Source of the DNA: Alphaproteobacteria bacterium | Lineage (GTDB): Bacteria > Pseudomonadota > Alphaproteobacteria > UBA828 | Assembly (NCBI GenBank): GCA_965214705.1 | Contig: OZ243972.1 | Coordinates: forward strand, 3,040,001 to 3,104,000 | DNA length: 64,000 bases | Direction: 5' to 3' | Part shown: in pieces, positions 1-64,000 of the stretch | How positions within the stretch are numbered: position 1 is the first letter of the stretch | Layout: the number at the start of each line of letters is the position of its first letter | Made by a program: the position numbers and the translations under genes | The notes under the pieces: model-generated | What the model was told of the DNA's origin: nothing | Seen by the model: the letters and a program-made list of their open reading frames with translations, nothing else | Databases searched by the model: none

Positions 1-42
1 TTGGCGTTCTCGCGCGGCGGCGCGGCCGCCGGGTCCAGATAG
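1..42 (+). CDS. 3' end of an upstream gene, probably traH (partial)
   Basis: Frame 1 reads LAFSRGGAAAGSR* and stops 2 nt before the traG ATG. traH precedes traG in F-type operons; synteny inference only. Confidence 0.35.
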   Translation: MAFSRGGAAAGSR

Positions 43-44
43 CC

Positions 45-2948
45 ATGTTCGAGCTCTTCACCCTCGGCGGCGGGACCTACCTGGTCGACCTGCTGAACGC
101 GGTGGCCGCGATCACCGGCGGCGGCGCCTATGTGATGCTGGCCCAGATCGCGGGCATCGGCGGGCTCGCCTGGGTGCTGTTCCGCACCGCCTTCGGCGGC
201 TCGTGGAAAGACAACGCGAAGTGGGTGCTGCTGTTCGTCGCCGTCTGGGGCGCGATGATCGTGCCCAAGGCCACCGTCAGGGTGGTCGACCGGCTCGATC
301 CCGCATTGGCGCCCGCGGTGGTGGCGAACGTGCCGGTGGGGCTCGCGCTGTTCGCCTCGCTCACCAGCCAGGTGGGCGACGGCCTCACGCGGCTCAGCGA
401 GCAGGCGTTCACGCTGCCGAACGATCTCGCATACCAGCGCCACGGGCTGATCTTCGGCGCAAGGCTCGCGGCCAAGGCGACGCGGCTCGAGGTCACCGAC
501 GCGGTGTTCGCACGGAACCTCAGGAACTACGCGAGGCAGTGCGTGTTCCACGCCCTGCTGCTGGGCCACGTCTCGGCCGATGACCTCCGGGAGTCGACCG
601 ACCTCTGGACGCTGGTGACCACGGCCCGCACCCCGTCGGCGGGCGCCTCGCCCGCGCGCATGGTGGAGTTCGCGACGCGGACCGGGGCGGGCACGGTGGA
701 CCGCGAGATCGTCACCTGCCTGGACGCGGCCGGCAGGCTGAACGCGCAGTGGACGGCCGAGCTCGCCCGGGCCGGCACCGTGTTCGGGCGAAGGCTCTTC
801 CCCGGTACGGCCACGGACGCGCTGGCCCGCGCGGAGCTGCTGGCGGCGCTGCCCGCCGCGCACGACTTCCTCATCGGCGCCTCGCGCTCGGCCGCCGAGA
901 TCATGCGCCAGCAGATGGTGCTGAACGCGGTCCACGCCGCCGGCGAGCAATGGGCGGCGGAGGCCGGCAACGCCGCGGCCTTGCGGGCCTATACCGAGGC
1001 CCGCGCCGAGGCCCAGACCGTCTCCGCCTACCGGGCGATCGGCAGGCAGGCCGAGACCTGGGTGCCTCTGCTCCGCATCGTCTTCGAGTGCCTCTATGTC
1101 GGCGCCTTCCCGATGGCGGTGCTGCTGATGCTGACGCCTGCGGGGGCGGCGATATTCCGGTCCTACGTGACCGGCCTCATATGGCTCCAGTCCTGGGGGC
1201 CGCTCTACGCCATCCTGCACCGCATCTCGATGGGCGAGGCGGCAGAGCGCATGAGCGCCGCGGCCATGATGCCGGGGGGCGATATCGGCATCTCGCTGGT
1301 GGCCCAGGCGGGGATCAGGGCGGTGGCGTCCGACGTCGCGGTGATGTCGGGCTATCTCTCGATGTCGGTGCCGTTCCTCGCCGCCGCGCTTGCCTACGGG
1401 CTCTCCAAGGCCACCGTGCTCGCGACTTCGGTGCTGGCCGTCGGCCAGGACGCGGCCTCGTCCGCCGCCCATGAGGGCACCACCGGAAACATCGCGCTCG
1501 CCAGCACGGCTTACGACACCCATCGGTTCGCGACGCTGGAAGGCCGCCAGGTCCGCACCTCTCCCCATGTCGATACCGATCGCCATACCGGCTACGCGCC
1601 CGGCGGCGCGGCCGTCACGGTGACCGGCGACGGCACCGTCGTCGCCGACGTGAGGACCGCCACCAGCAACATCCCCGCCGCCGCGATACGGATGTCCGAG
1701 TCGCTCACGACGCACTTCGAGGAACGCGCCGGCGAGGCGCGCACCCTCGCGCGGCACCTGTCGATGGAGGCCGGTAGCGCGCGCAACGCCGCCGTCACCG
1801 ACGCCACCGCGCTGGTCGAGCGCTACAGCCACGACGTGAGTACGGGCGAAGCCTTCGCCAGGGGCGTCACGGAGAGCGAGAGCGGCCAGGTCCAGGCGCT
1901 CGAATCGCACATGCAGAAACTCGCCGAGACGGCGGGGATCTCGAAGAGCCAGGCGCTGATGCTGACCGGGGAGGCGAAGATCGGCGGAAGCTGGGACAAG
2001 ATCGTGAGCCTGGGCGCCGGGGGCTCCGCCACCTGGCGCGGCCAGACCATCGAGTCCGACGACTGGAACCGGGTGAAGGACTACGCCGAGAGCCAGCAGG
2101 TGACGGACCTCTGGTCCCGGGTGATGGACGCATCGAGGCGCTACTCCACCAGCACCGGAGAGAGCGAGGCGGCGAGCCTGGACGAGAGTTATTCGGCCAA
2201 CCTCACCCGGATGCGGAGCTTCAGCGAGCGCGCCTCGATGGCGCACACGGAAGCCGAGAGCTGGTCGGAACAGTCCGCCCGGGTCGAGGCGCGGGCGCAG
2301 ACGATCGACCGCGACATGGGCCAGGCCTTCTTCGTCTGGCTCGCCGATCGTCCGGGCGCGGACGGCAGGCCGATCGGCACGGCCGGGGCGATCCGCATCG
2401 GCGAGGTCCAGACGCCCGAGGACGCGCAGGTACTGCGCGAATATGCGGCAGCCTTCGTCGCCGAGCGCTTTCCCGCTCCTGCCGGCCCCGACCCGGCGGA
2501 GATCGGCGGGCGCGCCGAGTACGACGCGGTGCGGGACGGGTACGCAGAGTCCAACGTCCGCGAAATCTCCGGGGCCAGCGAGGGCTGGCGCCGGGACGCG
2601 CGGGACCGCGCCGGCGCGGCGGGCGCGCCCGGGCCGGGTGAGGTCGAGAGCGACGCGATCCGCGAGCGCGCGGCGACCAAGGCGGACATGACGGTGAGCG
2701 AGGCCGGGCGCGAGGCGCGCACCGGGATCGCGCGGGAACGGACGCGCGAGGGCCAGGCGGCGACGGGCGTCGAGGCCGACAAGCCGCTGGAGCGCCATGC
2801 CACGGAGAGCGTGCCGCTGATCGGCGGCTGGCTCGCCGGCAAGCTGTTCGGCACCGCCGAAAATGCCGCGCCGGACGGGATCGAGGGCCGGCCGGCCGAC
2901 GACCCGTCGGTCCGCGACCGGGGCGCGGCGGGGGGAGAGGCGCGGTGA
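45..2948 (+). CDS. traG: F-type conjugative mating-pair stabilisation protein TraG (967 aa)
   Basis: Multi-TM N-terminal TraG_N-like region (V+NVP+GLA, WLQSWGPLYAILH, GYLSMSVP), long Ser/Thr/Ala-rich C-terminus, located upstream of traD and the relaxase. Confidence 0.9.
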   Translation: MFELFTLGGGTYLVDLLNAVAAITGGGAYVMLAQIAGIGGLAWVLFRTAFGGSWKDNAKWVLLFVAVWGAMIVPKATVRVVDRLDPALAPAVVANVPVGLALFASLTSQVGDGLTRLSEQAFTLPNDLAYQRHGLIFGARLAAKATRLEVTDAVFARNLRNYARQCVFHALLLGHVSADDLRESTDLWTLVTTARTPSAGASPARMVEFATRTGAGTVDREIVTCLDAAGRLNAQWTAELARAGTVFGRRLFPGTATDALARAELLAALPAAHDFLIGASRSAAEIMRQQMVLNAVHAAGEQWAAEAGNAAALRAYTEARAEAQTVSAYRAIGRQAETWVPLLRIVFECLYVGAFPMAVLLMLTPAGAAIFRSYVTGLIWLQSWGPLYAILHRISMGEAAERMSAAAMMPGGDIGISLVAQAGIRAVASDVAVMSGYLSMSVPFLAAALAYGLSKATVLATSVLAVGQDAASSAAHEGTTGNIALASTAYDTHRFATLEGRQVRTSPHVDTDRHTGYAPGGAAVTVTGDGTVVADVRTATSNIPAAAIRMSESLTTHFEERAGEARTLARHLSMEAGSARNAAVTDATALVERYSHDVSTGEAFARGVTESESGQVQALESHMQKLAETAGISKSQALMLTGEAKIGGSWDKIVSLGAGGSATWRGQTIESDDWNRVKDYAESQQVTDLWSRVMDASRRYSTSTGESEAASLDESYSANLTRMRSFSERASMAHTEAESWSEQSARVEARAQTIDRDMGQAFFVWLADRPGADGRPIGTAGAIRIGEVQTPEDAQVLREYAAAFVAERFPAPAGPDPAEIGGRAEYDAVRDGYAESNVREISGASEGWRRDARDRAGAAGAPGPGEVESDAIRERAATKADMTVSEAGREARTGIARERTREGQAATGVEADKPLERHATESVPLIGGWLAGKLFGTAENAAPDGIEGRPADDPSVRDRGAAGGEAR

Positions 2949-2959
2949 CAAATCGGTGC

Positions 2960-3373
2960 TCAGGGATCCTGGTCGGGGTTGCGGAGCCCGTCGTCGCCGA
3001 GCAGGCGCTCGCGGCCGTCGGCTATCCGCATGTACGCGAACGCGCCGGTCCGGGTGTTCCAGTCGAAGCTCTCTCCACGGATGTCGGGCACGCACCCGTG
3101 CCGGCGCCGGCCGCCGCTGAAAGCGGACCAGTCCCCGTGAAGGAAGCCGCTCCGGAGCGCGCAGGCGAGGCTGGCGAGTGCCGTCCAGGCAACGGCAACC
3201 AGCCACATGAACCCGACGATCCCGCCGTCCGCGCCGAGGGCGAACGAGACAGGGGTGGCAGGCACGGCAAGCGTGAGGCCGCCCAGCACGAAGGCGCGCT
3301 CGCGCCAGGTGGAGCGGCGCGGCGGCTCATCCGGTTCGGGACGGCGGGACGTGCGTCGGGAGTTGCGTGCCAT
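2960..3373 (-). CDS. small membrane protein convergent with traG, entry-exclusion candidate
   Basis: 137 aa with two hydrophobic segments, RBS-like GGAGA upstream, stop 11 nt beyond the traG stop. Confidence 0.55.
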   Translation of the reverse strand: MARNSRRTSRRPEPDEPPRRSTWRERAFVLGGLTLAVPATPVSFALGADGGIVGFMWLVAVAWTALASLACALRSGFLHGDWSAFSGGRRRHGCVPDIRGESFDWNTRTGAFAYMRIADGRERLLGDDGLRNPDQDP

Positions 3374-3621
3374 GACGGAGATCTCCGTTGCGGGGTGCGG
3401 GGCGGGACGGAAGGCCTGGAGCCGGGTGCGCCGCTCCCTCTCCCGCCTAGGCCCCTTCGCCCCCTCCCGGCCCGGCTCGGCCTCCTGCCGGCGCCCGCCG
3501 GCAAACCCCGAACGATCGCGACGGTCCGCCGCGGCAGCGTTGCCCGCGACCTTCGCGCACCCATTACGCCCACGCCGGCAGGGCCGGCGCGGTTCGTTTC
3601 AACCAGGAGGAGGACAGAACG

Positions 3622-4152
3622 ATGCTGCACATCAACCGAGTGACGCTGCCGGGCCATGCCGGGCGCGACCCCGACATCCGCGCCCTGCCGGACGGCGGCC
3701 GCGCCGCCGCGTTCAGCCTGGCCACGACCGAGAGGTGGAAGCGCGCTGACGGCGGCAGCGCCGAGCGCACCGAGTGGCACCGCATCGCCGTCTACGGCCC
3801 CGCCGTCGACCCGGTCGAGGCGATGGTGAGGAAGGGCGCCGCGGTGCTCGTCGAGGGCCGTCTCGCGCACCGCGAGTTCAGGGACCGCGAGGGCCGGGAC
3901 CGGCAAATCGCCGAGATCGTCGTCGCCGGCCCGCAGGGGATCGTCAACGTGCTTTCACCCAGGCCCGCGGGCGGAGCGGATGCGGCGGAGGCTCCGGCGG
4001 CGGAGAACCCCGGCCGGGAGGAGAGCGCCGCCGACGATGCCGGAGACTCTCGAGCCGTAGACTCTCGAGCCGTAGACCCTCGGGCCGTAGACCCCCGGGC
4101 CGGGGAGCCGGTGCCCCCGGCCCCTCCCTCCGGCGCGGAGGCCGGCCGATGA
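3622..4152 (+). CDS. ssb: single-stranded DNA-binding protein (copy 1, no acidic C-terminal tip)
   Basis: INRVTL.G..GRDP, FSLAT, TEWHRI and KG..VLVEGRL OB-fold motifs; strong RBS AGGAGGA. Confidence 0.9.
   Translation: MLHINRVTLPGHAGRDPDIRALPDGGRAAAFSLATTERWKRADGGSAERTEWHRIAVYGPAVDPVEAMVRKGAAVLVEGRLAHREFRDREGRDRQIAEIVVAGPQGIVNVLSPRPAGGADAAEAPAAENPGREESAADDAGDSRAVDSRAVDPRAVDPRAGEPVPPAPPSGAEAGR
4045..4104 (+). repeat. 4 x 15-bp tandem repeat in the ssb linker (DSRAV/DSRAV/DPRAV/DPRAG)
   Basis: gactctcgagccgta x2, gaccctcgggccgta, gacccccgggccggg. Confidence 0.9.
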
Positions 4153-6170
4153 GCAAGGTGGGCAGCAACACCCTGCGCGGCGGCCAGACCTTCTTCCACG
4201 GGCTCCGCATGTGGGGCCAGATGGTGCGCCCCGCGCTGTTCGTGACCGCGCTCTGCGTGGTGGCCTTCCCGGCCTGGAACACCTACCGCGAAACCGAATG
4301 GTACGACTGGTACGCGTCCGGCATGGCGACCCTCGCCGAGGCCAAGCTCGCGCTCGGCTACAGCGAGACCTCCGGCCAGGAGGTCAAGATGCGGGACGGG
4401 CGGTACGAGACGATGTCCATCCTCGACCTCGCCGCCTCGACCGACGCGCTCCGGACCCGCGAGAGGCTGAGGGACCGGGTGTTCGCGGGCGCGCGCGACG
4501 GCGCCCTGGCGTCGGCGGCGGCGATGCCCCTGATCCTGGCGCTGTTCTGGTTCCGGGGCCGCCGGCTCAACCGGGCGACGCGCATCCGGGGCGCCGAACT
4601 CGCCACCGCGCGGCAGCTCCGCCGGCGGGTGCGGCCCGTACACCGGCGGCTGCGCGACGCGCTGTTCGCACGCCCCGCACCGTACACGATCGCGGGCGTG
4701 CCATTCCCGGACCGGGCCGAGACCCGCCATACCATCGTCTCCGGCACCACCGGATCGGGCAAGACCGTGCTGATCTCGGATCTGGTGGCCCAGATCAGGG
4801 ACCGCGGCGAGCGCTGCGTCGTCTACGACAAGATGGGGAGCTACACGCGGAGCTTCTACGATCCCGACCGGGACGTGCTGCTCAATCCGCTCGATGCCAG
4901 GGCGCCCCGCTGGTCGCCCTTCCACGAAGCAAGAAGCCCGCGCGACTTCGACACCATGGCGGCGGCGCTGATCCCGCAGCAGAAGGACACCGTCGATCCC
5001 TTCTGGGTCACCGCCGCCCGCCAGCTCTTCGCCAACGGGGCGGGCGTGCTGCGCGAGAAGGGCGTCACGGAAAACAGCGTACTGGTCGACCACCTGCTCA
5101 AGACCGAGCTTGCCGCGCTGGCGGAGGCCATGGAGGGCACCGTCGCGCAGTCCATCGTCGATCCCGAGAACCCCAAGACCGCGCTCAGCGTGCGCGCCAT
5201 GCTGACCGCTCATCTCGGCGCGCTCGAGGTGCTCTCCGACGACGGAACCCCGTTCTCGATCCGCGACTGGATCGCCGACGAGGACCGGGGCGGCCACCGG
5301 GGCGGCCACAGAGGTGGCTTCCTGTTCCTCACCTCGCGCGCCGACCAGCACGCGAGCCTGCGCGGGCTGATCTCCACCTGGATCGAGATCGCGGTCAACG
5401 CCATGCTGTCGCTCGAACAGGACGACGAGCGCCGCATCTGGGTGGTGCTCGACGAACTGCCCACCCTGCACCAGGTGCCCTCGCTTCAGCCCGGTCTCGC
5501 CGAATCCCGCCAGTTCGGCGGCTGCTTCGTGCTCGGCATCCAGGTGATCTCGGCGCTCCGCGACCTCTATGGACGCAACGGCGCGGAGACCATCTCCGGG
5601 CTCTGCGGCACCCGCGCGGTGCTCTCGGCGCCGGACGAGGACACCGCGCGCTGGTCGGCGGCCTCGCTCGGGCGGGCCGAGGTCGAGGAGGCGGTCGAGG
5701 GGCTCTCCTACGGCGCCAACACCATCCGCGACGGGGTCTCGCTCACGCCGCGGCGCGAGCTGCGCCCGCTGGCGCTGGCGTCCGAGATCATGCGGCTCGA
5801 AAGCCTGCACGGCTATCTCCGCTTCCCCGGACCGCTGCCGGCCGCGACGATCGCGCTCGACTACGTCGACCGGCCGAAGCGGGCGGAGCGCTTCGCGGCG
5901 CGGCGCGATGCGCACGCGCCCGAGGCGGAGAAGGCCGGGCAGTCGGCCGGATCGCGCGAAGGCGCGGGGCAGGATGGCGACGCGGAACAGGGCGAGCTGG
6001 CGCTCGGGTCCCCGCACCAGGCGGCGGCGGAGCCGCGGGACGGTGCGGAATCCGGGACGGGTGAGTCCGGTGCGGCGACCTCGCCGCCCGGCGATAACGC
6101 CGGCGCGGACGCGGCGGTCGACGAGACCGGGGAGAAGGCGCCGGGCGAGCACCGCCTGAGGCAACCCTGA
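4149..6170 (+). CDS. traD: type IV coupling protein TraD/TrwB family
   Basis: ATGA overlap with the ssb stop; N-terminal TM segments, Walker A GTTGSGKT, Walker B LDELP, ESRQFGG. Confidence 0.93.
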   Translation: MSKVGSNTLRGGQTFFHGLRMWGQMVRPALFVTALCVVAFPAWNTYRETEWYDWYASGMATLAEAKLALGYSETSGQEVKMRDGRYETMSILDLAASTDALRTRERLRDRVFAGARDGALASAAAMPLILALFWFRGRRLNRATRIRGAELATARQLRRRVRPVHRRLRDALFARPAPYTIAGVPFPDRAETRHTIVSGTTGSGKTVLISDLVAQIRDRGERCVVYDKMGSYTRSFYDPDRDVLLNPLDARAPRWSPFHEARSPRDFDTMAAALIPQQKDTVDPFWVTAARQLFANGAGVLREKGVTENSVLVDHLLKTELAALAEAMEGTVAQSIVDPENPKTALSVRAMLTAHLGALEVLSDDGTPFSIRDWIADEDRGGHRGGHRGGFLFLTSRADQHASLRGLISTWIEIAVNAMLSLEQDDERRIWVVLDELPTLHQVPSLQPGLAESRQFGGCFVLGIQVISALRDLYGRNGAETISGLCGTRAVLSAPDEDTARWSAASLGRAEVEEAVEGLSYGANTIRDGVSLTPRRELRPLALASEIMRLESLHGYLRFPGPLPAATIALDYVDRPKRAERFAARRDAHAPEAEKAGQSAGSREGAGQDGDAEQGELALGSPHQAAAEPRDGAESGTGESGAATSPPGDNAGADAAVDETGEKAPGEHRLRQP

Positions 6171-6171
6171 C

Positions 6172-9138
6172 ATGGTGGCCTCGATCGGGGCGGTGGCAGC
6201 GCCGGCGCAGGGGGCGAGCTATTACGAAAGGGACGGGTATTACGCCCGGGACTCGCCCGATCACCGGGAAGCCAGCGCCTGGGCCGGGAACGGCGCGGCG
6301 GAACTCGGTCTCGAAGGCCCGGTCGACCCCGACACCTTCCGGGCGGTCCTCGAAGGCCGCGTGCCGGACGGCTCCGGCAGGCAGCTCGGCAGGCGCGGCG
6401 GAGACGGCGGAATCCATCACCGTCCCGGCCGCGACCTCACATTCAGCGCCCCCAAATCCGTCTCCCTCGCAGCGCTGGTCGGCGGCGACGCGCGCGCGAT
6501 CGATGCCCACGACCGCGCCGTCGGCCGCGCGCTCGACTGGTTCGAGCGGAACGCCGCCGAGACCCGGATGACGGACCCGGAAACGGGCCGCATGGCGCGG
6601 ACCGGAAACCAGAAGGCGGTGATCGCCACCTTCCGGCACGACGCATCCAGGAATCTCGATCCAGCGCTGCACACCCACGCCGTCATTGCCAACATGGTGC
6701 GGGGCGAGGACGGAAAATGGCGTTCGATGGCGAACGAGAGGCTCTACGCCTCGAAGATGCTGCTCGGCGCCCTCTACCGCAACGAGCTCGCGGCCGAGCT
6801 CGCAAAGCTCGGCTACGGCATCGAGAAGACCCATGCCGACGGGCGGTTCGAGATCGCGGGCGTCCCGCGGGACGTCATCGAGGCGTACTCCACGCGCCGC
6901 GCCGAGATCGAGGCCGAGATCGCCCGGCAGGGAGCCGGAGGCACGGCGGAGAACCAGCGACTCGCCCAGCGCGCGGCGCTGTTCACCCGCGCCGCCAAGC
7001 GCGACGTCGACCGCGTCGCGCTCCGCGAGAACTGGCTGGGACAGGCGGCGGCGCTGGGCTTCGATGCCCGCGGCCTGGTCGCCGAAGCGGGTGCTCGTCA
7101 AGCCGGTCTGGAAGCCGTTCACGACGGCGACGCCGGTCGCGCGGCGAGGGTCGCCAGGGAGGCGGAGCCGGGCCCCTCGCCTGCCGTCCATTCCGGCGGA
7201 ACGGCGGCCGCGCGCGAGGCCGGGCCGAACGGTCCGGCGGGCGCCGCCGTGACCTGGGCCGTCTCCCACCTCTCGGAACGCGAGGCCGTGTTCGCGCGCA
7301 CCGACCTGCTCGCCGCCGCTCTCGCCTTCAGCCCCGGCGCCGCGCCCGCGGGAGAGATCGAGCGCGAGGTCGCGGCGCTGGAGAAGGCCGGAACCATGCA
7401 CGCCGCCCGCCTGCCGGGGATGGACGGTCTGCTCACCACCGACCGCGCGCTTGCCGACGAGCGCGAGACCGCTTCCCTCATGGAGGCCGGACAGGGGCGC
7501 GGCGCCGTCCCCATGCGCGCCCGCGCCGTCGACAAGGCGCTCCGCAACGGCCCTCTCACCCAGGGCCAGAAGGAGGCGGTGAAGCTCATCCTGTCCGCAA
7601 ACGACCGCACCGTCGGCGTCCAGGGCTATGCCGGCACCGGCAAGACCACCATGCTGCGGCGCGCCCGCGCGCTCATGGAGAAGAAGGGATACGAGGTGAA
7701 GGGTCTCGCGCCCTCCGCTTCCGCCGCCCGCACGCTGGAGACCGAGGCCGGTATTGCATCGGAGACTCTCCAGCGCTTCCTCGCGCGCTATGCCGGCGTC
7801 GCCGAAGGCCGCATGACGAGGAAGGGCGCCCGCGAAATGCGCGCGTCGTTCAGGAACACGGCGTTAGTGGTCGACGAGGGCTCGCTTGCGTCGACCGTCC
7901 AGACCCGCGACCTGCTCAGGATCGCCGACGCTCTCCGCATCCCCCGCGTGGTGCTGGTGGGCGATGCCAAGCAGCTCGACGCCGTCGATGCCGGAAAGCC
8001 CTTCGCCCAGCTCCAGGCCGCCGGCATGAAGACCGCGGTCATGGACGAGATCATGCGCCAGCGCGACCGCGCTCTGAAGGCGGCGGTCGAGGCGAGCCTC
8101 GCGGGCGAGATCGCCAAGGCCTTCGAGAAGCTGGGATCGAACATAGCCGAAGTGAAACCGGACAACCTCGCGGGCGCCGCCGCCGCGCGCTGGCTCGCGC
8201 TGTCGCCGGACCAGCGCGCGAGGACCGGGCTGATGGCGCCGAGCCACGGGCTCCGCGAGCGCATCAACGAGATCGTGCGCGAGCGCCTGGTCCGCGACGG
8301 CGCCGTCCACGGCCCGGCCATGAATGCCGAACGCCTGGTCTCCCGCGGCTACACGAACGCCGAGAAGACGCTCGCCGCCAACTACGCGCCCGGCGACGTG
8401 GTGGCCTTCCACCGCCCCTACAAGCGGCTCGGCGTCGACAAGGGCGACGAGCTCCGCGTCCTCGGCGTCGACCGCCGGGCCCACGCGGTGACGCTCCGGG
8501 GGAAGGGCGGCCGGGAGGTCGCCTGGGATCCCAACCGGCTCGCGGCCCGCACCGGCGGGGTCGAGGTCTACCGCGCCGAGGAGATCGAGCTTCGTGCGGG
8601 AGACCGCATCCGCTGGACCCGCAACGACATGGGCCTTGGGCTGCTCAACTCCGGCATCGCCGAGGTGGCGGCGGTCAGGGACGGAAAGGTCACGTTCCGC
8701 CTCGAGGACGGGCGGATGCTCGATCTCGGCCCCGGCGATGCGCAGCTCCGCCATATCGACCGCGCATGGGCCGCGACCGTGCACGCGTTCCAGGGCCGCA
8801 CGGTCGACAACGTCATCGCGGCGATGGAGGCCAATCACGCGAAACTGACCACGCAGAAGTCATTCTACGTCGAGATCAGCCGCGCGCGCGACCGCGCCGA
8901 GCTCGTCACCGACGACAGGAACGTGCTCCGGGAGACCCTCGAAGCCGTCACCGGGGAGCGCATCGCCGCGCTGGAGGCGGTTGGGGCACAACACAGGCAG
9001 GATCGCGAGCGACCACTAGAAACGGATCTGAAGCAAGTTTCGGAACGGAAAAAGGGAAGCCCGCAGGAGCGCTCGCCGAAGTTCGACATGGAAAGAATGC
9101 GCGCGCCCAAGAGCGCCGACCGCGAGTTCTCGTTGTAG
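6172..9138 (+). CDS. traI: MOBF relaxase-helicase (TraI/TrwC family)
   Basis: YY..DGYY catalytic tyrosines, DLTFSAPKSVS, HDASR..DP.LHTH HUH motif, helicase motifs GYAGTGKTT and HAFQGRT. Confidence 0.95.
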   Translation: MVASIGAVAAPAQGASYYERDGYYARDSPDHREASAWAGNGAAELGLEGPVDPDTFRAVLEGRVPDGSGRQLGRRGGDGGIHHRPGRDLTFSAPKSVSLAALVGGDARAIDAHDRAVGRALDWFERNAAETRMTDPETGRMARTGNQKAVIATFRHDASRNLDPALHTHAVIANMVRGEDGKWRSMANERLYASKMLLGALYRNELAAELAKLGYGIEKTHADGRFEIAGVPRDVIEAYSTRRAEIEAEIARQGAGGTAENQRLAQRAALFTRAAKRDVDRVALRENWLGQAAALGFDARGLVAEAGARQAGLEAVHDGDAGRAARVAREAEPGPSPAVHSGGTAAAREAGPNGPAGAAVTWAVSHLSEREAVFARTDLLAAALAFSPGAAPAGEIEREVAALEKAGTMHAARLPGMDGLLTTDRALADERETASLMEAGQGRGAVPMRARAVDKALRNGPLTQGQKEAVKLILSANDRTVGVQGYAGTGKTTMLRRARALMEKKGYEVKGLAPSASAARTLETEAGIASETLQRFLARYAGVAEGRMTRKGAREMRASFRNTALVVDEGSLASTVQTRDLLRIADALRIPRVVLVGDAKQLDAVDAGKPFAQLQAAGMKTAVMDEIMRQRDRALKAAVEASLAGEIAKAFEKLGSNIAEVKPDNLAGAAAARWLALSPDQRARTGLMAPSHGLRERINEIVRERLVRDGAVHGPAMNAERLVSRGYTNAEKTLAANYAPGDVVAFHRPYKRLGVDKGDELRVLGVDRRAHAVTLRGKGGREVAWDPNRLAARTGGVEVYRAEEIELRAGDRIRWTRNDMGLGLLNSGIAEVAAVRDGKVTFRLEDGRMLDLGPGDAQLRHIDRAWAATVHAFQGRTVDNVIAAMEANHAKLTTQKSFYVEISRARDRAELVTDDRNVLRETLEAVTGERIAALEAVGAQHRQDRERPLETDLKQVSERKKGSPQERSPKFDMERMRAPKSADREFSL

Positions 9139-9169
9139 GAGAGCCATCGTCAGATTGCGGACATCACTT

Positions 9170-9400
9170 CTGGGATGGACCCGTCCACCAAGGGCATAAC
9201 GGACACAACTGCAATGTGGGAAACATCGGGGAAGCCGTGTGAGGTTCCGTCGATGGCGATTCCTGTCCGTCGTCGATAGGGGAGGCGGAGAAGCACCGGA
9301 TCGTCGCGAAGAGTTGACTGCTTGGGGTTTCGGTCGCGCTGGTGGCGCTTCGCAACGATGTCAACGCGAACCAAGCTTTCATCTGGGGTCGTCAGTAGCG
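9170..9400 (+). pseudogene. degenerate IS66 tnpA remnant
   Basis: From 9288 reads EKHRIVAKS*LLGVSVALVALRNDVNANQAFIW, resembling the TnpA at 55749-56204 (EKARIVSES..PGSSVAAVARRHGVS...KW); internal stop; boundaries approximate. Confidence 0.6.
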
Positions 9401-9538
9401 CGAGCAGGGCGGTTGCGTGTCGGTGGATATCGAGCCGGATCGCCTGCCACGTCTGGGCATCTGGAACGGTCTGTTACCCTGCTGTAGCCTGCGGGCGCTG
9501 GGTGCCCCGGCCGAACCGTACTGGATTAGCAAGTCGAC

Positions 9539-12500
9539 ATGGATACGAGCGAGCAATTCTTCGAACGCCCCATCCTCAACTCGCCTTACGGGTACCCTGC
9601 GCGGCACTGGGAGCTCGACGCAAGCGGCCAGCCCACCCACCAGGTCATCAACCGACGGCGCGATGTCTCGTTCATCTCGCCGATCCCGTCGGTGAAGAAG
9701 GGCAAGGGCGCCCAACAGGCACTGATCTTCGATGAGGTGGCGCAGCGGGTTGCGACCGAGGGCCAGCAGTACGAGCTGGCGCAGACCATCAACAGTATCC
9801 GGAACGAGGTCGACCGCTGGCGCGCGCTGCCGGAACAGGGCCAGTGGCGGGTGACGCCGGAGACCGCCCGTCTGCTGCATCACTGGCGCCACCACCGCTT
9901 CAACGACATCCGCCCGTTCTTCTGCCAGGTCGAGGCCGTGGAGACGGCGATCTGGTTGACCGAGGTCGCCCCGAGCTACGGCAACGCCGGACGACGTTTC
10001 CTCGACCACCTCGAAAGGGCGAACGCGGAAGCGAACCCCGATCTTGCCCGGCTCGCCCTGAAGCTCGCCACCGGGGCCGGCAAGACCACCGTCATGGCGA
10101 TGCTCATCGCCTGGCAGACCATCAATGCCGTCCGCCGGCCGAACAGCCGACGCTTCACCCGAGGCTTCCTGGTCGTCACTCCCGGCATCACGATCAAGGA
10201 CCGCCTCCGCGTCCTCCAGCCCAACGACCCCGACAGCTACTACCAGAGCCGGGAGCTGGTGCCGGGCGACATGCTGGGCGACCTCGACCGAGCGAAAATC
10301 GTCATCACCAACTTCCACGCCTTCAAGCTCCGCGAGACGATGGATGTTTCCAGGGGCGGCCGCGCCCTCCTCCAGGGCCGCGGCCCGGAGCTGCGCTCGC
10401 TGGAAAGCGAGGGCCAGATGCTCCAGCGGGTCATGCCCGAGCTCATGGGCATGAGGAACGTGCTCGCGCTGAACGACGAGGCGCATCACTGCTACCGGGA
10501 GAAGGGGGGCGAGGACGACGAAGGCAAGCTGACGGGCGACGACCGCAAGGAGGCCGAGAAGAACCGGGAGGCGGCAAGGCTCTGGATCTCCGGGCTGGAG
10601 GCGGTCGGCCGGAAGCTCGGCCTCGCCCGCGTGATCGACCTGTCCGCGACGCCGTTCTTCCTGAGGGGCTCCGGCTACGCGGAAGGCACGCTCTTTTCCT
10701 GGACGATGAGCGACTTCTCGCTGATGGACGCGATCGAGTGCGGCATCGTCAAGCTGCCCCGCGTGCCGGTGGCCGACAACATCCCCGGCGGCGACATGCC
10801 GAAGTTCCGCAATCTGTGGGAACACATCCGCAAGGACATGCCAAAGAAGGGCCGCGGCAAGGCTTCCAACCTCGATCCCCTGAAGATTCCGGTGCCGTTG
10901 CAGACGGCCTTGGAAGCCCTCCACGGCCACTACAAGAAGACCTTCGCGCTGTGGCGGGAGGCAGGCATCGAGGCGCCCCCCTGCTTCATCGTGGTCTGCA
11001 ACAACACGTCCACCTCGAAGCTGATCTACGACTACATCGCCGGCTTCCAGCGCGAGAATCCGGACGGCTCCACGACGCTGGAGAACGGCCGCCTCGAATT
11101 GTTCAGGAACTTCGACGAGCACGGCACACCGCGCGCGCGCCCGCGCACCCTTCTGATCGACAGCGAGCAGCTCGAGTCCGGCGAAGCGCTCGACAGGAAC
11201 TTCCGCACCATGGCGGCCGACGAGATCGAGCGCTTCCGCCGCGAGATCGTGGCGCGTACCGGCGACCGGAAGCGTGCCGAGAACCTGTCCGACCAAGACC
11301 TGCTGCGCGAGGCGATGAACACCGTCGGCAAGGAGGGCCGGCTCGGCGGTGCGACACGCTGCGTCGTCTCGGTCTCGATGCTGACGGAAGGCTGGGACGC
11401 CAACACCGTTACCCACGTGCTCGGCGTGCGGGCTTTCGGCACACAGCTCCTCTGCGAGCAGGCGGTCGGCCGCTCGCTGCGCCGACAGTCGTATGAGTTG
11501 AACGACGACGGCGTCTTCTCCGTCGAGTATGCCGACGTGCTCGGTATTCCCTTCGACTTCACGGCAAAGCCAGTGGTTGCCCCGCCGCAGACGCCCCGCA
11601 AGACCGTGCAAATCAAGGCCGTCAGCCCCGAACGCGATGCCTGCGAGATCCGCTTTCCACGGGTCGCCGGCTACCGCGTCGAATTGCCGGAGGAACGCCT
11701 GCAAGCGAATTTCACTCCCGACGACACGCTGGTGCTGACTCCCGACCTTGTCGGCCCTTCCGTCACTCACAACCAGGGAATCATCGGAGAAGGCGTGGAC
11801 CTCAACCTGGTGCACACCGGCGATCTGCGGCGCTCGACCCTGCTGTTCCATCTCACTAAACGCCTGCTGGAGACCAAGTGGCGCGAACCCGGGGAGGAGC
11901 CCAAGCTGCACCTCTTCGGCCAACTCAAACGTGTGGCGCGCCAGTGGCTTGACAACCATCTTGTCTGCAAGGGCGGTACTTTCCCGGCGCAGCTCATGTA
12001 TCTGGCGCTCGCGGATAAAGCTTGCGAGTGCATCACCCGAGGCATTGTGACGCACCATGTGGTCGAGCATCCCGTGAAAGCCGTTCTCGACACGTACAAC
12101 GCGGCGGGCTCGACCGTCCACGTGCGCTTCGCCACGTCGAAGCAGACGCTGTGGAAGACGGATGCCCGCCGCTGCCACGTCAACCATGTCGTTTGCGACA
12201 GCGACTGGGAGGCCGAGTTCTGCCGCGTCGCCGAGGGACACGCCCGCGTTCGCGCCTATGTCAAAAACCACGGGCTCGGCCTGGAAGTGCCCTATCGCCA
12301 GGGTTCCGAGGCGCGCACCTACATCCCCGACTTCATCGTGCTGGTCGACGACGGGCGGGGCGAGGACGACCCGCTGCACTTGGTCGTCGAGATCAAGGGC
12401 TATCGCGGCGAGGACGCCAAGGACAAGAAGGCGACGATGGACACCTACTGGGTGCCGGGCGTAAACGCGCTCGGAACCTTCGGGCGCTGGGCGTTCGCGG

Positions 12501-12628
12501 AATTCACAGACGTCTACGAGATCGAGGCGGGGTTCGATGAGCTGATCGAGGGCTTCCTGTCCCCGGCCGCCGGCATCGACGCCACGATATCGCCGGTTGA
12601 ACCCTCCGCCGCCCCGCTACACGGGTAA
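9539..12628 (+). CDS. res: Type III-like restriction enzyme Res subunit (SF2 helicase + PD-(D/E)XK nuclease)
   Basis: LATGAGKT, NDEAHH, SATP, MLTEGWD, QAVGRSLR; C-terminal YIPDF...VVEIKG. Confidence 0.9.
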   Translation: MDTSEQFFERPILNSPYGYPARHWELDASGQPTHQVINRRRDVSFISPIPSVKKGKGAQQALIFDEVAQRVATEGQQYELAQTINSIRNEVDRWRALPEQGQWRVTPETARLLHHWRHHRFNDIRPFFCQVEAVETAIWLTEVAPSYGNAGRRFLDHLERANAEANPDLARLALKLATGAGKTTVMAMLIAWQTINAVRRPNSRRFTRGFLVVTPGITIKDRLRVLQPNDPDSYYQSRELVPGDMLGDLDRAKIVITNFHAFKLRETMDVSRGGRALLQGRGPELRSLESEGQMLQRVMPELMGMRNVLALNDEAHHCYREKGGEDDEGKLTGDDRKEAEKNREAARLWISGLEAVGRKLGLARVIDLSATPFFLRGSGYAEGTLFSWTMSDFSLMDAIECGIVKLPRVPVADNIPGGDMPKFRNLWEHIRKDMPKKGRGKASNLDPLKIPVPLQTALEALHGHYKKTFALWREAGIEAPPCFIVVCNNTSTSKLIYDYIAGFQRENPDGSTTLENGRLELFRNFDEHGTPRARPRTLLIDSEQLESGEALDRNFRTMAADEIERFRREIVARTGDRKRAENLSDQDLLREAMNTVGKEGRLGGATRCVVSVSMLTEGWDANTVTHVLGVRAFGTQLLCEQAVGRSLRRQSYELNDDGVFSVEYADVLGIPFDFTAKPVVAPPQTPRKTVQIKAVSPERDACEIRFPRVAGYRVELPEERLQANFTPDDTLVLTPDLVGPSVTHNQGIIGEGVDLNLVHTGDLRRSTLLFHLTKRLLETKWREPGEEPKLHLFGQLKRVARQWLDNHLVCKGGTFPAQLMYLALADKACECITRGIVTHHVVEHPVKAVLDTYNAAGSTVHVRFATSKQTLWKTDARRCHVNHVVCDSDWEAEFCRVAEGHARVRAYVKNHGLGLEVPYRQGSEARTYIPDFIVLVDDGRGEDDPLHLVVEIKGYRGEDAKDKKATMDTYWVPGVNALGTFGRWAFAEFTDVYEIEAGFDELIEGFLSPAAGIDATISPVEPSAAPLHG

Positions 12629-12648
12629 GGCATAAGGCATCGTCCAAA

Positions 12649-13125
12649 ATGGTCACGAAGCTCTATACCGAGGCGGAACTGGACGCCTTCCGGTCGATGC
12701 CCAAACGGATCGCCAACCCCCGGGCGCACTGGCTGGAAAAACCCAAGGGAAGACCCGTCCACCGGCAACGTAACTTTCAGGTCTCCGGAGAGACCGACGA
12801 GGAGGTTCGCTTCCTGATCTACCAGCGGCAAAACCTGGAAGACGAACAGGATTTCTCTTGCGGAATCGCCTACCTGCCACGTGGCGCACCGCCGCTCACG
12901 CTGGCCCGCTATAATGGGCCGAGTCACGAGCACGGCGACATCGCCTACCGCCAGCACATTCATCGTGCGTCGGAGGCAGCGCTCGCAGCGGGCAGGAAAG
13001 CGGAAGCCGACGCGACCGAGACGGGCCGGTTCGAGACCGTGGACGGCGCGCTGGCCTGTCTGACGGAGGACTTCAACGTAAGCGGCGGCGTCGTCCGGCA
13101 CGACGAACCGAGGCTGGACCTGTGA
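12649..13125 (+). CDS. hypothetical protein with RYNG..HEH...HIH motif
   Basis: 158 aa, co-oriented, stop overlaps next start (GTGA). Confidence 0.75.
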   Translation: MVTKLYTEAELDAFRSMPKRIANPRAHWLEKPKGRPVHRQRNFQVSGETDEEVRFLIYQRQNLEDEQDFSCGIAYLPRGAPPLTLARYNGPSHEHGDIAYRQHIHRASEAALAAGRKAEADATETGRFETVDGALACLTEDFNVSGGVVRHDEPRLDL

Positions 13126-13910
13126 CCCTCGACACGGACGCACTCAAAACGCTCCTGTGCGAACGCCTCTGCGAGGAGGTGGGAGTCGATCGGCGTCCCG
13201 ATGGTGCGCTGATGCTGCGCACGCATTTCGAGTTTCCCGATGGCGACCGCTTCCCGATACATGTCTCGGAGTCGGCATCGGGCGGTCTCCGTCTGTCGGA
13301 CCGCGGGCACACGCTGATGCATATCAGCTACGAGCACGACGTCGATTCCTTCCTGGATGGAACGCGGGGGATGATTCTCGAGCGCATCATGGGCGAGGCC
13401 GGGCTTCGCTGGGACGGCGATCGCGGTGCGCTCTGCCTCGACGCCGCGCCCGAGCGCCTGCCGGAGGCCATCTTCGCCTTCGGACAGGCGCTGACCAGGG
13501 TCTACGATCTGACGCTGCTCTCGCGTTCCAACGTCGGCTCCACTTTCTATGACGATCTGGCCGACCTCCTCTTCAGCTACGTGGACGAGGCGCAAATCGA
13601 ACGCGACTTCCGGCCGGACGTGCCCAATGCCGACGCCTATCCGGTGGACTACCGCATCGAGGGGAAGAACGACGTCCCGCTCTTTCTCTACGGCGTGCCC
13701 AACCGGGACAAGGCGCGCCTGACCACGATCATGCTGTCTCACTTCCACCGACACGATCTTCGCTTCGAGTCCATTCTCGTCTTCGAAGATCAGGCCGCGA
13801 TCCCAAGGACCGACCTTGCGAGGCTCTCGGATGTCGGCGGCGACATGATCTCGTCGCTGGCATCCCATGAAGACTTCAACCGAAAGCTCTTGCAGCGTGT
13901 CGCGGCATGA
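13122..13910 (+). CDS. DUF1828-domain protein
   Basis: T.FEFPDGD...LRLSDRGHTL N-terminal signature; C-terminal YPVDYRI possibly a PD-(D/E)XK-like fold. Confidence 0.7.
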   Translation: MTLDTDALKTLLCERLCEEVGVDRRPDGALMLRTHFEFPDGDRFPIHVSESASGGLRLSDRGHTLMHISYEHDVDSFLDGTRGMILERIMGEAGLRWDGDRGALCLDAAPERLPEAIFAFGQALTRVYDLTLLSRSNVGSTFYDDLADLLFSYVDEAQIERDFRPDVPNADAYPVDYRIEGKNDVPLFLYGVPNRDKARLTTIMLSHFHRHDLRFESILVFEDQAAIPRTDLARLSDVGGDMISSLASHEDFNRKLLQRVAA

Positions 13911-13990
13911 CGTACCGCGACGTATCCGCCGACCGTGGTGGCTTGAGCCGTGACGCTTGAGTTCGAGACGATACTGCCGAGGAGCGGCCG

Positions 13991-14281
13991 TTGAGCAGAG
14001 ACGAAATCCTCGCGCTGCTGCGGGCGCACAAGCCGGTGCTCGAACGGCGCTTCGGCATCGTCGACCTCGCCCTTTTCGGATCGTTCGCGCGCGACAGCGC
14101 AACGGCCGGCAGCGATATCGACATTCTGGTTCGCTTCGACGGACCGGCGGATTGGCGGCGGTATTTCGGCGCCCAGTTCTATATCGAGGATTTGTGCGGC
14201 CGCTCTGTCGACCTCGTCACCGACAAGGCGCTCCGTGCCGAGCTGCGTCCCCGTGTGGAGCGGGAAGCCCTGTATGTCTGA
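13991..14281 (+). CDS. mntA: minimal nucleotidyltransferase antitoxin (MntA-like)
   Basis: LFGSFARD....SDIDILV motif, 96 aa, TTG start. Confidence 0.9.
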   Translation: MSRDEILALLRAHKPVLERRFGIVDLALFGSFARDSATAGSDIDILVRFDGPADWRRYFGAQFYIEDLCGRSVDLVTDKALRAELRPRVEREALYV

Positions 14282-14645
14282 GCCGGGCGACGCGCCGCGG
14301 GACTGGCACCTCCATGTCGAGGACATGATCGGCTTCTGCGAAAGGGTCCTCGAGTACACCGCCGGGCTGGACAAGGACGTGTTCGTCGCCAGCCCGATGG
14401 CCTACGACGCCACCCTGCGCAATCTCGAGCTTATCGGCGAGGCCGCGGCCCAAATCCCCGAAACGGTCCGCGACGGTCATCCGGAGATTCCGTGGCGCGC
14501 GATCATCGGGACGCGGAACCGGTTGGCCCACGCCTATCTGCACATCGACGACGACATCATCTGGACCCTGATCGTGGACGCCGTTCCGGAACTCCTTGCT
14601 GCGCTGCGAAAGATTCTGGAGACCGCCGGGAAGGAGGGCGGATAG
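14274..14645 (+). CDS. hepT: HEPN (DUF86) ribonuclease toxin, HepT-like
   Basis: IGEAA, IPWRAI.GTRNRLAHAY (Rx4HxY); overlaps the MNT stop. Confidence 0.9.
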   Translation: MSEPGDAPRDWHLHVEDMIGFCERVLEYTAGLDKDVFVASPMAYDATLRNLELIGEAAAQIPETVRDGHPEIPWRAIIGTRNRLAHAYLHIDDDIIWTLIVDAVPELLAALRKILETAGKEGG

Positions 14646-17291
14646 ATGGCGCGAACGCCGAGAAGACCCAAGTCCGTCAAGACCCTCGTTCACGACGACG
14701 CGACGCGGCGCAACATCCCGACGGCGGAATACCACCCCGTCATGGCGGAGGAGGACAAGGCGCCGATCCGCGTGGCCTACGAGCGCCGCAACCGCGATCT
14801 CGATCCGCAGCTCGTCTGGCGGGGCAAGGACCAGCAGGACGCGGCCGGTCTCGTCGTCCAGGCGCCGCCGCTCTACATCCAGGAGAAGGTGCACCCCAAG
14901 GCCCTGATCGACGACCTGCTGCGCCAGACCAGGGAACGGCGGGACGAGGAGGCGGACGATACGCCGGACCTCTTCGCCGATTTCAATGGCCTCCCTGACG
15001 GCGCCGCGCGCACCGAGTTCTATCGCCACGACGCCAACTGGTCGAACCGCATGATCCTCGGCGATGCCCTTCAGGTTATGGCGTCGCTGGCCGAGCGCGA
15101 AGGCCTGCGCGGCAAGGTGCAGTGCATCTACATCGACCCGCCCTACGGCATCCGCTTTAACTCCAACTTCCAGTGGTCCACCACCAGCCGCGACGTGAAG
15201 GACGGGAACGCCGCCCATATCACCCGCGAGCCCGAGCAGGTGAAGGCCTTTCGGGACACCTGGCGCGACGGCATCCACTCCTACCTGACCTATCTGCGCG
15301 AGCGATTGATCGTGGCGCGAGAGTTACTGACGGAGAGCGGCTCGATCTTCGTGCAGATCGGCGACGAGAACGTCCACCGTGTGCGGGCGCTGATGGATGA
15401 GGTGTTCGGCGACAAGAACTTCGTTGCGATGGTGTATTTCCAAACTGCCGCTAACCAAAATACAATGCGACTTCAGAGACTTTACGATTGCGTGCTCTGG
15501 TATTGTGGTGAGGGGAATCTGAAATATCGCGACCTATTCCGGACCCGGGAATCCCACGAAGTCGCAAATACGTTTACGGCGACGGATGACTTGTCAGGCC
15601 GCCGCTACAAGCCTTCTCAACTAAAGTCGGAAGACGACACAGGTCGCATAATAAAAGCAGGAAGAATTACTCCAAACGGACGCTATTGGCAGAGAAGAAT
15701 TGATGATTTTCCTGTTATTCGATACGATAATGTTTGGACTGGGACTGTTGAGTCCACGTTCTCGCGCGAAAAGATTTATGTTGTGCAGACTAATCGACGT
15801 GTGGTTGAGCGCTGCATCCTACTGACCACCGACCCCGGCGACCTCGTGCTGGACCCGACCTGCGGCTCTGGCACCACGGCCACCGTCGCCGAGCAATGGG
15901 GTCGGTGCTGGATCACCATCGACACCTCCCGCGTCGCACTGGCTTTGGCACGAGCGCGCGTCATGGGTGCGCGCTATCCCTGGTATCTGCTCGCCGACAG
16001 CCCGGAGGGGCAGAAGAAAGAGGCCGAGATCACGCAGAGGGCGCCGTCGAAAGCACCCACCGGCGGCGACATCCGCCAGGGCTTCGTCTACGAGCGCGTG
16101 CCGCACATCACCCTCAAATCCATCGCCAACAACGCCGAGATCGACGTGATCTGGGAGCTCTGGCAGAAGACCCTCGAGCCGCTGCGCGCCCGCCTCAACG
16201 CCGCCCTCGGCAAGAAGTGGGAGGAGTGGGAAATCCCGCGCGAGGCCGGCGAGGATTGGCCGACCGAAGCCGCCGCTGCGCACGCCGAGTGGTGGAAGGC
16301 GCGCATTGCCCGCCAGGCGGCGATCGACGCCTCCATCGCCGCCAAGGCGGACCACGAGTATCTCTACGACAGGCCCTATGTCGACAACGCGCGCATCCGT
16401 GTCGCCGGCCCCTTCACGGTCGAGAGCTTGGCGCCGCACCGCATGTTGGCAGTGGACGAGAACGACGAGCTCTTCTCTGCGCTCACCGACAAGAAGCTCG
16501 GCTACGGCGAGGCCGCGAACTTCACCGACATGATCCTGGAGAACCTCAGGACGGCGGGAGTCCAGCAGGCGCACCGGGAGGACCGCATCGAGTTCACCGC
16601 GCTCACGCCCTGGCCCGGCCACTACGTCTGCGCCGAGGGGCGCTACATCGAGGGCGGCGGCGAAGAGGGCGCCACGCGCCGCGCCGGCGTCTTCATCGGG
16701 CCGGAGTTCGGCACCGTCGCGCGGCCCGACCTGGTGGCGGCCGCGCGCGAGGCCGCCGACGCCGGCTTCGACGTGCTGATCGCCTGCGCCTTCAGCTACG
16801 ACGCCCATGCCGCCGAGTTCGAGAAGCTGGGCCGCATCCCGGTGCTCAAGGCGCGCATGAACGCCGACCTGCACATGGCCGGCGACCTCGCGAACACCGG
16901 CAAGGGCAACCTGTTCGTCATCTTCGGCGAGCCTGATATCGACATCCTGGAAGACGGCGGCGAGCATATCCGGGTGCGGATCAACGGCGTCGACGTCTTC
17001 CACCCCAATACCGGCGAGGTGCGGAGCGACGGCGCCGAGGGCATCGCCTGCTGGTTCGTGGACACCGACTACAACGAGGAGAGCTTCTTCGTCCGCCATG
17101 CCTACTTCCTCGGCGCGAACGACCCCTACAAGGCGCTCAAGACGACGCTCAAGGCCGAGATCGATCCCGACGCCTGGGCCACGCTGAACAGCGACACCTC
17201 CCGCCCCTTCCCCCGCCCCGCCTCCGGCCGCATCGCCGTCAAGGTGATCAACCACCTCGGCGACGAGGCGATGAAGGTGTTCAAGGTGTGA
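14646..17291 (+). CDS. mod: Type III-like N6-adenine DNA methyltransferase (Mod)
   Basis: IYIDPPYG precedes VLDPTCGSGTT (beta-class order); long C-terminal extension ending IAVKVINHLGDE. Confidence 0.92.
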   Translation: MARTPRRPKSVKTLVHDDATRRNIPTAEYHPVMAEEDKAPIRVAYERRNRDLDPQLVWRGKDQQDAAGLVVQAPPLYIQEKVHPKALIDDLLRQTRERRDEEADDTPDLFADFNGLPDGAARTEFYRHDANWSNRMILGDALQVMASLAEREGLRGKVQCIYIDPPYGIRFNSNFQWSTTSRDVKDGNAAHITREPEQVKAFRDTWRDGIHSYLTYLRERLIVARELLTESGSIFVQIGDENVHRVRALMDEVFGDKNFVAMVYFQTAANQNTMRLQRLYDCVLWYCGEGNLKYRDLFRTRESHEVANTFTATDDLSGRRYKPSQLKSEDDTGRIIKAGRITPNGRYWQRRIDDFPVIRYDNVWTGTVESTFSREKIYVVQTNRRVVERCILLTTDPGDLVLDPTCGSGTTATVAEQWGRCWITIDTSRVALALARARVMGARYPWYLLADSPEGQKKEAEITQRAPSKAPTGGDIRQGFVYERVPHITLKSIANNAEIDVIWELWQKTLEPLRARLNAALGKKWEEWEIPREAGEDWPTEAAAAHAEWWKARIARQAAIDASIAAKADHEYLYDRPYVDNARIRVAGPFTVESLAPHRMLAVDENDELFSALTDKKLGYGEAANFTDMILENLRTAGVQQAHREDRIEFTALTPWPGHYVCAEGRYIEGGGEEGATRRAGVFIGPEFGTVARPDLVAAAREAADAGFDVLIACAFSYDAHAAEFEKLGRIPVLKARMNADLHMAGDLANTGKGNLFVIFGEPDIDILEDGGEHIRVRINGVDVFHPNTGEVRSDGAEGIACWFVDTDYNEESFFVRHAYFLGANDPYKALKTTLKAEIDPDAWATLNSDTSRPFPRPASGRIAVKVINHLGDEAMKVFKV

Positions 17292-17321
17292 AACAACCCG
17301 CCCGATCCTGGGAGAGACCCT

Positions 17322-18320
17322 GTGGCTAGTGCCGAGCACCTGAAGGCACTGCTGAAATCGCACATGGAAGGCGATGACGACCGCTTCTTCTCCGTAGCCA
17401 TGCAGGTCGCCGCCCATGAAGCGAGGTTGGGTCACGGAAAGCTCGCCCAGGAATTGCGCGCGATGATCGACGATGCCAAGAGCCTGCGCGGCGCGGGATC
17501 GCCCGTGCCGATCGGTCGACCCCGCGGCGAATTGGCAACGCTGTTGGAGGATTCGTACCCGAAATCCCAGTTGGGTGAGATGATCCTCCGCGAGGAACTC
17601 TCGGAGCAGATTCAGCGCGTCATCCGTGAGCAGCGCCATGCCGGTCGAATTCTGGAGCACGGCCTAGCGCCGCGGCGCAAGCTGCTGCTGGTGGGACCGC
17701 CCGGTACAGGCAAGACGATGACCGCCTCCGTCCTTGCCGGTGAGTTGGGCCTGCCGCTCCTCCAAGTTCGGCTTGACGGTCTCATCACCAAGTTCATGGG
17801 CGAAACGGCGGCCAAGCTCAGACAGATCTTCGACGCCACGGGACGGACGCGAGGCGTCTATTTCTTCGACGAGTTCGATGCCATCGGTTCACAACGCGGC
17901 CTCGCCAACGACGTGGGCGAAATCCGCCGGGTCCTGAACAGCTTTCTCCAAATGATCGAGCAGGACCGTTCCCACAGCCTAGTGATCGCGGCGACCAATC
18001 ATCCCGACCTACTTGACTCGGCGCTCTTCCGACGCTTCGACGACGTACTGCATTACGACCTTCCCGACCGGTCGCAGATCGTGAAATTGCTGAGAACGCG
18101 TTTGTTGGGCAGCGCCTTGAAACGAGTTCGCTGGACCAGCCTCGCGGAGACCGCGGCAGGTTTGAACTATGCCGAGGTCACGCGTGCCGCCAACGAGGTA
18201 TTGAAGGACGCGCTTATTCATCGACGCAACCGCGTTGGAGAGTCAGACATTCGAATGATGCTCGAAGAGCGCAAATCCATCGTCGACAGGCTGAACGAGA
18301 AGACTGCGAAGAGTACATAG
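17322..18320 (+). CDS. ietA: AAA+ ATPase, IetA-like partner of the S8 protease
   Basis: GPPGTGKT, FFDEFD, ATNH, FRRFD; directly upstream of the S8 peptidase. Confidence 0.85.
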   Translation: MASAEHLKALLKSHMEGDDDRFFSVAMQVAAHEARLGHGKLAQELRAMIDDAKSLRGAGSPVPIGRPRGELATLLEDSYPKSQLGEMILREELSEQIQRVIREQRHAGRILEHGLAPRRKLLLVGPPGTGKTMTASVLAGELGLPLLQVRLDGLITKFMGETAAKLRQIFDATGRTRGVYFFDEFDAIGSQRGLANDVGEIRRVLNSFLQMIEQDRSHSLVIAATNHPDLLDSALFRRFDDVLHYDLPDRSQIVKLLRTRLLGSALKRVRWTSLAETAAGLNYAEVTRAANEVLKDALIHRRNRVGESDIRMMLEERKSIVDRLNEKTAKST

Positions 18321-20504
18321 TTCAAGGGTTTTAGCTGCCCCATGTCGAATGGAACCGACGAAAGACATCGGCACTTCATCCTTGAAGGAGTGACCGAAAC
18401 GGAAGCTTTTCGCTCGCGAGGCGGAGGCGGGCGGCTACCAATTCCACCGAGAAATCGCGCTCAGCATGGAGGTGCCCTACAGCGTCAGATCGACGAGTTG
18501 CGGACCGAAGCGGAGGCCGCAAGCGAGGCTCAGCAAGAAGCTGGGCTAGAAGACGGGCTGGGGCTCCAAATCGAGTTCGAGGGTTTTCCGGAGATCGAAC
18601 TGGCGTTCGAGAGCTTGGCTAGGGAAACGCAAGGCATCGAATTACTGAACGTCCGTCAAGATGAGGACCGCACGCACGCCACCGTGTTCGTTCCCGATGG
18701 AAGACTCGATCACTTCGAAGGCCTTATCCGCGATTACCTGTCAGAGAAGCGAGACAGCATCGGACGGCCCCGCGACAACCAGCGTCTGATCGACGCCATC
18801 AGTCAAATTAGGGCCGCGAGCCTCCGGGCACTGTGGACAGACGATCAGGAAGCTTTTCCTACCGATGACGAGGAACAGTTCTGGCGGGAGGTTTGGCTAC
18901 CGGTTCGCGGGAAGCAGCAAGTCGTGGTCGAAACGTTTCGCCGACTGGCGGAAGCCCAGGGGATGGAGGCTGCGCAGGGAGAGTTGATATTTCCTGAGCG
19001 CTCTGTGCTCCTAGTTCGTGCTTCCCGCGAGCAAATGGCAAGCTCCATTCTCACGCTCAACAGTATCGCTGAGTTGCGGCGAGCCAAAGAGACGGCGAAC
19101 TTCTTCGATTCCCTTGAGCCCGAGGAGCAGCGTGAGTGGTTTGAAAACCTGCTGAATCGTACCCGATTTTCGCCCGATGGCGATGTTGTGCCCTATGTCT
19201 GTCTGCTCGACACCGGTGCAAACCGGGGTCACCCGCTTCTCGCGCCTGCGCTTGCAGTTGACGACATGCACACGGTCGAACCGGCTTGGGGAGCCGGCGA
19301 CATCCAGGGTCACGGCACTCAGATGGCGGGGTTAGCTCTTGCCGGCGATCTAACGGAGTGTCTCGACGGCAACAATCCTGTGGTAGTCGATCATCGTCTG
19401 GAATCGGTGAAGCTGCTGCCGCACGACGGGGCTGGCGGAACCGACTCCCGTCACCATGGGCTGCTCACTATTGAGGCCGTCAGCCGACCAGAAGTCACGG
19501 CACCGGCTAGACTCAGAGTCTTTGGAATGGCCGTCACAGCCCGCGACAATCGGGATCGAGGACGGCCATCCGCCTGGTCAGCAGCCTTAGATTCGCTGGC
19601 CGCTGATGTCGACGGGTACGGCGCCCGTCCACGATTGCTGGTTGTTTCCGCCGGGAATATCGAGGACCCGAACGCATGGTCGGACTACCCCGAAAGCAAC
19701 GACAGCGATGGGGTGCATGACCCGGCCCAAGCCTGGAACGTACTCACGGTCGGAGCCTTTACAGATCTCGCGCGGATCACAGAACCCGATGCACAAGACT
19801 ACACACCAATCGCGCCGGGAGGCGGTCTCAGCCCTTTCAGCACCACGTCGGTAACATGGCAACCTCAATGGCCGCTCAAGCCGGATGTAGTGCTTGAAGG
19901 GGGTAACGCGGCCATGGACTCGCTGAGCACGGTTTGGATGCCGAGTCTCAGTCTTCTGACAACCCATCATCTGCCTGCTGATCGGCTCTTGACGACAGCA
20001 AACGCCACCAGTTCGGCAACAGCGCTCGCATCTCGCCTTGCTGCCCAGGTGATGGCCGAATACCCGGATCTTTGGCCGGAGACTATTCGCGCTCTGATCG
20101 TGCATTCAGCAAAGTGGACGGGCGCCATGAAACGGATGCACCTGGCGTCAAACCCGAAGCCGTCGAAAGCTGACTATCAGAACCTGCTGAGGCGATGTGG
20201 ATTCGGGGTTCCGGATCTGGACCGCGCTCTATGGAGCGTCTCGAATTCCTTGACCATGGTCGTCCAGGAAAGATTGAACGAAGCCGCTACGCGGAGTTAG
20301 CGGCGTAGAGTTCATTCATTTCCGAGGCGTCGCGGGTGCCGTTTGTTCTGTGCGTTCGCTTCCCGGTTGCGTCAGTGGCGCTCCGCCCGTCGGGTGGCGG
20401 ATCCCCAGCAGCCTCCCGATCACCAGTGGTTAGCATCGACCCCTGCGACGGACCGTCGCCGGATCGGTCCGGCGGCGCGCCGTCGCGATCCAGGGAGATC
20501 GATA

Positions 20505-21383
20505 ATGACCGGGACCGCGTGCGACACGAACACCGTCACCCCTCTTCGCCAGCGCATGGAGGAGCAGCTCCGCATCGCCAATCTGGCCGCGAGCACGTCC
20601 AAGGCCTACATCTGCGAGATCAAGAACCTGGCCAGGTACTACGACGCCTCGCCGGACGAGCTCGACGCCGAGCAGGTGCGCCAGTGGTACCTGGGGCGGA
20701 TCGACAAGGGGCTCAGTCCGGGCACGACCAACGTCTCCTTCGCCGCGCTGAACTTCCTCTACATCGACACACTCGGCTGGCCTGACCATGTCGCCGGCCT
20801 GCGCTCCCGCAAGAAGCCCGGCAAGCTGCCGCGCTACATGTCGGAGCAGGAGGTCGAGCACCTCATCCTTGCGACACCCGACCTCCGCCACCGTGCTGCC
20901 ATTGTCACCGGCTATGGCGGCGGGCTCCGCATCTCCGAGACCTTGGCCATCAAGGTCGGCGACATCCTGTCGGAGAAGAAGCTGCTGCACATCCCCTCCG
21001 GCAAAGGCGGCACCGAGAGAATGGCACCGTTGCCGGACATCGTCATCCACTACTTGCGCGTCTACTACAGGAACATCTGGCCGCGTCCGACGAACTGGCT
21101 CTTCTACGGCGTCTCGCTCGACAGGCCCATCGCAACGGAGACCTTGCAGGCCGCCTTCAGGAGGGCGCGCGACATTGCCGAGCTCGACCGCAGCTACACC
21201 TTCCATTGCCTGCGCCATTCGGCGGCGACCCATCTCCTCGAGCGCGGCGGCGATATCGAGGTGATCCGGGACATGCTCGGCCATCGAAGCGCGAACACGA
21301 CCCGTCACTACGCCCGCGTCACCGGCAAGATGTTCGAGGGCCTCGACCACCCGATCTCAGGCTTCGCAGCGTTGCGCAACTGA
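20505..21383 (+). CDS. tyrosine recombinase (292 aa)
   Basis: GLRISE, GKGG, HCLRHS, MLGH, TTRHY catalytic set; RBS AGGGAGA. Confidence 0.92.
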   Translation: MTGTACDTNTVTPLRQRMEEQLRIANLAASTSKAYICEIKNLARYYDASPDELDAEQVRQWYLGRIDKGLSPGTTNVSFAALNFLYIDTLGWPDHVAGLRSRKKPGKLPRYMSEQEVEHLILATPDLRHRAAIVTGYGGGLRISETLAIKVGDILSEKKLLHIPSGKGGTERMAPLPDIVIHYLRVYYRNIWPRPTNWLFYGVSLDRPIATETLQAAFRRARDIAELDRSYTFHCLRHSAATHLLERGGDIEVIRDMLGHRSANTTRHYARVTGKMFEGLDHPISGFAALRN

Positions 21384-21389
21384 CGGCGC

Positions 21390-22631
21390 GTGGAGGCCGA
21401 ACGCGCGGGCGTGGCGGAGATCTTCCGCCGCGCCGGCGCCGCTTTCCGTGAGCGCCACAAAGGGCGCATCGACGCCGCCCGGCTCAAGGTCATGGGCGCC
21501 ATCGAGGCGTGCCGCACCGCCGTGCTCGGCGGCCACATGTACGCCTGCGAGGGCTGCGGGCGCGAGCATCCGCTCTTCAACTCCTGCCGCAACCGCCACT
21601 GCCCCACCTGCCAGGGTCTCGCCGCCAACCTCTGGAGCGAGGAGCGCGCCGGGGACATCCTGCCGGTGCCCTACTTCCATGTGGTCTTCACCCTGCCCAA
21701 GGAGGTTGCCGCCATTGCCTTCTGCAACCGCAGGGTGGTGTTCGACATCCTCTTCCGGGCCGTCGCCGAGACCCTGCGCACCATCGCCGCCGATCCCCGC
21801 CACGGCGGCATGCGCATCGGCGGCACCGCGGTCCTCCATACCTGGGATCAGAAGCTCCGCTTCCACCCGCACCTGCACGTGGTCGTGCCCAACGCGGGCT
21901 TCGACGTAGACAGTGGCGAGTGGAAGACGGGGAGCACCACCTTCCTCGCCCCCGTCAAGGTCCTCGGCAGCCTGTTCCGCCGCCTCTTCCTCGAGGAGCT
22001 CGCCCGCGCCCACGGCCGGGGGGACCTGGAGTTCCACGGCACCGTCGCCCACCTCGCCAATCCCGGCGAGTTCCACGCCACGCTTGCCGCCGCCCGGGCC
22101 AGGGACTGGGTGGTCTACGCCAAGCGGCCCTTCCGCGGGCCTGAGCAGGTCTTCCGGTACCTCTCGCACTACACGCACAGGATCGCCATCTCCGACAGCC
22201 GCATCGTCTCCTTCGACGGCGAGACGGTCTCCTTCCGCCACCGAAAGCCCAAGGCGCCGGGGCAGAGAAAGCCGCGCTACGGCATCGCCACCGTGAGCGC
22301 CGACGAGTTCATCCGCCGCTTCCTGAGGCACGTCCTGCCGGACGGCATGCACCGCACTCGCTACTTCGGCATCCTCGCCAACGGCTGCCGCGCCAGCACG
22401 CTGGAGAGAGCACGCCAGGCTCTCGGCGCCCTCGGCTGCGCCGCCCCCGAGGGAAGCGTGGACGGCGCTCAGGCCGAGCCCGACGAAGAGCCCGAGATCG
22501 GCACCGCGCCCGTGGCCTGCCCCCACTGCGGCGGCGTCATGCGCCTCGTCCGCGAAATCCGCCGCCGCCATGAGCCCCGCTCGACGCGCGGCCCGCCGGC
22601 GCTGCCGCCGACCCACAGGGGGAAACCGTGA
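21390..22631 (+). CDS. IS91-family HUH/Y2 transposase with Zn-binding domain
   Basis: CEGC...SCRNRHCPTC, HVVFTLP, HPHLH (HUH), YLSHY (Y2), C-terminal CPHC. Confidence 0.92.
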   Translation: MEAERAGVAEIFRRAGAAFRERHKGRIDAARLKVMGAIEACRTAVLGGHMYACEGCGREHPLFNSCRNRHCPTCQGLAANLWSEERAGDILPVPYFHVVFTLPKEVAAIAFCNRRVVFDILFRAVAETLRTIAADPRHGGMRIGGTAVLHTWDQKLRFHPHLHVVVPNAGFDVDSGEWKTGSTTFLAPVKVLGSLFRRLFLEELARAHGRGDLEFHGTVAHLANPGEFHATLAAARARDWVVYAKRPFRGPEQVFRYLSHYTHRIAISDSRIVSFDGETVSFRHRKPKAPGQRKPRYGIATVSADEFIRRFLRHVLPDGMHRTRYFGILANGCRASTLERARQALGALGCAAPEGSVDGAQAEPDEEPEIGTAPVACPHCGGVMRLVREIRRRHEPRSTRGPPALPPTHRGKP

Positions 22632-22893
22632 GACGGCCGCTCGCTTCGGCCCCGCGCAACGGCGCCAAAGCGCCGACGCACGACCGAACCTGTCTCCGCT
22701 TGAGCCGGGCTGACAGCCCTCGGCTCACACCCCGCTCAGTCCTCGCAGCGTGCGCCCGCATGCCTGCCGAAAGACCGGCGCGAGCGTCGATTTTATGCGC
22801 AACTCTGCTGCCGGTGGATGCCGCCTGACGCTGACATCAGCGCACTTTCCACATAGCTCAACTTCGCCTCTCGTGGCCCGCGGCTTCGTTCAA

Positions 22894-22935
22894 AAGGGTT
22901 GGGCAGGCTCTCGAGAGAGAGCCTGCCCAACCCTT
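22894..22935. other. perfect 19-bp hairpin with GAGA loop at the element right end (also 26040-26081)
   Basis: aagggttgggcaggctctc-gaga-gagagcctgcccaaccctt. Confidence 0.95.
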
Positions 22936-23650
22936 AACCTTGCACCCCTTCAAGAAGGAACCACGAAAGCAGCCCGCGCCTCGCGATATGCATCTCCACA
23001 ATTTGCCCTGGCCTGCAGACGTCTTGGAGAGCTTGGGGGAGACACCAGTCGAGATGCGCGTAACGCTTTCCTATTTCGTCGAACCCAACCCATCGCAGCG
23101 AGGCATTCGTTCTCGCTACCGATACGAGTCCCACGGTCTTCGCTTCGAAGTCAAAAGGGCGCTGGAAACGGTCGACGCTTTTCGCGGACGGATCAACGCG
23201 GTGGCGCGAGATGAAGAAGAGGGGAGCGCAAGAAGCTCCAGTGATCCAGCGTGGTTGATCGGTACGCAGAGTCGTCACAGGGGTTCTCTCCATGGGGACA
23301 TTTGGCGGGGGAGTGCCGCTGATCTCGCAAGTCGAGGGCACATAGCCATCTATCCTTCAATGGGGTGGTGGAGAACGCGCCCCGTGCTGGAACGGTACGA
23401 TCAAGCGGCTCGATACGCTTTGAACGAAGCCGCTACGCGGAGTTAGCGGCGTAGAGTTCATTCATTTCCGAGGCGTCGCGGGTGCCGTTTGTTCTGTGCG
23501 TTCGCTTCCCGGTTGCGTCAGTGGCGCTCCGCCCGTCGGGTGGCGGATCCCCAGCAGCCTCCCGATCACCAGTGGTTAGCATCGACCCCTGCGACGGACC
23601 GTCGCCGGATCGGTCCGGCGGCGCGCCGTCGCGATCCAGGGAGATCGATA

Positions 23651-24529
23651 ATGACCGGGACCGCGTGCGACACGAACACCGTCACCCCTCTTCGCCAGCG
23701 CATGGAGGAGCAGCTCCGCATCGCCAATCTGGCCGCGAGCACGTCCAAGGCCTACATCTGCGAGATCAAGAACCTGGCCAGGTACTACGACGCCTCGCCG
23801 GACGAGCTCGACGCCGAGCAGGTGCGCCAGTGGTACCTGGGGCGGATCGACAAGGGGCTCAGTCCGGGCACGACCAACGTCTCCTTCGCCGCGCTGAACT
23901 TCCTCTACATCGACACACTCGGCTGGCCTGACCATGTCGCCGGCCTGCGCTCCCGCAAGAAGCCCGGCAAGCTGCCGCGCTACATGTCGGAGCAGGAGGT
24001 CGAGCACCTCATCCTTGCGACACCCGACCTCCGCCACCGTGCTGCCATTGTCACCGGCTATGGCGGCGGGCTCCGCATCTCCGAGACCTTGGCCATCAAG
24101 GTCGGCGACATCCTGTCGGAGAAGAAGCTGCTGCACATCCCCTCCGGCAAAGGCGGCACCGAGAGAATGGCACCGTTGCCGGACATCGTCATCCACTACT
24201 TGCGCGTCTACTACAGGAACATCTGGCCGCGTCCGACGAGCTGGCTCTTCTACGGCGTCTCGCTCGACAGGCCCATCGCAACGGAGACCTTGCAGGCCGC
24301 CTTCAGGAGGGCGCGCGACATTGCCGAGCTCGACCGCAGCTACACCTTCCATTGCCTGCGCCATTCGGCGGCGACCCATCTCCTCGAGCGCGGCGGCGAT
24401 ATCGAGGTGATCCGGGACATGCTCGGCCATCGAAGCGCGAACACGACCCGTCACTACGCCCGCGTCACCGGCAAGATGTTCGAGGGCCTCGACCACCCGA
24501 TCTCAGGCTTCGCAGCGTTGCGCAACTGA
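23651..24529 (+). CDS. tyrosine recombinase (copy 2)
   Basis: As copy 1, with one N>S change. Confidence 0.92.
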   Translation: MTGTACDTNTVTPLRQRMEEQLRIANLAASTSKAYICEIKNLARYYDASPDELDAEQVRQWYLGRIDKGLSPGTTNVSFAALNFLYIDTLGWPDHVAGLRSRKKPGKLPRYMSEQEVEHLILATPDLRHRAAIVTGYGGGLRISETLAIKVGDILSEKKLLHIPSGKGGTERMAPLPDIVIHYLRVYYRNIWPRPTSWLFYGVSLDRPIATETLQAAFRRARDIAELDRSYTFHCLRHSAATHLLERGGDIEVIRDMLGHRSANTTRHYARVTGKMFEGLDHPISGFAALRN

Positions 24530-24535
24530 CGGCGC

Positions 24536-25777
24536 GTGGAGGCCGAACGCGCGGGCGTGGCGGAGATCTTCCGCCGCGCCGGCGCCGCTTTCCGTGAGCG
24601 CCACAAAGGGCGCATCGACGCCGCCCGGCTCAAGGTCATGGGCGCCATCGAGGCGTGCCGCACCGCCGTGCTCGGCGGCCACATGTACGCCTGCGAGGGC
24701 TGCGGGCGCGAGCATCCGCTCTTCAACTCCTGCCGCAACCGCCACTGCCCCACCTGCCAGGGTCTCGCCGCCAACCTCTGGAGCGAGGAGCGCGCCGGGG
24801 ACATCCTGCCGGTGCCCTACTTCCATGTGGTCTTCACCCTGCCCAAGGAGGTTGCCGCCATTGCCTTCTGCAACCGCAGGGTGGTGTTCGACATCCTCTT
24901 CCGGGCCGTCGCCGAGACCCTGCGCACCATCGCCGCCGATCCCCGCCACGGCGGCATGCGCATCGGCGGCACCGCGGTCCTCCATACCTGGGATCAGAAG
25001 CTCCGCTTCCACCCGCACCTGCACGTGGTCGTGCCCAACGCGGGCTTCGACGTAGACAGTGGCGAGTGGAAGACGGGGAGCACCACCTTCCTCGCCCCCG
25101 TCAAGGTCCTCGGCAGCCTGTTCCGCCGCCTCTTCCTCGAGGAGCTCGCCCGCGCCCACGGCCGGGGGGACCTGGAGTTCCACGGCACCCTCGCCCACCT
25201 CGCCAATCCCGGCGAGTTCCACGCCACGCTTGCCGCCGCCCGGGCCAGGGACTGGGTGGTCTACGCCAAGCGGCCCTTCCGCGGGCCTGAGCAGGTCTTC
25301 CGGTACCTCTCGCACTACACGCACAGGATCGCCATCTCCGACAGCCGCATCGTCTCCTTCGACGGCGAGACGGTCTCCTTCCGCCACCGAAAGCCCAAGG
25401 CGCCGGGGCAGAGAAAGCCGCGCTACGGCATCGCCACCGTGAGCGCCGACGAGTTCATCCGCCGCTTCCTGAGGCACGTCCTGCCGGACGGCATGCACCG
25501 CATTCGCTACTTCGGCATCCTCGCCAACGGCTGCCGCGCCAGCACGCTGGAGAGAGCACGCCAGGCTCTCGGCGCCCTCGGCTGCGCCGCCCCCGAGGGA
25601 AGCGTGGACGGCGCTCGGGCCGAGCCCGACGAAGAGCCCGAGATCGGCACCGCGCCCGTGGCCTGCCCCCACTGCGGCGGCGTCATGCGCCTCGTCCGCG
25701 AAATCCGCCGCCGCCATGAGCCCCGCTCGACGCGCGGCCCGCCGGCGCTGCCGCCGACCCACAGGGGGAAACCGTGA
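24536..25777 (+). CDS. IS91-family transposase (copy 2)
   Basis: As copy 1, with V>L, T>I and Q>R changes. Confidence 0.92.
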   Translation: MEAERAGVAEIFRRAGAAFRERHKGRIDAARLKVMGAIEACRTAVLGGHMYACEGCGREHPLFNSCRNRHCPTCQGLAANLWSEERAGDILPVPYFHVVFTLPKEVAAIAFCNRRVVFDILFRAVAETLRTIAADPRHGGMRIGGTAVLHTWDQKLRFHPHLHVVVPNAGFDVDSGEWKTGSTTFLAPVKVLGSLFRRLFLEELARAHGRGDLEFHGTLAHLANPGEFHATLAAARARDWVVYAKRPFRGPEQVFRYLSHYTHRIAISDSRIVSFDGETVSFRHRKPKAPGQRKPRYGIATVSADEFIRRFLRHVLPDGMHRIRYFGILANGCRASTLERARQALGALGCAAPEGSVDGARAEPDEEPEIGTAPVACPHCGGVMRLVREIRRRHEPRSTRGPPALPPTHRGKP

Positions 25778-26179
25778 GACGCCCGCTCGCTTCGGCCCCG
25801 CGCAACGGCGCCAAAGCGCCGACGCACGACCGAACCTGTCTCCGCTTGAGCCGGGCTGACAGCCCTCGGCTCACACCCCGCTCAGTCCTCGCAGCGTGCG
25901 CCCGCATGCCTGCCGAAAGACCGGCGCGAGCGTCGATTTTATGCGCAACTCTGCTGCCGGTGGATGCCGCCTGACGCTGACATCAGCGCACTTTCCACAT
26001 AGCTCAACTTCGCCTCTCGTGGCCCGCGGCTTCGTTCAAAAGGGTTGGGCAGGCTCTCGAGAGAGAGCCTGCCCAACCCTTAACCTTGGTCGTCAGCATC
26101 AAGGCACCGGAAACCGATATCGATCTTTATAGTGAAGTCGCAAACCAGATCGACGCTTCGGTCATCATTCAAACCTGAC

Positions 26180-28270
26180 GTGCAATTCCGTATTGCAGCC
26201 AGCTTCACAGACAGCCTCGCGAAGCTGACCGGCGATGAGCAGAAGGCCGCGAAGACCACGGCCTTCGACCTGCAAGTGGACCCGTCGGCGCCGGGGTTGT
26301 CGTTCCACCGGATCGACCGCGCCAAAGACCGGAACTTCTGGTCCGTCCGGGTCAGCCGGGACCTTCGGTTGATCGTCCATCGCACCGCGTCGAGCGTCAT
26401 GCTCGTCTATGTCGGGCATCACGATAACGCTTACCGCTGGGCGGAACGGCGGCGAATCGAGCGGCATCCCAGGACCGGCGCGGCCCAGATCGTCGAGATC
26501 CGCGAGACCGTCCGAGAGATCGAGATCCCGCGCCAAGTCGTCGCAGAAACCCCAGCCGTTGAGCGCGTCCCTGCCAAGCCCGCACTCTTTGCCGACGCTT
26601 CCGATGACGAGCTATTGGGATACGGCGTGCCCGAGGCGTGGCTGGACGATGTGCGAAGCGCGGACGAGGACTCGCTGCTTGACCTCGCCGACCACCTGCC
26701 GGCTGAGGCGGCCGAGGCGCTGCTGGAGCTCGCGACCGGCGGCGCGCCGGAACGGTCGGCGCACGCGGCTGCCGATGCCGACCCGTTCGCCCACCCCGAC
26801 GCGCAACGTCGGTTCCGCCTGGTGGAGAACGCCGACGAACTGGAGCGGGCGCTGGAATATCCGTGGGAGAGGTGGACCGTCTTCCTGCATCCGGCGCAGC
26901 GCCGGATCGTCGAGACACGGTACAGCGGCCCGGCTCGCGTATCCGGTTCGGCCGGTACGGGCAAGACCATCGTGGCGCTGCACCGCGCCGTCCACCTCGC
27001 GGAGACCGATCCGGATACCCGTGTTCTTCTCGCCACCTTCTCCGAGACGCTCGCCAACGCGCTCCGCGTGAGGCTGGGCCGCCTGGTGCACAACCGGCCG
27101 AACATCGCGGAGCGCCTCGAAGTGCATTCGATGGGCGGCATCGGGCGTCGCCTCTACGAAGCCAATTTCGGCGCGCCGCGCCTCGCCACGGATGACGAGC
27201 TCCGGAAATTGATCAATCAAGCATCAACCGAGGCAGCGGAGCACAAGTTCACCCCGCATTTCCTGTGGACCGAATGGAGCCGGGTGGTGGACGCGTGGCA
27301 GCTGGAGAGCTGGGAAGGCTATCGGGATGTCATGCGGCTCGGCCGCAGGACCCGCCTGGCGGAAGCCCAGCGCGAGGTGCTCTGGTCGATCTTCTCCGCG
27401 GTGCGCCAGGGCCTCGACGAACGAGGGCTGCTCACCGAGCCCAGTCTGTTCCGGCATCTGGAACGGCACTTCGCCGGAACGGCTCACCCGCCGTTCGAGT
27501 TCTGCGTCATCGACGAAGCACAGGACATCGGCGTTGCGGAGCTGCGCTTCCTCGCGGTCATCGGCGGCGGGCGACCGGACAGCCTGTTCTTCGCCGGCGA
27601 TCTCGGCCAGCGCATCTTCCGCACGCCCTTCTCCTGGCGGGCGCTCGGGGTGGACGTGCGCGGGCGCTCCCACACGCTCCGCGTCAACTACCGCACCTCC
27701 CATCAAATCCGCCGGCAGGCGGACCGCTTGTTGCCGCTCGAGCTCGCCGACGTGGACGGGAACACCGAGGGGCGCGGCGGCACGGTCTCGGCGTTCAACG
27801 GCCCGGAACCGCGCATCACGGTTCTCGGATCGCCCGACGAAGAGAGCACGGCGGTCGCCGACTGGCTGAGCGCGAGACGGAAAGACGGCTACGTCCCGCA
27901 CGAGATCGCGGTGTTCGTCAGGTCCGAGGCGGAAATACCGCGGGCGCAGGAATCGGTCCGGCTCGCAGGGCTCTCGTCAATGGAGCTGGACGAACGCTCG
28001 GCCGGAACACCCGACAGGGTCGCGGTGGGCACGATGCATCTCGCCAAGGGCCTGGAATTCCGGGCGGTCACGGTGGTGGCGTGCGACGACGAGATCCTGC
28101 CCCTCCAGTCGCGCATCGAAAGCGTCGCCGACCAGGCAGACCTCGAGGACACCTACAGCACCGAGCGGCACCTGCTCTACGTCGCCTGCACCCGCGCCCG
28201 CGATCACCTGCTGGTGACCGGCGTCGATCCGGCGTCCGAGTTCCTCGACGATCTGCGAATGGCCGAATGA
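26180..28270 (+). CDS. UvrD-like SF1 helicase with N-terminal RelE-like domain
   Basis: GTG 1 nt after the rejoined protease stop; FWSVRVSRDLRLIV..VGHHD N-terminus; GSAGTGKT, IDEAQD, GDLGQRI, NYRT, TMHLAKGLEF, YVACTRAR. Confidence 0.88.
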   Translation: MQFRIAASFTDSLAKLTGDEQKAAKTTAFDLQVDPSAPGLSFHRIDRAKDRNFWSVRVSRDLRLIVHRTASSVMLVYVGHHDNAYRWAERRRIERHPRTGAAQIVEIRETVREIEIPRQVVAETPAVERVPAKPALFADASDDELLGYGVPEAWLDDVRSADEDSLLDLADHLPAEAAEALLELATGGAPERSAHAAADADPFAHPDAQRRFRLVENADELERALEYPWERWTVFLHPAQRRIVETRYSGPARVSGSAGTGKTIVALHRAVHLAETDPDTRVLLATFSETLANALRVRLGRLVHNRPNIAERLEVHSMGGIGRRLYEANFGAPRLATDDELRKLINQASTEAAEHKFTPHFLWTEWSRVVDAWQLESWEGYRDVMRLGRRTRLAEAQREVLWSIFSAVRQGLDERGLLTEPSLFRHLERHFAGTAHPPFEFCVIDEAQDIGVAELRFLAVIGGGRPDSLFFAGDLGQRIFRTPFSWRALGVDVRGRSHTLRVNYRTSHQIRRQADRLLPLELADVDGNTEGRGGTVSAFNGPEPRITVLGSPDEESTAVADWLSARRKDGYVPHEIAVFVRSEAEIPRAQESVRLAGLSSMELDERSAGTPDRVAVGTMHLAKGLEFRAVTVVACDDEILPLQSRIESVADQADLEDTYSTERHLLYVACTRARDHLLVTGVDPASEFLDDLRMAE

Positions 28271-28407
28271 TGCTCCCTCGGGCAGAACGTGAAGAATCGT
28301 ATAGCGGGTCACCCAATGCAGCAGCGTGGTCTGCACGCGAGGGCGGCATAGTCGGGTTTGCCAATTCGAGCGAGAGTGCTGCCGACGAACCGAGGCCACT
28401 TCACCCG

Positions 28408-28734
28408 TCATGTCTCAGTTTCGTCCATGGAATACTCTGGCAACTCCGGCGCGACTTCGGAGATGGTACGGCTGATCATCTCGATCTCGTCATGGCGCCC
28501 GGACTTCTCCATGTCCCGGATGATCGCCTGTGCGGTGAACATGGCCGAGCGCAGGAGGTGGATTTCCGCCTCGGTCCTCGGCCATTCGCGCCTATCGAGC
28601 GCCTCCAGGGCGAGGTCGATCACGAGCTCGTTAGCCGTGCGGCTCGTTCCCCTGGCGGCGTTTTCGATTCTCTCCCACTGCTCGGGGAGCACGCGGATGC
28701 GTCTGTGCTGTGCTTTGTCGGTCGTGTCGGTCAT
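28408..28734 (-). CDS. ribbon-helix-helix-like protein, probable relaxosome accessory factor
   Basis: 108 aa; RRIRV.PEQWERIENAA....RTANELVIDLAL fits an RHH pattern; adjacent to the nic candidate. Confidence 0.6.
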   Translation of the reverse strand: MTDTTDKAQHRRIRVLPEQWERIENAARGTSRTANELVIDLALEALDRREWPRTEAEIHLLRSAMFTAQAIIRDMEKSGRHDEIEMISRTISEVAPELPEYSMDETET

Positions 28735-29146
28735 GGCCCGGTCTCGATTCGGTTCGGCTTTCTGGCTCAGATGAGCCACTTTTCTCGCAATTCGCGCAAG
28801 GCAGGCAGCTCTTTCGGGAAGGGAAACCACCGCGTTTCGGTCCGCGGCGAGACCGTTTGGCGGGCGTAGGGCATCGGCTCGGGATACCGGGCGGGCGATG
28901 GGGTCTGGCACAGACCGCGACCATGCTGACGATTGCCTACACCCGGTGGAACCACACGGTCCGTGCCCTGTGTTACGAGGCTGCCTCTAACCCTTTGACA
29001 ATGAACCGCTATCTCCGCGTTACGGTCTCCTTCCCCCTGGTCGCGGTTCGTGCCGTCTCTTCCCGGCACGCGGGAGGTACGCCCAGTTGCGAACGATCGT
29101 AGCCGGTCGCAGCTTATCGCAGGCAATCGGAGCTCCGGCACCCCCT

Positions 29147-29200
29147 GCATCGGGATGCGTCGGGTGTACGAACCAGACCGCTCCGGCGGTAGGAGCGGTC
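29147..29200 (+). other. oriT: oriT candidate: MOBF-type nic site, predicted nick 29167/29168
   Basis: GCAT-CGGG-ATGC hairpin overlapping TGCGTCGGGTGT, one mismatch from the F nic TGCGTGGGGTGT as recalled; perfect 9-bp IR gaccgctcc/ggagcggtc at 29176-29200. Confidence 0.7.
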
Positions 29201-29542
29201 AATTCGTGCAGCATGAGCAATGTGGGAATCTTCGTCGCCGAGCGATGAGGTTCGGAGCCGCCGCGGCGATTGATGCGGGCGATCCGGCCTTCGCGAGCGA
29301 GGGCACCGGTGCGAAGCACCGTGCCGAGCGGTGCGGCAGCGCGTGACATGGACGCGAAACGCAGCGCCGACAGCGAGCGAAGCGAGACCCCGGATCGCAG
29401 TCCGGGGCAGGCTGCGCATTGAGCGCCGCGCGAAGCGCGCGCGCGGTGGTCGGTACAGACGCGAGACGGTCGGTGCGAAGAGAACGAGCCGCGCCGCCGT
29501 CCCGATGCCGGGAAGACGACGCGGCCCGCGATGCGTTGCGGT

Positions 29543-30472
29543 CTAGGCCGCCTTGAGGACCGGGATACCGAGCTGCCGCGCGCGGTCGACGAGGTTCTCG
29601 GTGATGCCGCTGCCGGGGAACGCGATGACGCCCTTGGGCAGGAGGTTGAGCAGTTCCTCGTTGCGGCGGAACGGTGCGGCGCGTCCGTGGCGGTCCCAGT
29701 CGGGCTTGCAGACGATCTGGTGGACGCCGTTGCGCTCGGCCCAGCTTGCGGCGATCTTCTCGACGCCGGGGCCGCCGCCATGCACGATGACGATGTCGCT
29801 GTACTTGGCGCGGGCCTGGTCGAGCTTGGCGATCACCGCCGCCGGGTCGGCAACGTCCTTGCCGCCGGCGATGGCGACCAGCGTTCCCTGCGGCAGATGC
29901 GCCATGGTCTTTCGGTCCTTCCTCGCGCGCATGAAGTCGCGGGCGTCGATGGCGGCGGAGGTGAGCCTGCCGGTCTGGCTGGTGTGCGATCCCCGGCGCG
30001 GCCGCCACACGCTGCCGGTGTCTGCGCGATAGGCGTCGGCGGCCTCGTCGCGCATACGCTCGAAGGCGTCGCGGCGGTCGCCGAGGTTGTGCGCGCGGCT
30101 GGTGAGGAGTTCGAGTTCGAGCGACTTGATCTCGGTGCCGTCCTGGTCGCGCTGGAGGTCGCGCAGCTGCGGCGTCAGCTTGTCGGCGGCACGGTCGAGC
30201 CTCTTGGTCTGGCTGTCGAGCATGTTGACGAAGCCCCAGAGCAGGCTCTCGCGCTCGTCGGCGAGCTGGAAGCCGTCGGGCCCGACGCCCTGGCTGAGGA
30301 TGCGGAAGGATTCGAGGACGGCCTCGATGGCGTCGTCCTCGTCCCAGACCTCGCGGGTGTCGAACTCGTCGCGCTCGGGAGCCGCGCCGTAGAGCGCTGC
30401 GTTGTCGCAGACAGTGGCGGTGATGGACGCGTCCCGCGCTTCGATGGTGTCGATGTTCTCGATGGTGGTCAT
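29543..30472 (-). CDS. DUF2493 / YspA-like SLOG-family protein
   Basis: C-terminal VAIAGG, IVHGG.PGVE, PDWDRHGRAAPFRRN, IAFPGSG; coiled-coil N-terminus. Confidence 0.8.
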   Translation of the reverse strand: MTTIENIDTIEARDASITATVCDNAALYGAAPERDEFDTREVWDEDDAIEAVLESFRILSQGVGPDGFQLADERESLLWGFVNMLDSQTKRLDRAADKLTPQLRDLQRDQDGTEIKSLELELLTSRAHNLGDRRDAFERMRDEAADAYRADTGSVWRPRRGSHTSQTGRLTSAAIDARDFMRARKDRKTMAHLPQGTLVAIAGGKDVADPAAVIAKLDQARAKYSDIVIVHGGGPGVEKIAASWAERNGVHQIVCKPDWDRHGRAAPFRRNEELLNLLPKGVIAFPGSGITENLVDRARQLGIPVLKAA

Positions 30473-30558
30473 GACGCTCTCCCGATCTGAAGTTGCACGG
30501 ATCGGAGCGTGTGCCCCGACGTGATGTCCTGTTGGGAACCGCGCGCGCAGCGGAAGCA

Positions 30559-30680
30559 CCTGGGCTTAGAAGCTCTTGGGGCGGAGTGGTGCGGAAAGTC
30601 GTCGAGTGGTGCGGAAGATCGCTCCGCGATCTTCACGGTCGGCGACTTTCACGGTCCGCCCCTAGAGCTTCTTGCCCAGG
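30559..30680. promoter_or_regulatory. 122-nt multi-stem hairpin, candidate ssDNA promoter/priming signal or structured 5' UTR
   Basis: Five stacked stems of 7, 9, 8, 12 and 9 bp with two identical internal loops GTGGTGCG/ACGG. Structure is seen directly; function is inferred. Confidence 0.6.
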
Positions 30681-30867
30681 CCGGAGGGAGCGGAGCGACC
30701 GGAGGACCCGCAGGGTTGCTTGCGCGAGCACGTGGGTCACAATGGGACTTCACGTCGCTGTGCGTATTGTTTGCCCCCTGCACCGCCCCACGGCCTCGCG
30801 GCGGGCACGGCGTAGGCAAGCGGCGCGTGGACCGCGCGACCCGGCTGACCGCGCCTGCCATCGCGGA

Positions 30868-31095
30868 TCAGTTCCACAGAGGATGGGTGACGACGAGGCG
30901 GGTGACCACCTCGCGTATGCGCGAGCGCTCATGGATGCGCACCGGGCCGCGGGGGTCCTCCGACAGATGCGCAACGTAGAAGTGCGATCCCGGATTCAGG
31001 ATGTCGTCCTGGCGATGGACCTCGCCGACGAGGTCGCCGTCGAAATAGACGCGGGACTCTTCCGGGGTGATGCGCTTGAAGGCGATATCGGTCAT
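30868..31095 (-). CDS. hypothetical protein (75 aa)
   Basis: MTDIAFKRITPEESRVYFDG...; RBS AGGGAG; protein-like composition. Confidence 0.7.
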   Translation of the reverse strand: MTDIAFKRITPEESRVYFDGDLVGEVHRQDDILNPGSHFYVAHLSEDPRGPVRIHERSRIREVVTRLVVTHPLWN

Positions 31096-31261
31096 GTCGT
31101 GCTCCCTGTCCGATGCCGCGTGAGGCAGGGACCGCTCCCTCCCTCCTCGCGGCGTTCCGCCCGCTCTTCGCTCTCCTCCACTCCATCTCCGGGCCGCCCG
31201 GCGCGGCCTGCGCGACCGGGTGCGACGCGGATCGGGCGGCAGTCTCCGGACCCGCTGCATG

Positions 31262-31294
31262 AAAAACGGGGACGGCGCCGAAGCACCGCCCCCG
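31262..31294 (-). terminator. rho-independent terminator downstream of ssb copy 2
   Basis: Minus strand cgggggcggtgc-ttcg-gcgccgtccccg-ttttt. Confidence 0.75.
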
Positions 31295-31318
31295 AGGCGA
31301 GGAGAGACAGTTGACGAT

Positions 31319-31801
31319 TCAGAACGGGAGGTCGCTGTCCGGGTCCGGGCTGCCGGCCTGCGCCGGGGCGCCCGCCGGCATCGCCTCGCCGCTCGCGGGC
31401 GCCTGCGCGGGCTCCGCCGCGGCCTGCGCGCCGTTGCCGCTGGCCCCGTTCGGCTTGTCCAGAAACTGGATCTTGTGACCGGGCACGATCATGATCTCGG
31501 TCGAGAAGCGGTCCGAGTCCTCGCCGTCCTTCTTCCACCGCCGGGTCTGCAACTTGCCCTCGGCGTGGACCAGGCGGCCCTTCTTCGCGTGGCGCACCAG
31601 CATGTCGATCAGGCCGTCCTGGAAGGTGACGACGCGATGCCACTCCGTCTTGTCGACCCGGTTGCCGGTCTTGTCGATGAACGATTCGTCGGTGGCGATG
31701 CTGAGATTGGCGACGCGGCCGCCGCTCATCAGGTGGTTCACGGAGACGTCGGCGCCGAGGCGGCCGATCAGTTCCACGCGGTTCATTCCGAAGCTCATCA
31801 C
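31319..31801 (-). CDS. ssb: single-stranded DNA-binding protein (copy 2)
   Basis: MNRVELIGRLG, TEWHRVV, EGKLQTRRW, acidic tip DSDLPF. Confidence 0.93.
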   Translation of the reverse strand: MMSFGMNRVELIGRLGADVSVNHLMSGGRVANLSIATDESFIDKTGNRVDKTEWHRVVTFQDGLIDMLVRHAKKGRLVHAEGKLQTRRWKKDGEDSDRFSTEIMIVPGHKIQFLDKPNGASGNGAQAAAEPAQAPASGEAMPAGAPAQAGSPDPDSDLPF

Positions 31802-31901
31802 GATGCTCCTTCAGTTCTCGTTCATGACGATGGGTTGCGAACGCCGGCGGCCGGGTCGATCTCCCCCCGGCTCCCGCCGTTCAACTTCTCCAGGCTTCCC
31901 T

Positions 31902-32156
31902 TCACCTCCAATCGGCCTGCCGGCGCGACGGGACCGGGCCCGGGATATCCGTCGGCGCCGCCCCGCGCAGGGCACCGTCGAGCGGCATGACCACGTCGAG
32001 GAACGCGGTCCCCGGGTCGGGCCGCACCTGCTCCCTGCCGGGACAGCGGAAGGCGCGGTTTTCCGCGATGACTTCGCTCGCGGCGGCGGGGTCGATGCCG
32101 ATCTCGGCGAGCAGGTCGCCGGTGGGGACGTCGAAATGGGTATCGGGGTCGAACAT
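31902..32156 (-). CDS. hypothetical protein (84 aa)
   Basis: MFDPDTHFDVPTGD...; RBS GGGAGG. Confidence 0.55.
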   Translation of the reverse strand: MFDPDTHFDVPTGDLLAEIGIDPAAASEVIAENRAFRCPGREQVRPDPGTAFLDVVMPLDGALRGAAPTDIPGPVPSRRQADWR

Positions 32157-32409
32157 GGCCGGAGCCTCCCTTGGCCTGCCCGGCGCCGGCGAGGGAAACC
32201 GCTCCCTCCGCTCTCCGGGCGATCGCCCGAAGCGCGCTCTTCTCCAACTCCGCGAAGGGGACGCCACGCGGGACGCATTCGCCCGCCGCATGCGCGGAGC
32301 GGCGGTGGTGCCGGAATGGGCGGACCGTGGGCCGCATGGCCTGCCCCCGCCGCCGGCCCGGCGGTTCAGTGCGGGGCGCCGTTGCCGGCGCGACGGGACC
32401 GGCCCGGCG

Positions 32410-32640
32410 CTACAGGCGCTCCGCGGCGAAGGCGGTCCAGTTCTCCCGTGTCCAGCCGAGCGGCCGGTTCAGCCTGTCCGCGATCTCCAGGGCCTCGTCG
32501 ACGCCCAACACGATCAGCGACGTGCCGATGGCCACATCCATCCCGTCGACGACGATGCGGATCTGCTGGAACCCCGTGTCGGGGTCCTCGACGGGCACGA
32601 AGGCGTAGACGGGATTGTCGGGCATCGTGGCGTTGCTCAT
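32410..32640 (-). CDS. hypothetical acidic protein (76 aa)
   Basis: MSNATMPDNPVYAFVPVED...; RBS AGGGAGA. Confidence 0.65.
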   Translation of the reverse strand: MSNATMPDNPVYAFVPVEDPDTGFQQIRIVVDGMDVAIGTSLIVLGVDEALEIADRLNRPLGWTRENWTAFAAERL

Positions 32641-32881
32641 GTGCTCGTTTCTCCCTGTGGGCCGCCGGGACGGGCCGCCCGCCCGCCGGCTATATGTATG
32701 GCGGACGCCGGGCCGGCGGTACGGACGGGCGCTGGCGGCGAACCGGCCCCGCCCGATTGAACATCGTTCACGCCCAGGCCGTGAAGCTCGCGGTGACCGG
32801 GGCGTCCCGGATCACCTCGACCTGCTCCGAGGACAGCTTGGCGAAGGCGAGGCAGAGAACGACGTCGGCCATGCTGTCATA

Positions 32882-34560
32882 GGGTGTAGGTCTGGCATGG
32901 CGATCGTAAGTCATTGATTTAGCGCGATTGGCGGGTGGCCGTAGGCAGCCAGAATCGGGTTTTCGTGACAATCGGCCGGTGCAGGGCCGGATTTTGTCAC
33001 AACGGCGGCATCCAGCAGTGGTGGGTGGGAACGCTCCGCACCGCGAGATGCGGTAGGATGCCGCGCCGACAACCCAACATCAGACCCAACATCAGGAGCG
33101 TTCCCATGCCAGTGTCGCAGTCTCTCATCGCCTCGTCCATCGACCTTTTGGGCCTGCCTGCCGAAGTCGCCGAAGCGGTCGCCCAGGTGGTGGAGTTCTG
33201 TCGCGAACAGGCTGGGTCTGACCCGTCTGCCGAGACGTTCGAAACGGTTGAGACGGGGCTGCGGGACGCCATGAACGGCTTGGGTTGCAAGCTCCTTGGG
33301 GCCTTCGCCGAGAGCCGCGACGACGGTGCGAGCCGGATCGAGCGCGACGGACAGAGCTGGGTCCGGGTGGCGGCGACGCCGAAGACGATCATGACGACGC
33401 TCGGTCCCGTGACCTATCGGCGTGCGCGCTATCGCAGCGGCGCGAGCAGCACGTCGCTGGTGCCGGTGGACGAGAGCCTGGGCCTCATCGACGACTACCT
33501 GACGCGGCCGGCGGCGCAGCTCGGGCTGATGATGATGGGCCACTGTACGCCGCGTGAAGCGGAGGAGTTCTTCGCGAAAATGGGCGGAATGACGCCGTCG
33601 GTGAGCACGCTGCAGCGCCTGGCCCTGAGCATGCATGAGCACTGGGAGAGCGTCGCCCCGGAGACGCTGGCCAGCATCCGTGAAACCCAGGGCATACCGC
33701 CCGATGCGGTCACCGCGTCCGTCTCCCTTGACGGCGTCATGGTGGCGCTGCGGGCCGGCGAGGACGGCCGTGCCGAGGCGTGCTGGCGCGAGGCCTCTTG
33801 CGGCACGGTCTCCTTCCACGACGCCGAGGGCCAACGGCTGAAGACCCTCTATCTCGGCCGTATGCCCGAGAGCGGCAAGGCCGCGCTGAAAGCGCAACTT
33901 GCAAGCGAGGTCGCCCATATCCGCCGTGTGAGCCCGAAGATCAGGATCGGCGCCGTCGCCGACGGGGCCGCCGACAACTGGACCTTCCTCGAAAGCCTCT
34001 CGCCCGAGACCGAGGTCATCGACTTCTGGCACGCTTGCGAGCATCTCCGCGTGGCCTCTGACCATGCGGTGGCGCGCCACTGGTTCGAGAAGCACCGCGA
34101 AATCCTGCGCCACGACCCCCGCGGCGTCGACAAGGTGATCCGGGCACTGCGCTACCTCCTGGACAGGGCAAAGGGGGACCCGGCCGAGATCGAGCGCGAA
34201 CTGGCCTTCTTCCGAAAGCACCGCCATCGGATGCGCTACCACGCCCTGAAGGAAGAGGGCATCGCCATCGGCTCGGGTGTGGTCGAGGCGGCCTGCAAGA
34301 CCCTCGTCGCGCAGCGCTTGAAACGCTCGGGCATGCGCTGGCGGATCGACGGCGGGCAGGCGGTTCTGACCTTCCGCGCCCTGATCAAATCCGGCCTCTT
34401 CGACCGGGCATGGGATGCGCTCATGGACGCCCGATCCGGACCAGCTAACGACAACATCAGCCCAACCGAAGTCCTGGCACTCGCTGCTTGACCAAAATGA
34501 ACCAGCCCATATCCTTTAGCGCCATCACGACTGGCATATCGCCATACGAGAATCACACCC
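32882..34560 (+). mobile_element. ISKra4/ISLre2-like insertion sequence (1679 bp)
   Basis: Imperfect IRs GGGTGTAGGTCTGGCATGGCGAT / GGGTGTGATTCTCGTATGGCGAT; 8-bp TSD CTGTCATA (32874-32881, 34561-34568). Confidence 0.9.
33106..34491 (+). CDS. DDE transposase, ISKra4/UPF0236-like
   Basis: SLDGVMV, ADGAADNW, IDFWHACEHL, IGSGVVEAACK...RLKRSGMRW; start codon uncertain. Confidence 0.88.
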   Translation: MPVSQSLIASSIDLLGLPAEVAEAVAQVVEFCREQAGSDPSAETFETVETGLRDAMNGLGCKLLGAFAESRDDGASRIERDGQSWVRVAATPKTIMTTLGPVTYRRARYRSGASSTSLVPVDESLGLIDDYLTRPAAQLGLMMMGHCTPREAEEFFAKMGGMTPSVSTLQRLALSMHEHWESVAPETLASIRETQGIPPDAVTASVSLDGVMVALRAGEDGRAEACWREASCGTVSFHDAEGQRLKTLYLGRMPESGKAALKAQLASEVAHIRRVSPKIRIGAVADGAADNWTFLESLSPETEVIDFWHACEHLRVASDHAVARHWFEKHREILRHDPRGVDKVIRALRYLLDRAKGDPAEIERELAFFRKHRHRMRYHALKEEGIAIGSGVVEAACKTLVAQRLKRSGMRWRIDGGQAVLTFRALIKSGLFDRAWDALMDARSGPANDNISPTEVLALAA

Positions 34561-35831
34561 CTGTCATAGGTGCCGTGCTCGATTCCCGTCTCGAGTTCGA
34601 CGACCGTGTATTGCGGCTCATGGACCGGGATGCCGCGAAACGCCCCCGATCCTTCACGGTGCCTGATCGAACAGGGCTCGCAGCGCGCCACCCCGGGCGA
34701 GGGCGCATCGCACTCGACGCAACGGCCCCTGGCGCGCCTGTCGGCATACCGCCGGCGCCGCTCGGCATACTCCGCCTCGCGGTCTCGGCGCTCGTTCTTG
34801 GCGACGGCGCAGGGCGCGCAGTAGGCCGTGCCGTCGAATACCGGGGTCTTGCACTTGACGCAGACCCCGGCGGCGCGGCGGGCGTGGTAGCGCTCGCGCG
34901 CGGCGTCGCAGCAGGCGCGGCACTCGGCCGCCCCGTTGGCGGGCTTTCCGCAGGTGGTGCAATCGCCCCTGGCGCGCCGCTCGGCATAGCGCCGCCGGTC
35001 GGCCTCACGTCTGGCTTCCGGGTTGCGCTTCCGCCGCTTGTTCCGGGCCTCGCCGCAGGGGTCGCAATAGGCCCTCCCGCCGGGCGCGGGCATCGCACAT
35101 TTCACGCACAATCCGGCGGCGCGGCGTTCGGCATGGCGCGCGCGTTTCGCGGCCCGCCGGTTCTCGCGGCACGGCTCGCACATGGACCGGCCCTCCGCGG
35201 GCGGGGCATGTCCGCAGCGGATACAGATGCCGGCCTCCCGGCGGGCTTCGGCGCGCCGGCGGCTGCGCTTCCGGCCGGCCCGCCGCTTGGCTTCCGGATC
35301 GCGGCCGCCATAGGCCAGGCCCCGGGCCTTGGCGCGGGCATGACGGGCGCGGTCGTGCGCGCGATGCTGCTCCGCGCAGGGCTCGCAGGTCGTCCGGTCC
35401 GGGCGTGCCGGAGCCCTGCCGCACTTCGTGCAGATGCCGGCGGCTTTCCTCTCGATGTGCAGCCGGCGGCCGCGCTCGCGCTCGTACTGTTTTGCCTTGG
35501 CAGGATCACGCCTGGGTTTTCCCTCGGCGCGCAGCCTGGCGTTGCGGGCGCGATCGGCGGCGTTGCGCTTCTCGGCGCAGGGCGCGCAGAGCGTGCGCTC
35601 GGGTTCGGGCTCGGTCCGGCCGCAATTCAGGCAGAGGCCGGCCGCCCGGCGGGCTTCGGTCCGCCGGCGGTAGCGTTCCAGGTCGCGAGCGCGCCGAACG
35701 CTGATGTCCTTGTACGCCATGACGGCGCTCTCCCTGCCGATGTGGAATTCGGGACGGAGGACGTCCGGCCGGCTGCCCATGCCCCCGAACCGGGGACGGC
35801 GGGCCGGCTGGACGTCCCAGGGAGGAAGGGG

Positions 35832-36158
35832 TCAGCCCTTCTGGCGGCGGTCGCAGAACAAGGACGTCGATACGCTTCCCCAGTACTGGACCCCGCCGCG
35901 GCTCTTGAGGCCGGTGCAGACGATGATCTCGTTGGGAGCGGGCCGCATCTCCTTGACCGCCTTCAGCGTGGCGGTGAAGACCTTCGCCCTGCGGTTCCTG
36001 CCACCCTTCGGCGCCGGATCGGGGCAGCGCCGAATCTCGCCGTCCGCCATCGCCCGGAACTTCTCGACCGCATAGCGATCGTCGGCCAGGCCGGGTCCGA
36101 AGAAATGGGTGAGAAAGGTCGCCGCCGTGTTGCCGGGCAATGCGATCGCTGCGCTCAT
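35832..36158 (-). CDS. hypothetical protein (108 aa)
   Basis: RBS GGAGA; co-oriented upstream of the zinc-finger gene. Confidence 0.55.
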   Translation of the reverse strand: MSAAIALPGNTAATFLTHFFGPGLADDRYAVEKFRAMADGEIRRCPDPAPKGGRNRRAKVFTATLKAVKEMRPAPNEIIVCTGLKSRGGVQYWGSVSTSLFCDRRQKG

Positions 36159-36368
36159 GATGCCGTCTCCATCGTGCCGTGGTGGAAATCGGCGGCAGCG
36201 CCCCGCCCTCCGAAGCGCCGACCGCCGCCCCGCTCACGGCCAAGCCTCTTCTCCTGCCGGCGAGAGGCGCGCAGGTGGAGACGACGGCAGGATGGCTGCG
36301 TAGCGGGCAGGGGCACGGCGCGAGTTGAAAAGCCACACCGGGTATCATAAAAGGAGCCATGAAGGCGG

Positions 36369-36776
36369 ATGCGCGCGAGGGTCGGGTTGCAGACGTTCAA
36401 GACCAAGGCCTTCGCCCGTTTCGCCGACCGCGAAGGGCTGGAGGATACAGCCTTGTGCGAGGCCGTCCGGCGCGCCGGGGAAGGGCTGATCGACGCCGAC
36501 CTCGGCGGCGGCGTCATCAAGCAGCGCATCGCCCGCAAGGGAGGCGGCCGGTCCGGCGGGTTCCGCACGATCGTGCTGTTCCGCCGGGGCGCGCTGGCGT
36601 TCTTCGTCTACGGTTTCGCCAAGAGCGACCGCGAGAACCTGCGCCGGGACGAGCTCGAGACCTACAGGCTGTTGGCCGACGGGTATCTGGCGCTGGACAG
36701 GAAGGGCCTGGCGGCCGCGCAGGCGACTGGATCGATAATCGAGGTGGAATGCGATGACCAAGCAATACAAGAGTGA
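36369..36776 (+). CDS. RelE/ParE-family toxin
   Basis: FKTKAFARFA, ADLGGGVIKQRIAR.GGGRSGGFR, FFVYGFAKS; start may be TTG at 36387. Confidence 0.85.
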   Translation: MRARVGLQTFKTKAFARFADREGLEDTALCEAVRRAGEGLIDADLGGGVIKQRIARKGGGRSGGFRTIVLFRRGALAFFVYGFAKSDRENLRRDELETYRLLADGYLALDRKGLAAAQATGSIIEVECDDQAIQE

Positions 36777-37071
36777 GGCGCTCGCGGCTGCGCACGAGGC
36801 GGCGCTCGGCCTGGCCGAGGCGGGCCTGATGTCGAAACGGACCATGCGGAAGTTCGACGAGATGTGCCTCACGCCCGTCAAGGAGATGACGCCGGAGGAC
36901 ATTCGCGAGCTTCGGCTGCGCGAGCATGCGAGCCAGGCGGTGTTCGCGCGCTACCTCAACGTGACGACGGGTCTGGTGAGCCAGTGGGAGCGCGGCGAGA
37001 AGCGCCCCCGGGGCACCTCGCTCAAGCTGCTGACACTGGTCGCCAAGAACGGTCTTGGGGCGGTCGCGTGA
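36754..37071 (+). CDS. XRE/HTH antitoxin
   Basis: IRELR....SQAVFARYLNV...VSQWERGEKRP; overlaps the toxin. Confidence 0.88.
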   Translation: MTKQYKSEALAAAHEAALGLAEAGLMSKRTMRKFDEMCLTPVKEMTPEDIRELRLREHASQAVFARYLNVTTGLVSQWERGEKRPRGTSLKLLTLVAKNGLGAVA

Positions 37072-37182
37072 CGGGCAGATACGCTCTGGCGCGCTGCAAT
37101 ACTATTGAATCCGCTTTCGGTTTGATCTCGGATCAGGTCAGGAAAGAGAATAATTGTTGTATTTAGGTGAGTTAGATGGATA

Positions 37183-37575
37183 GCGGTTCTTACCGACAGC
37201 AAGACGGGGCCGCGAAAGGTTCCTCTCAACAGCCAGGCCCGACGCGTCCTGGAGCGACAGCCGCGTGTGGGAAGCCCATTCGTGTTCCCGTCGCCGCGCG
37301 ATCCGTCGCGACCGCGCGGCGTTGACCTTCCGCTGTGGTATTCGGCGCGCCGGGAGGCCGGCATCGAGGATGTCCGGCTTCACGACCTCAGACACACCCA
37401 CGCCAGCCACGCGGTGATGAACGGAGTGCCGGTGCCGGTGGTCTCGCGGCTCCTCGGCCATTCCAACGTCCGCATGACGCTCCGCTACGCCCATCTCGGG
37501 GACCGCGACATCGAGGCCGCCGCCGAGAGGGTCGGACAGGCCGTTGCCGACATCATGGGTATCGGAAGCGACTGA
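37183..37575 (+). pseudogene. C-terminal fragment of a tyrosine integrase
   Basis: DSKTGPRKVPLN...HDLRHT...LLGHS...RYAH; N-terminus with the first catalytic Arg is missing; in-frame stop at 37168 within an AT-rich scar. Confidence 0.85.
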
Positions 37576-37944
37576 TCCGTTTGCGGTGAACCTCGTTTGC
37601 CTACACTCGCCACAATCCGGTTCGGTCATGGCGCAGACGTACCTTACCAATCCCCATTTCATTACCTTTGGAGATCACTTGGGCGTCCTCCGGCGTCTCC
37701 TTCAGCCAGCGCGCCGGAACCGAAATCCGACCGATCACTGTCCCGTCGAACGGCGACGTTAGTTCGACCGCAATGTCCACTGTCCTGTCGCTCGAGGCGG
37801 GTGACAATCCTCTCGTTGACCTTGGCCTGAGTGGCTTTACCGGTGAGTGTTGGTGGAGCTTCCCCCGGAGGAACCTCCTGCTGAGAGAGTGGTCCTTCTA
37901 CAGGATCCCAGATTGAATTAGTCTTTCCTCCACGGGAGGCTGAC

Positions 37945-39159
37945 ATGGCTAACGGATCTCCGACGGAGGTCTCCGCCGAGGCCCTGGTTGAGGCGGCCCG
38001 CGACTTGGTACCGAAGCTCGCCGCCGGTGCAGCGGACCGCGACAGGAACCGCACATTGCCGCTCGACGAGGTCGATCTCGTGCGCCGGTCGCGTGTCCTG
38101 ACCGCACGGGTTCCCGAGCGTTTCGGTGGTCCGGGCGCCAGCTTCGAGTCATTCGCCGAGATCACAATGTCGCTCTCCGAAGGCGACTGCAACGTCGCCC
38201 AATCGGTCGGCCCGAGCTGCGTCATGCTGGAGCTGTTCCGGCTGGAATCGACCGAGGCCCAAATGCGCAGGTACTACGGGAAGGTTCTGGACGGCGTCAT
38301 CTATACCAACGCGATGGCGGAGCGTGGAGGCAAGTTCGTCGGCGACCTCAAGACGACGATCGCCCCGGACGGCGACGTCTATCGCATCAACGGCACTAAG
38401 TTCTACTGCACCGGAAGCCAGGTGTGCGACGAAATCATCGCGAACGGTCTGATGCCGGACGGCTCCCTCGGCTATGTCCTGTTGCCGGTCGGCAGTGCGG
38501 GCGTGACCATCGAAGACGACTGGGACGGCATGGGGCAACGCACCACCTCAAGCGGCACGATCCGGTTCGACAATGTGGCGGTGGTGCCGGACGACGTGGT
38601 CCCCGCGCCCGATGCGCACACCCGGCGCGCCTATGTCGGGGCCGGCTTTCAACTCTTTCAGGCGGCGATCGACGCGGGAATTACACGCGCCGCCCTGACC
38701 GATGCGATCGATTACGCCCGAACCAAGGCCCGCCCGGTACCGGAAGCGGGCGTGACGCGCCAGGCCGATGACCCGTATGTCATTTCGGCGATCGGCGAAA
38801 TGGCGACCTTTTCGCACGGTGCAGACTCGATGGTGCGGCGCGCTGCGAGGGTTGTCGACCAGGCGTCGGAAGCGCAGATCACGGGAAGCCTCGCCGGGGA
38901 CGCGCTCGACAGGCAGCTGAGCGAGGGCTCCATCGCGGTCTGCGAAGCCAAGATCGCGGCAACCCATGCCGCGCTCAGGGTCAGCGAAATGCTGTTTCAA
39001 GTCGCCGGCGCTTCCGCTTCGCTCCGGCGCTACGACCTGGACCGTCATTGGCGCAACGCGCGCACTCACACGCTGCACGATCCCGTGTCCTACAAGTACC
39101 GGGCGGTCGGCGACTTCCTTCTGAACGGCCGGCCGCCGCCGATTTCCACCAAGTACTGA
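37945..39159 (+). CDS. acyl-CoA-dehydrogenase-fold flavin monooxygenase (DszC/SfnB-like)
   Basis: NGTKFYCTGS, DDWDGMGQRTTSSG, LDRHWRNARTHTLHDP. Confidence 0.85.
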   Translation: MANGSPTEVSAEALVEAARDLVPKLAAGAADRDRNRTLPLDEVDLVRRSRVLTARVPERFGGPGASFESFAEITMSLSEGDCNVAQSVGPSCVMLELFRLESTEAQMRRYYGKVLDGVIYTNAMAERGGKFVGDLKTTIAPDGDVYRINGTKFYCTGSQVCDEIIANGLMPDGSLGYVLLPVGSAGVTIEDDWDGMGQRTTSSGTIRFDNVAVVPDDVVPAPDAHTRRAYVGAGFQLFQAAIDAGITRAALTDAIDYARTKARPVPEAGVTRQADDPYVISAIGEMATFSHGADSMVRRAARVVDQASEAQITGSLAGDALDRQLSEGSIAVCEAKIAATHAALRVSEMLFQVAGASASLRRYDLDRHWRNARTHTLHDPVSYKYRAVGDFLLNGRPPPISTKY

Positions 39160-39225
39160 GTTGCGGCCCAGCGCGGCTTTCGGGGACGCAGCCTTCTTCC
39201 TATCGAACCGTCGGGAGGCAACGGC

Positions 39226-39999
39226 ATGGCGACATTCGACGACTACGCCGAACGGTACCGGCACATCAAGATGGAGCGGCGAAACGGCATTTTGCAGATC
39301 ACCCTTCATAGCGGTGGCGACAGCCTTCGCTGGAGTCTCGGCCCGCATGAGGAGATCGGGCACGCGTTTGCGGATATCGGCGGGGATCCCGACAACGAGG
39401 TCGTGATCATGACCGGGACCGGCGCCGAGTTCTCCGGCCCGAGGGCGTCGGCAGCGACCCGCTCTCCCGCGCACGGCGTCACGGCGCGGGAATGGGGCAG
39501 TATCTACCGGGACGGCAAACAGTTGCTGATGAACCTGCTCAATATCGAAATGCCGATGATCAGCGCCATCAACGGCCCCGCGTGGCGCCACTCGGAGCTC
39601 CCACTGCTCTGCGACATCGTGCTCGCCGCCGAGGATGCCGCATTCCAGGACTCGGCGCACTTCCAGGGTGGTCTCGTCCCGGGAGACGGCGTCCACGTCA
39701 TCTACCCATTGATCATGGGCCTCAACCGGGGCCGCTACTTCCTGCTCACTGGCCAGACGCTCGACGCCCACGAAGCGAAGAACGTGGGCCTCGTCAACGA
39801 AGTGCTGCCACGGGGCGAGGTGCTGCCCCGCGCCTGGGAACTGGCGGAGCAAATGATGCAACAGTCCTCTCTCGTGCGGCGCTACACCCGGGTCATGCTC
39901 ACCCAGTACGTCAAGAGGGCGATGCACGATCTCCTGGGGTACGGGCTCGCGCTGGAGGGGCTCGCCGTCCTGGAGGCGGCGGAGGACGGCGAATCATAG
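39226..39999 (+). CDS. crotonase-family enzyme, 6-oxocamphor/beta-diketone hydrolase-like
   Basis: ISAINGPAWRHSE..LLCDIV, FQDSAHF..GLVPGDG, RGRYFLLTGQ. Confidence 0.8.
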   Translation: MATFDDYAERYRHIKMERRNGILQITLHSGGDSLRWSLGPHEEIGHAFADIGGDPDNEVVIMTGTGAEFSGPRASAATRSPAHGVTAREWGSIYRDGKQLLMNLLNIEMPMISAINGPAWRHSELPLLCDIVLAAEDAAFQDSAHFQGGLVPGDGVHVIYPLIMGLNRGRYFLLTGQTLDAHEAKNVGLVNEVLPRGEVLPRAWELAEQMMQQSSLVRRYTRVMLTQYVKRAMHDLLGYGLALEGLAVLEAAEDGES

Positions 40000-40074
40000 A
40001 TATCAGGAACTGGCAAGTGCGGACGAGCCTCGGAGCAGGTCGGTCACGCGACCCTTGTGATCAGGATATCGGCC

Positions 40075-41322
40075 TCAGAAGCGGTCGGCTCGAAACGGCG
40101 TCATGTCGGCGACCGTGGAGCGGCCCGCCGCCATGTCCGCGATGGCCCGGCCGGTGGCCGCTGCCAGCGTCAGGCCGATATGGCCGTGGCCGAAGGCCAG
40201 AAGGACACCGGGCTCGCCCTCGATACCTGAAATGACCGGCTTCGAATCGGGAAAGGAGGGCCGCGGACCCATCCAGCGCTCGACCTGTGCGGTTCCAAGC
40301 CCCGGATAGAATCGGGAGGCATGTTTGAGCAAGACCTCGGCGCGCGCATCGTTCGGCGGCGCGTCGAGGCCGGCGAGCTCGACCGTGCCGGCGACACGCA
40401 GGCCATCGGCCATCGGCGTGCAGTAGAAGCCGCGCGCCTCGGACCCGACGGGTATCCGGAGATCGAGACCCGGATCCCGCAGCATGACGTGATAGCCCCG
40501 CTCCGTATCGAGGGGCAGCCTTGCGCCGAGCGGTCGGACAAGCGCGCGCGACCATGCTCCGGCGGCGACGACCACGAGTTCGGCGTCGACGGGGTCCTCT
40601 CCGGTCACGACCTGGCGCAGTCCCGGTTCCTTCGTAACGATGCCGCGCGCCTCGGCTCTGACCATGCTGCCGCCCTTGCGGAAGAAATCTGCGGCAAGGG
40701 CCCGTGTAAGGCGCACGGGGCTCGCCACGCTGTTGACGTCGGGCCGATAGGTGCCTCCCTTGAAGATCGCTGCAAGCGCGGGCTCGATCTGGCGAATCTC
40801 GTCCGCGCTGACTTCTTCGGTCTTACCGCCGTGGCGTTGTCGCAATGCGCGGTCGCCGCGAGCGAATTCTAACTCTGCTTCCGTCTCATGGACGAGGAGC
40901 GCGCCCCGCCGATAGATCAGGTCTTCTGCGCCGGCGTTCTTGATGAGCGGCGCGTAGGCCTCCTCGGACTGGCTGGTCAGGGTCGCCACCTCTGCGGTGA
41001 TCGTCTCTACACGCTCAGCCGTCCCCGCCCGGATGAAGCGCCAGAGCCAGGGCGCGGCACGCGGCACATAAGTCCAGCGCACCGCGAAAGGCCCCAGCGA
41101 GTCCAGCAGCATGGCCGGTACACGCCGGAGCAGGCCCGGCCTAGCGATTGGGGGCACTGCGCTCGTCGCGATCAGGCCCGCGTTGCCGAACGAGCACGCC
41201 TCCCCCGGCTCTCGCGGGTCGATCAGCGTGACCCGCCAGCCGTCACGCTGAAGATAGAGCGCACAGCAGGTGCCGACGATACCGGCACCGATCACTGCCG
41301 CCCTTTTCCCATCCGCCGTCAT
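40075..41322 (-). CDS. FAD-dependent oxidoreductase, D-amino acid dehydrogenase (DadA) family
   Basis: VIGAGIVG, SFGNAG, ERGYH, WMGPRP..PDS.PVI, FGHGHIGLT. Confidence 0.88.
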   Translation of the reverse strand: MTADGKRAAVIGAGIVGTCCALYLQRDGWRVTLIDPREPGEACSFGNAGLIATSAVPPIARPGLLRRVPAMLLDSLGPFAVRWTYVPRAAPWLWRFIRAGTAERVETITAEVATLTSQSEEAYAPLIKNAGAEDLIYRRGALLVHETEAELEFARGDRALRQRHGGKTEEVSADEIRQIEPALAAIFKGGTYRPDVNSVASPVRLTRALAADFFRKGGSMVRAEARGIVTKEPGLRQVVTGEDPVDAELVVVAAGAWSRALVRPLGARLPLDTERGYHVMLRDPGLDLRIPVGSEARGFYCTPMADGLRVAGTVELAGLDAPPNDARAEVLLKHASRFYPGLGTAQVERWMGPRPSFPDSKPVISGIEGEPGVLLAFGHGHIGLTLAAATGRAIADMAAGRSTVADMTPFRADRF

Positions 41323-41647
41323 CGTTCAGGGATCCGGGACGGAGCCTCCGGCTCGTGAGCGCCGCTGACCACAGAGATGCGAGTCTCCGGCATACGGTTT
41401 GCAAACCGGGGCCATCGGTGCGAAGTGCGGCGGACGCAGTTTCCATGCTACAGTATCGGCTGGCCGGGGGAGCGCAAGATGCCGATTCTGACCGGCGTGA
41501 GACGCGGCGCCCGCCATGGCTCGGCCGCGCACCAAAGTGCAGCGAGGGAGCCGGCCTCGTGAACACCGCGCGCCAAAGCGCGAACGATATCTATCAGATC
41601 AACGGTTGTGCGCCGCTCGTGCTGGCGAGCGGCGGGAGGGTTCAGGG

Positions 41648-43327
41648 ATGAACGTATCGTCGCGGGCGAATGCGTCTGACCCGATCACGCTCGAGGTCGT
41701 TCGGCACAAGCTCGACGGCATCGCGAACGAGATGGAGGTGACGCTCCTGAAGAGCTCGTTTTCTCCGATTGTGAAGGAGGGCCAGGACGCATCTGCGACA
41801 CTGTTCACGGTGGAGGGGGAGACCCTGGCGCAGGCGATTGCGATCCCGATTCACATGGCGACCCTGATCCCGATCGTTCGGACGATCCTGCGCACCCATC
41901 CGCTGTCAGACGTGCGCGCGGGCGACATCTACATCATGAACGACCCCTATCTGGGGGGCACGCATCTGCCGGACATCGCGTTGGTGATGCCGGTATTTCA
42001 CGAAGGGACGGCGGTGGCGCTGAGCGCGTGTCTCACGCATCACCAGGACGTTGGCGGCATGACGCCGGGATCGATCCCGACGAACGCAACGGAGATTTTC
42101 CAGGAGGGCGTCCGAATTCCGCCGCTGAAGCTGTGGGACGCGGGCCGGGTGAACGAGACGCTGGTGGGACTGTTGAAGCGCAATGTTCGTGCGCCGGAAA
42201 TATTCATGGGCGATCTGAACGCGCAGATTGCAGCATGCACGGTTGGCGCGCGGCGAGTACGTGAGCTTGCGTCGCGTTATGGCCACAACCGCCTGGTTGG
42301 GATATTCGCAGAGCTGCTGGATCGGTCGGAGGCGATGACGCGGGCGGCGTTGAGCCGGATCCCGCCAGGTACGTATCGCAATGTGGACCATCTGGACAAT
42401 GACGGGATCGAACTCGACCGTCGGGTTCGGGTTGAGGTTGCGGTGACTGTCGGTGACGGCGCGGTGTCGTGCGACTTCACGGGGACGTCGGACCAGGTGA
42501 AGGGACCGATGAATTGCGTGCCGTCCGGCTCCTATGCGGCGGCGTACTTTGCGGTTCGCGCCGTGACGGACCCGAGCATTCCGACCAACGGCGGCTGCTT
42601 CCGGCCGGTCGAGCTGACGCTCCCGGAAGGTAGTCTCGTCAATCCCATCGAACCCGCACCGGTCAATGCGAGGACTCCCACGATCAAGCTGATCACGAAC
42701 ACCATCCTGGGCGCTCTGAGGGACGCATTGCCAGATAGGATTCCGGCGGACAGCGCCGGCGAGACGATCACGCAGGTCTTCGGAATGAAACGCGCCGACG
42801 GCGCCTCATTCGTCGCGGGCGAGATGCTGGCGGGCGGCAGCGGCGCGAGCAACGGCGACGATGGCATCGACGTGATCGATACCGACGCGACCAACTGCAT
42901 GAACCTGCCGGTCGAGTCCTTGGAGACGGACCTGCCGATACGTCTCAGGCGCTTCGAGCTGGTCTGCGATTCGGGCGGGGCCGGGCGCCGGCGAGGTGGC
43001 CTCGGCAGCATCCGGGAATACGAAATTCTGGACGGGGAGATCACCTTCAGCCACCGGGGCGAGCGCTACTTCCAGGCCTGCGCCGGCTCATCGGGCGGCG
43101 AGGCCGGAGCGTCGGCAAGCGGCAGCGTCTATCGAGCGGACGGGGGTGAGGAGACGGTCCCATCCAAGCTCGCGGGCGTGCTCCGCAAGGGTGACCGTCT
43201 GGTGCTCAAGACGCCGGGCGGGGGCGGCTTCGGCGATCCCAAGGAACGCGACCGTGCCCTCGTCGAGGACGACGTTCGGAACGGCAAGGTCAGCGACAAG
43301 GCTGCGCGGGAGGTCTACGGCCTGTAG
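41648..43327 (+). CDS. hydantoinase B / oxoprolinase-family protein
   Basis: DPITLEV, NDPYLGGTHLPD, HHQDVGG, DSGGAG..RGG, TPGGGGFGDP. Confidence 0.9.
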   Translation: MNVSSRANASDPITLEVVRHKLDGIANEMEVTLLKSSFSPIVKEGQDASATLFTVEGETLAQAIAIPIHMATLIPIVRTILRTHPLSDVRAGDIYIMNDPYLGGTHLPDIALVMPVFHEGTAVALSACLTHHQDVGGMTPGSIPTNATEIFQEGVRIPPLKLWDAGRVNETLVGLLKRNVRAPEIFMGDLNAQIAACTVGARRVRELASRYGHNRLVGIFAELLDRSEAMTRAALSRIPPGTYRNVDHLDNDGIELDRRVRVEVAVTVGDGAVSCDFTGTSDQVKGPMNCVPSGSYAAAYFAVRAVTDPSIPTNGGCFRPVELTLPEGSLVNPIEPAPVNARTPTIKLITNTILGALRDALPDRIPADSAGETITQVFGMKRADGASFVAGEMLAGGSGASNGDDGIDVIDTDATNCMNLPVESLETDLPIRLRRFELVCDSGGAGRRRGGLGSIREYEILDGEITFSHRGERYFQACAGSSGGEAGASASGSVYRADGGEETVPSKLAGVLRKGDRLVLKTPGGGGFGDPKERDRALVEDDVRNGKVSDKAAREVYGL

Positions 43328-43399
43328 ACCACGAGTGGATAACCAAGAGAACACCGACAAAGAATTACTCAGGGAAATGAAGATAGGGAGGCCTAACCA

Positions 43400-44599
43400 A
43401 TGCGCAAGATAACGATGCTGGGCGCAATCGCTGCGCTCGTAGCCGGTGGCTTGGTTCAGACCGCGGCCGCCGAGGAGGAATCCATAACGGTGGGCTTCGC
43501 GATCGCACAATCCGGCTGGATGCAACCGTACGACATTGGGCCGGCGCGCATGGCAGAGCTTGCCATCGAGGAGATCAATCAACGCGGCGGCTTGCTCGGG
43601 CGACAGCTTGTGACCAGCTATGCCGACACCAAGACCGACGTGGCGCAGAGCGCGAAGGCCGGCGGAGAGCTCATCGATGAAGGCGCCGACTTCCTGGTCC
43701 TGAGCTGCGACTACGACTACGGCTCGCCGGCCGCGCTTGCCGCCGAGGATGCCGGCGTCGTGTCAATGTCAACCTGCGCGGGCGACCCCCTCATGGGCAT
43801 TCAGGGCGTTGGACCGCACACCTTTACCGCGGCGCTCGCGGCACAGGTCCAGGGCGCCGTCGCCGCGGAATGGGGCTATCAGACGAAGGGCTATCGCAAC
43901 GCCTACGTTCTTCTCGATACCTTCATCGAGTTCAACAAGTCGGTCTGCGCGGGGTTTGACTGGGCCTGGGAGCGTTTACCTGACGCCAAGGTCGCGGGCA
44001 ACGATACTTTCCATTTCAATGATCCGTCGATTGCTTCGCAGATCACGCGCATCAAGAACAGCGCCGAGCAGCCGGACGTCATCATGATCTGCTCGTTCCC
44101 ACCCGGTGGCGCGACGGCGATCCGCCAGATGCGGGCGGCCGGTATCGACGTGCCGATCCTCGCGGGGCAGGGCTTCGAGGGTAACTTCTGGCTCGAATCC
44201 GTGCCGAATCTTGGTGAGTTCTATCTGATGGGCGTCGGGTCGGTCTACGGCAATGACCCGCGCGAAAAGGTTCGCGAAGTGGTCGACAACTACAAGAAGA
44301 AGTACGACGAGCCGCCGGTCTCGGCCCATAGCCTGACCGGCTATCTGGTCATCGAGATGTGGGCGAACGCGGTGGAGAAGGCGGGAACGACGGAAGGCGG
44401 AGCGGTGGTCGCTGCGCTCGAGTCCTTTCGAGACGAGTCGACTTTCGTTGGCCCGAGGACGTTCACCGACGAACTCCATATCGCAAATCAGGGCACATTC
44501 CTCATGCTCGAGGTCGTCGACGGACAGCACAACGCGCTCGACCTCTTCACCAACCAGGATCCGGTGCCCGAGAACGTGCTCTTCCGGGTCAAGGAGTAA
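43400..44599 (+). CDS. ABC substrate-binding protein, LivJ/K-like
   Basis: Signal peptide; LAIEEINQRGGLLGRQL..DTK. Confidence 0.85.
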   Translation: MRKITMLGAIAALVAGGLVQTAAAEEESITVGFAIAQSGWMQPYDIGPARMAELAIEEINQRGGLLGRQLVTSYADTKTDVAQSAKAGGELIDEGADFLVLSCDYDYGSPAALAAEDAGVVSMSTCAGDPLMGIQGVGPHTFTAALAAQVQGAVAAEWGYQTKGYRNAYVLLDTFIEFNKSVCAGFDWAWERLPDAKVAGNDTFHFNDPSIASQITRIKNSAEQPDVIMICSFPPGGATAIRQMRAAGIDVPILAGQGFEGNFWLESVPNLGEFYLMGVGSVYGNDPREKVREVVDNYKKKYDEPPVSAHSLTGYLVIEMWANAVEKAGTTEGGAVVAALESFRDESTFVGPRTFTDELHIANQGTFLMLEVVDGQHNALDLFTNQDPVPENVLFRVKE

Positions 44600-44623
44600 A
44601 CTTAGGCGGTATTTGTAACGTTC

Positions 44624-44664
44624 GCGCGGGGCAAGCCGGACGCTGGGTCCCAACTGCCCCGCGC
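44624..44664. terminator. hairpin between convergent genes
   Basis: gcgcggggca (44624-44633) / tgccccgcgc (44655-44664); no clear U tract. Confidence 0.45.
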
Positions 44665-46464
44665 TTACGTCTGGTCCAGGTCGGCGCGGCAATCGCGCGT
44701 TGCGTCGTCGTCGACGGCAAGCGAGTCGTCCGAGGCCGAGCCTGTCAGCACCACGCCGTACACGTCGCGAGCGCGCTCCGGCGTTTCCCAATCCTCCAGC
44801 ACGTCGTGCAGCACCCGCGTGGGCGTGCGTTCCAGCGGGTCACCGTAGCCGGCACCGCCGCCCTCGAGACCGCGAATCAATTCGTTGGGCACGACATCGA
44901 CCTGCACGAAGTTCGCGAGCTTGGTCTCATCACCGTTCGCGCTGATCTTGTAGGTCGCAGCCAGATAGCCGTCTTCTCCGCCGCGCGCGCCCTTGGGCGC
45001 GAAGTGCTGGCCGTCGGACGGGATTATGACCGTCATGGTATGCGCCTTCGGCCCGTAGATCACCTCGGTTGCCGGTGCCCCGCGGTAGCGCCCGGCGCCA
45101 CCCGTGCCCGCGACGATCCTGATCGATTGCACTTCTATGGGATACTTCGCCTCGTTGAGCTCGACGCTGTCGCGGTAGACCATGCCCGAGCCCGTCGGCA
45201 TGCAATAATTCAGCCAGCCGTCGGCTTCGGGCCCGCCGGGTCCGCCGCCGAGGCTCAGGAACAACTGGTTGATGTAGGGTTCGTTGCCGCGGCGCGCGTC
45301 GTACCCGGAGACCACGGCCATCGCCGCACCCATGCTTACGGCGCCTTCTGCCAGACCATAGCCGTCGCCCAGCATGGCAAAGGCGCCCTGCGTCGCATTG
45401 ACCAGGCGCTCGCCGACATTCGTCGTCGAGACCGAGCAGCTATGTGGGAAAGATGGGCGGCCAACGACGCAGCCGTCCCTCAGATGCACGTTGATACGAC
45501 GGAACGAGCCGGAGTTGTGCGGGATGTCGGATTCGACGCAATTGAAGATGCCGGTGACGACATTGTTGAGGCTGCACACCTCCGACTCGTTGAGCCCGCA
45601 GTCGACGCAGTCGATGTTGTCGCGCAGGTCGATATCGATCATCGCGCTGTCCGGATCGACTTCGACGATGACCTTGACCGGGATTCCATCCGGAAGAATC
45701 GGTTCCAGCGGGTCGTGGGCGCCCGTGTTGACGAGCCGCGCCTTCGGCAGCTCGCGGATGGCCTGGGCCATCCGCTCCTCGGAGTAGTCCAGCCACGTCT
45801 CCGTGAAGGACTTGATCGCGTCCTTGCCGTACTTGGCACAGAATTGCTTCAGGCGGCGTTCCCCGATACGGGCCGCTCCCAGCGCCGCGAGGAAGTCGCC
45901 GTACCATTGCTCGGGCACGCGAATTCGCGTGCGGCACATGCGAATGATGTCGTCGACCATATCATAGTCGCGCTGAACACGGACGCAGGGGAAGATGAGC
46001 GCGCCCTCCTCGTAAATGTCCTTTGCGAATGCGTGATAGGTCGACGGAACGCTGTTGCCGATGTCCGCCTGATGGGCCTTCGCACAGACCGTGAAGAGCT
46101 GCTCGCCTTCAAAGAACACTGGCACCATGACGGTCTGATCCGCGGCGTGAGTGTTGCCGAGATAGGGATCGTTATGGAGAAAGGCATCGCCTTCCGCCAA
46201 GTCGTCATGCAGATCGTGCATGGACTTGGTCTGATAATGGGAGCCAAAGATATGCACCGGCAGCCCCTCGGCGACCGAAATAAGCTGGTCATCCGCAGTA
46301 ACGACAGCGCAAGAAAAATCCCGCGCGGCGGCAATTACGTTGGAGCGTGCCGCGCGCAATAGCGTGTTGGACATCTCGCGCACGATGCCGTCGAGGCGGT
46401 TGGCCAGGACAGCGGTGAGCACAGTATCGCTACCAAGGCGGCGAGACCCTTGTTCAGCAGCCAT
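44665..46464 (-). CDS. hydantoinase B / oxoprolinase-family protein
   Basis: RDFSCA, HNDPYLGNTHAAD, AHQADIG, GGGAGYGDPLER. Confidence 0.9.
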   Translation of the reverse strand: MAAEQGSRRLGSDTVLTAVLANRLDGIVREMSNTLLRAARSNVIAAARDFSCAVVTADDQLISVAEGLPVHIFGSHYQTKSMHDLHDDLAEGDAFLHNDPYLGNTHAADQTVMVPVFFEGEQLFTVCAKAHQADIGNSVPSTYHAFAKDIYEEGALIFPCVRVQRDYDMVDDIIRMCRTRIRVPEQWYGDFLAALGAARIGERRLKQFCAKYGKDAIKSFTETWLDYSEERMAQAIRELPKARLVNTGAHDPLEPILPDGIPVKVIVEVDPDSAMIDIDLRDNIDCVDCGLNESEVCSLNNVVTGIFNCVESDIPHNSGSFRRINVHLRDGCVVGRPSFPHSCSVSTTNVGERLVNATQGAFAMLGDGYGLAEGAVSMGAAMAVVSGYDARRGNEPYINQLFLSLGGGPGGPEADGWLNYCMPTGSGMVYRDSVELNEAKYPIEVQSIRIVAGTGGAGRYRGAPATEVIYGPKAHTMTVIIPSDGQHFAPKGARGGEDGYLAATYKISANGDETKLANFVQVDVVPNELIRGLEGGGAGYGDPLERTPTRVLHDVLEDWETPERARDVYGVVLTGSASDDSLAVDDDATRDCRADLDQT

Positions 46465-46477
46465 GTTTCCCGTTCTC

Positions 46478-48583
46478 CTATTCTGCGCCCGTCTCGTCGT
46501 CCGTCCCCCTGATCGTGAGAAGGAAGTTGCCGGCTCCGCTGAGCCGGGCGGACATTCCCGGATAGACGACGATGGTTGTGGTCGGCTCTTCGACGATGGC
46601 GGGCCCTTGGACCCGGCTTCCGGGGGCGAACGCGGCGCCCAGGTAGATCGGGACTTCGGTCGTTCCCCCCTCGCCGAAGAAGGCCTCGCGTCTGCTGTGC
46701 ACCGGGGGCTCGCCGGCGGCTTCCGGTTCGCCGACACGGTCTCCTTGAGCACGCGAGAGATGCACCGTGATCCTGCCCTTCCAGTTCAGGCACTCGACCG
46801 GGTTGCCCTCGTCGACGACGGCAAAGACGCGCTCGTGGACAGCATGGAACGCAGCTATCAGCTTGTCCACGTCGGCAACGCTGCGAAACCGCCGACTCGG
46901 CAATGCCACGTCGAGTTCCCAGACCTGATAGAGGTAGCGCGCTTCGACGAAGAGCTCCAACTCGAAGGATTCCAGGCCGCGGCCCTCGAGCGTCGTCTTG
47001 AACCGCATGAGCTCGTCCTCGATGCTCTGCAGCACGCCGTTAACACCGTCGTAATCGAAGTCGTTGGTGATCGTGAGGCGGCTCACGCTGTGCTCGGCGA
47101 CGATGTCCGACAGCTGCATCCCCCACGCGCTCAGCGCGCCGGCGGTGCGCGGCAGGACGATGCTCTCGCAGCCGAGCTCCCTGGCGATCGGCATGATGCT
47201 CAACCCTGCAGCGCCGCCACCTGCGACGAGGGTGCTCTCCTGCGGGTTGATTCCCTGATTGATGGTGATTTCCTGGATCGCCTTGATCATATGCTCGTTG
47301 GCGAGGGTCATGATCGAGAACGCTGCCTGCTCTACCGACTGATCGAGATTCTCCGCCACACCCGTGACGACCCGGCGTGCGGCGACGGTGTCGAGCTTCA
47401 TGCGCCCGCCCAGGAAGTAGTCGGGATCGAGGTAGCCGAGCACGAGCGCCGCGTCCGTTACCGTGGGCTCGTCGCCGCCGCGTCCGTAGCAGGCGGGACC
47501 CGGGTCGGCGCCGGCGCTTTGCGGCCCGACTCGCAACAGACCCCCCGAATCAATCCAGGCGATCGACCCTCCGCCCGCCCCGATACTCCGGACATCGACC
47601 GAGGACATGCTGATGATGTGACCGGTCCATTGGCCTCCGAGCCACGTGTCGCGGGTGAACACCAGCCGGCCATCCCGCACCAGGCCGACATCGAACGTGG
47701 TGCCGCCAGTGTCACAAATCACGACGTCGTCGGCGAGGTCCTCGACCTCGGCACACGCGCGGCCCGCGACCGGTGCCATCGCCGGGCCCGACTTGATGCT
47801 GTGTATCGGCCTCTCAGCAAGCGCCTCGACATGCATGCAGCCGCCTACGGAGGTGCTGATGAGGACTTCGCCCTGGTAGCCGGCGGCGCGCAAGTCCTGA
47901 TTCATCTCGCGCAGATGGCTCTGCATGAGCGGCTTCAGGGAGGCGTCGATCGCCGTCGCCGAAGCGCGACGGTATTCGCGGATGATGGGGATGAGCTTGT
48001 GGGAGAGCGTGTAGGGCACGTCTGGCAGGTGTTTCTCGATCAAGTCGGCCATAGCCAGTTCATGAACCGGATTGACGTTGGACCAGAGAAAACACACGGC
48101 GACCGCTTCGAAATTCTGCGCATTAAGTCTCTCGATAATCTCGGTCGCGCTGGCGACATCGAGCGGGATCCTGACCTCAGCCTCCGAGCTGATCCGCTCC
48201 GACACCTCGAACGTGTAGCGCCGCGGGATATAGGGCTCAGGATAATCGATGCTGAAGTCGTGAGGGTGGTACTTGCCACCTTCGCGGAAAACGAGAATGT
48301 CCCGGAAGCCTTCGGTGGTGACCAGGGCCGTCTTGGCGACGGTGTTCTGGACGATCGCATTGGCTGCCCGCGTGGTGCCGTAAATCAGGATGGTCGTCTG
48401 GCCGAGCAGCTCGTCGAGCCCCATGTCCAGACCGGCCGCAGCAGCCTCCATCGCCGCCCGCATACCGCTGAATATGCGATCCGGCGTCGTCAGCGCCTTC
48501 TCCGTGAGGAGCACGCCCGTCTCGTCGGCGACCACGACATCGGTGAAGGTGCCGCCCGTATCCACAGAGATTCGGTAAGCCAT
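46478..48583 (-). CDS. hydantoinase A / oxoprolinase-family protein
   Basis: ISVDTGGTFTD, GTT, SGPA, DTGGTTFDV, IGAGGGS, PTVTDA; alternative start at 48601. Confidence 0.9.
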   Translation of the reverse strand: MAYRISVDTGGTFTDVVVADETGVLLTEKALTTPDRIFSGMRAAMEAAAAGLDMGLDELLGQTTILIYGTTRAANAIVQNTVAKTALVTTEGFRDILVFREGGKYHPHDFSIDYPEPYIPRRYTFEVSERISSEAEVRIPLDVASATEIIERLNAQNFEAVAVCFLWSNVNPVHELAMADLIEKHLPDVPYTLSHKLIPIIREYRRASATAIDASLKPLMQSHLREMNQDLRAAGYQGEVLISTSVGGCMHVEALAERPIHSIKSGPAMAPVAGRACAEVEDLADDVVICDTGGTTFDVGLVRDGRLVFTRDTWLGGQWTGHIISMSSVDVRSIGAGGGSIAWIDSGGLLRVGPQSAGADPGPACYGRGGDEPTVTDAALVLGYLDPDYFLGGRMKLDTVAARRVVTGVAENLDQSVEQAAFSIMTLANEHMIKAIQEITINQGINPQESTLVAGGGAAGLSIMPIARELGCESIVLPRTAGALSAWGMQLSDIVAEHSVSRLTITNDFDYDGVNGVLQSIEDELMRFKTTLEGRGLESFELELFVEARYLYQVWELDVALPSRRFRSVADVDKLIAAFHAVHERVFAVVDEGNPVECLNWKGRITVHLSRAQGDRVGEPEAAGEPPVHSRREAFFGEGGTTEVPIYLGAAFAPGSRVQGPAIVEEPTTTIVVYPGMSARLSGAGNFLLTIRGTDDETGAE

Positions 48584-48597
48584 GCTCGATCTCCCGG

Positions 48598-49671
48598 TCA
48601 TCGCTTCGGCAGGGCCGTGCCGATCGGGCGCGCCCTATAGGTGTAGTCGCGCCACGGCCACAGGACCTCCCGGTTCCGCGTCAGCCCGCCCCGGCGAAAC
48701 AGCAGGATGAGCAGCATCACGATGGCGAGACCGATTTCCTGCCCACCGAGCGGGATCGATAGCGCGGCACCAGCAACGTCGACGCCCCCCTCCAGTTGCC
48801 GCAGCAGCTCGATCAGCGTGGACAAGATTACTACACCCACGACGGCGCCCGTTAGGCTTCTCATGCCGCCCACCACCAGCATCGCAAGCGTGATGAAGGT
48901 CAGATCCAGGTAAAAGGAATTGACGATGAGGGCGCCAATGAAGTGCGCGTGCAGCACGCCCCCGATCCCTGCAAAGAATGCGCTGAGCGTGAACGCGATG
49001 AGACGCTGGCGAAGCACGTCAACGCCGGCCGATCTCGCCGCTGTCTCGTCCTCCCGGGAGGATTGCAGCGCGAGACCGTAGCGCGAGATCTGGTAGAGCT
49101 GCGCGGCGGCGATTGCGGCAACGGCCCAGGCGAGGGCGACCCAGGCATCAACATACTTCGGAATGCCCACGATCGAGCTCGTGCCAGCAGTCACAGATTC
49201 CCAGTTGCTGTAGACGATGTGGACGATGGCGAGAAAGCTGAACGTGCCGATGGCGGCTGCGAGACCGCGAAGGCGCATCAGCACCAAGCCGATGAGGAAG
49301 CCCACCAAGGCGGCAAGCAGGCCGGACATTATCGCGGCCGGAAAGAGGGGCACCGTCGTGTCGATGAGTGCATCCGGCAGGCCCGTCAGCTTGAGCTTCT
49401 TGAGCGACGGTCGGCACGTCTGCCAGGCAACTGCGTAAGCGCCGATTGCGGTGAAGGCGATATGACCGAAGGAGAGCACGCCCGAATTGCCGACGAAGAT
49501 GTAGAGTGCGACGACCAGCACAATGCGGATCAGCCCCTCGGTGACGGTCCTCTCCAGGCCCCGGTCACCGAAGCTCGCTACCAGCGCAACGATGACGAGG
49601 AGCCCTGCGGACAAAACCAGAAACGGCCAAATCCGTTGAGCCAGACCAACGAGTAGCGCGGCGCGGATCAT
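48598..49671 (-). CDS. branched-chain-type ABC permease, LivM-like
   Basis: G.LSFGH.AF..IGAY, REDETAA, VVGGM.SL.G. Confidence 0.85.
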   Translation of the reverse strand: MIRAALLVGLAQRIWPFLVLSAGLLVIVALVASFGDRGLERTVTEGLIRIVLVVALYIFVGNSGVLSFGHIAFTAIGAYAVAWQTCRPSLKKLKLTGLPDALIDTTVPLFPAAIMSGLLAALVGFLIGLVLMRLRGLAAAIGTFSFLAIVHIVYSNWESVTAGTSSIVGIPKYVDAWVALAWAVAAIAAAQLYQISRYGLALQSSREDETAARSAGVDVLRQRLIAFTLSAFFAGIGGVLHAHFIGALIVNSFYLDLTFITLAMLVVGGMRSLTGAVVGVVILSTLIELLRQLEGGVDVAGAALSIPLGGQEIGLAIVMLLILLFRRGGLTRNREVLWPWRDYTYRARPIGTALPKR

Positions 49672-50586
49672 CTAGATGCGTTCCTCGAACGCCCTCACGC
49701 GGATCAACCCCTGAGGGCGGAACAGCAGGATCAGGATGACGAAGAGGAACACGAAAGCGTCGCGGTATGGTCTTAGCTCGATCGGGAGCAGCGCCTGGAG
49801 CAGAACACTGCCGACGCCAACGACGAACCCGCCAAGCGTGGCACCGACCAGGCTGCCCATACCACCGATCACCGTGGAGACGAAGGCGACCAGAAGCAGC
49901 GGCAGTCCCATCTGGTAGCCGAGCACGCCGGTCTGAGTCACGAGCAGCAAGGAGACGACCCCGGCCAGCGCGCCGCTCATCCCGAACGCTATGCCGATGA
50001 TCACGTTCGCCCGAATGCCGAGCATTCGAGCCATCCTGAAATCCTCGGAGGCCGCACGCATCTGAATGCCGTGAGGGGTGTAGCGCAGGAACAGGCCGAA
50101 CGTGATCATGAGCGCGAGAGTCGTCGCGACGGTGACAATCTCCAGCTTCGGTATGCGCAAACCCACGACCTCGATCGGCACATTGAGGTCGGACCACAGA
50201 TTCACGGCCTTCGGGCGGCTGCTGTAGACGGCGAGGATGACGTGCTGGATCAGATAGCTCAGCGCGAACGCGCCGATCATCATGGTGGAAGGATCCGCCG
50301 TCCGCAGCGGCCGGAAGACAATAATTTCGGTGAGAAGCGCAAGAGTAACCACCGTCGCGATGATGGCGGGCACGAGAAAATGCGCCGGCAGGTCGCCGAC
50401 CACCAGGACCGCGATCGGGTTGAGAGAAGGCAGGATCAGCGCGTAACAGCCGACCGTTATGAAGTCGCCGTGCGCAAAGTTGACCAGCCGCAGGACGCCG
50501 AAAATAAGGCCGATTCCGAGAGCGGCCAGCGCGTAGAGACTGCCGAGGCTAATCGCGTCGATGAGATGCTGCAGGGCAATCGTCAC
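49672..50586 (-). CDS. branched-chain-type ABC permease, LivH-like
   Basis: GSLYAL.ALG..LIFGVL..VNFAHG, MRAASED, IGGMGS; GTG start. Confidence 0.85.
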   Translation of the reverse strand: MTIALQHLIDAISLGSLYALAALGIGLIFGVLRLVNFAHGDFITVGCYALILPSLNPIAVLVVGDLPAHFLVPAIIATVVTLALLTEIIVFRPLRTADPSTMMIGAFALSYLIQHVILAVYSSRPKAVNLWSDLNVPIEVVGLRIPKLEIVTVATTLALMITFGLFLRYTPHGIQMRAASEDFRMARMLGIRANVIIGIAFGMSGALAGVVSLLLVTQTGVLGYQMGLPLLLVAFVSTVIGGMGSLVGATLGGFVVGVGSVLLQALLPIELRPYRDAFVFLFVILILLFRPQGLIRVRAFEERI

Positions 50587-50753
50587 CGCAGGCCCCCGCC
50601 TGTCCGCTTTCGGCCTCAACCGAGCCGGGTCGAACGCGAACAGTCTATCCGAACCTCGGGGAGCTTGAAATTCGGCGGCCTCGTTCAACCGCATCGCAAG
50701 AGACGCTACTCTGCGATGGATCGTCAGCTGGGCGAGAGCGAGGAGCGAGTCGC

Positions 50754-52811
50754 ATGACGGCAGCCAGGCAGGTCGCGGAGATCGGCGTCGACGTTGGGGG
50801 CACATTTACCGATGTCGTCTGCCGACGCCCTGGTCTGCCTCCGACCATCATCAAGGTGCCAACGACGCGCGACGATCCTTCCTTGGGCGTGCTCTCTTCG
50901 CTCGCCCGCCTGAAGGAGGAATTTCAGGTTGGAGCCGAGGAAGTGGTCCGCTTCGTGCACGGGACGACCGTCGCCACGAACGCCGTCATCGAGCGCAAGG
51001 GCGCGCCGGTCGGCATGCTCACGACGGAGGGTTTTCGGGACAGCCTCGAGATCGGCCGCCAGATTCGGCGCGCTGTCTACAGCATCATTTTGAAGCCCGA
51101 GACCCCGACGTTCCTCGCCCCGCGCGCGCGCCGGAAGGGCGTGAAAGAGCGCATCGCGGCGGACGGAAGCATTCTCGTTCCGCTCCATGAGGACACCGTG
51201 CGCCGTGCCGCCGCCGAGCTGGTGGAAGATGGCGTCACGGCCATCGCGATATGCTTCCTGTTCTCGTTCCTCAACCCCGCGCACGAGCGGCGCGCCCGCG
51301 ACGTCATAAACGAGAGCTTTCCGGACCTGGACGTATCGATCTCGTCGGAGGTCGATCCGGCCTTCCGCGAGTATGAGCGGACGGTGGTGACCGCCTTCGA
51401 CGCCTACATCAAGCCGGTGGTGGACGGGTATCTGCATCGCCTGTCGGAGCGCCTGGAGCAAGAGGGCATCAGGGCACCGCTCCAGATCATGCAGTCCCGC
51501 GGCGGCATCTTTTCTGCCTCGATCGCACGACAGCGGCCGGTGCGCCTCTTTCTCTCCGGCCCGGCGGCGGGCGTTATCGGCGCGCGTGTCGTCGGCCAGG
51601 CGGCCGGCGTCGAGAATCTCATCACGATCGATATCGGCGGTACGAGCTGCGACACATCGCTGATCAGGGCCGGGCAACCCACGCTCCGCTCCGAAGGCGT
51701 GATCGACAACTTTCCGGTGCGGGTGCCGATGGTCGACGTCAACACCTTCGGTGCGGGCGGCGGCAGCATCGCGTGGCTCGACGAAGGCGGCGGGCTTCGC
51801 GTGGGGCCGCAGTCGGCCGGTGCCGAGCCTGGCCCCGCCTGCTATGGACGAGGCGGCGAGGAAGCGACCGTCACAGATGCCTCGCTTGTCCTCGGCTACA
51901 TCAATCCCGACTACTTTGCCGGCGGCACCGTGCAGCTGCAGCCTGCGCTGGCCAGGGAGGTCATCGCCGAGAAGGTGGCTGGGCCCCTCTCACTGACGAT
52001 CGAGCAAGCCGCGCTAGGCATCCATCGGGTGCTCAATGCCCAGATATCGGAGGGCATTCGCCTGGTCTCGGTTCGACAAGGCCTGGATCCGCGCGACTTC
52101 GCCTTGATTGCACTGGGCGGGGCTGGGCCGTTGCATGCGACGGCGCTCGCCAGCGATCTCAGCATTTCGACGATCATCGTGCCGCAGCATCCGGGCGTGC
52201 TCTCCGCAGCCGGCCTGCTGGCGGCGCAGACCGAGCACGAGCTGTCGACAGCTTTCCCGCGCATGATGGAGGGCCTCGCCGTGAGCGACATGCGCGAGAC
52301 GCTGGAAGCGCTCGACAAGCGATGTGCGGCGCTCATGGAGACGGAGCGGGTCGCTGCCGCCAACGTAGATATCTACTACTTCGCCGACATGTGCTACGTC
52401 GGACAGGGTTACCATCTGGAGATCCCGCTCGACCTGGCCGCGGACGACCCCATCGCGCGGCTCTACGAGGACTTTCTGGAGGTTCATGACCGCGTATTCG
52501 GACACAGCACCCGAAGCCCCGCACGGATCGTCAATCTTCGGTCCGTTCATCGGGCCGGAGTCCCGGGGGCGGCCGCCGACTCGCCAGTGCTTCCCGCGAC
52601 AGGCCGGGCGCGGAAGGGGACACGATCAATTCTGCTTCCGGAGACCGACGGCGCGACCGAGGCAGCGATCTACGAACGCGCCCAGCTCAAGGAGGCAGAT
52701 GACATCGACGGGCCCGCAATCATCGAGCAGCACGACACGACCACGCTGATCGAGCCCGGTTGGTGCGGCCGGTTGGATGGCTGCGGCAACCTCGTCATCA
52801 CGCGCGCCTGA
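50754..52811 (+). CDS. hydantoinase A / oxoprolinase-family protein
   Basis: GVDVGGTFTD, HGTTVATNA, LSGPAAGV, DIGGTS, GAGGGS, GGAGPLHA. Confidence 0.92.
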   Translation: MTAARQVAEIGVDVGGTFTDVVCRRPGLPPTIIKVPTTRDDPSLGVLSSLARLKEEFQVGAEEVVRFVHGTTVATNAVIERKGAPVGMLTTEGFRDSLEIGRQIRRAVYSIILKPETPTFLAPRARRKGVKERIAADGSILVPLHEDTVRRAAAELVEDGVTAIAICFLFSFLNPAHERRARDVINESFPDLDVSISSEVDPAFREYERTVVTAFDAYIKPVVDGYLHRLSERLEQEGIRAPLQIMQSRGGIFSASIARQRPVRLFLSGPAAGVIGARVVGQAAGVENLITIDIGGTSCDTSLIRAGQPTLRSEGVIDNFPVRVPMVDVNTFGAGGGSIAWLDEGGGLRVGPQSAGAEPGPACYGRGGEEATVTDASLVLGYINPDYFAGGTVQLQPALAREVIAEKVAGPLSLTIEQAALGIHRVLNAQISEGIRLVSVRQGLDPRDFALIALGGAGPLHATALASDLSISTIIVPQHPGVLSAAGLLAAQTEHELSTAFPRMMEGLAVSDMRETLEALDKRCAALMETERVAAANVDIYYFADMCYVGQGYHLEIPLDLAADDPIARLYEDFLEVHDRVFGHSTRSPARIVNLRSVHRAGVPGAAADSPVLPATGRARKGTRSILLPETDGATEAAIYERAQLKEADDIDGPAIIEQHDTTTLIEPGWCGRLDGCGNLVITRA

Positions 52812-53592
52812 GAGGTCGGAGGGATCAAGGTTGTGCGCAGTCGGTGCGCCGCACCCGGCATTGCTGCCTGATCGTCATGTATCGCATCGGCTTCGATGTC
52901 GGCGGAACGTTCACCGACCTGACGGTGCTGAACGAAGGAACTGGCGCCCTCCACCACTTCAAGGTCCCCTCCAGTCAGGACGATCCGTCCGAGGCCATTC
53001 AGGCCGGGATAAGGCGCGCCATCGACACCCTTGCCATCGACCCGGATGACGTCGGGTTTCTCGGCCACGGCACGACCATTGCGACCAACATGGTGATCGA
53101 ACGGAAAGGCTCGCCAAGCGCGGTCCTGACCACGGCGGGCTTCCGTGACGTCCTCGAGATCGGTCGCCAGGAACGGCCGCACGTCTATGACTACACGCGG
53201 GGCAAGCCGCCGCCCCTGGTGCCGCGCGAGCACCGGTACGAGGTGCGGGAACGGATCGACGCGGCGGGCCGGGTGCTCGTCCCACTCGATGAAGAGGCGC
53301 TTGACGCGACCCTGGCGTCGCTTCAGCAGGAAGGCATCGAGGCGGTCGCGGTCTGCTTCCTGCACAGCTATCTCAATTCCGACCACGAGACCCGGACGGG
53401 AGCCGCCGTCGCCAAACGGCTCCCCGACACTTTCCTCAGTCTGTCTTGCGAGGTGCTGCCCGAGTTTCGCGAGTTCGAGCGCCTGTCGACGACGGCCGCC
53501 AACGCCTACATCGTAAGCGGTACGCAGACCCCATACCGGAATCTGGCTTGACTACGACGGGGATTTCTTGAGGAGCGCCGTGAGCGCGCGAG

Positions 53593-55335
53593 TCATTTTG
53601 CCTCGGGCTGGAAGTTCCACGGCAGAAGCTCCTGGATGCCCGACTGCGGGTGGCCCTTGGCGATCTTCTCGAGCGTGCTCCGCATCCAGGCGTAGGGCTC
53701 GACGCCGTTCATCTTGCAGGTCTCGATCAGCGAGGCGATGCGGGCCCAGGCTTGCGCACCCTCGTCGTTGCCGGCGAAGAGCGCGTTCTTGGCGGTGAGC
53801 TTCAGCGGCCGGATTCGGTTTTCCACCAGGTTCGAGTCGATCTCGACACGACCGTCGTGCAGGAACTCCAGCAGCCCGTCCCACTGGTTGGCGATATAGG
53901 TCAGCTTCTCGCCGAGACGCGAGCGCGGTGAGACGCGCGAGCGCTGCTCGTCGAGCCAGACACCGAAGGTGTTCACGATCGGCGCCGACTCCTCCCAACG
54001 GATCGCGCGGCGCTCCGCCGGCGGCTTGCCCCGGATCTTCTTCTCGATCGCATAGAGCTTCGCGATCCGATTCAGACCGGCCAGCGCGATCGGCGATGCG
54101 CTCGAGTCGTATACCTCTTTCAGCTTCCGTCTTACATGCGCCCAACAGAGGGCCCGCGTCACAGGGCCTTCCGCCCGGTCCGGCCGCGCCAGGATGTTGT
54201 GGCCCGAGTAGCCGTCGAGCTGCACCGTCCCCGAAAAGCCCTCCATAAGCTCGGCGCCATACTTGCCGCCGCGGCCGGGCGCATAGCGATAGACGACGCC
54301 CGGCGGGTCCGTGCCGCTCCAGTGGCGCTCGTCACGCACAAGGGTCCACATGTAGCCCGTCTTCGTCTTGCCCCGGCCCGGGTCGAGAACGCGGATCGTG
54401 GTCTCGTCCAGACCCAGGTGATCCGACTTCTTCAGCTCATCCTCCAGGCAAGCGACCACGGGGCGCAGGTGAAACGACGCCTGGCCCACCCACGTCGCCA
54501 GCGTCGCACGGTGAACCTCGATCCCCGAGCGCTCGTAGATCTGCGACTGGCGATAGAGCGGGCAATGATCGCCGTACTTCGCGATCAGCACCTGCGCCAG
54601 AAGAGCCTCGGTGGGAAGGCCGCCCTCGACCAGAGCGGCCGGCGCCGGCGACTGCACCACCCCGCCCCCCTTGCACTTGTTGCAGGCGTAGCGGGGGCGC
54701 ACGGTCTCGATGACGGTGAACTTCGCCGGCTCATAGTCCAGCCGCTCGCTGCGGTCCTCGCCGATCTTCGTCATCTCGCCGCAGCCGCAGGGGCACATGA
54801 TCGTGTCCGGCTCGATCACCTCCTCGCGCCGGTCGACCTGGGGCCCGAAGCGCACCCCGCTGCGCGACCCCCGGGAAGAGCGCCGCCGGCGCTTGCCGCC
54901 AGCCCCCTCGTCCTGCTCCTGGTCATCTGCCTCGGGCCGACCGCCGGCTTCAGCGATCGCCGCCCAAAACTCCTCGAACGTAAGCTGGCGCTCGTCCTCG
55001 CCGAGCTTCTCGGAGCGCGGACCGAACAGCGCCTTCCTGAGCTCCTTGTTGAGATGCTCAAGCCGGCTGATCTGCTCCGCGCTCTGCGCGTTCTCGGCCT
55101 CCAGCCGTGCCGCCCGCGCTTCCGCCGTCTGCCTCGCCGCCTCCGCCGCGCCGCGTGCCTGCTCCGCTTCGCATAGGGCTGCTTCCGTCGCCCGGCGCGC
55201 CGCGCGCTCGTCGTCAAGCTCCGCATGCAGGGCCGCCAGCGCCGCCGAAACCACCGCAGGCGACGGCGAACCGGCGCTGCTGAGGGGTGAGGGCGTGACC
55301 TTCGGCATGGGCCACCCCTTAATCCGATTCGCCAA
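53593..55335 (-). CDS. tnpC: IS66 transposase TnpC
   Basis: FGPRSEK, CPCGCG, LDET, DGY, CWAHVRRK, DSNLVENRIR, SLIETCK.NG; start uncertain. Confidence 0.92.
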   Translation of the reverse strand: MANRIKGWPMPKVTPSPLSSAGSPSPAVVSAALAALHAELDDERAARRATEAALCEAEQARGAAEAARQTAEARAARLEAENAQSAEQISRLEHLNKELRKALFGPRSEKLGEDERQLTFEEFWAAIAEAGGRPEADDQEQDEGAGGKRRRRSSRGSRSGVRFGPQVDRREEVIEPDTIMCPCGCGEMTKIGEDRSERLDYEPAKFTVIETVRPRYACNKCKGGGVVQSPAPAALVEGGLPTEALLAQVLIAKYGDHCPLYRQSQIYERSGIEVHRATLATWVGQASFHLRPVVACLEDELKKSDHLGLDETTIRVLDPGRGKTKTGYMWTLVRDERHWSGTDPPGVVYRYAPGRGGKYGAELMEGFSGTVQLDGYSGHNILARPDRAEGPVTRALCWAHVRRKLKEVYDSSASPIALAGLNRIAKLYAIEKKIRGKPPAERRAIRWEESAPIVNTFGVWLDEQRSRVSPRSRLGEKLTYIANQWDGLLEFLHDGRVEIDSNLVENRIRPLKLTAKNALFAGNDEGAQAWARIASLIETCKMNGVEPYAWMRSTLEKIAKGHPQSGIQELLPWNFQPEAK

Positions 55336-55401
55336 TGCATGACCAGGGAAAAGTGCAGGCGGGACCGCGACCGAAATCTGCGGCCCCGCCTGCGTGCCGC
55401 C

Positions 55402-55752
55402 TCACTCCGCCGCCAGCGGGCGGCGAACCGGGCGGGCCTTCACCCGGCGCCAGTCCAGACCCTCGAAGAGGGCCTCGAACTGGCCCTTCGTAAGGCGCAT
55501 CACACCATCCTCGATCCGAGGCCAGGCGAAGCGGCCCTGCTCCAGACGCTTGTAGGTCATCACCAGACCGCTGCCGTCCCACGCAAGGAGCTTGAGCCTG
55601 TCGCCGCGGCGCGAGCGGAAGATCACGATCACCCCGGAATAGATATCGAGGTCCAGCTCCCCCGCCGCCGTCGCCGCAAGCGCGTCGTGGCCGCGACGAA
55701 AATCAACCGGCCGCGTCGCCAACACGATGCGAAGCGAGGGGGCCGCGATCAT
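55402..55752 (-). CDS. tnpB: IS66 accessory protein TnpB
   Basis: PVDFRRG.D.L, FRSRRGDRLKLL.WDGSG...YKRLEQGRF.WP. Confidence 0.92.
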   Translation of the reverse strand: MIAAPSLRIVLATRPVDFRRGHDALAATAAGELDLDIYSGVIVIFRSRRGDRLKLLAWDGSGLVMTYKRLEQGRFAWPRIEDGVMRLTKGQFEALFEGLDWRRVKARPVRRPLAAE

Positions 55753-56204
55753 GACGACGCCCGGCCCAGGCCCGAGGCCACCGCAACAATCCGATCGACC
55801 GCGCTCTCCACCGGAAGGCGAACGACCACGCCTAGCGCCTCGATCGCCACCGTCCGCTCGGACGTCACGCTATCAACCACCACGGGAACAAATGGCGGTG
55901 CAGAGCCACCAATCCGAGCGCCCGGAAGAGTTCCCTCCCGCGCGCGCCGCCGCCACTTGGTCAGGGTCGTATCGCTGACGCCATGGCGGCGCGCGACCGC
56001 CGCAACCGAAGAGCCCGGCTCAAAGCTCTCCGAGACAATCCGCGCCTTCTCATCGTCCGGCCAGCGTCGCATGGGGGCCGGCTCAGACGGAGCCGGGGCG
56101 GCTCCCTCAGAAGCTGGGATCTCAACCGAAGCAACAGCGACACCGTCGCCAGATGCCAAAATCGAATCTGTCATCGCGATCTCTCCTGTGTGGCTCGTGG
56201 TCAA
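55749..56204 (-). CDS. tnpA: IS66 accessory protein TnpA
   Basis: RRWPDDEKARIVSES..PG.SVAAVARRHG; FVPV. Confidence 0.85.
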   Translation of the reverse strand: MTTSHTGEIAMTDSILASGDGVAVASVEIPASEGAAPAPSEPAPMRRWPDDEKARIVSESFEPGSSVAAVARRHGVSDTTLTKWRRRAREGTLPGARIGGSAPPFVPVVVDSVTSERTVAIEALGVVVRLPVESAVDRIVAVASGLGRASS

Positions 56205-57666
56205 GGCGGAGAGTCAGCCCCGAAATCAGATCCGCTGGAAGTATGGGGGCCCGATACCGCTTACCCTACATCGGGCCGCGGATGTCACGCTACCTCGAGA
56301 CGCTGGTGGGCCGCCTGCAGGAACTCGGGGTCTCCGTTGCGCCGCATACCATTCATTCCAACGGCGGCATGATGTCCCTCGACACCGCCCGTCGCTTCCC
56401 CGTTCGAACCTGCCTGTCCGGCCCGGCGGCAGGCGTGATCGGGGCTACGGAGGCGGCCAGGCAGGCGGGGTTTCCGCATATCGTGACCTTCGACGTCGGC
56501 GGTACGAGCACCGACGTCTCGCTGGTACGGGATTCCACCCCGCGCTTCTCGACCCGGCGCCTCGTCGCCGGCTTTCCCATCGCCGTGCCGATGCTCGACA
56601 TCCACGTCATCGGCGCCGGCGGTGGCAGCATCGCTACAGTGGACGATGCCGGTGCGCTCAAGGTCGGGCCGCGCAGCGCAGGGGCGGCGCCGGGCCCGGT
56701 GGCCTACGGGCTCGGAGGGAGCGAGCCGACGCTGACCGACGCGAATCTGGCGTTGGGACGCCTCGGCGCCGGCGGTCTGGCAGGGGGCAGCTTGGCGATT
56801 GACCGTGACGCTGCCACGCGCGCAATCGAGGAGCGGATCGCGCGACCGCTTGCCATCGGCACCACCGCCGCTGCTGCCGGCATCATCCGTATCGCCGTCG
56901 CCAACATGGCGCGAGCCATCCGCGCCATCTCCACCGAGCGAGGCCATGACGTCGCCGACGTCGCCCTGTTTGCGTACGGCGGCGCGGGCCCACTTCATGC
57001 GGCCGAGGTGGCGCGCGAGTGCGGGCTTTCCCGCATCGTCGTCCCGCCCGAGGCCGGCACCGTGTGCGCCCGCGGCATTCTCACGTCCGACATCAGCCTC
57101 GACTTCGTGCGGAGCGAGATTTGCACGTTGACCGAGACGACCTGGACCGACATCAACCGCCGCATCGCAGCCATGACTAAGGAGGCTGACGCCTGGCTCG
57201 AGACCGAGAGGGTCGATGCCGAGCGACGGCGCTTCCACGTCGTGATCGACGCGCGATACCGTGGGCAGAACCACGAGGTTCGGGTTGACCTCGGAGATCG
57301 AAAGCGCTGTTCCATTGAAATGTTCCGCGACGGTTTCGCGCGCTCTCACCGGAGCGAACACGGCTACCTCGTGCACGATCGCGACATCGAGATCGTGAAC
57401 TGCCGGGTCCAGGCCATCGGTGCCGTCGTCAAGGCGGACACTCGCCCGTACGCCGGCGGCGGCCAGCCGCAGGCGGCCGAAGTGCGAAGCGTCTGGTTCG
57501 AGGAAGGTTGGCGTGTGACGCCCGTCTACTCGCGTGAGGCAATCGGCGCCGATGCGATAGTGGAAGGACCGGCGGTCGTCGAGGAGATGAGCTCGACAGC
57601 GATCGTTCAGCCTGGGCAGCGCGGGCGCACCGACGAAGCGGGCAACCTGATCATCGAGCCTTCCGA

Positions 57667-59406
57667 ATGATGGCCGTCGGAACAAACCCACCGCTGCCCG
57701 GAACGGCCGAACACCTCGTCGACCCGATCGCCATGGAGGTATTCAGCAGCCGCCTCATGTCGATCGTGGACGACATGCTGAACACCCTGGTCCGCGCCTC
57801 GTTCTCGACCAACATAAAGGAGCGGCGCGACTGCACCGTCGGCCTGTTCGACGCCCAGGGCCGAATCCTGGCGCAGACAGATCACGCGCCGCTGCATCTC
57901 GGCTCCCTGTTGGGTGCCATCGAGTCACTGCACGCCGAAATCGATCCCGCCGACATGGAAGACGGCGATGCCTTCATCTTCAACGACCCCTACCTCGCCG
58001 GCGGCACCCACCTTCCTGACATCACCATCGTCACGCCGGTCTTCCACAAGGGCGCCCTCGCCTTCTACACCGCCTGCATCGCGCACCACGCCGATGTCGG
58101 CGGCTTGGTCCCCGGCTCCATCAGCGGCGGTGCCACGAGCATCTTTCAGGAGGGCATCCGCATTCCGCTGTGTCGCATTCGCCGCGCGGGCGAAACGGAC
58201 GACGAGCTTATCCGGCTGATCGCCACCAACACTCGCGATCCCGAGGAGCGCCGGCTCGACCTCGGCGTTCAGCTCGCCAGCAATGATCACGGCGCCGCGA
58301 TGGCCCGCCTGTTGCTCGACCACATGGGCGCAGAGACCATACGCCGTGCGATCGAGGACCTGTTGAGCTACACCGCCCGACGCCTCGCCGGTCGGATCGC
58401 CGCGCTGCCCGACGGGGAGAGTACCCACGTCGCGTTCATGGACGACGACGGCCTCGGGGGCGATCCCGTCAGGATTGTCGCGACGACACATATCGCCGGC
58501 CCCCGATTGAGCGTGGACTTCGAGGGATCGAGCGGTGAAGCACGGGGCGCGATGAACGTGCCCTTCAGCGCCCTGCGGGCCACGGTGTACTACGTCGTCA
58601 AGACCCTCCTCGATCGCGGACTGATGCCCAATCAGGGATTGTTCGCGCCCGTGCAAATCGCCGCGCCCGAAGGCACCATCGTCCGCCCCTGTCATCCGGC
58701 GGCCGTCGGCGCCCGAAGCATCACAGCCAACAAGATCGCGCGGGCCGTCATCGGCGCGCTCGGCGCGCTGCTGCCGCCGGATCGAGGACTGGCGGCGGGG
58801 CAGGACGTCGTGCCGGCCGTCTGTTTTTCCGGTACGCGCCCGGCGGGTGACGGACAGTTCGTCTATCTGGAGACCGTGGGCGGCGGCGCTGGTGCCACCG
58901 CGCTCAACGACGGCATGGACGGCGTTCAGGTGCACATGACCAACACCTCCAACCTGCCGATCGAGGCGCTCGAGCACGAATATGGTCTGTTGGTCGATGA
59001 GTACGCGCTGATTCCGGATTCAGGCGGTGCCGGCGTCCATCGCGGCGGGCTCGGCATCGCCCGTCAGGTTCGCGCCGTGACTGAAGGGATCGTCTTTTCC
59101 GCCCGCTCGGACGGGCACGAGTTTCCCGCACCCGGCCTTGAGGGCGGGGGAGAGGGACGCACCGCCCGGCTGATCCGCAACCCCGGCACCGATCGCGAGG
59201 AGACGCTTCCCTCGAAAATAGCGGGCACCACCCTCGCGCCGGGCGAGAGCGTGCGGATCGAAACGCCGGGCGGCGGCGGCCATGGCGCGCCGGCCGCGCG
59301 AGAGCCGCACCTGCTCGCAGCAGATCTTCGCGGCGGCAAGGTGTCGCTGTCGGCTGCCGAAGCGGACTACGGCAGAGATCTCGTGCGCGCGGCGCTCGGG
59401 GAATAG
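57667..59406 (+). CDS. hydantoinase B / oxoprolinase-family protein
   Basis: SFSTNIKERRD, NDPYLAGGTHLPD, HHADVGG, MTNTSNLP.E, ETPGGGG. Confidence 0.92.
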   Translation: MMAVGTNPPLPGTAEHLVDPIAMEVFSSRLMSIVDDMLNTLVRASFSTNIKERRDCTVGLFDAQGRILAQTDHAPLHLGSLLGAIESLHAEIDPADMEDGDAFIFNDPYLAGGTHLPDITIVTPVFHKGALAFYTACIAHHADVGGLVPGSISGGATSIFQEGIRIPLCRIRRAGETDDELIRLIATNTRDPEERRLDLGVQLASNDHGAAMARLLLDHMGAETIRRAIEDLLSYTARRLAGRIAALPDGESTHVAFMDDDGLGGDPVRIVATTHIAGPRLSVDFEGSSGEARGAMNVPFSALRATVYYVVKTLLDRGLMPNQGLFAPVQIAAPEGTIVRPCHPAAVGARSITANKIARAVIGALGALLPPDRGLAAGQDVVPAVCFSGTRPAGDGQFVYLETVGGGAGATALNDGMDGVQVHMTNTSNLPIEALEHEYGLLVDEYALIPDSGGAGVHRGGLGIARQVRAVTEGIVFSARSDGHEFPAPGLEGGGEGRTARLIRNPGTDREETLPSKIAGTTLAPGESVRIETPGGGGHGAPAAREPHLLAADLRGGKVSLSAAEADYGRDLVRAALGE

Positions 59407-59467
59407 GTTGCCCGGTCGTCCGACGACACGCTCCGCCGGCCGCACTGCCCGGGCAGTCCATGAGCCG

Positions 59468-60391
59468 ATGGTGGCTTCACGGAAGACCGGTCCCACGGTG
59501 GCCGAGGTTGCCGAGCGCTACCTCGACGAACACGTGGCGGTGCGCTGCAAGCCAAGGACGGCAGAGGCCTACAGCTCGGTCAACAGGAGACACATCGTGC
59601 CGATGTTCGGTGACATGTCCCTTGCGGCGGTGGGGCGCAAGCACGTCACGGACCTGCACTACGCGCTGCGGGACGTTCCCTCGACGGCGAACCGTTCGGT
59701 GGACGTGTTGTCCCGGCTGTTCGCCATGGGGGAGGCGTTGGGCCTGATTCCCGAGGGAGCCAACCCATGCCGATACGTGGTGAAGTACAGGGAACGCCCG
59801 CGCGAGAGGTTTCTGACCGAAGAGGAGCTGCGTCGATTGGGCCGGGTGCTGAGAGAGGCGAAGGACGAAGGCGGCGCGTCGATGTACGCGGTTGCGGCGA
59901 TCCGGCTTCTGCTGCTCACAGGATGTCGGCGGAACGAAATCCTGACGCTGCGCTGGGCCGATGTGGATCTGGACGGGGGCGAGTTGAGCCTTGCCGATAG
60001 CAAGACGGGGGCGCGTTCGGTTTGCCTGCCTCCTGCGGCGGTGAAGATTCTGGCTGACCTGCCGCGCGTTCGCGGCAACCCGTGGGTGATTGTTGGCAGG
60101 AAGCGGGGCACGCACATGCGGGACCTGAGCGACGCGTGGGAGACGGTGCGGAAGCGGGCGGACCTCGAGGATGTAAGGCTTCATGACCTACGGCATTCGT
60201 ATGCCAGCCGAGCGCTGGCGCTCGGGGAGAGCCTGCCGGTGATTGGGAAACTTCTCGGGCACACTCAGGTCGAGACGACGGCGCGCTACGCGCATTTGGC
60301 GCGGGACTCCGTCAGGGAGTCGGCTGCGGGGATCGCCGCCAGCATCAGAGCGGACCTTCACGCCGCAAAGGGCGTCAGCAACGGCGCCTGA
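59468..60391 (+). CDS. tyrosine integrase, possibly lacking its N-terminal arm-binding domain
   Basis: TGCRRNE, DSKTG, HDLRHS, LLGH, RYAH; start uncertain. Confidence 0.82.
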   Translation: MVASRKTGPTVAEVAERYLDEHVAVRCKPRTAEAYSSVNRRHIVPMFGDMSLAAVGRKHVTDLHYALRDVPSTANRSVDVLSRLFAMGEALGLIPEGANPCRYVVKYRERPRERFLTEEELRRLGRVLREAKDEGGASMYAVAAIRLLLLTGCRRNEILTLRWADVDLDGGELSLADSKTGARSVCLPPAAVKILADLPRVRGNPWVIVGRKRGTHMRDLSDAWETVRKRADLEDVRLHDLRHSYASRALALGESLPVIGKLLGHTQVETTARYAHLARDSVRESAAGIAASIRADLHAAKGVSNGA

Positions 60392-60799
60392 TCATCCTCT
60401 TGTTGTTCGGCACGTCGGTTGCACGCCGATCGGCGCGATAAGCTATTGAAGTGGCTCGATACTGGGGGGTCACAATTGCACGCCGAGCAACATCCTGGGG
60501 CCGGCGCGATCGCTCTACCTGATCGCCGGCACTCGCTGGGTCGACGCCGAGATCGAGGCACGGCACATCAACCGGGCCTTCGATATCGCTGGGTCGAGAG
60601 GCGCGGAGCGCACTTTGAATCCGTGGCTGATCGGGATCGGCGTCGAGTTCGGGGGCGTCGCAAGTTGCTTCGACTTGCGGCTGAGCTACGCGGCCGATGA
60701 CGTCGCCTTCGGGTTCGGCGGCGGTGCGGCGGATGATCCGAGGCTCGGCTATACCTTCGATGTCCGAGAATGGACGGTGTCCCTGGGCTATGTCGTGCT

Positions 60800-61070
60800 G
60801 GCGGCGAACGGCAAGGCAGCTCCGTCGAACCGGCTGGACACGGAATTCGGCTACGGCCTGCCGGTGTTCGGGGACCGCTTCACGGGCACGCCGAATGTCG
60901 GGTTCGGGATGTCGGAGGCGGCGCGCGACTGGCGCATCGAATGGCGGCTGAACCCGGCGGCGCCCAACGCCTTCGGCTTCGAGGTCAGTCTTGACGCGGT
61001 GCGCCGCGAGCCGGCGAACGATAACGGCGCCGAGCACGGGGTGATGCTCCGAAGCCTGCTTCGCTGGTAG
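60800..61070 (+). pseudogene. C-terminal beta-barrel (autotransporter-like) fragment of a large surface protein
   Basis: RLDTEFGYGL...FTGTPNVGFG...DWR..WRL...HGVMLRSLLRW* with terminal Trp; 5' boundary approximate. Confidence 0.55.
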
Positions 61071-61179
61071 GGCGCGCCCCGCCTTCGGGACGCGCTTCCA
61101 GCCGCGCCAGTCCTCGGCAAGCCAGATCGGCCTCACCTCAACCGCGCAGTCATGCTGATGGCGGCGAAGGAAGGCTACC

Positions 61180-61490
61180 GTGCCAGCGTCCAGGCCGGTG
61201 ATCGTCTCGGTCAGCCTGTTCCCGGTGCGCGTCCAGGCGGTGAACGCGCTGCTGCCCTGCTGCCGGTATTGCAGCGCATAGCCGACAATCGCCGGACGGC
61301 CCACATTGTCAGGCGCGGCCCACGTCACCGTCAGGCTGTCGATCGCGCCCGATGCCGTCGGCGTGGCCGGCGCAAGGAGCGGCTCCATGTCTGTCAGATT
61401 TGTCGTCACGGCTATGCTGGCGTCGATGGCCGCGTCCACGCTGCCATCGCCCGCCTTGCCGTCGCTCACCTCGACCGTATCTGGGTCTGG
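61180..61490 (-). pseudogene. fibronectin type III / cadherin-like domain fragment
   Basis: VEVSDG, SLTVTWAAPDN.GRPAI.GY.LQYR...W...TITGL.AGT; no proper start or end. Confidence 0.65.
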
Positions 61491-61525
61491 ACGGCGCTGG
61501 AAGCAGGGAGCAAGTTGTTGATCGC

Positions 61526-61675
61526 TTACCGAGTGCGCGCGCAGTGGCAGTTGGGCTTTCCGCATTTTCTATTCTGTGCCCTCAGCGACCCCTGGCGGAG
61601 ATCGCCGATGCCCGCGAGTTCTTCGAGCAACTTCCCGCGCTGTTCGGCGAGATCGTTGTGAACCTGCGCTGCCAT
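61526..61675 (-). pseudogene. DUF6788-like IS-associated ORF fragment
   Basis: GDLRQGSL....RKCGKPNCHCA, then a premature stop. Confidence 0.5.
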
Positions 61676-61833
61676 GCCCGACTCCGTCTGTTTCCTGATA
61701 CAGGAAACAGACATCGTAGCGGATACATGGCATTTCTTAACTCATCACAAAGCGGAGTGCACCCCCCCGGCAGTTCGGGTTAGGATTGGACATTCAATAA
61801 GAATCCAATAATCGCCAGCGAAGGGAGGTCACC

Positions 61834-62991
61834 ATGAAAAGCGCCATTAAGACGACTGGGAGTCGCGGCACAACGCGTCGTCGCTTTCTAAAGCAGGTTG
61901 CTGCGGGCGCCGGTATCGCAGCGCTCGCGACGGGCGTTTCGACGATCCGGCGTGCACGGGCCAAGTCCTACGAGGGTGTGGAGTTGAACATTCTCAGCTG
62001 GCCCGGTTGGGGCGATCCTCACGTCACGACCATGTTTGAGGAGCGCACCGGCGCCAAGGTGGTCGTGAAGGAGTATATCGGAGGCGAAGCCATGATGGCG
62101 GTTCTCGCCCAGACGCCGCCGGGCTCCTTCGACCTTATCCTTTCCGACCACGAATACCTTACGCAGCTACGGGCGGCGGACCAGATCGTCCCGCTGGATC
62201 CCGCTAACTATCACTTCGATCACTATTGGCCAGAGTTTCAACGCTTTGAGCCTCACTGGAGTGACGGCCAGATGTATGCGGTGCTCACCTCGTTCGGCTA
62301 CATCGGTCTCGCATACAACTCGGACAAATTGACAGAGGCCGATGTCGCTTCCTACGAGATTCTTTGGGACCCCAAGGTCAAGGGCAAGTTCGGTTGGTTC
62401 GATTGGTATCTGCCGAACATGGGCTGCCTGAGCCTCTACAACGGCAATCGGCCACCCTACGACATCGATGACGCCGCCTTCGCCAAGCTGAAGGAAACCC
62501 TGAACTCGCTGCAATCGCAGGAAGGAGCCTTCTTGAGCATGGCGGACGTCTTCTCGTCCTTCACGAACGGGGAGATGTGGATCTCGCCTGGAATCGGCGA
62601 CTGGGTCGCTCAAATTCTACAGGCGGGAGGCCTGCCCATTGCCGCGAATGTTCCCAAGGAAGGCGGCGTCATGTGGAGTGACTCCTGGGCGGTGGCGAAG
62701 ACTGCGAAGACTCCCGAGCTCGCGGTAGAGTGGATTCGTTACGTCGCCTCACCCGAGGGGCAGATCAGGGCCGCGACCTTGCCGGCCTTTGCCCGCAACA
62801 TTCCCAACAAGGAAGGTTGGAAGCTTCTCAACGAGCGGATGCCGGAGTGGGCAACTCGGCTGCGCCACCATTTCGACTCGCGCAACATTGTCGACGAATA
62901 CAGAGAGGGCAATATATTTGCGCGCGGTCTTCCGGTCCAGCAGAGTGCAGAGGAGTGGGGCGAGGCCTGGACCGAGTTCAAGAGTACGTAA
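61834..62991 (+). CDS. Tat-exported ABC substrate-binding protein, PotD/PotF-like
   Basis: TRRRFLK Tat motif; LNILSW.G, FEERTG.KV, G..GLAYN, PKEG..MWSD; RBS GGGAGG. Confidence 0.85.
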   Translation: MKSAIKTTGSRGTTRRRFLKQVAAGAGIAALATGVSTIRRARAKSYEGVELNILSWPGWGDPHVTTMFEERTGAKVVVKEYIGGEAMMAVLAQTPPGSFDLILSDHEYLTQLRAADQIVPLDPANYHFDHYWPEFQRFEPHWSDGQMYAVLTSFGYIGLAYNSDKLTEADVASYEILWDPKVKGKFGWFDWYLPNMGCLSLYNGNRPPYDIDDAAFAKLKETLNSLQSQEGAFLSMADVFSSFTNGEMWISPGIGDWVAQILQAGGLPIAANVPKEGGVMWSDSWAVAKTAKTPELAVEWIRYVASPEGQIRAATLPAFARNIPNKEGWKLLNERMPEWATRLRHHFDSRNIVDEYREGNIFARGLPVQQSAEEWGEAWTEFKST

Positions 62992-63017
62992 CCTATCTGG
63001 AGGCAGCAGCTGCACCT

Positions 63018-64000
63018 CAGGGCAAATTTGTCCAAGCGGCTGGTAGGCAGTTGAGTTCTGGCCACGGGTTGTGCGGATCGGCTTTGTTGCGGGGTTTGCG
63101 GCGGGGTCTGGCCGAGCATCCGGTTCGGTCAGACGGTTCTGGCATTACCGTGTGGGCGGTGCGGGCGGTGCCGTCGCGATTTGGCGGTGCCCCGACATGA
63201 TGGATCGCGCCACCGGCGTGGTCGGGAGCGAGGGCAGGTACGATCTTTGCGCCCGGCTTGCCGGGCGCCGGGGTTCAGGCCGGCGCGGCGCGCTTTGCGG
63301 TCCTCGGCTGGGTGTTCCCGGTCATTTTCAGGAAGTCGAGGACGGCGCGGACGTTGCGGGCGAGCCTGCGCACGGTCGAGGCGACCTCGAGCCCCCGGCC
63401 CTTGATCAGGCCGATGGCGAAGCGCCGCAGGCGGGTCATGTTCTCGGGGCCGAAGCCTGTGCGTATGCGGCTGCGGTCCTCGTCCCAGGTCCAGTCGAGG
63501 CAGTGGTGCGAGCTGTTCTCGATGCACCAGTGGCCGCGGTTGAGGGCGAGCAGGCTCTGCGCGTTGGCCGTGCCGGGCGTGTGGCTGGAGATCCCGTAGG
63601 CGGTCTCGGTGCCGGTCTCGCCGGTCTTCTTGTCCTGGCGGGAGCGCTCGATCATGAAGACCTGGCCGACGCCCGGGAAGTCGAGAAAGCCGTTCAACTC
63701 CGTGCTCGTCCAGATTGCCCGCTGCTCGATGCGTCCGTGCGACAGCGCGGCCTCCTCCTCGAAGTCGGGCTCACGCTCCGGCGCCTCTTCGAAGAGCAGC
63801 GTCACATCGTCCCGCATGGTCTTCTGGTTCCCTTTCACGATGAACATGAAGTGCGCGCCCCGGTCGAGCAGGTAGCGGGCGAACTTGCGCTGGGTTAGCA
63901 GCGCGTCCGTCGTGACCGTCTTGCCCGCGATGTTCGGGATCAGGTCCACCAGCGCCGTCACGGTGCCGATCTCGTTGGTGCGCTTTGTCTCCTCGTCGGC
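63018..64000 (-). mobile_element. ISAs1-family element (partial; transposase runs from 63275 beyond the window end)
   Basis: TNEI, VTTDALLTQ, VKGNQ, HGRIEQR, RGHWCIEN..H..LD...DED; CAGGG at 63018 taken as the probable terminus. Confidence 0.8.

What the first reader, a model, noticed from the sequence alone, without database searches (positions are those of the whole stretch)
20274..22942. Tyrosine recombinase + HUH/Y2 element whose joined ends rebuild a folded ssDNA att-like hairpin
Seen: the right end reads GCGGCTTCGTTCAA-AAGGGTTGGGCAGGCTCTC-GAGA-GAGAGCCTGCCCAACCCTT-AACC-TTG (22880-22942) and the left end reads TTG-AACGAAGCCGC (20274-20287). Circularising through the shared TTG completes a local 14+19-bp hairpin with a GAGA loop and an unpaired AACC bulge next to the crossover. 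The junction CTTGAAC contains both IS91 tetramers (CTTG, and GTTC on the other strand). Both targets read TTGnnC (TTGCAC, TTGGTC), like the TTGAAC arm. Known: IS91 enzymes make ssDNA circles; integron attC and CTXphi attP are folded ssDNA substrates of tyrosine recombinases; int+IS91 gene pairs exist. Inference: a hybrid route in which HUH makes the ssDNA circle and the recombinase inserts its folded junction into a minimal target. I cannot confirm that this mechanism is undescribed.
Basis: partly seen in the sequence, partly recalled or inferred. Interest (0 to 1): 0.85.

Follow-up and report, generated by a model that had tools for sequence, protein, structure and literature searches.

The report
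IS91-type insertion sequence with integrase
This is one of about a hundred copies of a rolling-circle (IS91-family) jumping gene that also carries an integrase, and its two ends can pair into a conserved single-strand hairpin, but what the integrase does is still open.

Summary
The sequence observation is correct. The left end TTGAACGAAGCCGC is the exact reverse complement of a stretch just before a perfect 19-bp hairpin at the right end.

The element is 2666 bp (20274-22939). It is an IS91-family insertion sequence with a tyrosine recombinase gene upstream of a Y2-HUH transposase gene. Two copies lie in the window, both inside an ietS defence gene. The genome holds 100 left ends.

The "shared TTG" is not shared. 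The left TTG belongs to the element. The right triplet is the target's own: TTG in only 40 of 86 copies, and empty paralogous sites keep one triplet. Insertion makes no duplication, as in IS91.

The end architecture recurs in 31 non-redundant relatives with unrelated hairpin sequences. Its mismatches favour folding of the strand opposite the genes. Six integrase-less IS91-family elements lack the end-to-end repeat. The integrase accompanies the transposase in 99 of 108 loci, with catalytic residues invariant.

Most likely the HUH transposase does the rolling-circle transposition and the fold serves termination and circle closure.

The parts
20274..22939 (+). Copy 1 of the insertion sequence, 2666 bp, from TTGAACG... 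to ...CCCTTAACC
   Evidence: Boundaries from 100 left and 86 right ends in the genome, empty paralogous sites and the uninterrupted orthologue
20274..20287 (+). Left terminal arm TTGAACGAAGCCGC. Inferred terIS end; on the bottom strand it reads ...CGTTCAA and the cut follows it
   Evidence: Exact reverse complement of 22880-22893. TTG constant in 96 of 100 copies. The terIS assignment follows the IS91 gene order in PMC13181058 and is inferred
20283..20304 (+). Local left-end palindrome GCCGCTA / TAGCGGC with an 8-nt loop. It overlaps the arm, so it is an alternative pairing
   Evidence: Fold. A small CCGC-loop-GCGG hairpin follows the arm in the relatives too
20505..21383 (+). Tyrosine recombinase gene (292 aa), Xer/IntI-like, no arm-binding domain
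   Evidence: PF00589 and PF13495. Below the cut-off of all NCBIfam Xer/IntI models. R142 K167 H234 R237 H260 Y269 invariant in 13 of 13 homologues
21390..22631 (+). IS91-family Y2-HUH transposase gene (413 aa), GTG start 6 nt after the recombinase stop
   Evidence: PF14319 and PF04986. NF033538, 380 bits against a cut-off of 125. HxH, Y257/Y261 and the zinc cysteines invariant in 11 of 11
22880..22893 (+). Right subterminal arm GCGGCTTCGTTCAA, complement of the left terminus
   Evidence: Cognate arms found in relatives
22894..22935 (+). Perfect 19-bp hairpin with loop GAGA
   Evidence: Loop is GAGA in 84 copies and flipped to TCTC in 6
22936..22939 (+). Tail AACC, the last bases of the element. 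Inferred oriIS cut on the bottom strand between the target triplet and GGTT
   Evidence: Constant in all 86 right ends. The cut position is inferred
22940..22942 (+). Target triplet TTG. This is host gene DNA, not part of the element
   Evidence: Single TTG in the uninterrupted orthologue
23420..26085 (+). Copy 2 of the same element, same orientation, 480 bp downstream of copy 1, followed by the target triplet TTG at 26086-26088
18342..26178 (+). Host gene ietS (S8 peptidase of an IetAS defence pair), split into three pieces: 18342-20273, 22940-23419 and 26086-26178
   Evidence: PF00082. PADLOC IetS 2.7e-33, and IetA 3.2e-73 for 17322-18320. Continuity shown by the orthologue

Best explanation
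The element is an active, hugely expanded IS91-family rolling-circle insertion sequence. It belongs to the subgroup that carries a tyrosine recombinase gene upstream of the transposase gene.

Shown: it inserts without target duplication immediately 5' of a T-T-rich triplet (preferred C|TTGnCCG). It brings its own TTG at the left end and leaves the target's triplet at the right end.

Inferred from the IS91 model and gene order: the Y2-HUH transposase nicks the bottom strand at the right end (oriIS), between the target-derived ...CAA and GGTT. Replication displaces that strand. When the left end (terIS, ...CGTTCAA) is displaced, its last 14 bases pair with the arm that sits just behind the 19-bp hairpin. 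This brings the termination site next to the enzyme-bound 5' end for cutting and circle closure. The same enzyme then joins the strand after a ...CAA-like target.

On this reading the hairpin and the end-to-end repeat are single-strand signals of the bottom strand. TTG is no crossover core.

The recombinase is a conserved, catalytically intact partner whose step is not known. My preferred guess is processing of double-stranded or tandem by-products, such as dimer or cointegrate resolution or circle handling, rather than the primary insertion.
For: Family: IS91 transposase model at 380 bits against a cut-off of 125. HUH, both tyrosines and the zinc cysteines are invariant.

Activity: 100 left and 86 right ends in a 7.9-Mb genome. 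There are 58 uninterrupted copies, with the recombinase frame open in 58 of 58 and the transposase frame in 54 of 58.

No duplication, and the target triplet is kept on the right: 18 of 22 sites with empty paralogues, and both window sites.

This matches what PMC13181058 (passages) reports for IS91, IS801 and IS1294: no duplication, a short target next to oriIS downstream of tnpA, a related cut sequence inside terIS upstream, and palindromes at both ends.

A tandem dimer sits at G000 C2 643960-649295. Wrap-around contigs L045 and L089 contain a right-end-to-left-end junction.

Architecture conserved: 42 of 75 loci have the repeat in the expected places, 32 of them with an adjacent hairpin, 31 non-redundant. 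Stems are 8-24 bp and loops 4-39 nt.

Bottom-strand folding: hairpin mismatches read on the top strand are A.C 16, C.C 21, C.T 3, A.A 1 and G.T 0. On the bottom strand these are G.T, G.G and G.A. The hairpin is more stable on the bottom strand in 29 of 31 elements. The arms are more stable on the bottom strand in 21, equal in 4, and more stable on the top strand in 6. The hairpin bias (-3.1 kcal/mol) exceeds that of same-length control windows (-1.2; Mann-Whitney p 1e-5).
Against: Classical IS91-family members lack the end-to-end repeat. Six integrase-less elements scored 8-11, while their shuffled controls had means of 8.9-9.6 and maxima of 10-14. The fold therefore tracks the presence of the recombinase and could be its substrate.

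The recombinase keeps all six catalytic residues in 13 of 13 homologues at 26-39% identity. It sits upstream of the transposase in 99 of 108 loci. So it does chemistry that the HUH-only account does not need.

Part of the strand bias is compositional. Control windows also favour the bottom strand (47 against 11 of 62), and the top strand is C-rich there. The sequences are related, so the p-values overstate.

No circle, strand or cut position was observed directly. Only contigs were available and they showed no joint.

The resemblance between target and left end does not carry over to other clades. It did not hold in G224 (GGATTG...), G403 or G401, and held only in 3 of 3 loci of the GTTGGAC... 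clade.

Four of the 22 empty-site comparisons depart from the rule: one or two extra T, one TCG read as TTG, and one diverged copy.
Confidence: 0.68

Rival explanations
1. The HUH transposase makes a single-stranded circle. The tyrosine recombinase binds the folded junction, as IntI does on attC or XerCD on CTX-phi attP, and exchanges one strand with a minimal TTG-type target. Replication finishes the insertion.
For: The folded junction is conserved and biased to one strand. It is absent from 6 integrase-less IS91-family elements.

The recombinase is always present and catalytically intact.

A preprint passage places IS91-linked recombinases in the integron-like subgroup, nearest IntI (10.1101/542381).

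The cut lies at the border between a paired arm and an unpaired 4-nt stretch, which suits a tyrosine recombinase.

A single-strand exchange 5' of TTG gives exactly the observed flanks.
Against: The same flank pattern is produced by the transposase alone in IS91 (PMC13181058 passages).

I saw no two-fold pair of similar arms around the bulge.

The protein matches the integron-integrase models only in two stretches and below cut-off. The preprint says the IntI insertion is absent. An eLife 2020 abstract (PMC7790495, search listing) ties single-strand recombination by IntI to that I2 helix.

The IS91 remark is missing from the published version of the preprint.

The bulge length is not conserved. 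The tail is 4 nt in this element and 4-5 nt in its two variants in this genome, 6 nt in the GTTGGAC... clade, and 6-9 nt in G224, G401 and G403.
Confidence: 0.2
2. The recombinase alone moves the element as a double-stranded circle by conventional excision and integration through a TTG core. The HUH protein only replicates the circle.
For: Both ends abut T-T-G-like triplets. A junction form exists in the tandem dimer and in two wrap-around contigs.
Against: The right triplet differs from TTG in 46 of 86 copies. Empty sites keep only one triplet, so there is no duplicated core.

About 100 copies imply copying rather than cut-and-paste.

No site of two inverted arms with a 6-8-bp spacer is conserved. 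Loops range from 4 to 39 nt.
Confidence: 0.05
3. The hairpin is an RNA-level or host-level signal, such as a transcription terminator shielding the element, and is unrelated to transposition.
For: In this element the bottom strand reads the hairpin followed by TTTTG. G.T-type mismatches would also be tolerated in RNA.
Against: There is no T-run after the hairpin in the relatives. G.G mismatches (21) do not help an RNA stem.

The hairpin is always flanked by the complement of the other terminus and sits 4-9 nt from the element's end.
Confidence: 0.03

Closest known systems
IS91, IS801, IS1294 (IS91 family, rolling-circle transposition by a Y2-HUH transposase)
   Same: Homologous transposase with its zinc-binding domain. 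No target duplication. Short target next to the end downstream of tnpA, and a related sequence as the last bases of the upstream end. Palindromes near both ends. An extra gene upstream of tnpA, as orf121 is in IS91.
   Different: The upstream gene is a catalytic tyrosine recombinase. The cut context is ...CAA^ rather than CTTG^ or GTTC^. There is a 14-20-nt complementarity between the left terminus and a right subterminal arm, plus a long hairpin. The six integrase-less elements I examined lack that repeat.
Integron cassettes: folded bottom-strand attC recombined by IntI
   Same: A site completed only when the two ends of the unit are joined. Bottom-strand folding. Tolerated or conserved mismatches in the stem. 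A preprint places IS91-linked recombinases next to IntI.
   Different: No IntI-specific insertion. The arms do not fit the GTTRRRY / RYYYAAC boxes as I recall them; that comparison was not computed in any call. An HUH transposase is present, and the element is an autonomous, multi-copy IS. No recombination was shown.
CTX-phi attP(+) recombined by XerCD
   Same: A Xer-like recombinase could act on a folded single strand that mimics a duplex site, with replication completing the insertion. This rests on recalled knowledge and on the introduction of PMC9345347.
   Different: No dif-like two-arm core is seen in the fold. The target here is a degenerate heptamer rather than a 28-bp dif site.
IS200/IS605 (IS608) Y1-HUH 'peel and paste' elements
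   Same: Subterminal hairpins recognised in single-stranded DNA. The target resembles the sequence at one end. No duplication (recalled; PMC5027513 seen in a search listing only).
   Different: The transposase is Y2 with a zinc domain. Long Watson-Crick pairing joins the two ends. I found no orientation bias relative to GC skew after masking.
Helitrons (Helraiser)
   Same: Rolling-circle HUH transposon with a hairpin near one end that acts in termination (PMC4778049 abstract).
   Different: Here the hairpin lies at the inferred origin end of the transferred strand, and the strand bias points to the bottom strand. This element is prokaryotic and has no helicase domain.
Tn3-family replicative transposons with a tyrosine resolvase (TnpI/IRS of Tn4430)
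   Same: A replicative transposase coupled to a small tyrosine recombinase. This is the model for my preferred guess about the recombinase (PMC2847244 abstract).
   Different: No resolution site of fixed geometry was identified. A tandem dimer persists in the genome.
Strand-biased circularizing integrative elements (SE) of Vibrio
   Same: Tyrosine recombinases producing a strand-biased circular intermediate, with copy-out behaviour (PMC9345347 title and introduction passage; PMC10214605 abstract).
   Different: Those elements have no HUH enzyme, several recombinase genes and a much larger size.

Membership tests
IS91 family | Y2-HUH transposase with an N-terminal zinc-binding domain | tested here: met
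   PF14319 4e-30 and PF04986 8e-54. NF033538, 380 bits against a cut-off of 125. H159/H161, Y257/Y261 and the cysteines invariant in 11 of 11
IS91 family | No target-site duplication | tested here: met
   18 of 22 empty paralogous sites keep exactly one triplet. The uninterrupted orthologue has a single TTG at both window sites
IS91 family | Short specific target abutting the end downstream of tnpA (oriIS), and a related cut sequence as the last bases of the upstream end (terIS) | tested here: met
   The right-flank triplet is variable but T-T-rich. The left TTG is constant. Logos. The sequence differs from CTTG/GTTC. Strand and cut positions are inferred from PMC13181058
IS91 family | Subterminal palindromes at both ends | tested here: met
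   19-bp hairpin at the right end. 7-bp palindrome at the left end
IS91 family | No terminal inverted repeats (as stated for IS91 in PMC5714925, passage) | tested here: not met
   A 14-nt perfect repeat between the left terminus and the right subterminal arm. It is absent in 6 integrase-less members. This is a descriptive rather than a defining trait
IS91 family | Single-stranded and double-stranded circles with an ori-ter junction; one-ended transposition | tested here: inconclusive
   Only contigs of public runs could be laid, and they showed no joint. A tandem dimer and two wrap-around contigs show the joined form as DNA
Integron-type system (IntI with folded attC) | Integrase with the IntI-specific extra helix (I2) | tested here: not met
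   TIGR02249 130 bits against a cut-off of 265, in two stretches. PRK15417 74 bits against 435. The preprint says the insertion is absent in IS91-linked recombinases
Integron-type system (IntI with folded attC) | Recombination site formed by folding of the bottom strand, completed by joining the unit's two ends | tested here: inconclusive
   The fold and the bottom-strand bias are present. No evidence shows that a recombinase uses the fold
IS200/IS605 family | Small Y1-HUH transposase | tested here: not met
   The transposase matches the Y2 family and the IS91 zinc domain only

The most novel reading that the evidence does not exclude
The integrase-bearing IS91 subgroup transposes by a two-enzyme route. 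The HUH transposase peels off and circularises the bottom strand. The joined ends fold into an attC-like bulged hairpin. The Xer/IntI-like recombinase exchanges one strand of that fold with a degenerate target. If so, these elements would be a living relative of the step from which integron cassette recombination (a folded bottom-strand site completed by joining the two ends) arose.
Probability: 0.2. Interest if true: 0.85.

Novelty: new member of a known kind. Interest (0 to 1): 0.5.

Why it matters
IS91-family elements move resistance and virulence genes, yet their mechanism is still only partly known. The role of the recombinase in the integrase-bearing subgroup appears unstudied: my seven library searches found no paper on it.

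This genome offers about a hundred near-identical copies. That gave a clean insertion rule, a conserved end-to-end fold, and a strand bias that says which strand folds.

If the recombinase uses that fold, it would be a new way of combining the two main single-strand DNA enzyme families, and a lead on the origin of integron recombination. If it does not, the element is an ordinary but very successful IS91 relative. It has, among other things, knocked out an IetAS defence gene twice.

Tried and rejected
Orientation against replication: before masking, element orientation correlated with local GC skew. After masking all copies the correlation vanished (for example 35/15 against 35/15 at 50 kb). 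It was an artefact of the element's own skew (-0.11). The skew of this rearranged genome is weak, so the test has little power.

Read evidence for circles: 20 of the 24 listed runs hold the element, and all of those are kept as contigs. Four were laid (X1, X2, X5, X9). They showed no joint. Element depth was 240-460 against flank depth of 4-6 in two of them. Contigs drop rare forms, so this says nothing about circles.

Complex prediction of transposase with recombinase: no verdict, score 0.00. This is neither for nor against binding.

A 'guide' idea, that the right arm pairs with the target as well as with the left end: in this element the target resembles the left end only at TTG..CG. In other clades (G224, G403, G401) the right flanks do not resemble the left end. 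Dropped as a general rule.

Serine recombinase in place of the integrase (L141): it is single-copy in that genome. Homology to the other copies starts right after its stop codon. I read it as a truncated element next to an unrelated gene.

Left-end hairpin strand bias: the top strand folds better in 22 of 31, but a control stretch further in shows the same (21 of 28). I draw no conclusion from it.

Duplex recombinase core sites: nothing convincing in the non-coding ends. Loop and spacer lengths vary too much among relatives.

The supplementary data of PMC13181058 (IS91 isoform ends) and the figures and supplements of 10.1101/542381 (placement of IS91-linked recombinases) could bear on the comparison, and I did not see them. 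The statement that ISfinder lists integrase-bearing IS91 members is recalled, not checked. My search for recalled IS names returned no paper that I confirmed to describe such members: I read passages of only one hit, PMC9229058, which names ISShvi3 as IS91-like and says nothing about an integrase.


Full report
WHAT IS THERE

It holds two co-oriented genes 6 nt apart.
- The first encodes a 292-aa tyrosine recombinase (PF00589, PF13495).
- The second encodes a 413-aa IS91-family transposase (PF14319 zinc domain, PF04986 Y2 domain; NF033538 at 380 bits against a cut-off of 125).

A second copy lies at 23420-26085. Both copies sit inside one S8-peptidase gene next to an AAA ATPase. PADLOC names the pair IetS and IetA.

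COPY NUMBER AND BOUNDARIES

The window's genome (7.9 Mb, 3 contigs) holds 100 left ends and 86 right ends of the element. Pairing them gave 87 left-right pairs. Of these, 58 are uninterrupted, with 54 at the modal length. The recombinase frame is open in 58 of 58 and the transposase frame in 54 of 58.

- The three bases before AACGAAGCC are TTG in 96 of 100 copies.
- The three bases after CCCTTAACC are TTG 40, TTT 15, TTC 9, CGA 8, and others 14, of 86.

Because the genome is full of other repeats, 22 occupied sites have empty paralogous copies. In 18 of them the empty site carries a single triplet identical to the one to the right of the element (TTG 11, TTC 4, CTT, TTA and CTA one each). The four exceptions are two with one or two extra T after AACC, one where the empty copies read TCG but the occupied site reads TTG, and one old, diverged copy.

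A congeneric genome has the uninterrupted ietS orthologue (75-78% identical) with a single TTG at each of the two window sites.

So the element is 2666 bp (20274-22939). It begins with its own TTG and ends with AACC. It inserts 5' of the target's triplet and makes no duplication.

The target preference is C|TTGnCCG. In 86 flank pairs the -1 base is C in 46; T 63, T 74 and G 40 occupy positions 1-3; position 6 is C in 55 and position 7 is G in 46. Background is 33% C or G and 17% A or T.

HOW THIS MAPS ON IS91

Passages of PMC13181058 state the following for IS91, IS801 and IS1294:
- No duplication.
- A target tetranucleotide next to oriIS, which lies downstream of tnpA.
- A related cut tetranucleotide inside terIS, which lies upstream.
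- Palindromes near both ends.
- Single- and double-stranded circles with ori and ter side by side.

The element fits if the bottom strand is the one cut and moved. That gives target ...CAA^GGTT... at the right end and ...CGTTCAA^ at the left end.

The literal CTTG and GTTC in the junction are not used the way IS91 uses them. The cut lies two bases beyond GTTC.

THE FOLD

The right end alone folds at -28.5 kcal/mol (z -6.7).

The left arm also takes part in a local 7-bp palindrome, so two pairings compete.

IS THE FOLD CONSERVED?

The transposase was searched in 401 genomes of the phylum (27 with a match, own genome included) and in one genome per species of a large collection (best 80 loci kept).

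Of 108 loci with a transposase match, 99 have the recombinase directly upstream. The nine others are:
- three contig ends;
- three fragments;
- one head-to-head pair;
- one with other DNA upstream;
- one truncated copy beside a serine recombinase.

The recombinase keeps R, K, H, R, H and Y in 13 of 13 homologues at 26-39% identity. The transposase keeps HUH, both tyrosines and the zinc cysteines in 11 of 11.

Of 75 loci with enough flank, a crude ungapped scan found the following:
- The left-end/right-arm complementarity in the expected places in 42.
- A hairpin starting within 9 nt after the arm in 32 of those, 31 non-redundant.
- Hairpin sequences falling into about 14 unrelated types.
- Stems of 8-24 bp and loops of 4-39 nt.

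Cognate arm scores average 12.2, against 9.7 for non-cognate pairs and 9.2 for shuffles.

The remaining 33 loci were not shown to lack the fold. Several visibly carry it but were missed by the scan.

The variable loop length argues against a duplex recombinase core with a fixed spacer, and for a structure.

WHICH STRAND FOLDS?

In the 31 hairpins (453 pairs), every mismatch read on the top strand is A.C (16), C.C (21), C.T (3) or A.A (1). None is G.T, G.G or A.G. On the bottom strand these become G.T, G.G and G.A, the mild kinds.

The hairpin is more stable on the bottom strand in 29 of 31. The arm duplex is more stable on the bottom strand in 21, equal in 4, and more stable on the top strand in 6.

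A control was needed. Same-length windows just upstream also favour the bottom strand (47 against 11 of 62, mean -1.2 kcal/mol), because the top strand there is C-rich and A-rich. The hairpin bias is larger (mean -3.1, Mann-Whitney p 1e-5).

The sequences are related, so these figures overstate independence. Even so, the bias appears in at least 12 of the 14 hairpin types.

The bottom strand is the one the IS91 model moves.

Two further observations suggest that the palindrome pairs within one strand in vivo:
- The loop is flipped (TCTC instead of GAGA) in 6 copies against 84.
- The one tandem-dimer junction carries an extra GGTT and a flipped loop, which makes a perfect 37-bp palindrome.

IS THE FOLD TIED TO THE RECOMBINASE?

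I checked six integrase-less IS91-family elements from plasmids: IS91 with orf121, an IS801-like element, two IS1294-like elements, one from Enterococcus and one from Arsenophonus. They show no left/right complementarity above noise. Scores were 8-11, while their shuffled controls had means of 8.9-9.6 and maxima of 10-14. The one score of 11 lies outside the element.

This is a correlation over few clades. It could equally be a trait of this transposase clade.

WHAT THE RECOMBINASE DOES

It is Xer/IntI-like and below every curated cut-off. Its best solved relatives are XerC-like, XerD and IntI4.

A preprint passage says IS91-linked recombinases are the closest relatives of IntI but lack its insertion. 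The published version drops the remark. An abstract ties IntI's single-strand activity to that insertion (PMC7790495, search listing).

The flank pattern cannot separate an HUH insertion from a single-strand exchange by a recombinase followed by replication.

The conserved catalytic residues mean that the recombinase does cut and join something. My guess is resolution or handling of tandem and circular by-products, as in Tn3-family elements with TnpI, but no site was found.

VERDICT

The TTG crossover is not supported. The hybrid mechanism remains open.

The element is a new member of the catalogued but uncharacterised integrase-bearing IS91 subgroup. Seven library searches found no paper on that recombinase's role.

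Noticed in passing
window 17322-26178: The two copies interrupt ietS, the S8 protease gene of an IetAS defence pair (IetA 3.2e-73, IetS 2.7e-33 in PADLOC). They lie 480 bp apart in the same orientation, so the defence system is knocked out twice.
   Followed up: partly
L065 (G000 C1:39433-41081); element position 1306, which corresponds to window 21579: A 1649-bp IS110-family element (PF01548, PF02371) sits at exactly the same place in the transposase gene in many copies. There are 18 full copies in the genome, and 10 composites of about 4313 bp at 10 different sites. Either it targets that site very precisely, or the composite is mobilised in trans.
   Followed up: partly
L066 (G000 C2:692238-694400): A roughly 2.1-kb repeat encoding a DDE_Tnp_1 transposase abuts the right end (AACC|CGAACTTCC...) in 8 copies that have different left flanks. 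This is a recurrent end-to-end neighbourhood of two insertion sequences.
   Followed up: partly
L067:2665-2750 (G000 C2, tandem dimer junction): The only tandem dimer has an extra GGTT before the hairpin and a flipped loop. The arm, bulge and stem therefore form a perfect 37-bp palindrome. It looks like a template-switch 'correction' of a quasi-palindrome.
   Followed up: partly
G000, 6 copies: The hairpin loop reads TCTC instead of GAGA in 6 copies against 84, in elements that are otherwise about 99.8% identical. This is a flip-flop polymorphism of the loop.
   Followed up: no
L045 (whole contig, 2958 bp) and L089 (whole contig, 2984 bp): Short contigs from two other species run from the right end straight into the left end of the same element. 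Tandem or circular forms were therefore present in those assemblies.
   Followed up: partly
L141:158-2311: A 717-aa large serine recombinase ends 25 nt before the open frame of an IS91-type transposase. It is single-copy in that genome, and the insertion sequence is truncated there, so this is probably chance.
   Followed up: yes
L108: Two transposase genes of this family lie head to head with no recombinase gene between them.
   Followed up: no
right non-coding part of the element in 31 relatives: The top strand is C-rich and A-rich (G 695, C 1177, A 740, T 546 in the control windows). Cytosine deamination of a frequently single-stranded bottom strand would give this skew.
   Followed up: no
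G000 C1:2529559, C1:2726901, C3:130356, C3:468407, C3:548288: Two diverged variants of the element (about 80% identical) coexist in the genome. They have the same left end, compensatory changes in the hairpin, and tails AAGA and AAAGA.
   Followed up: partly
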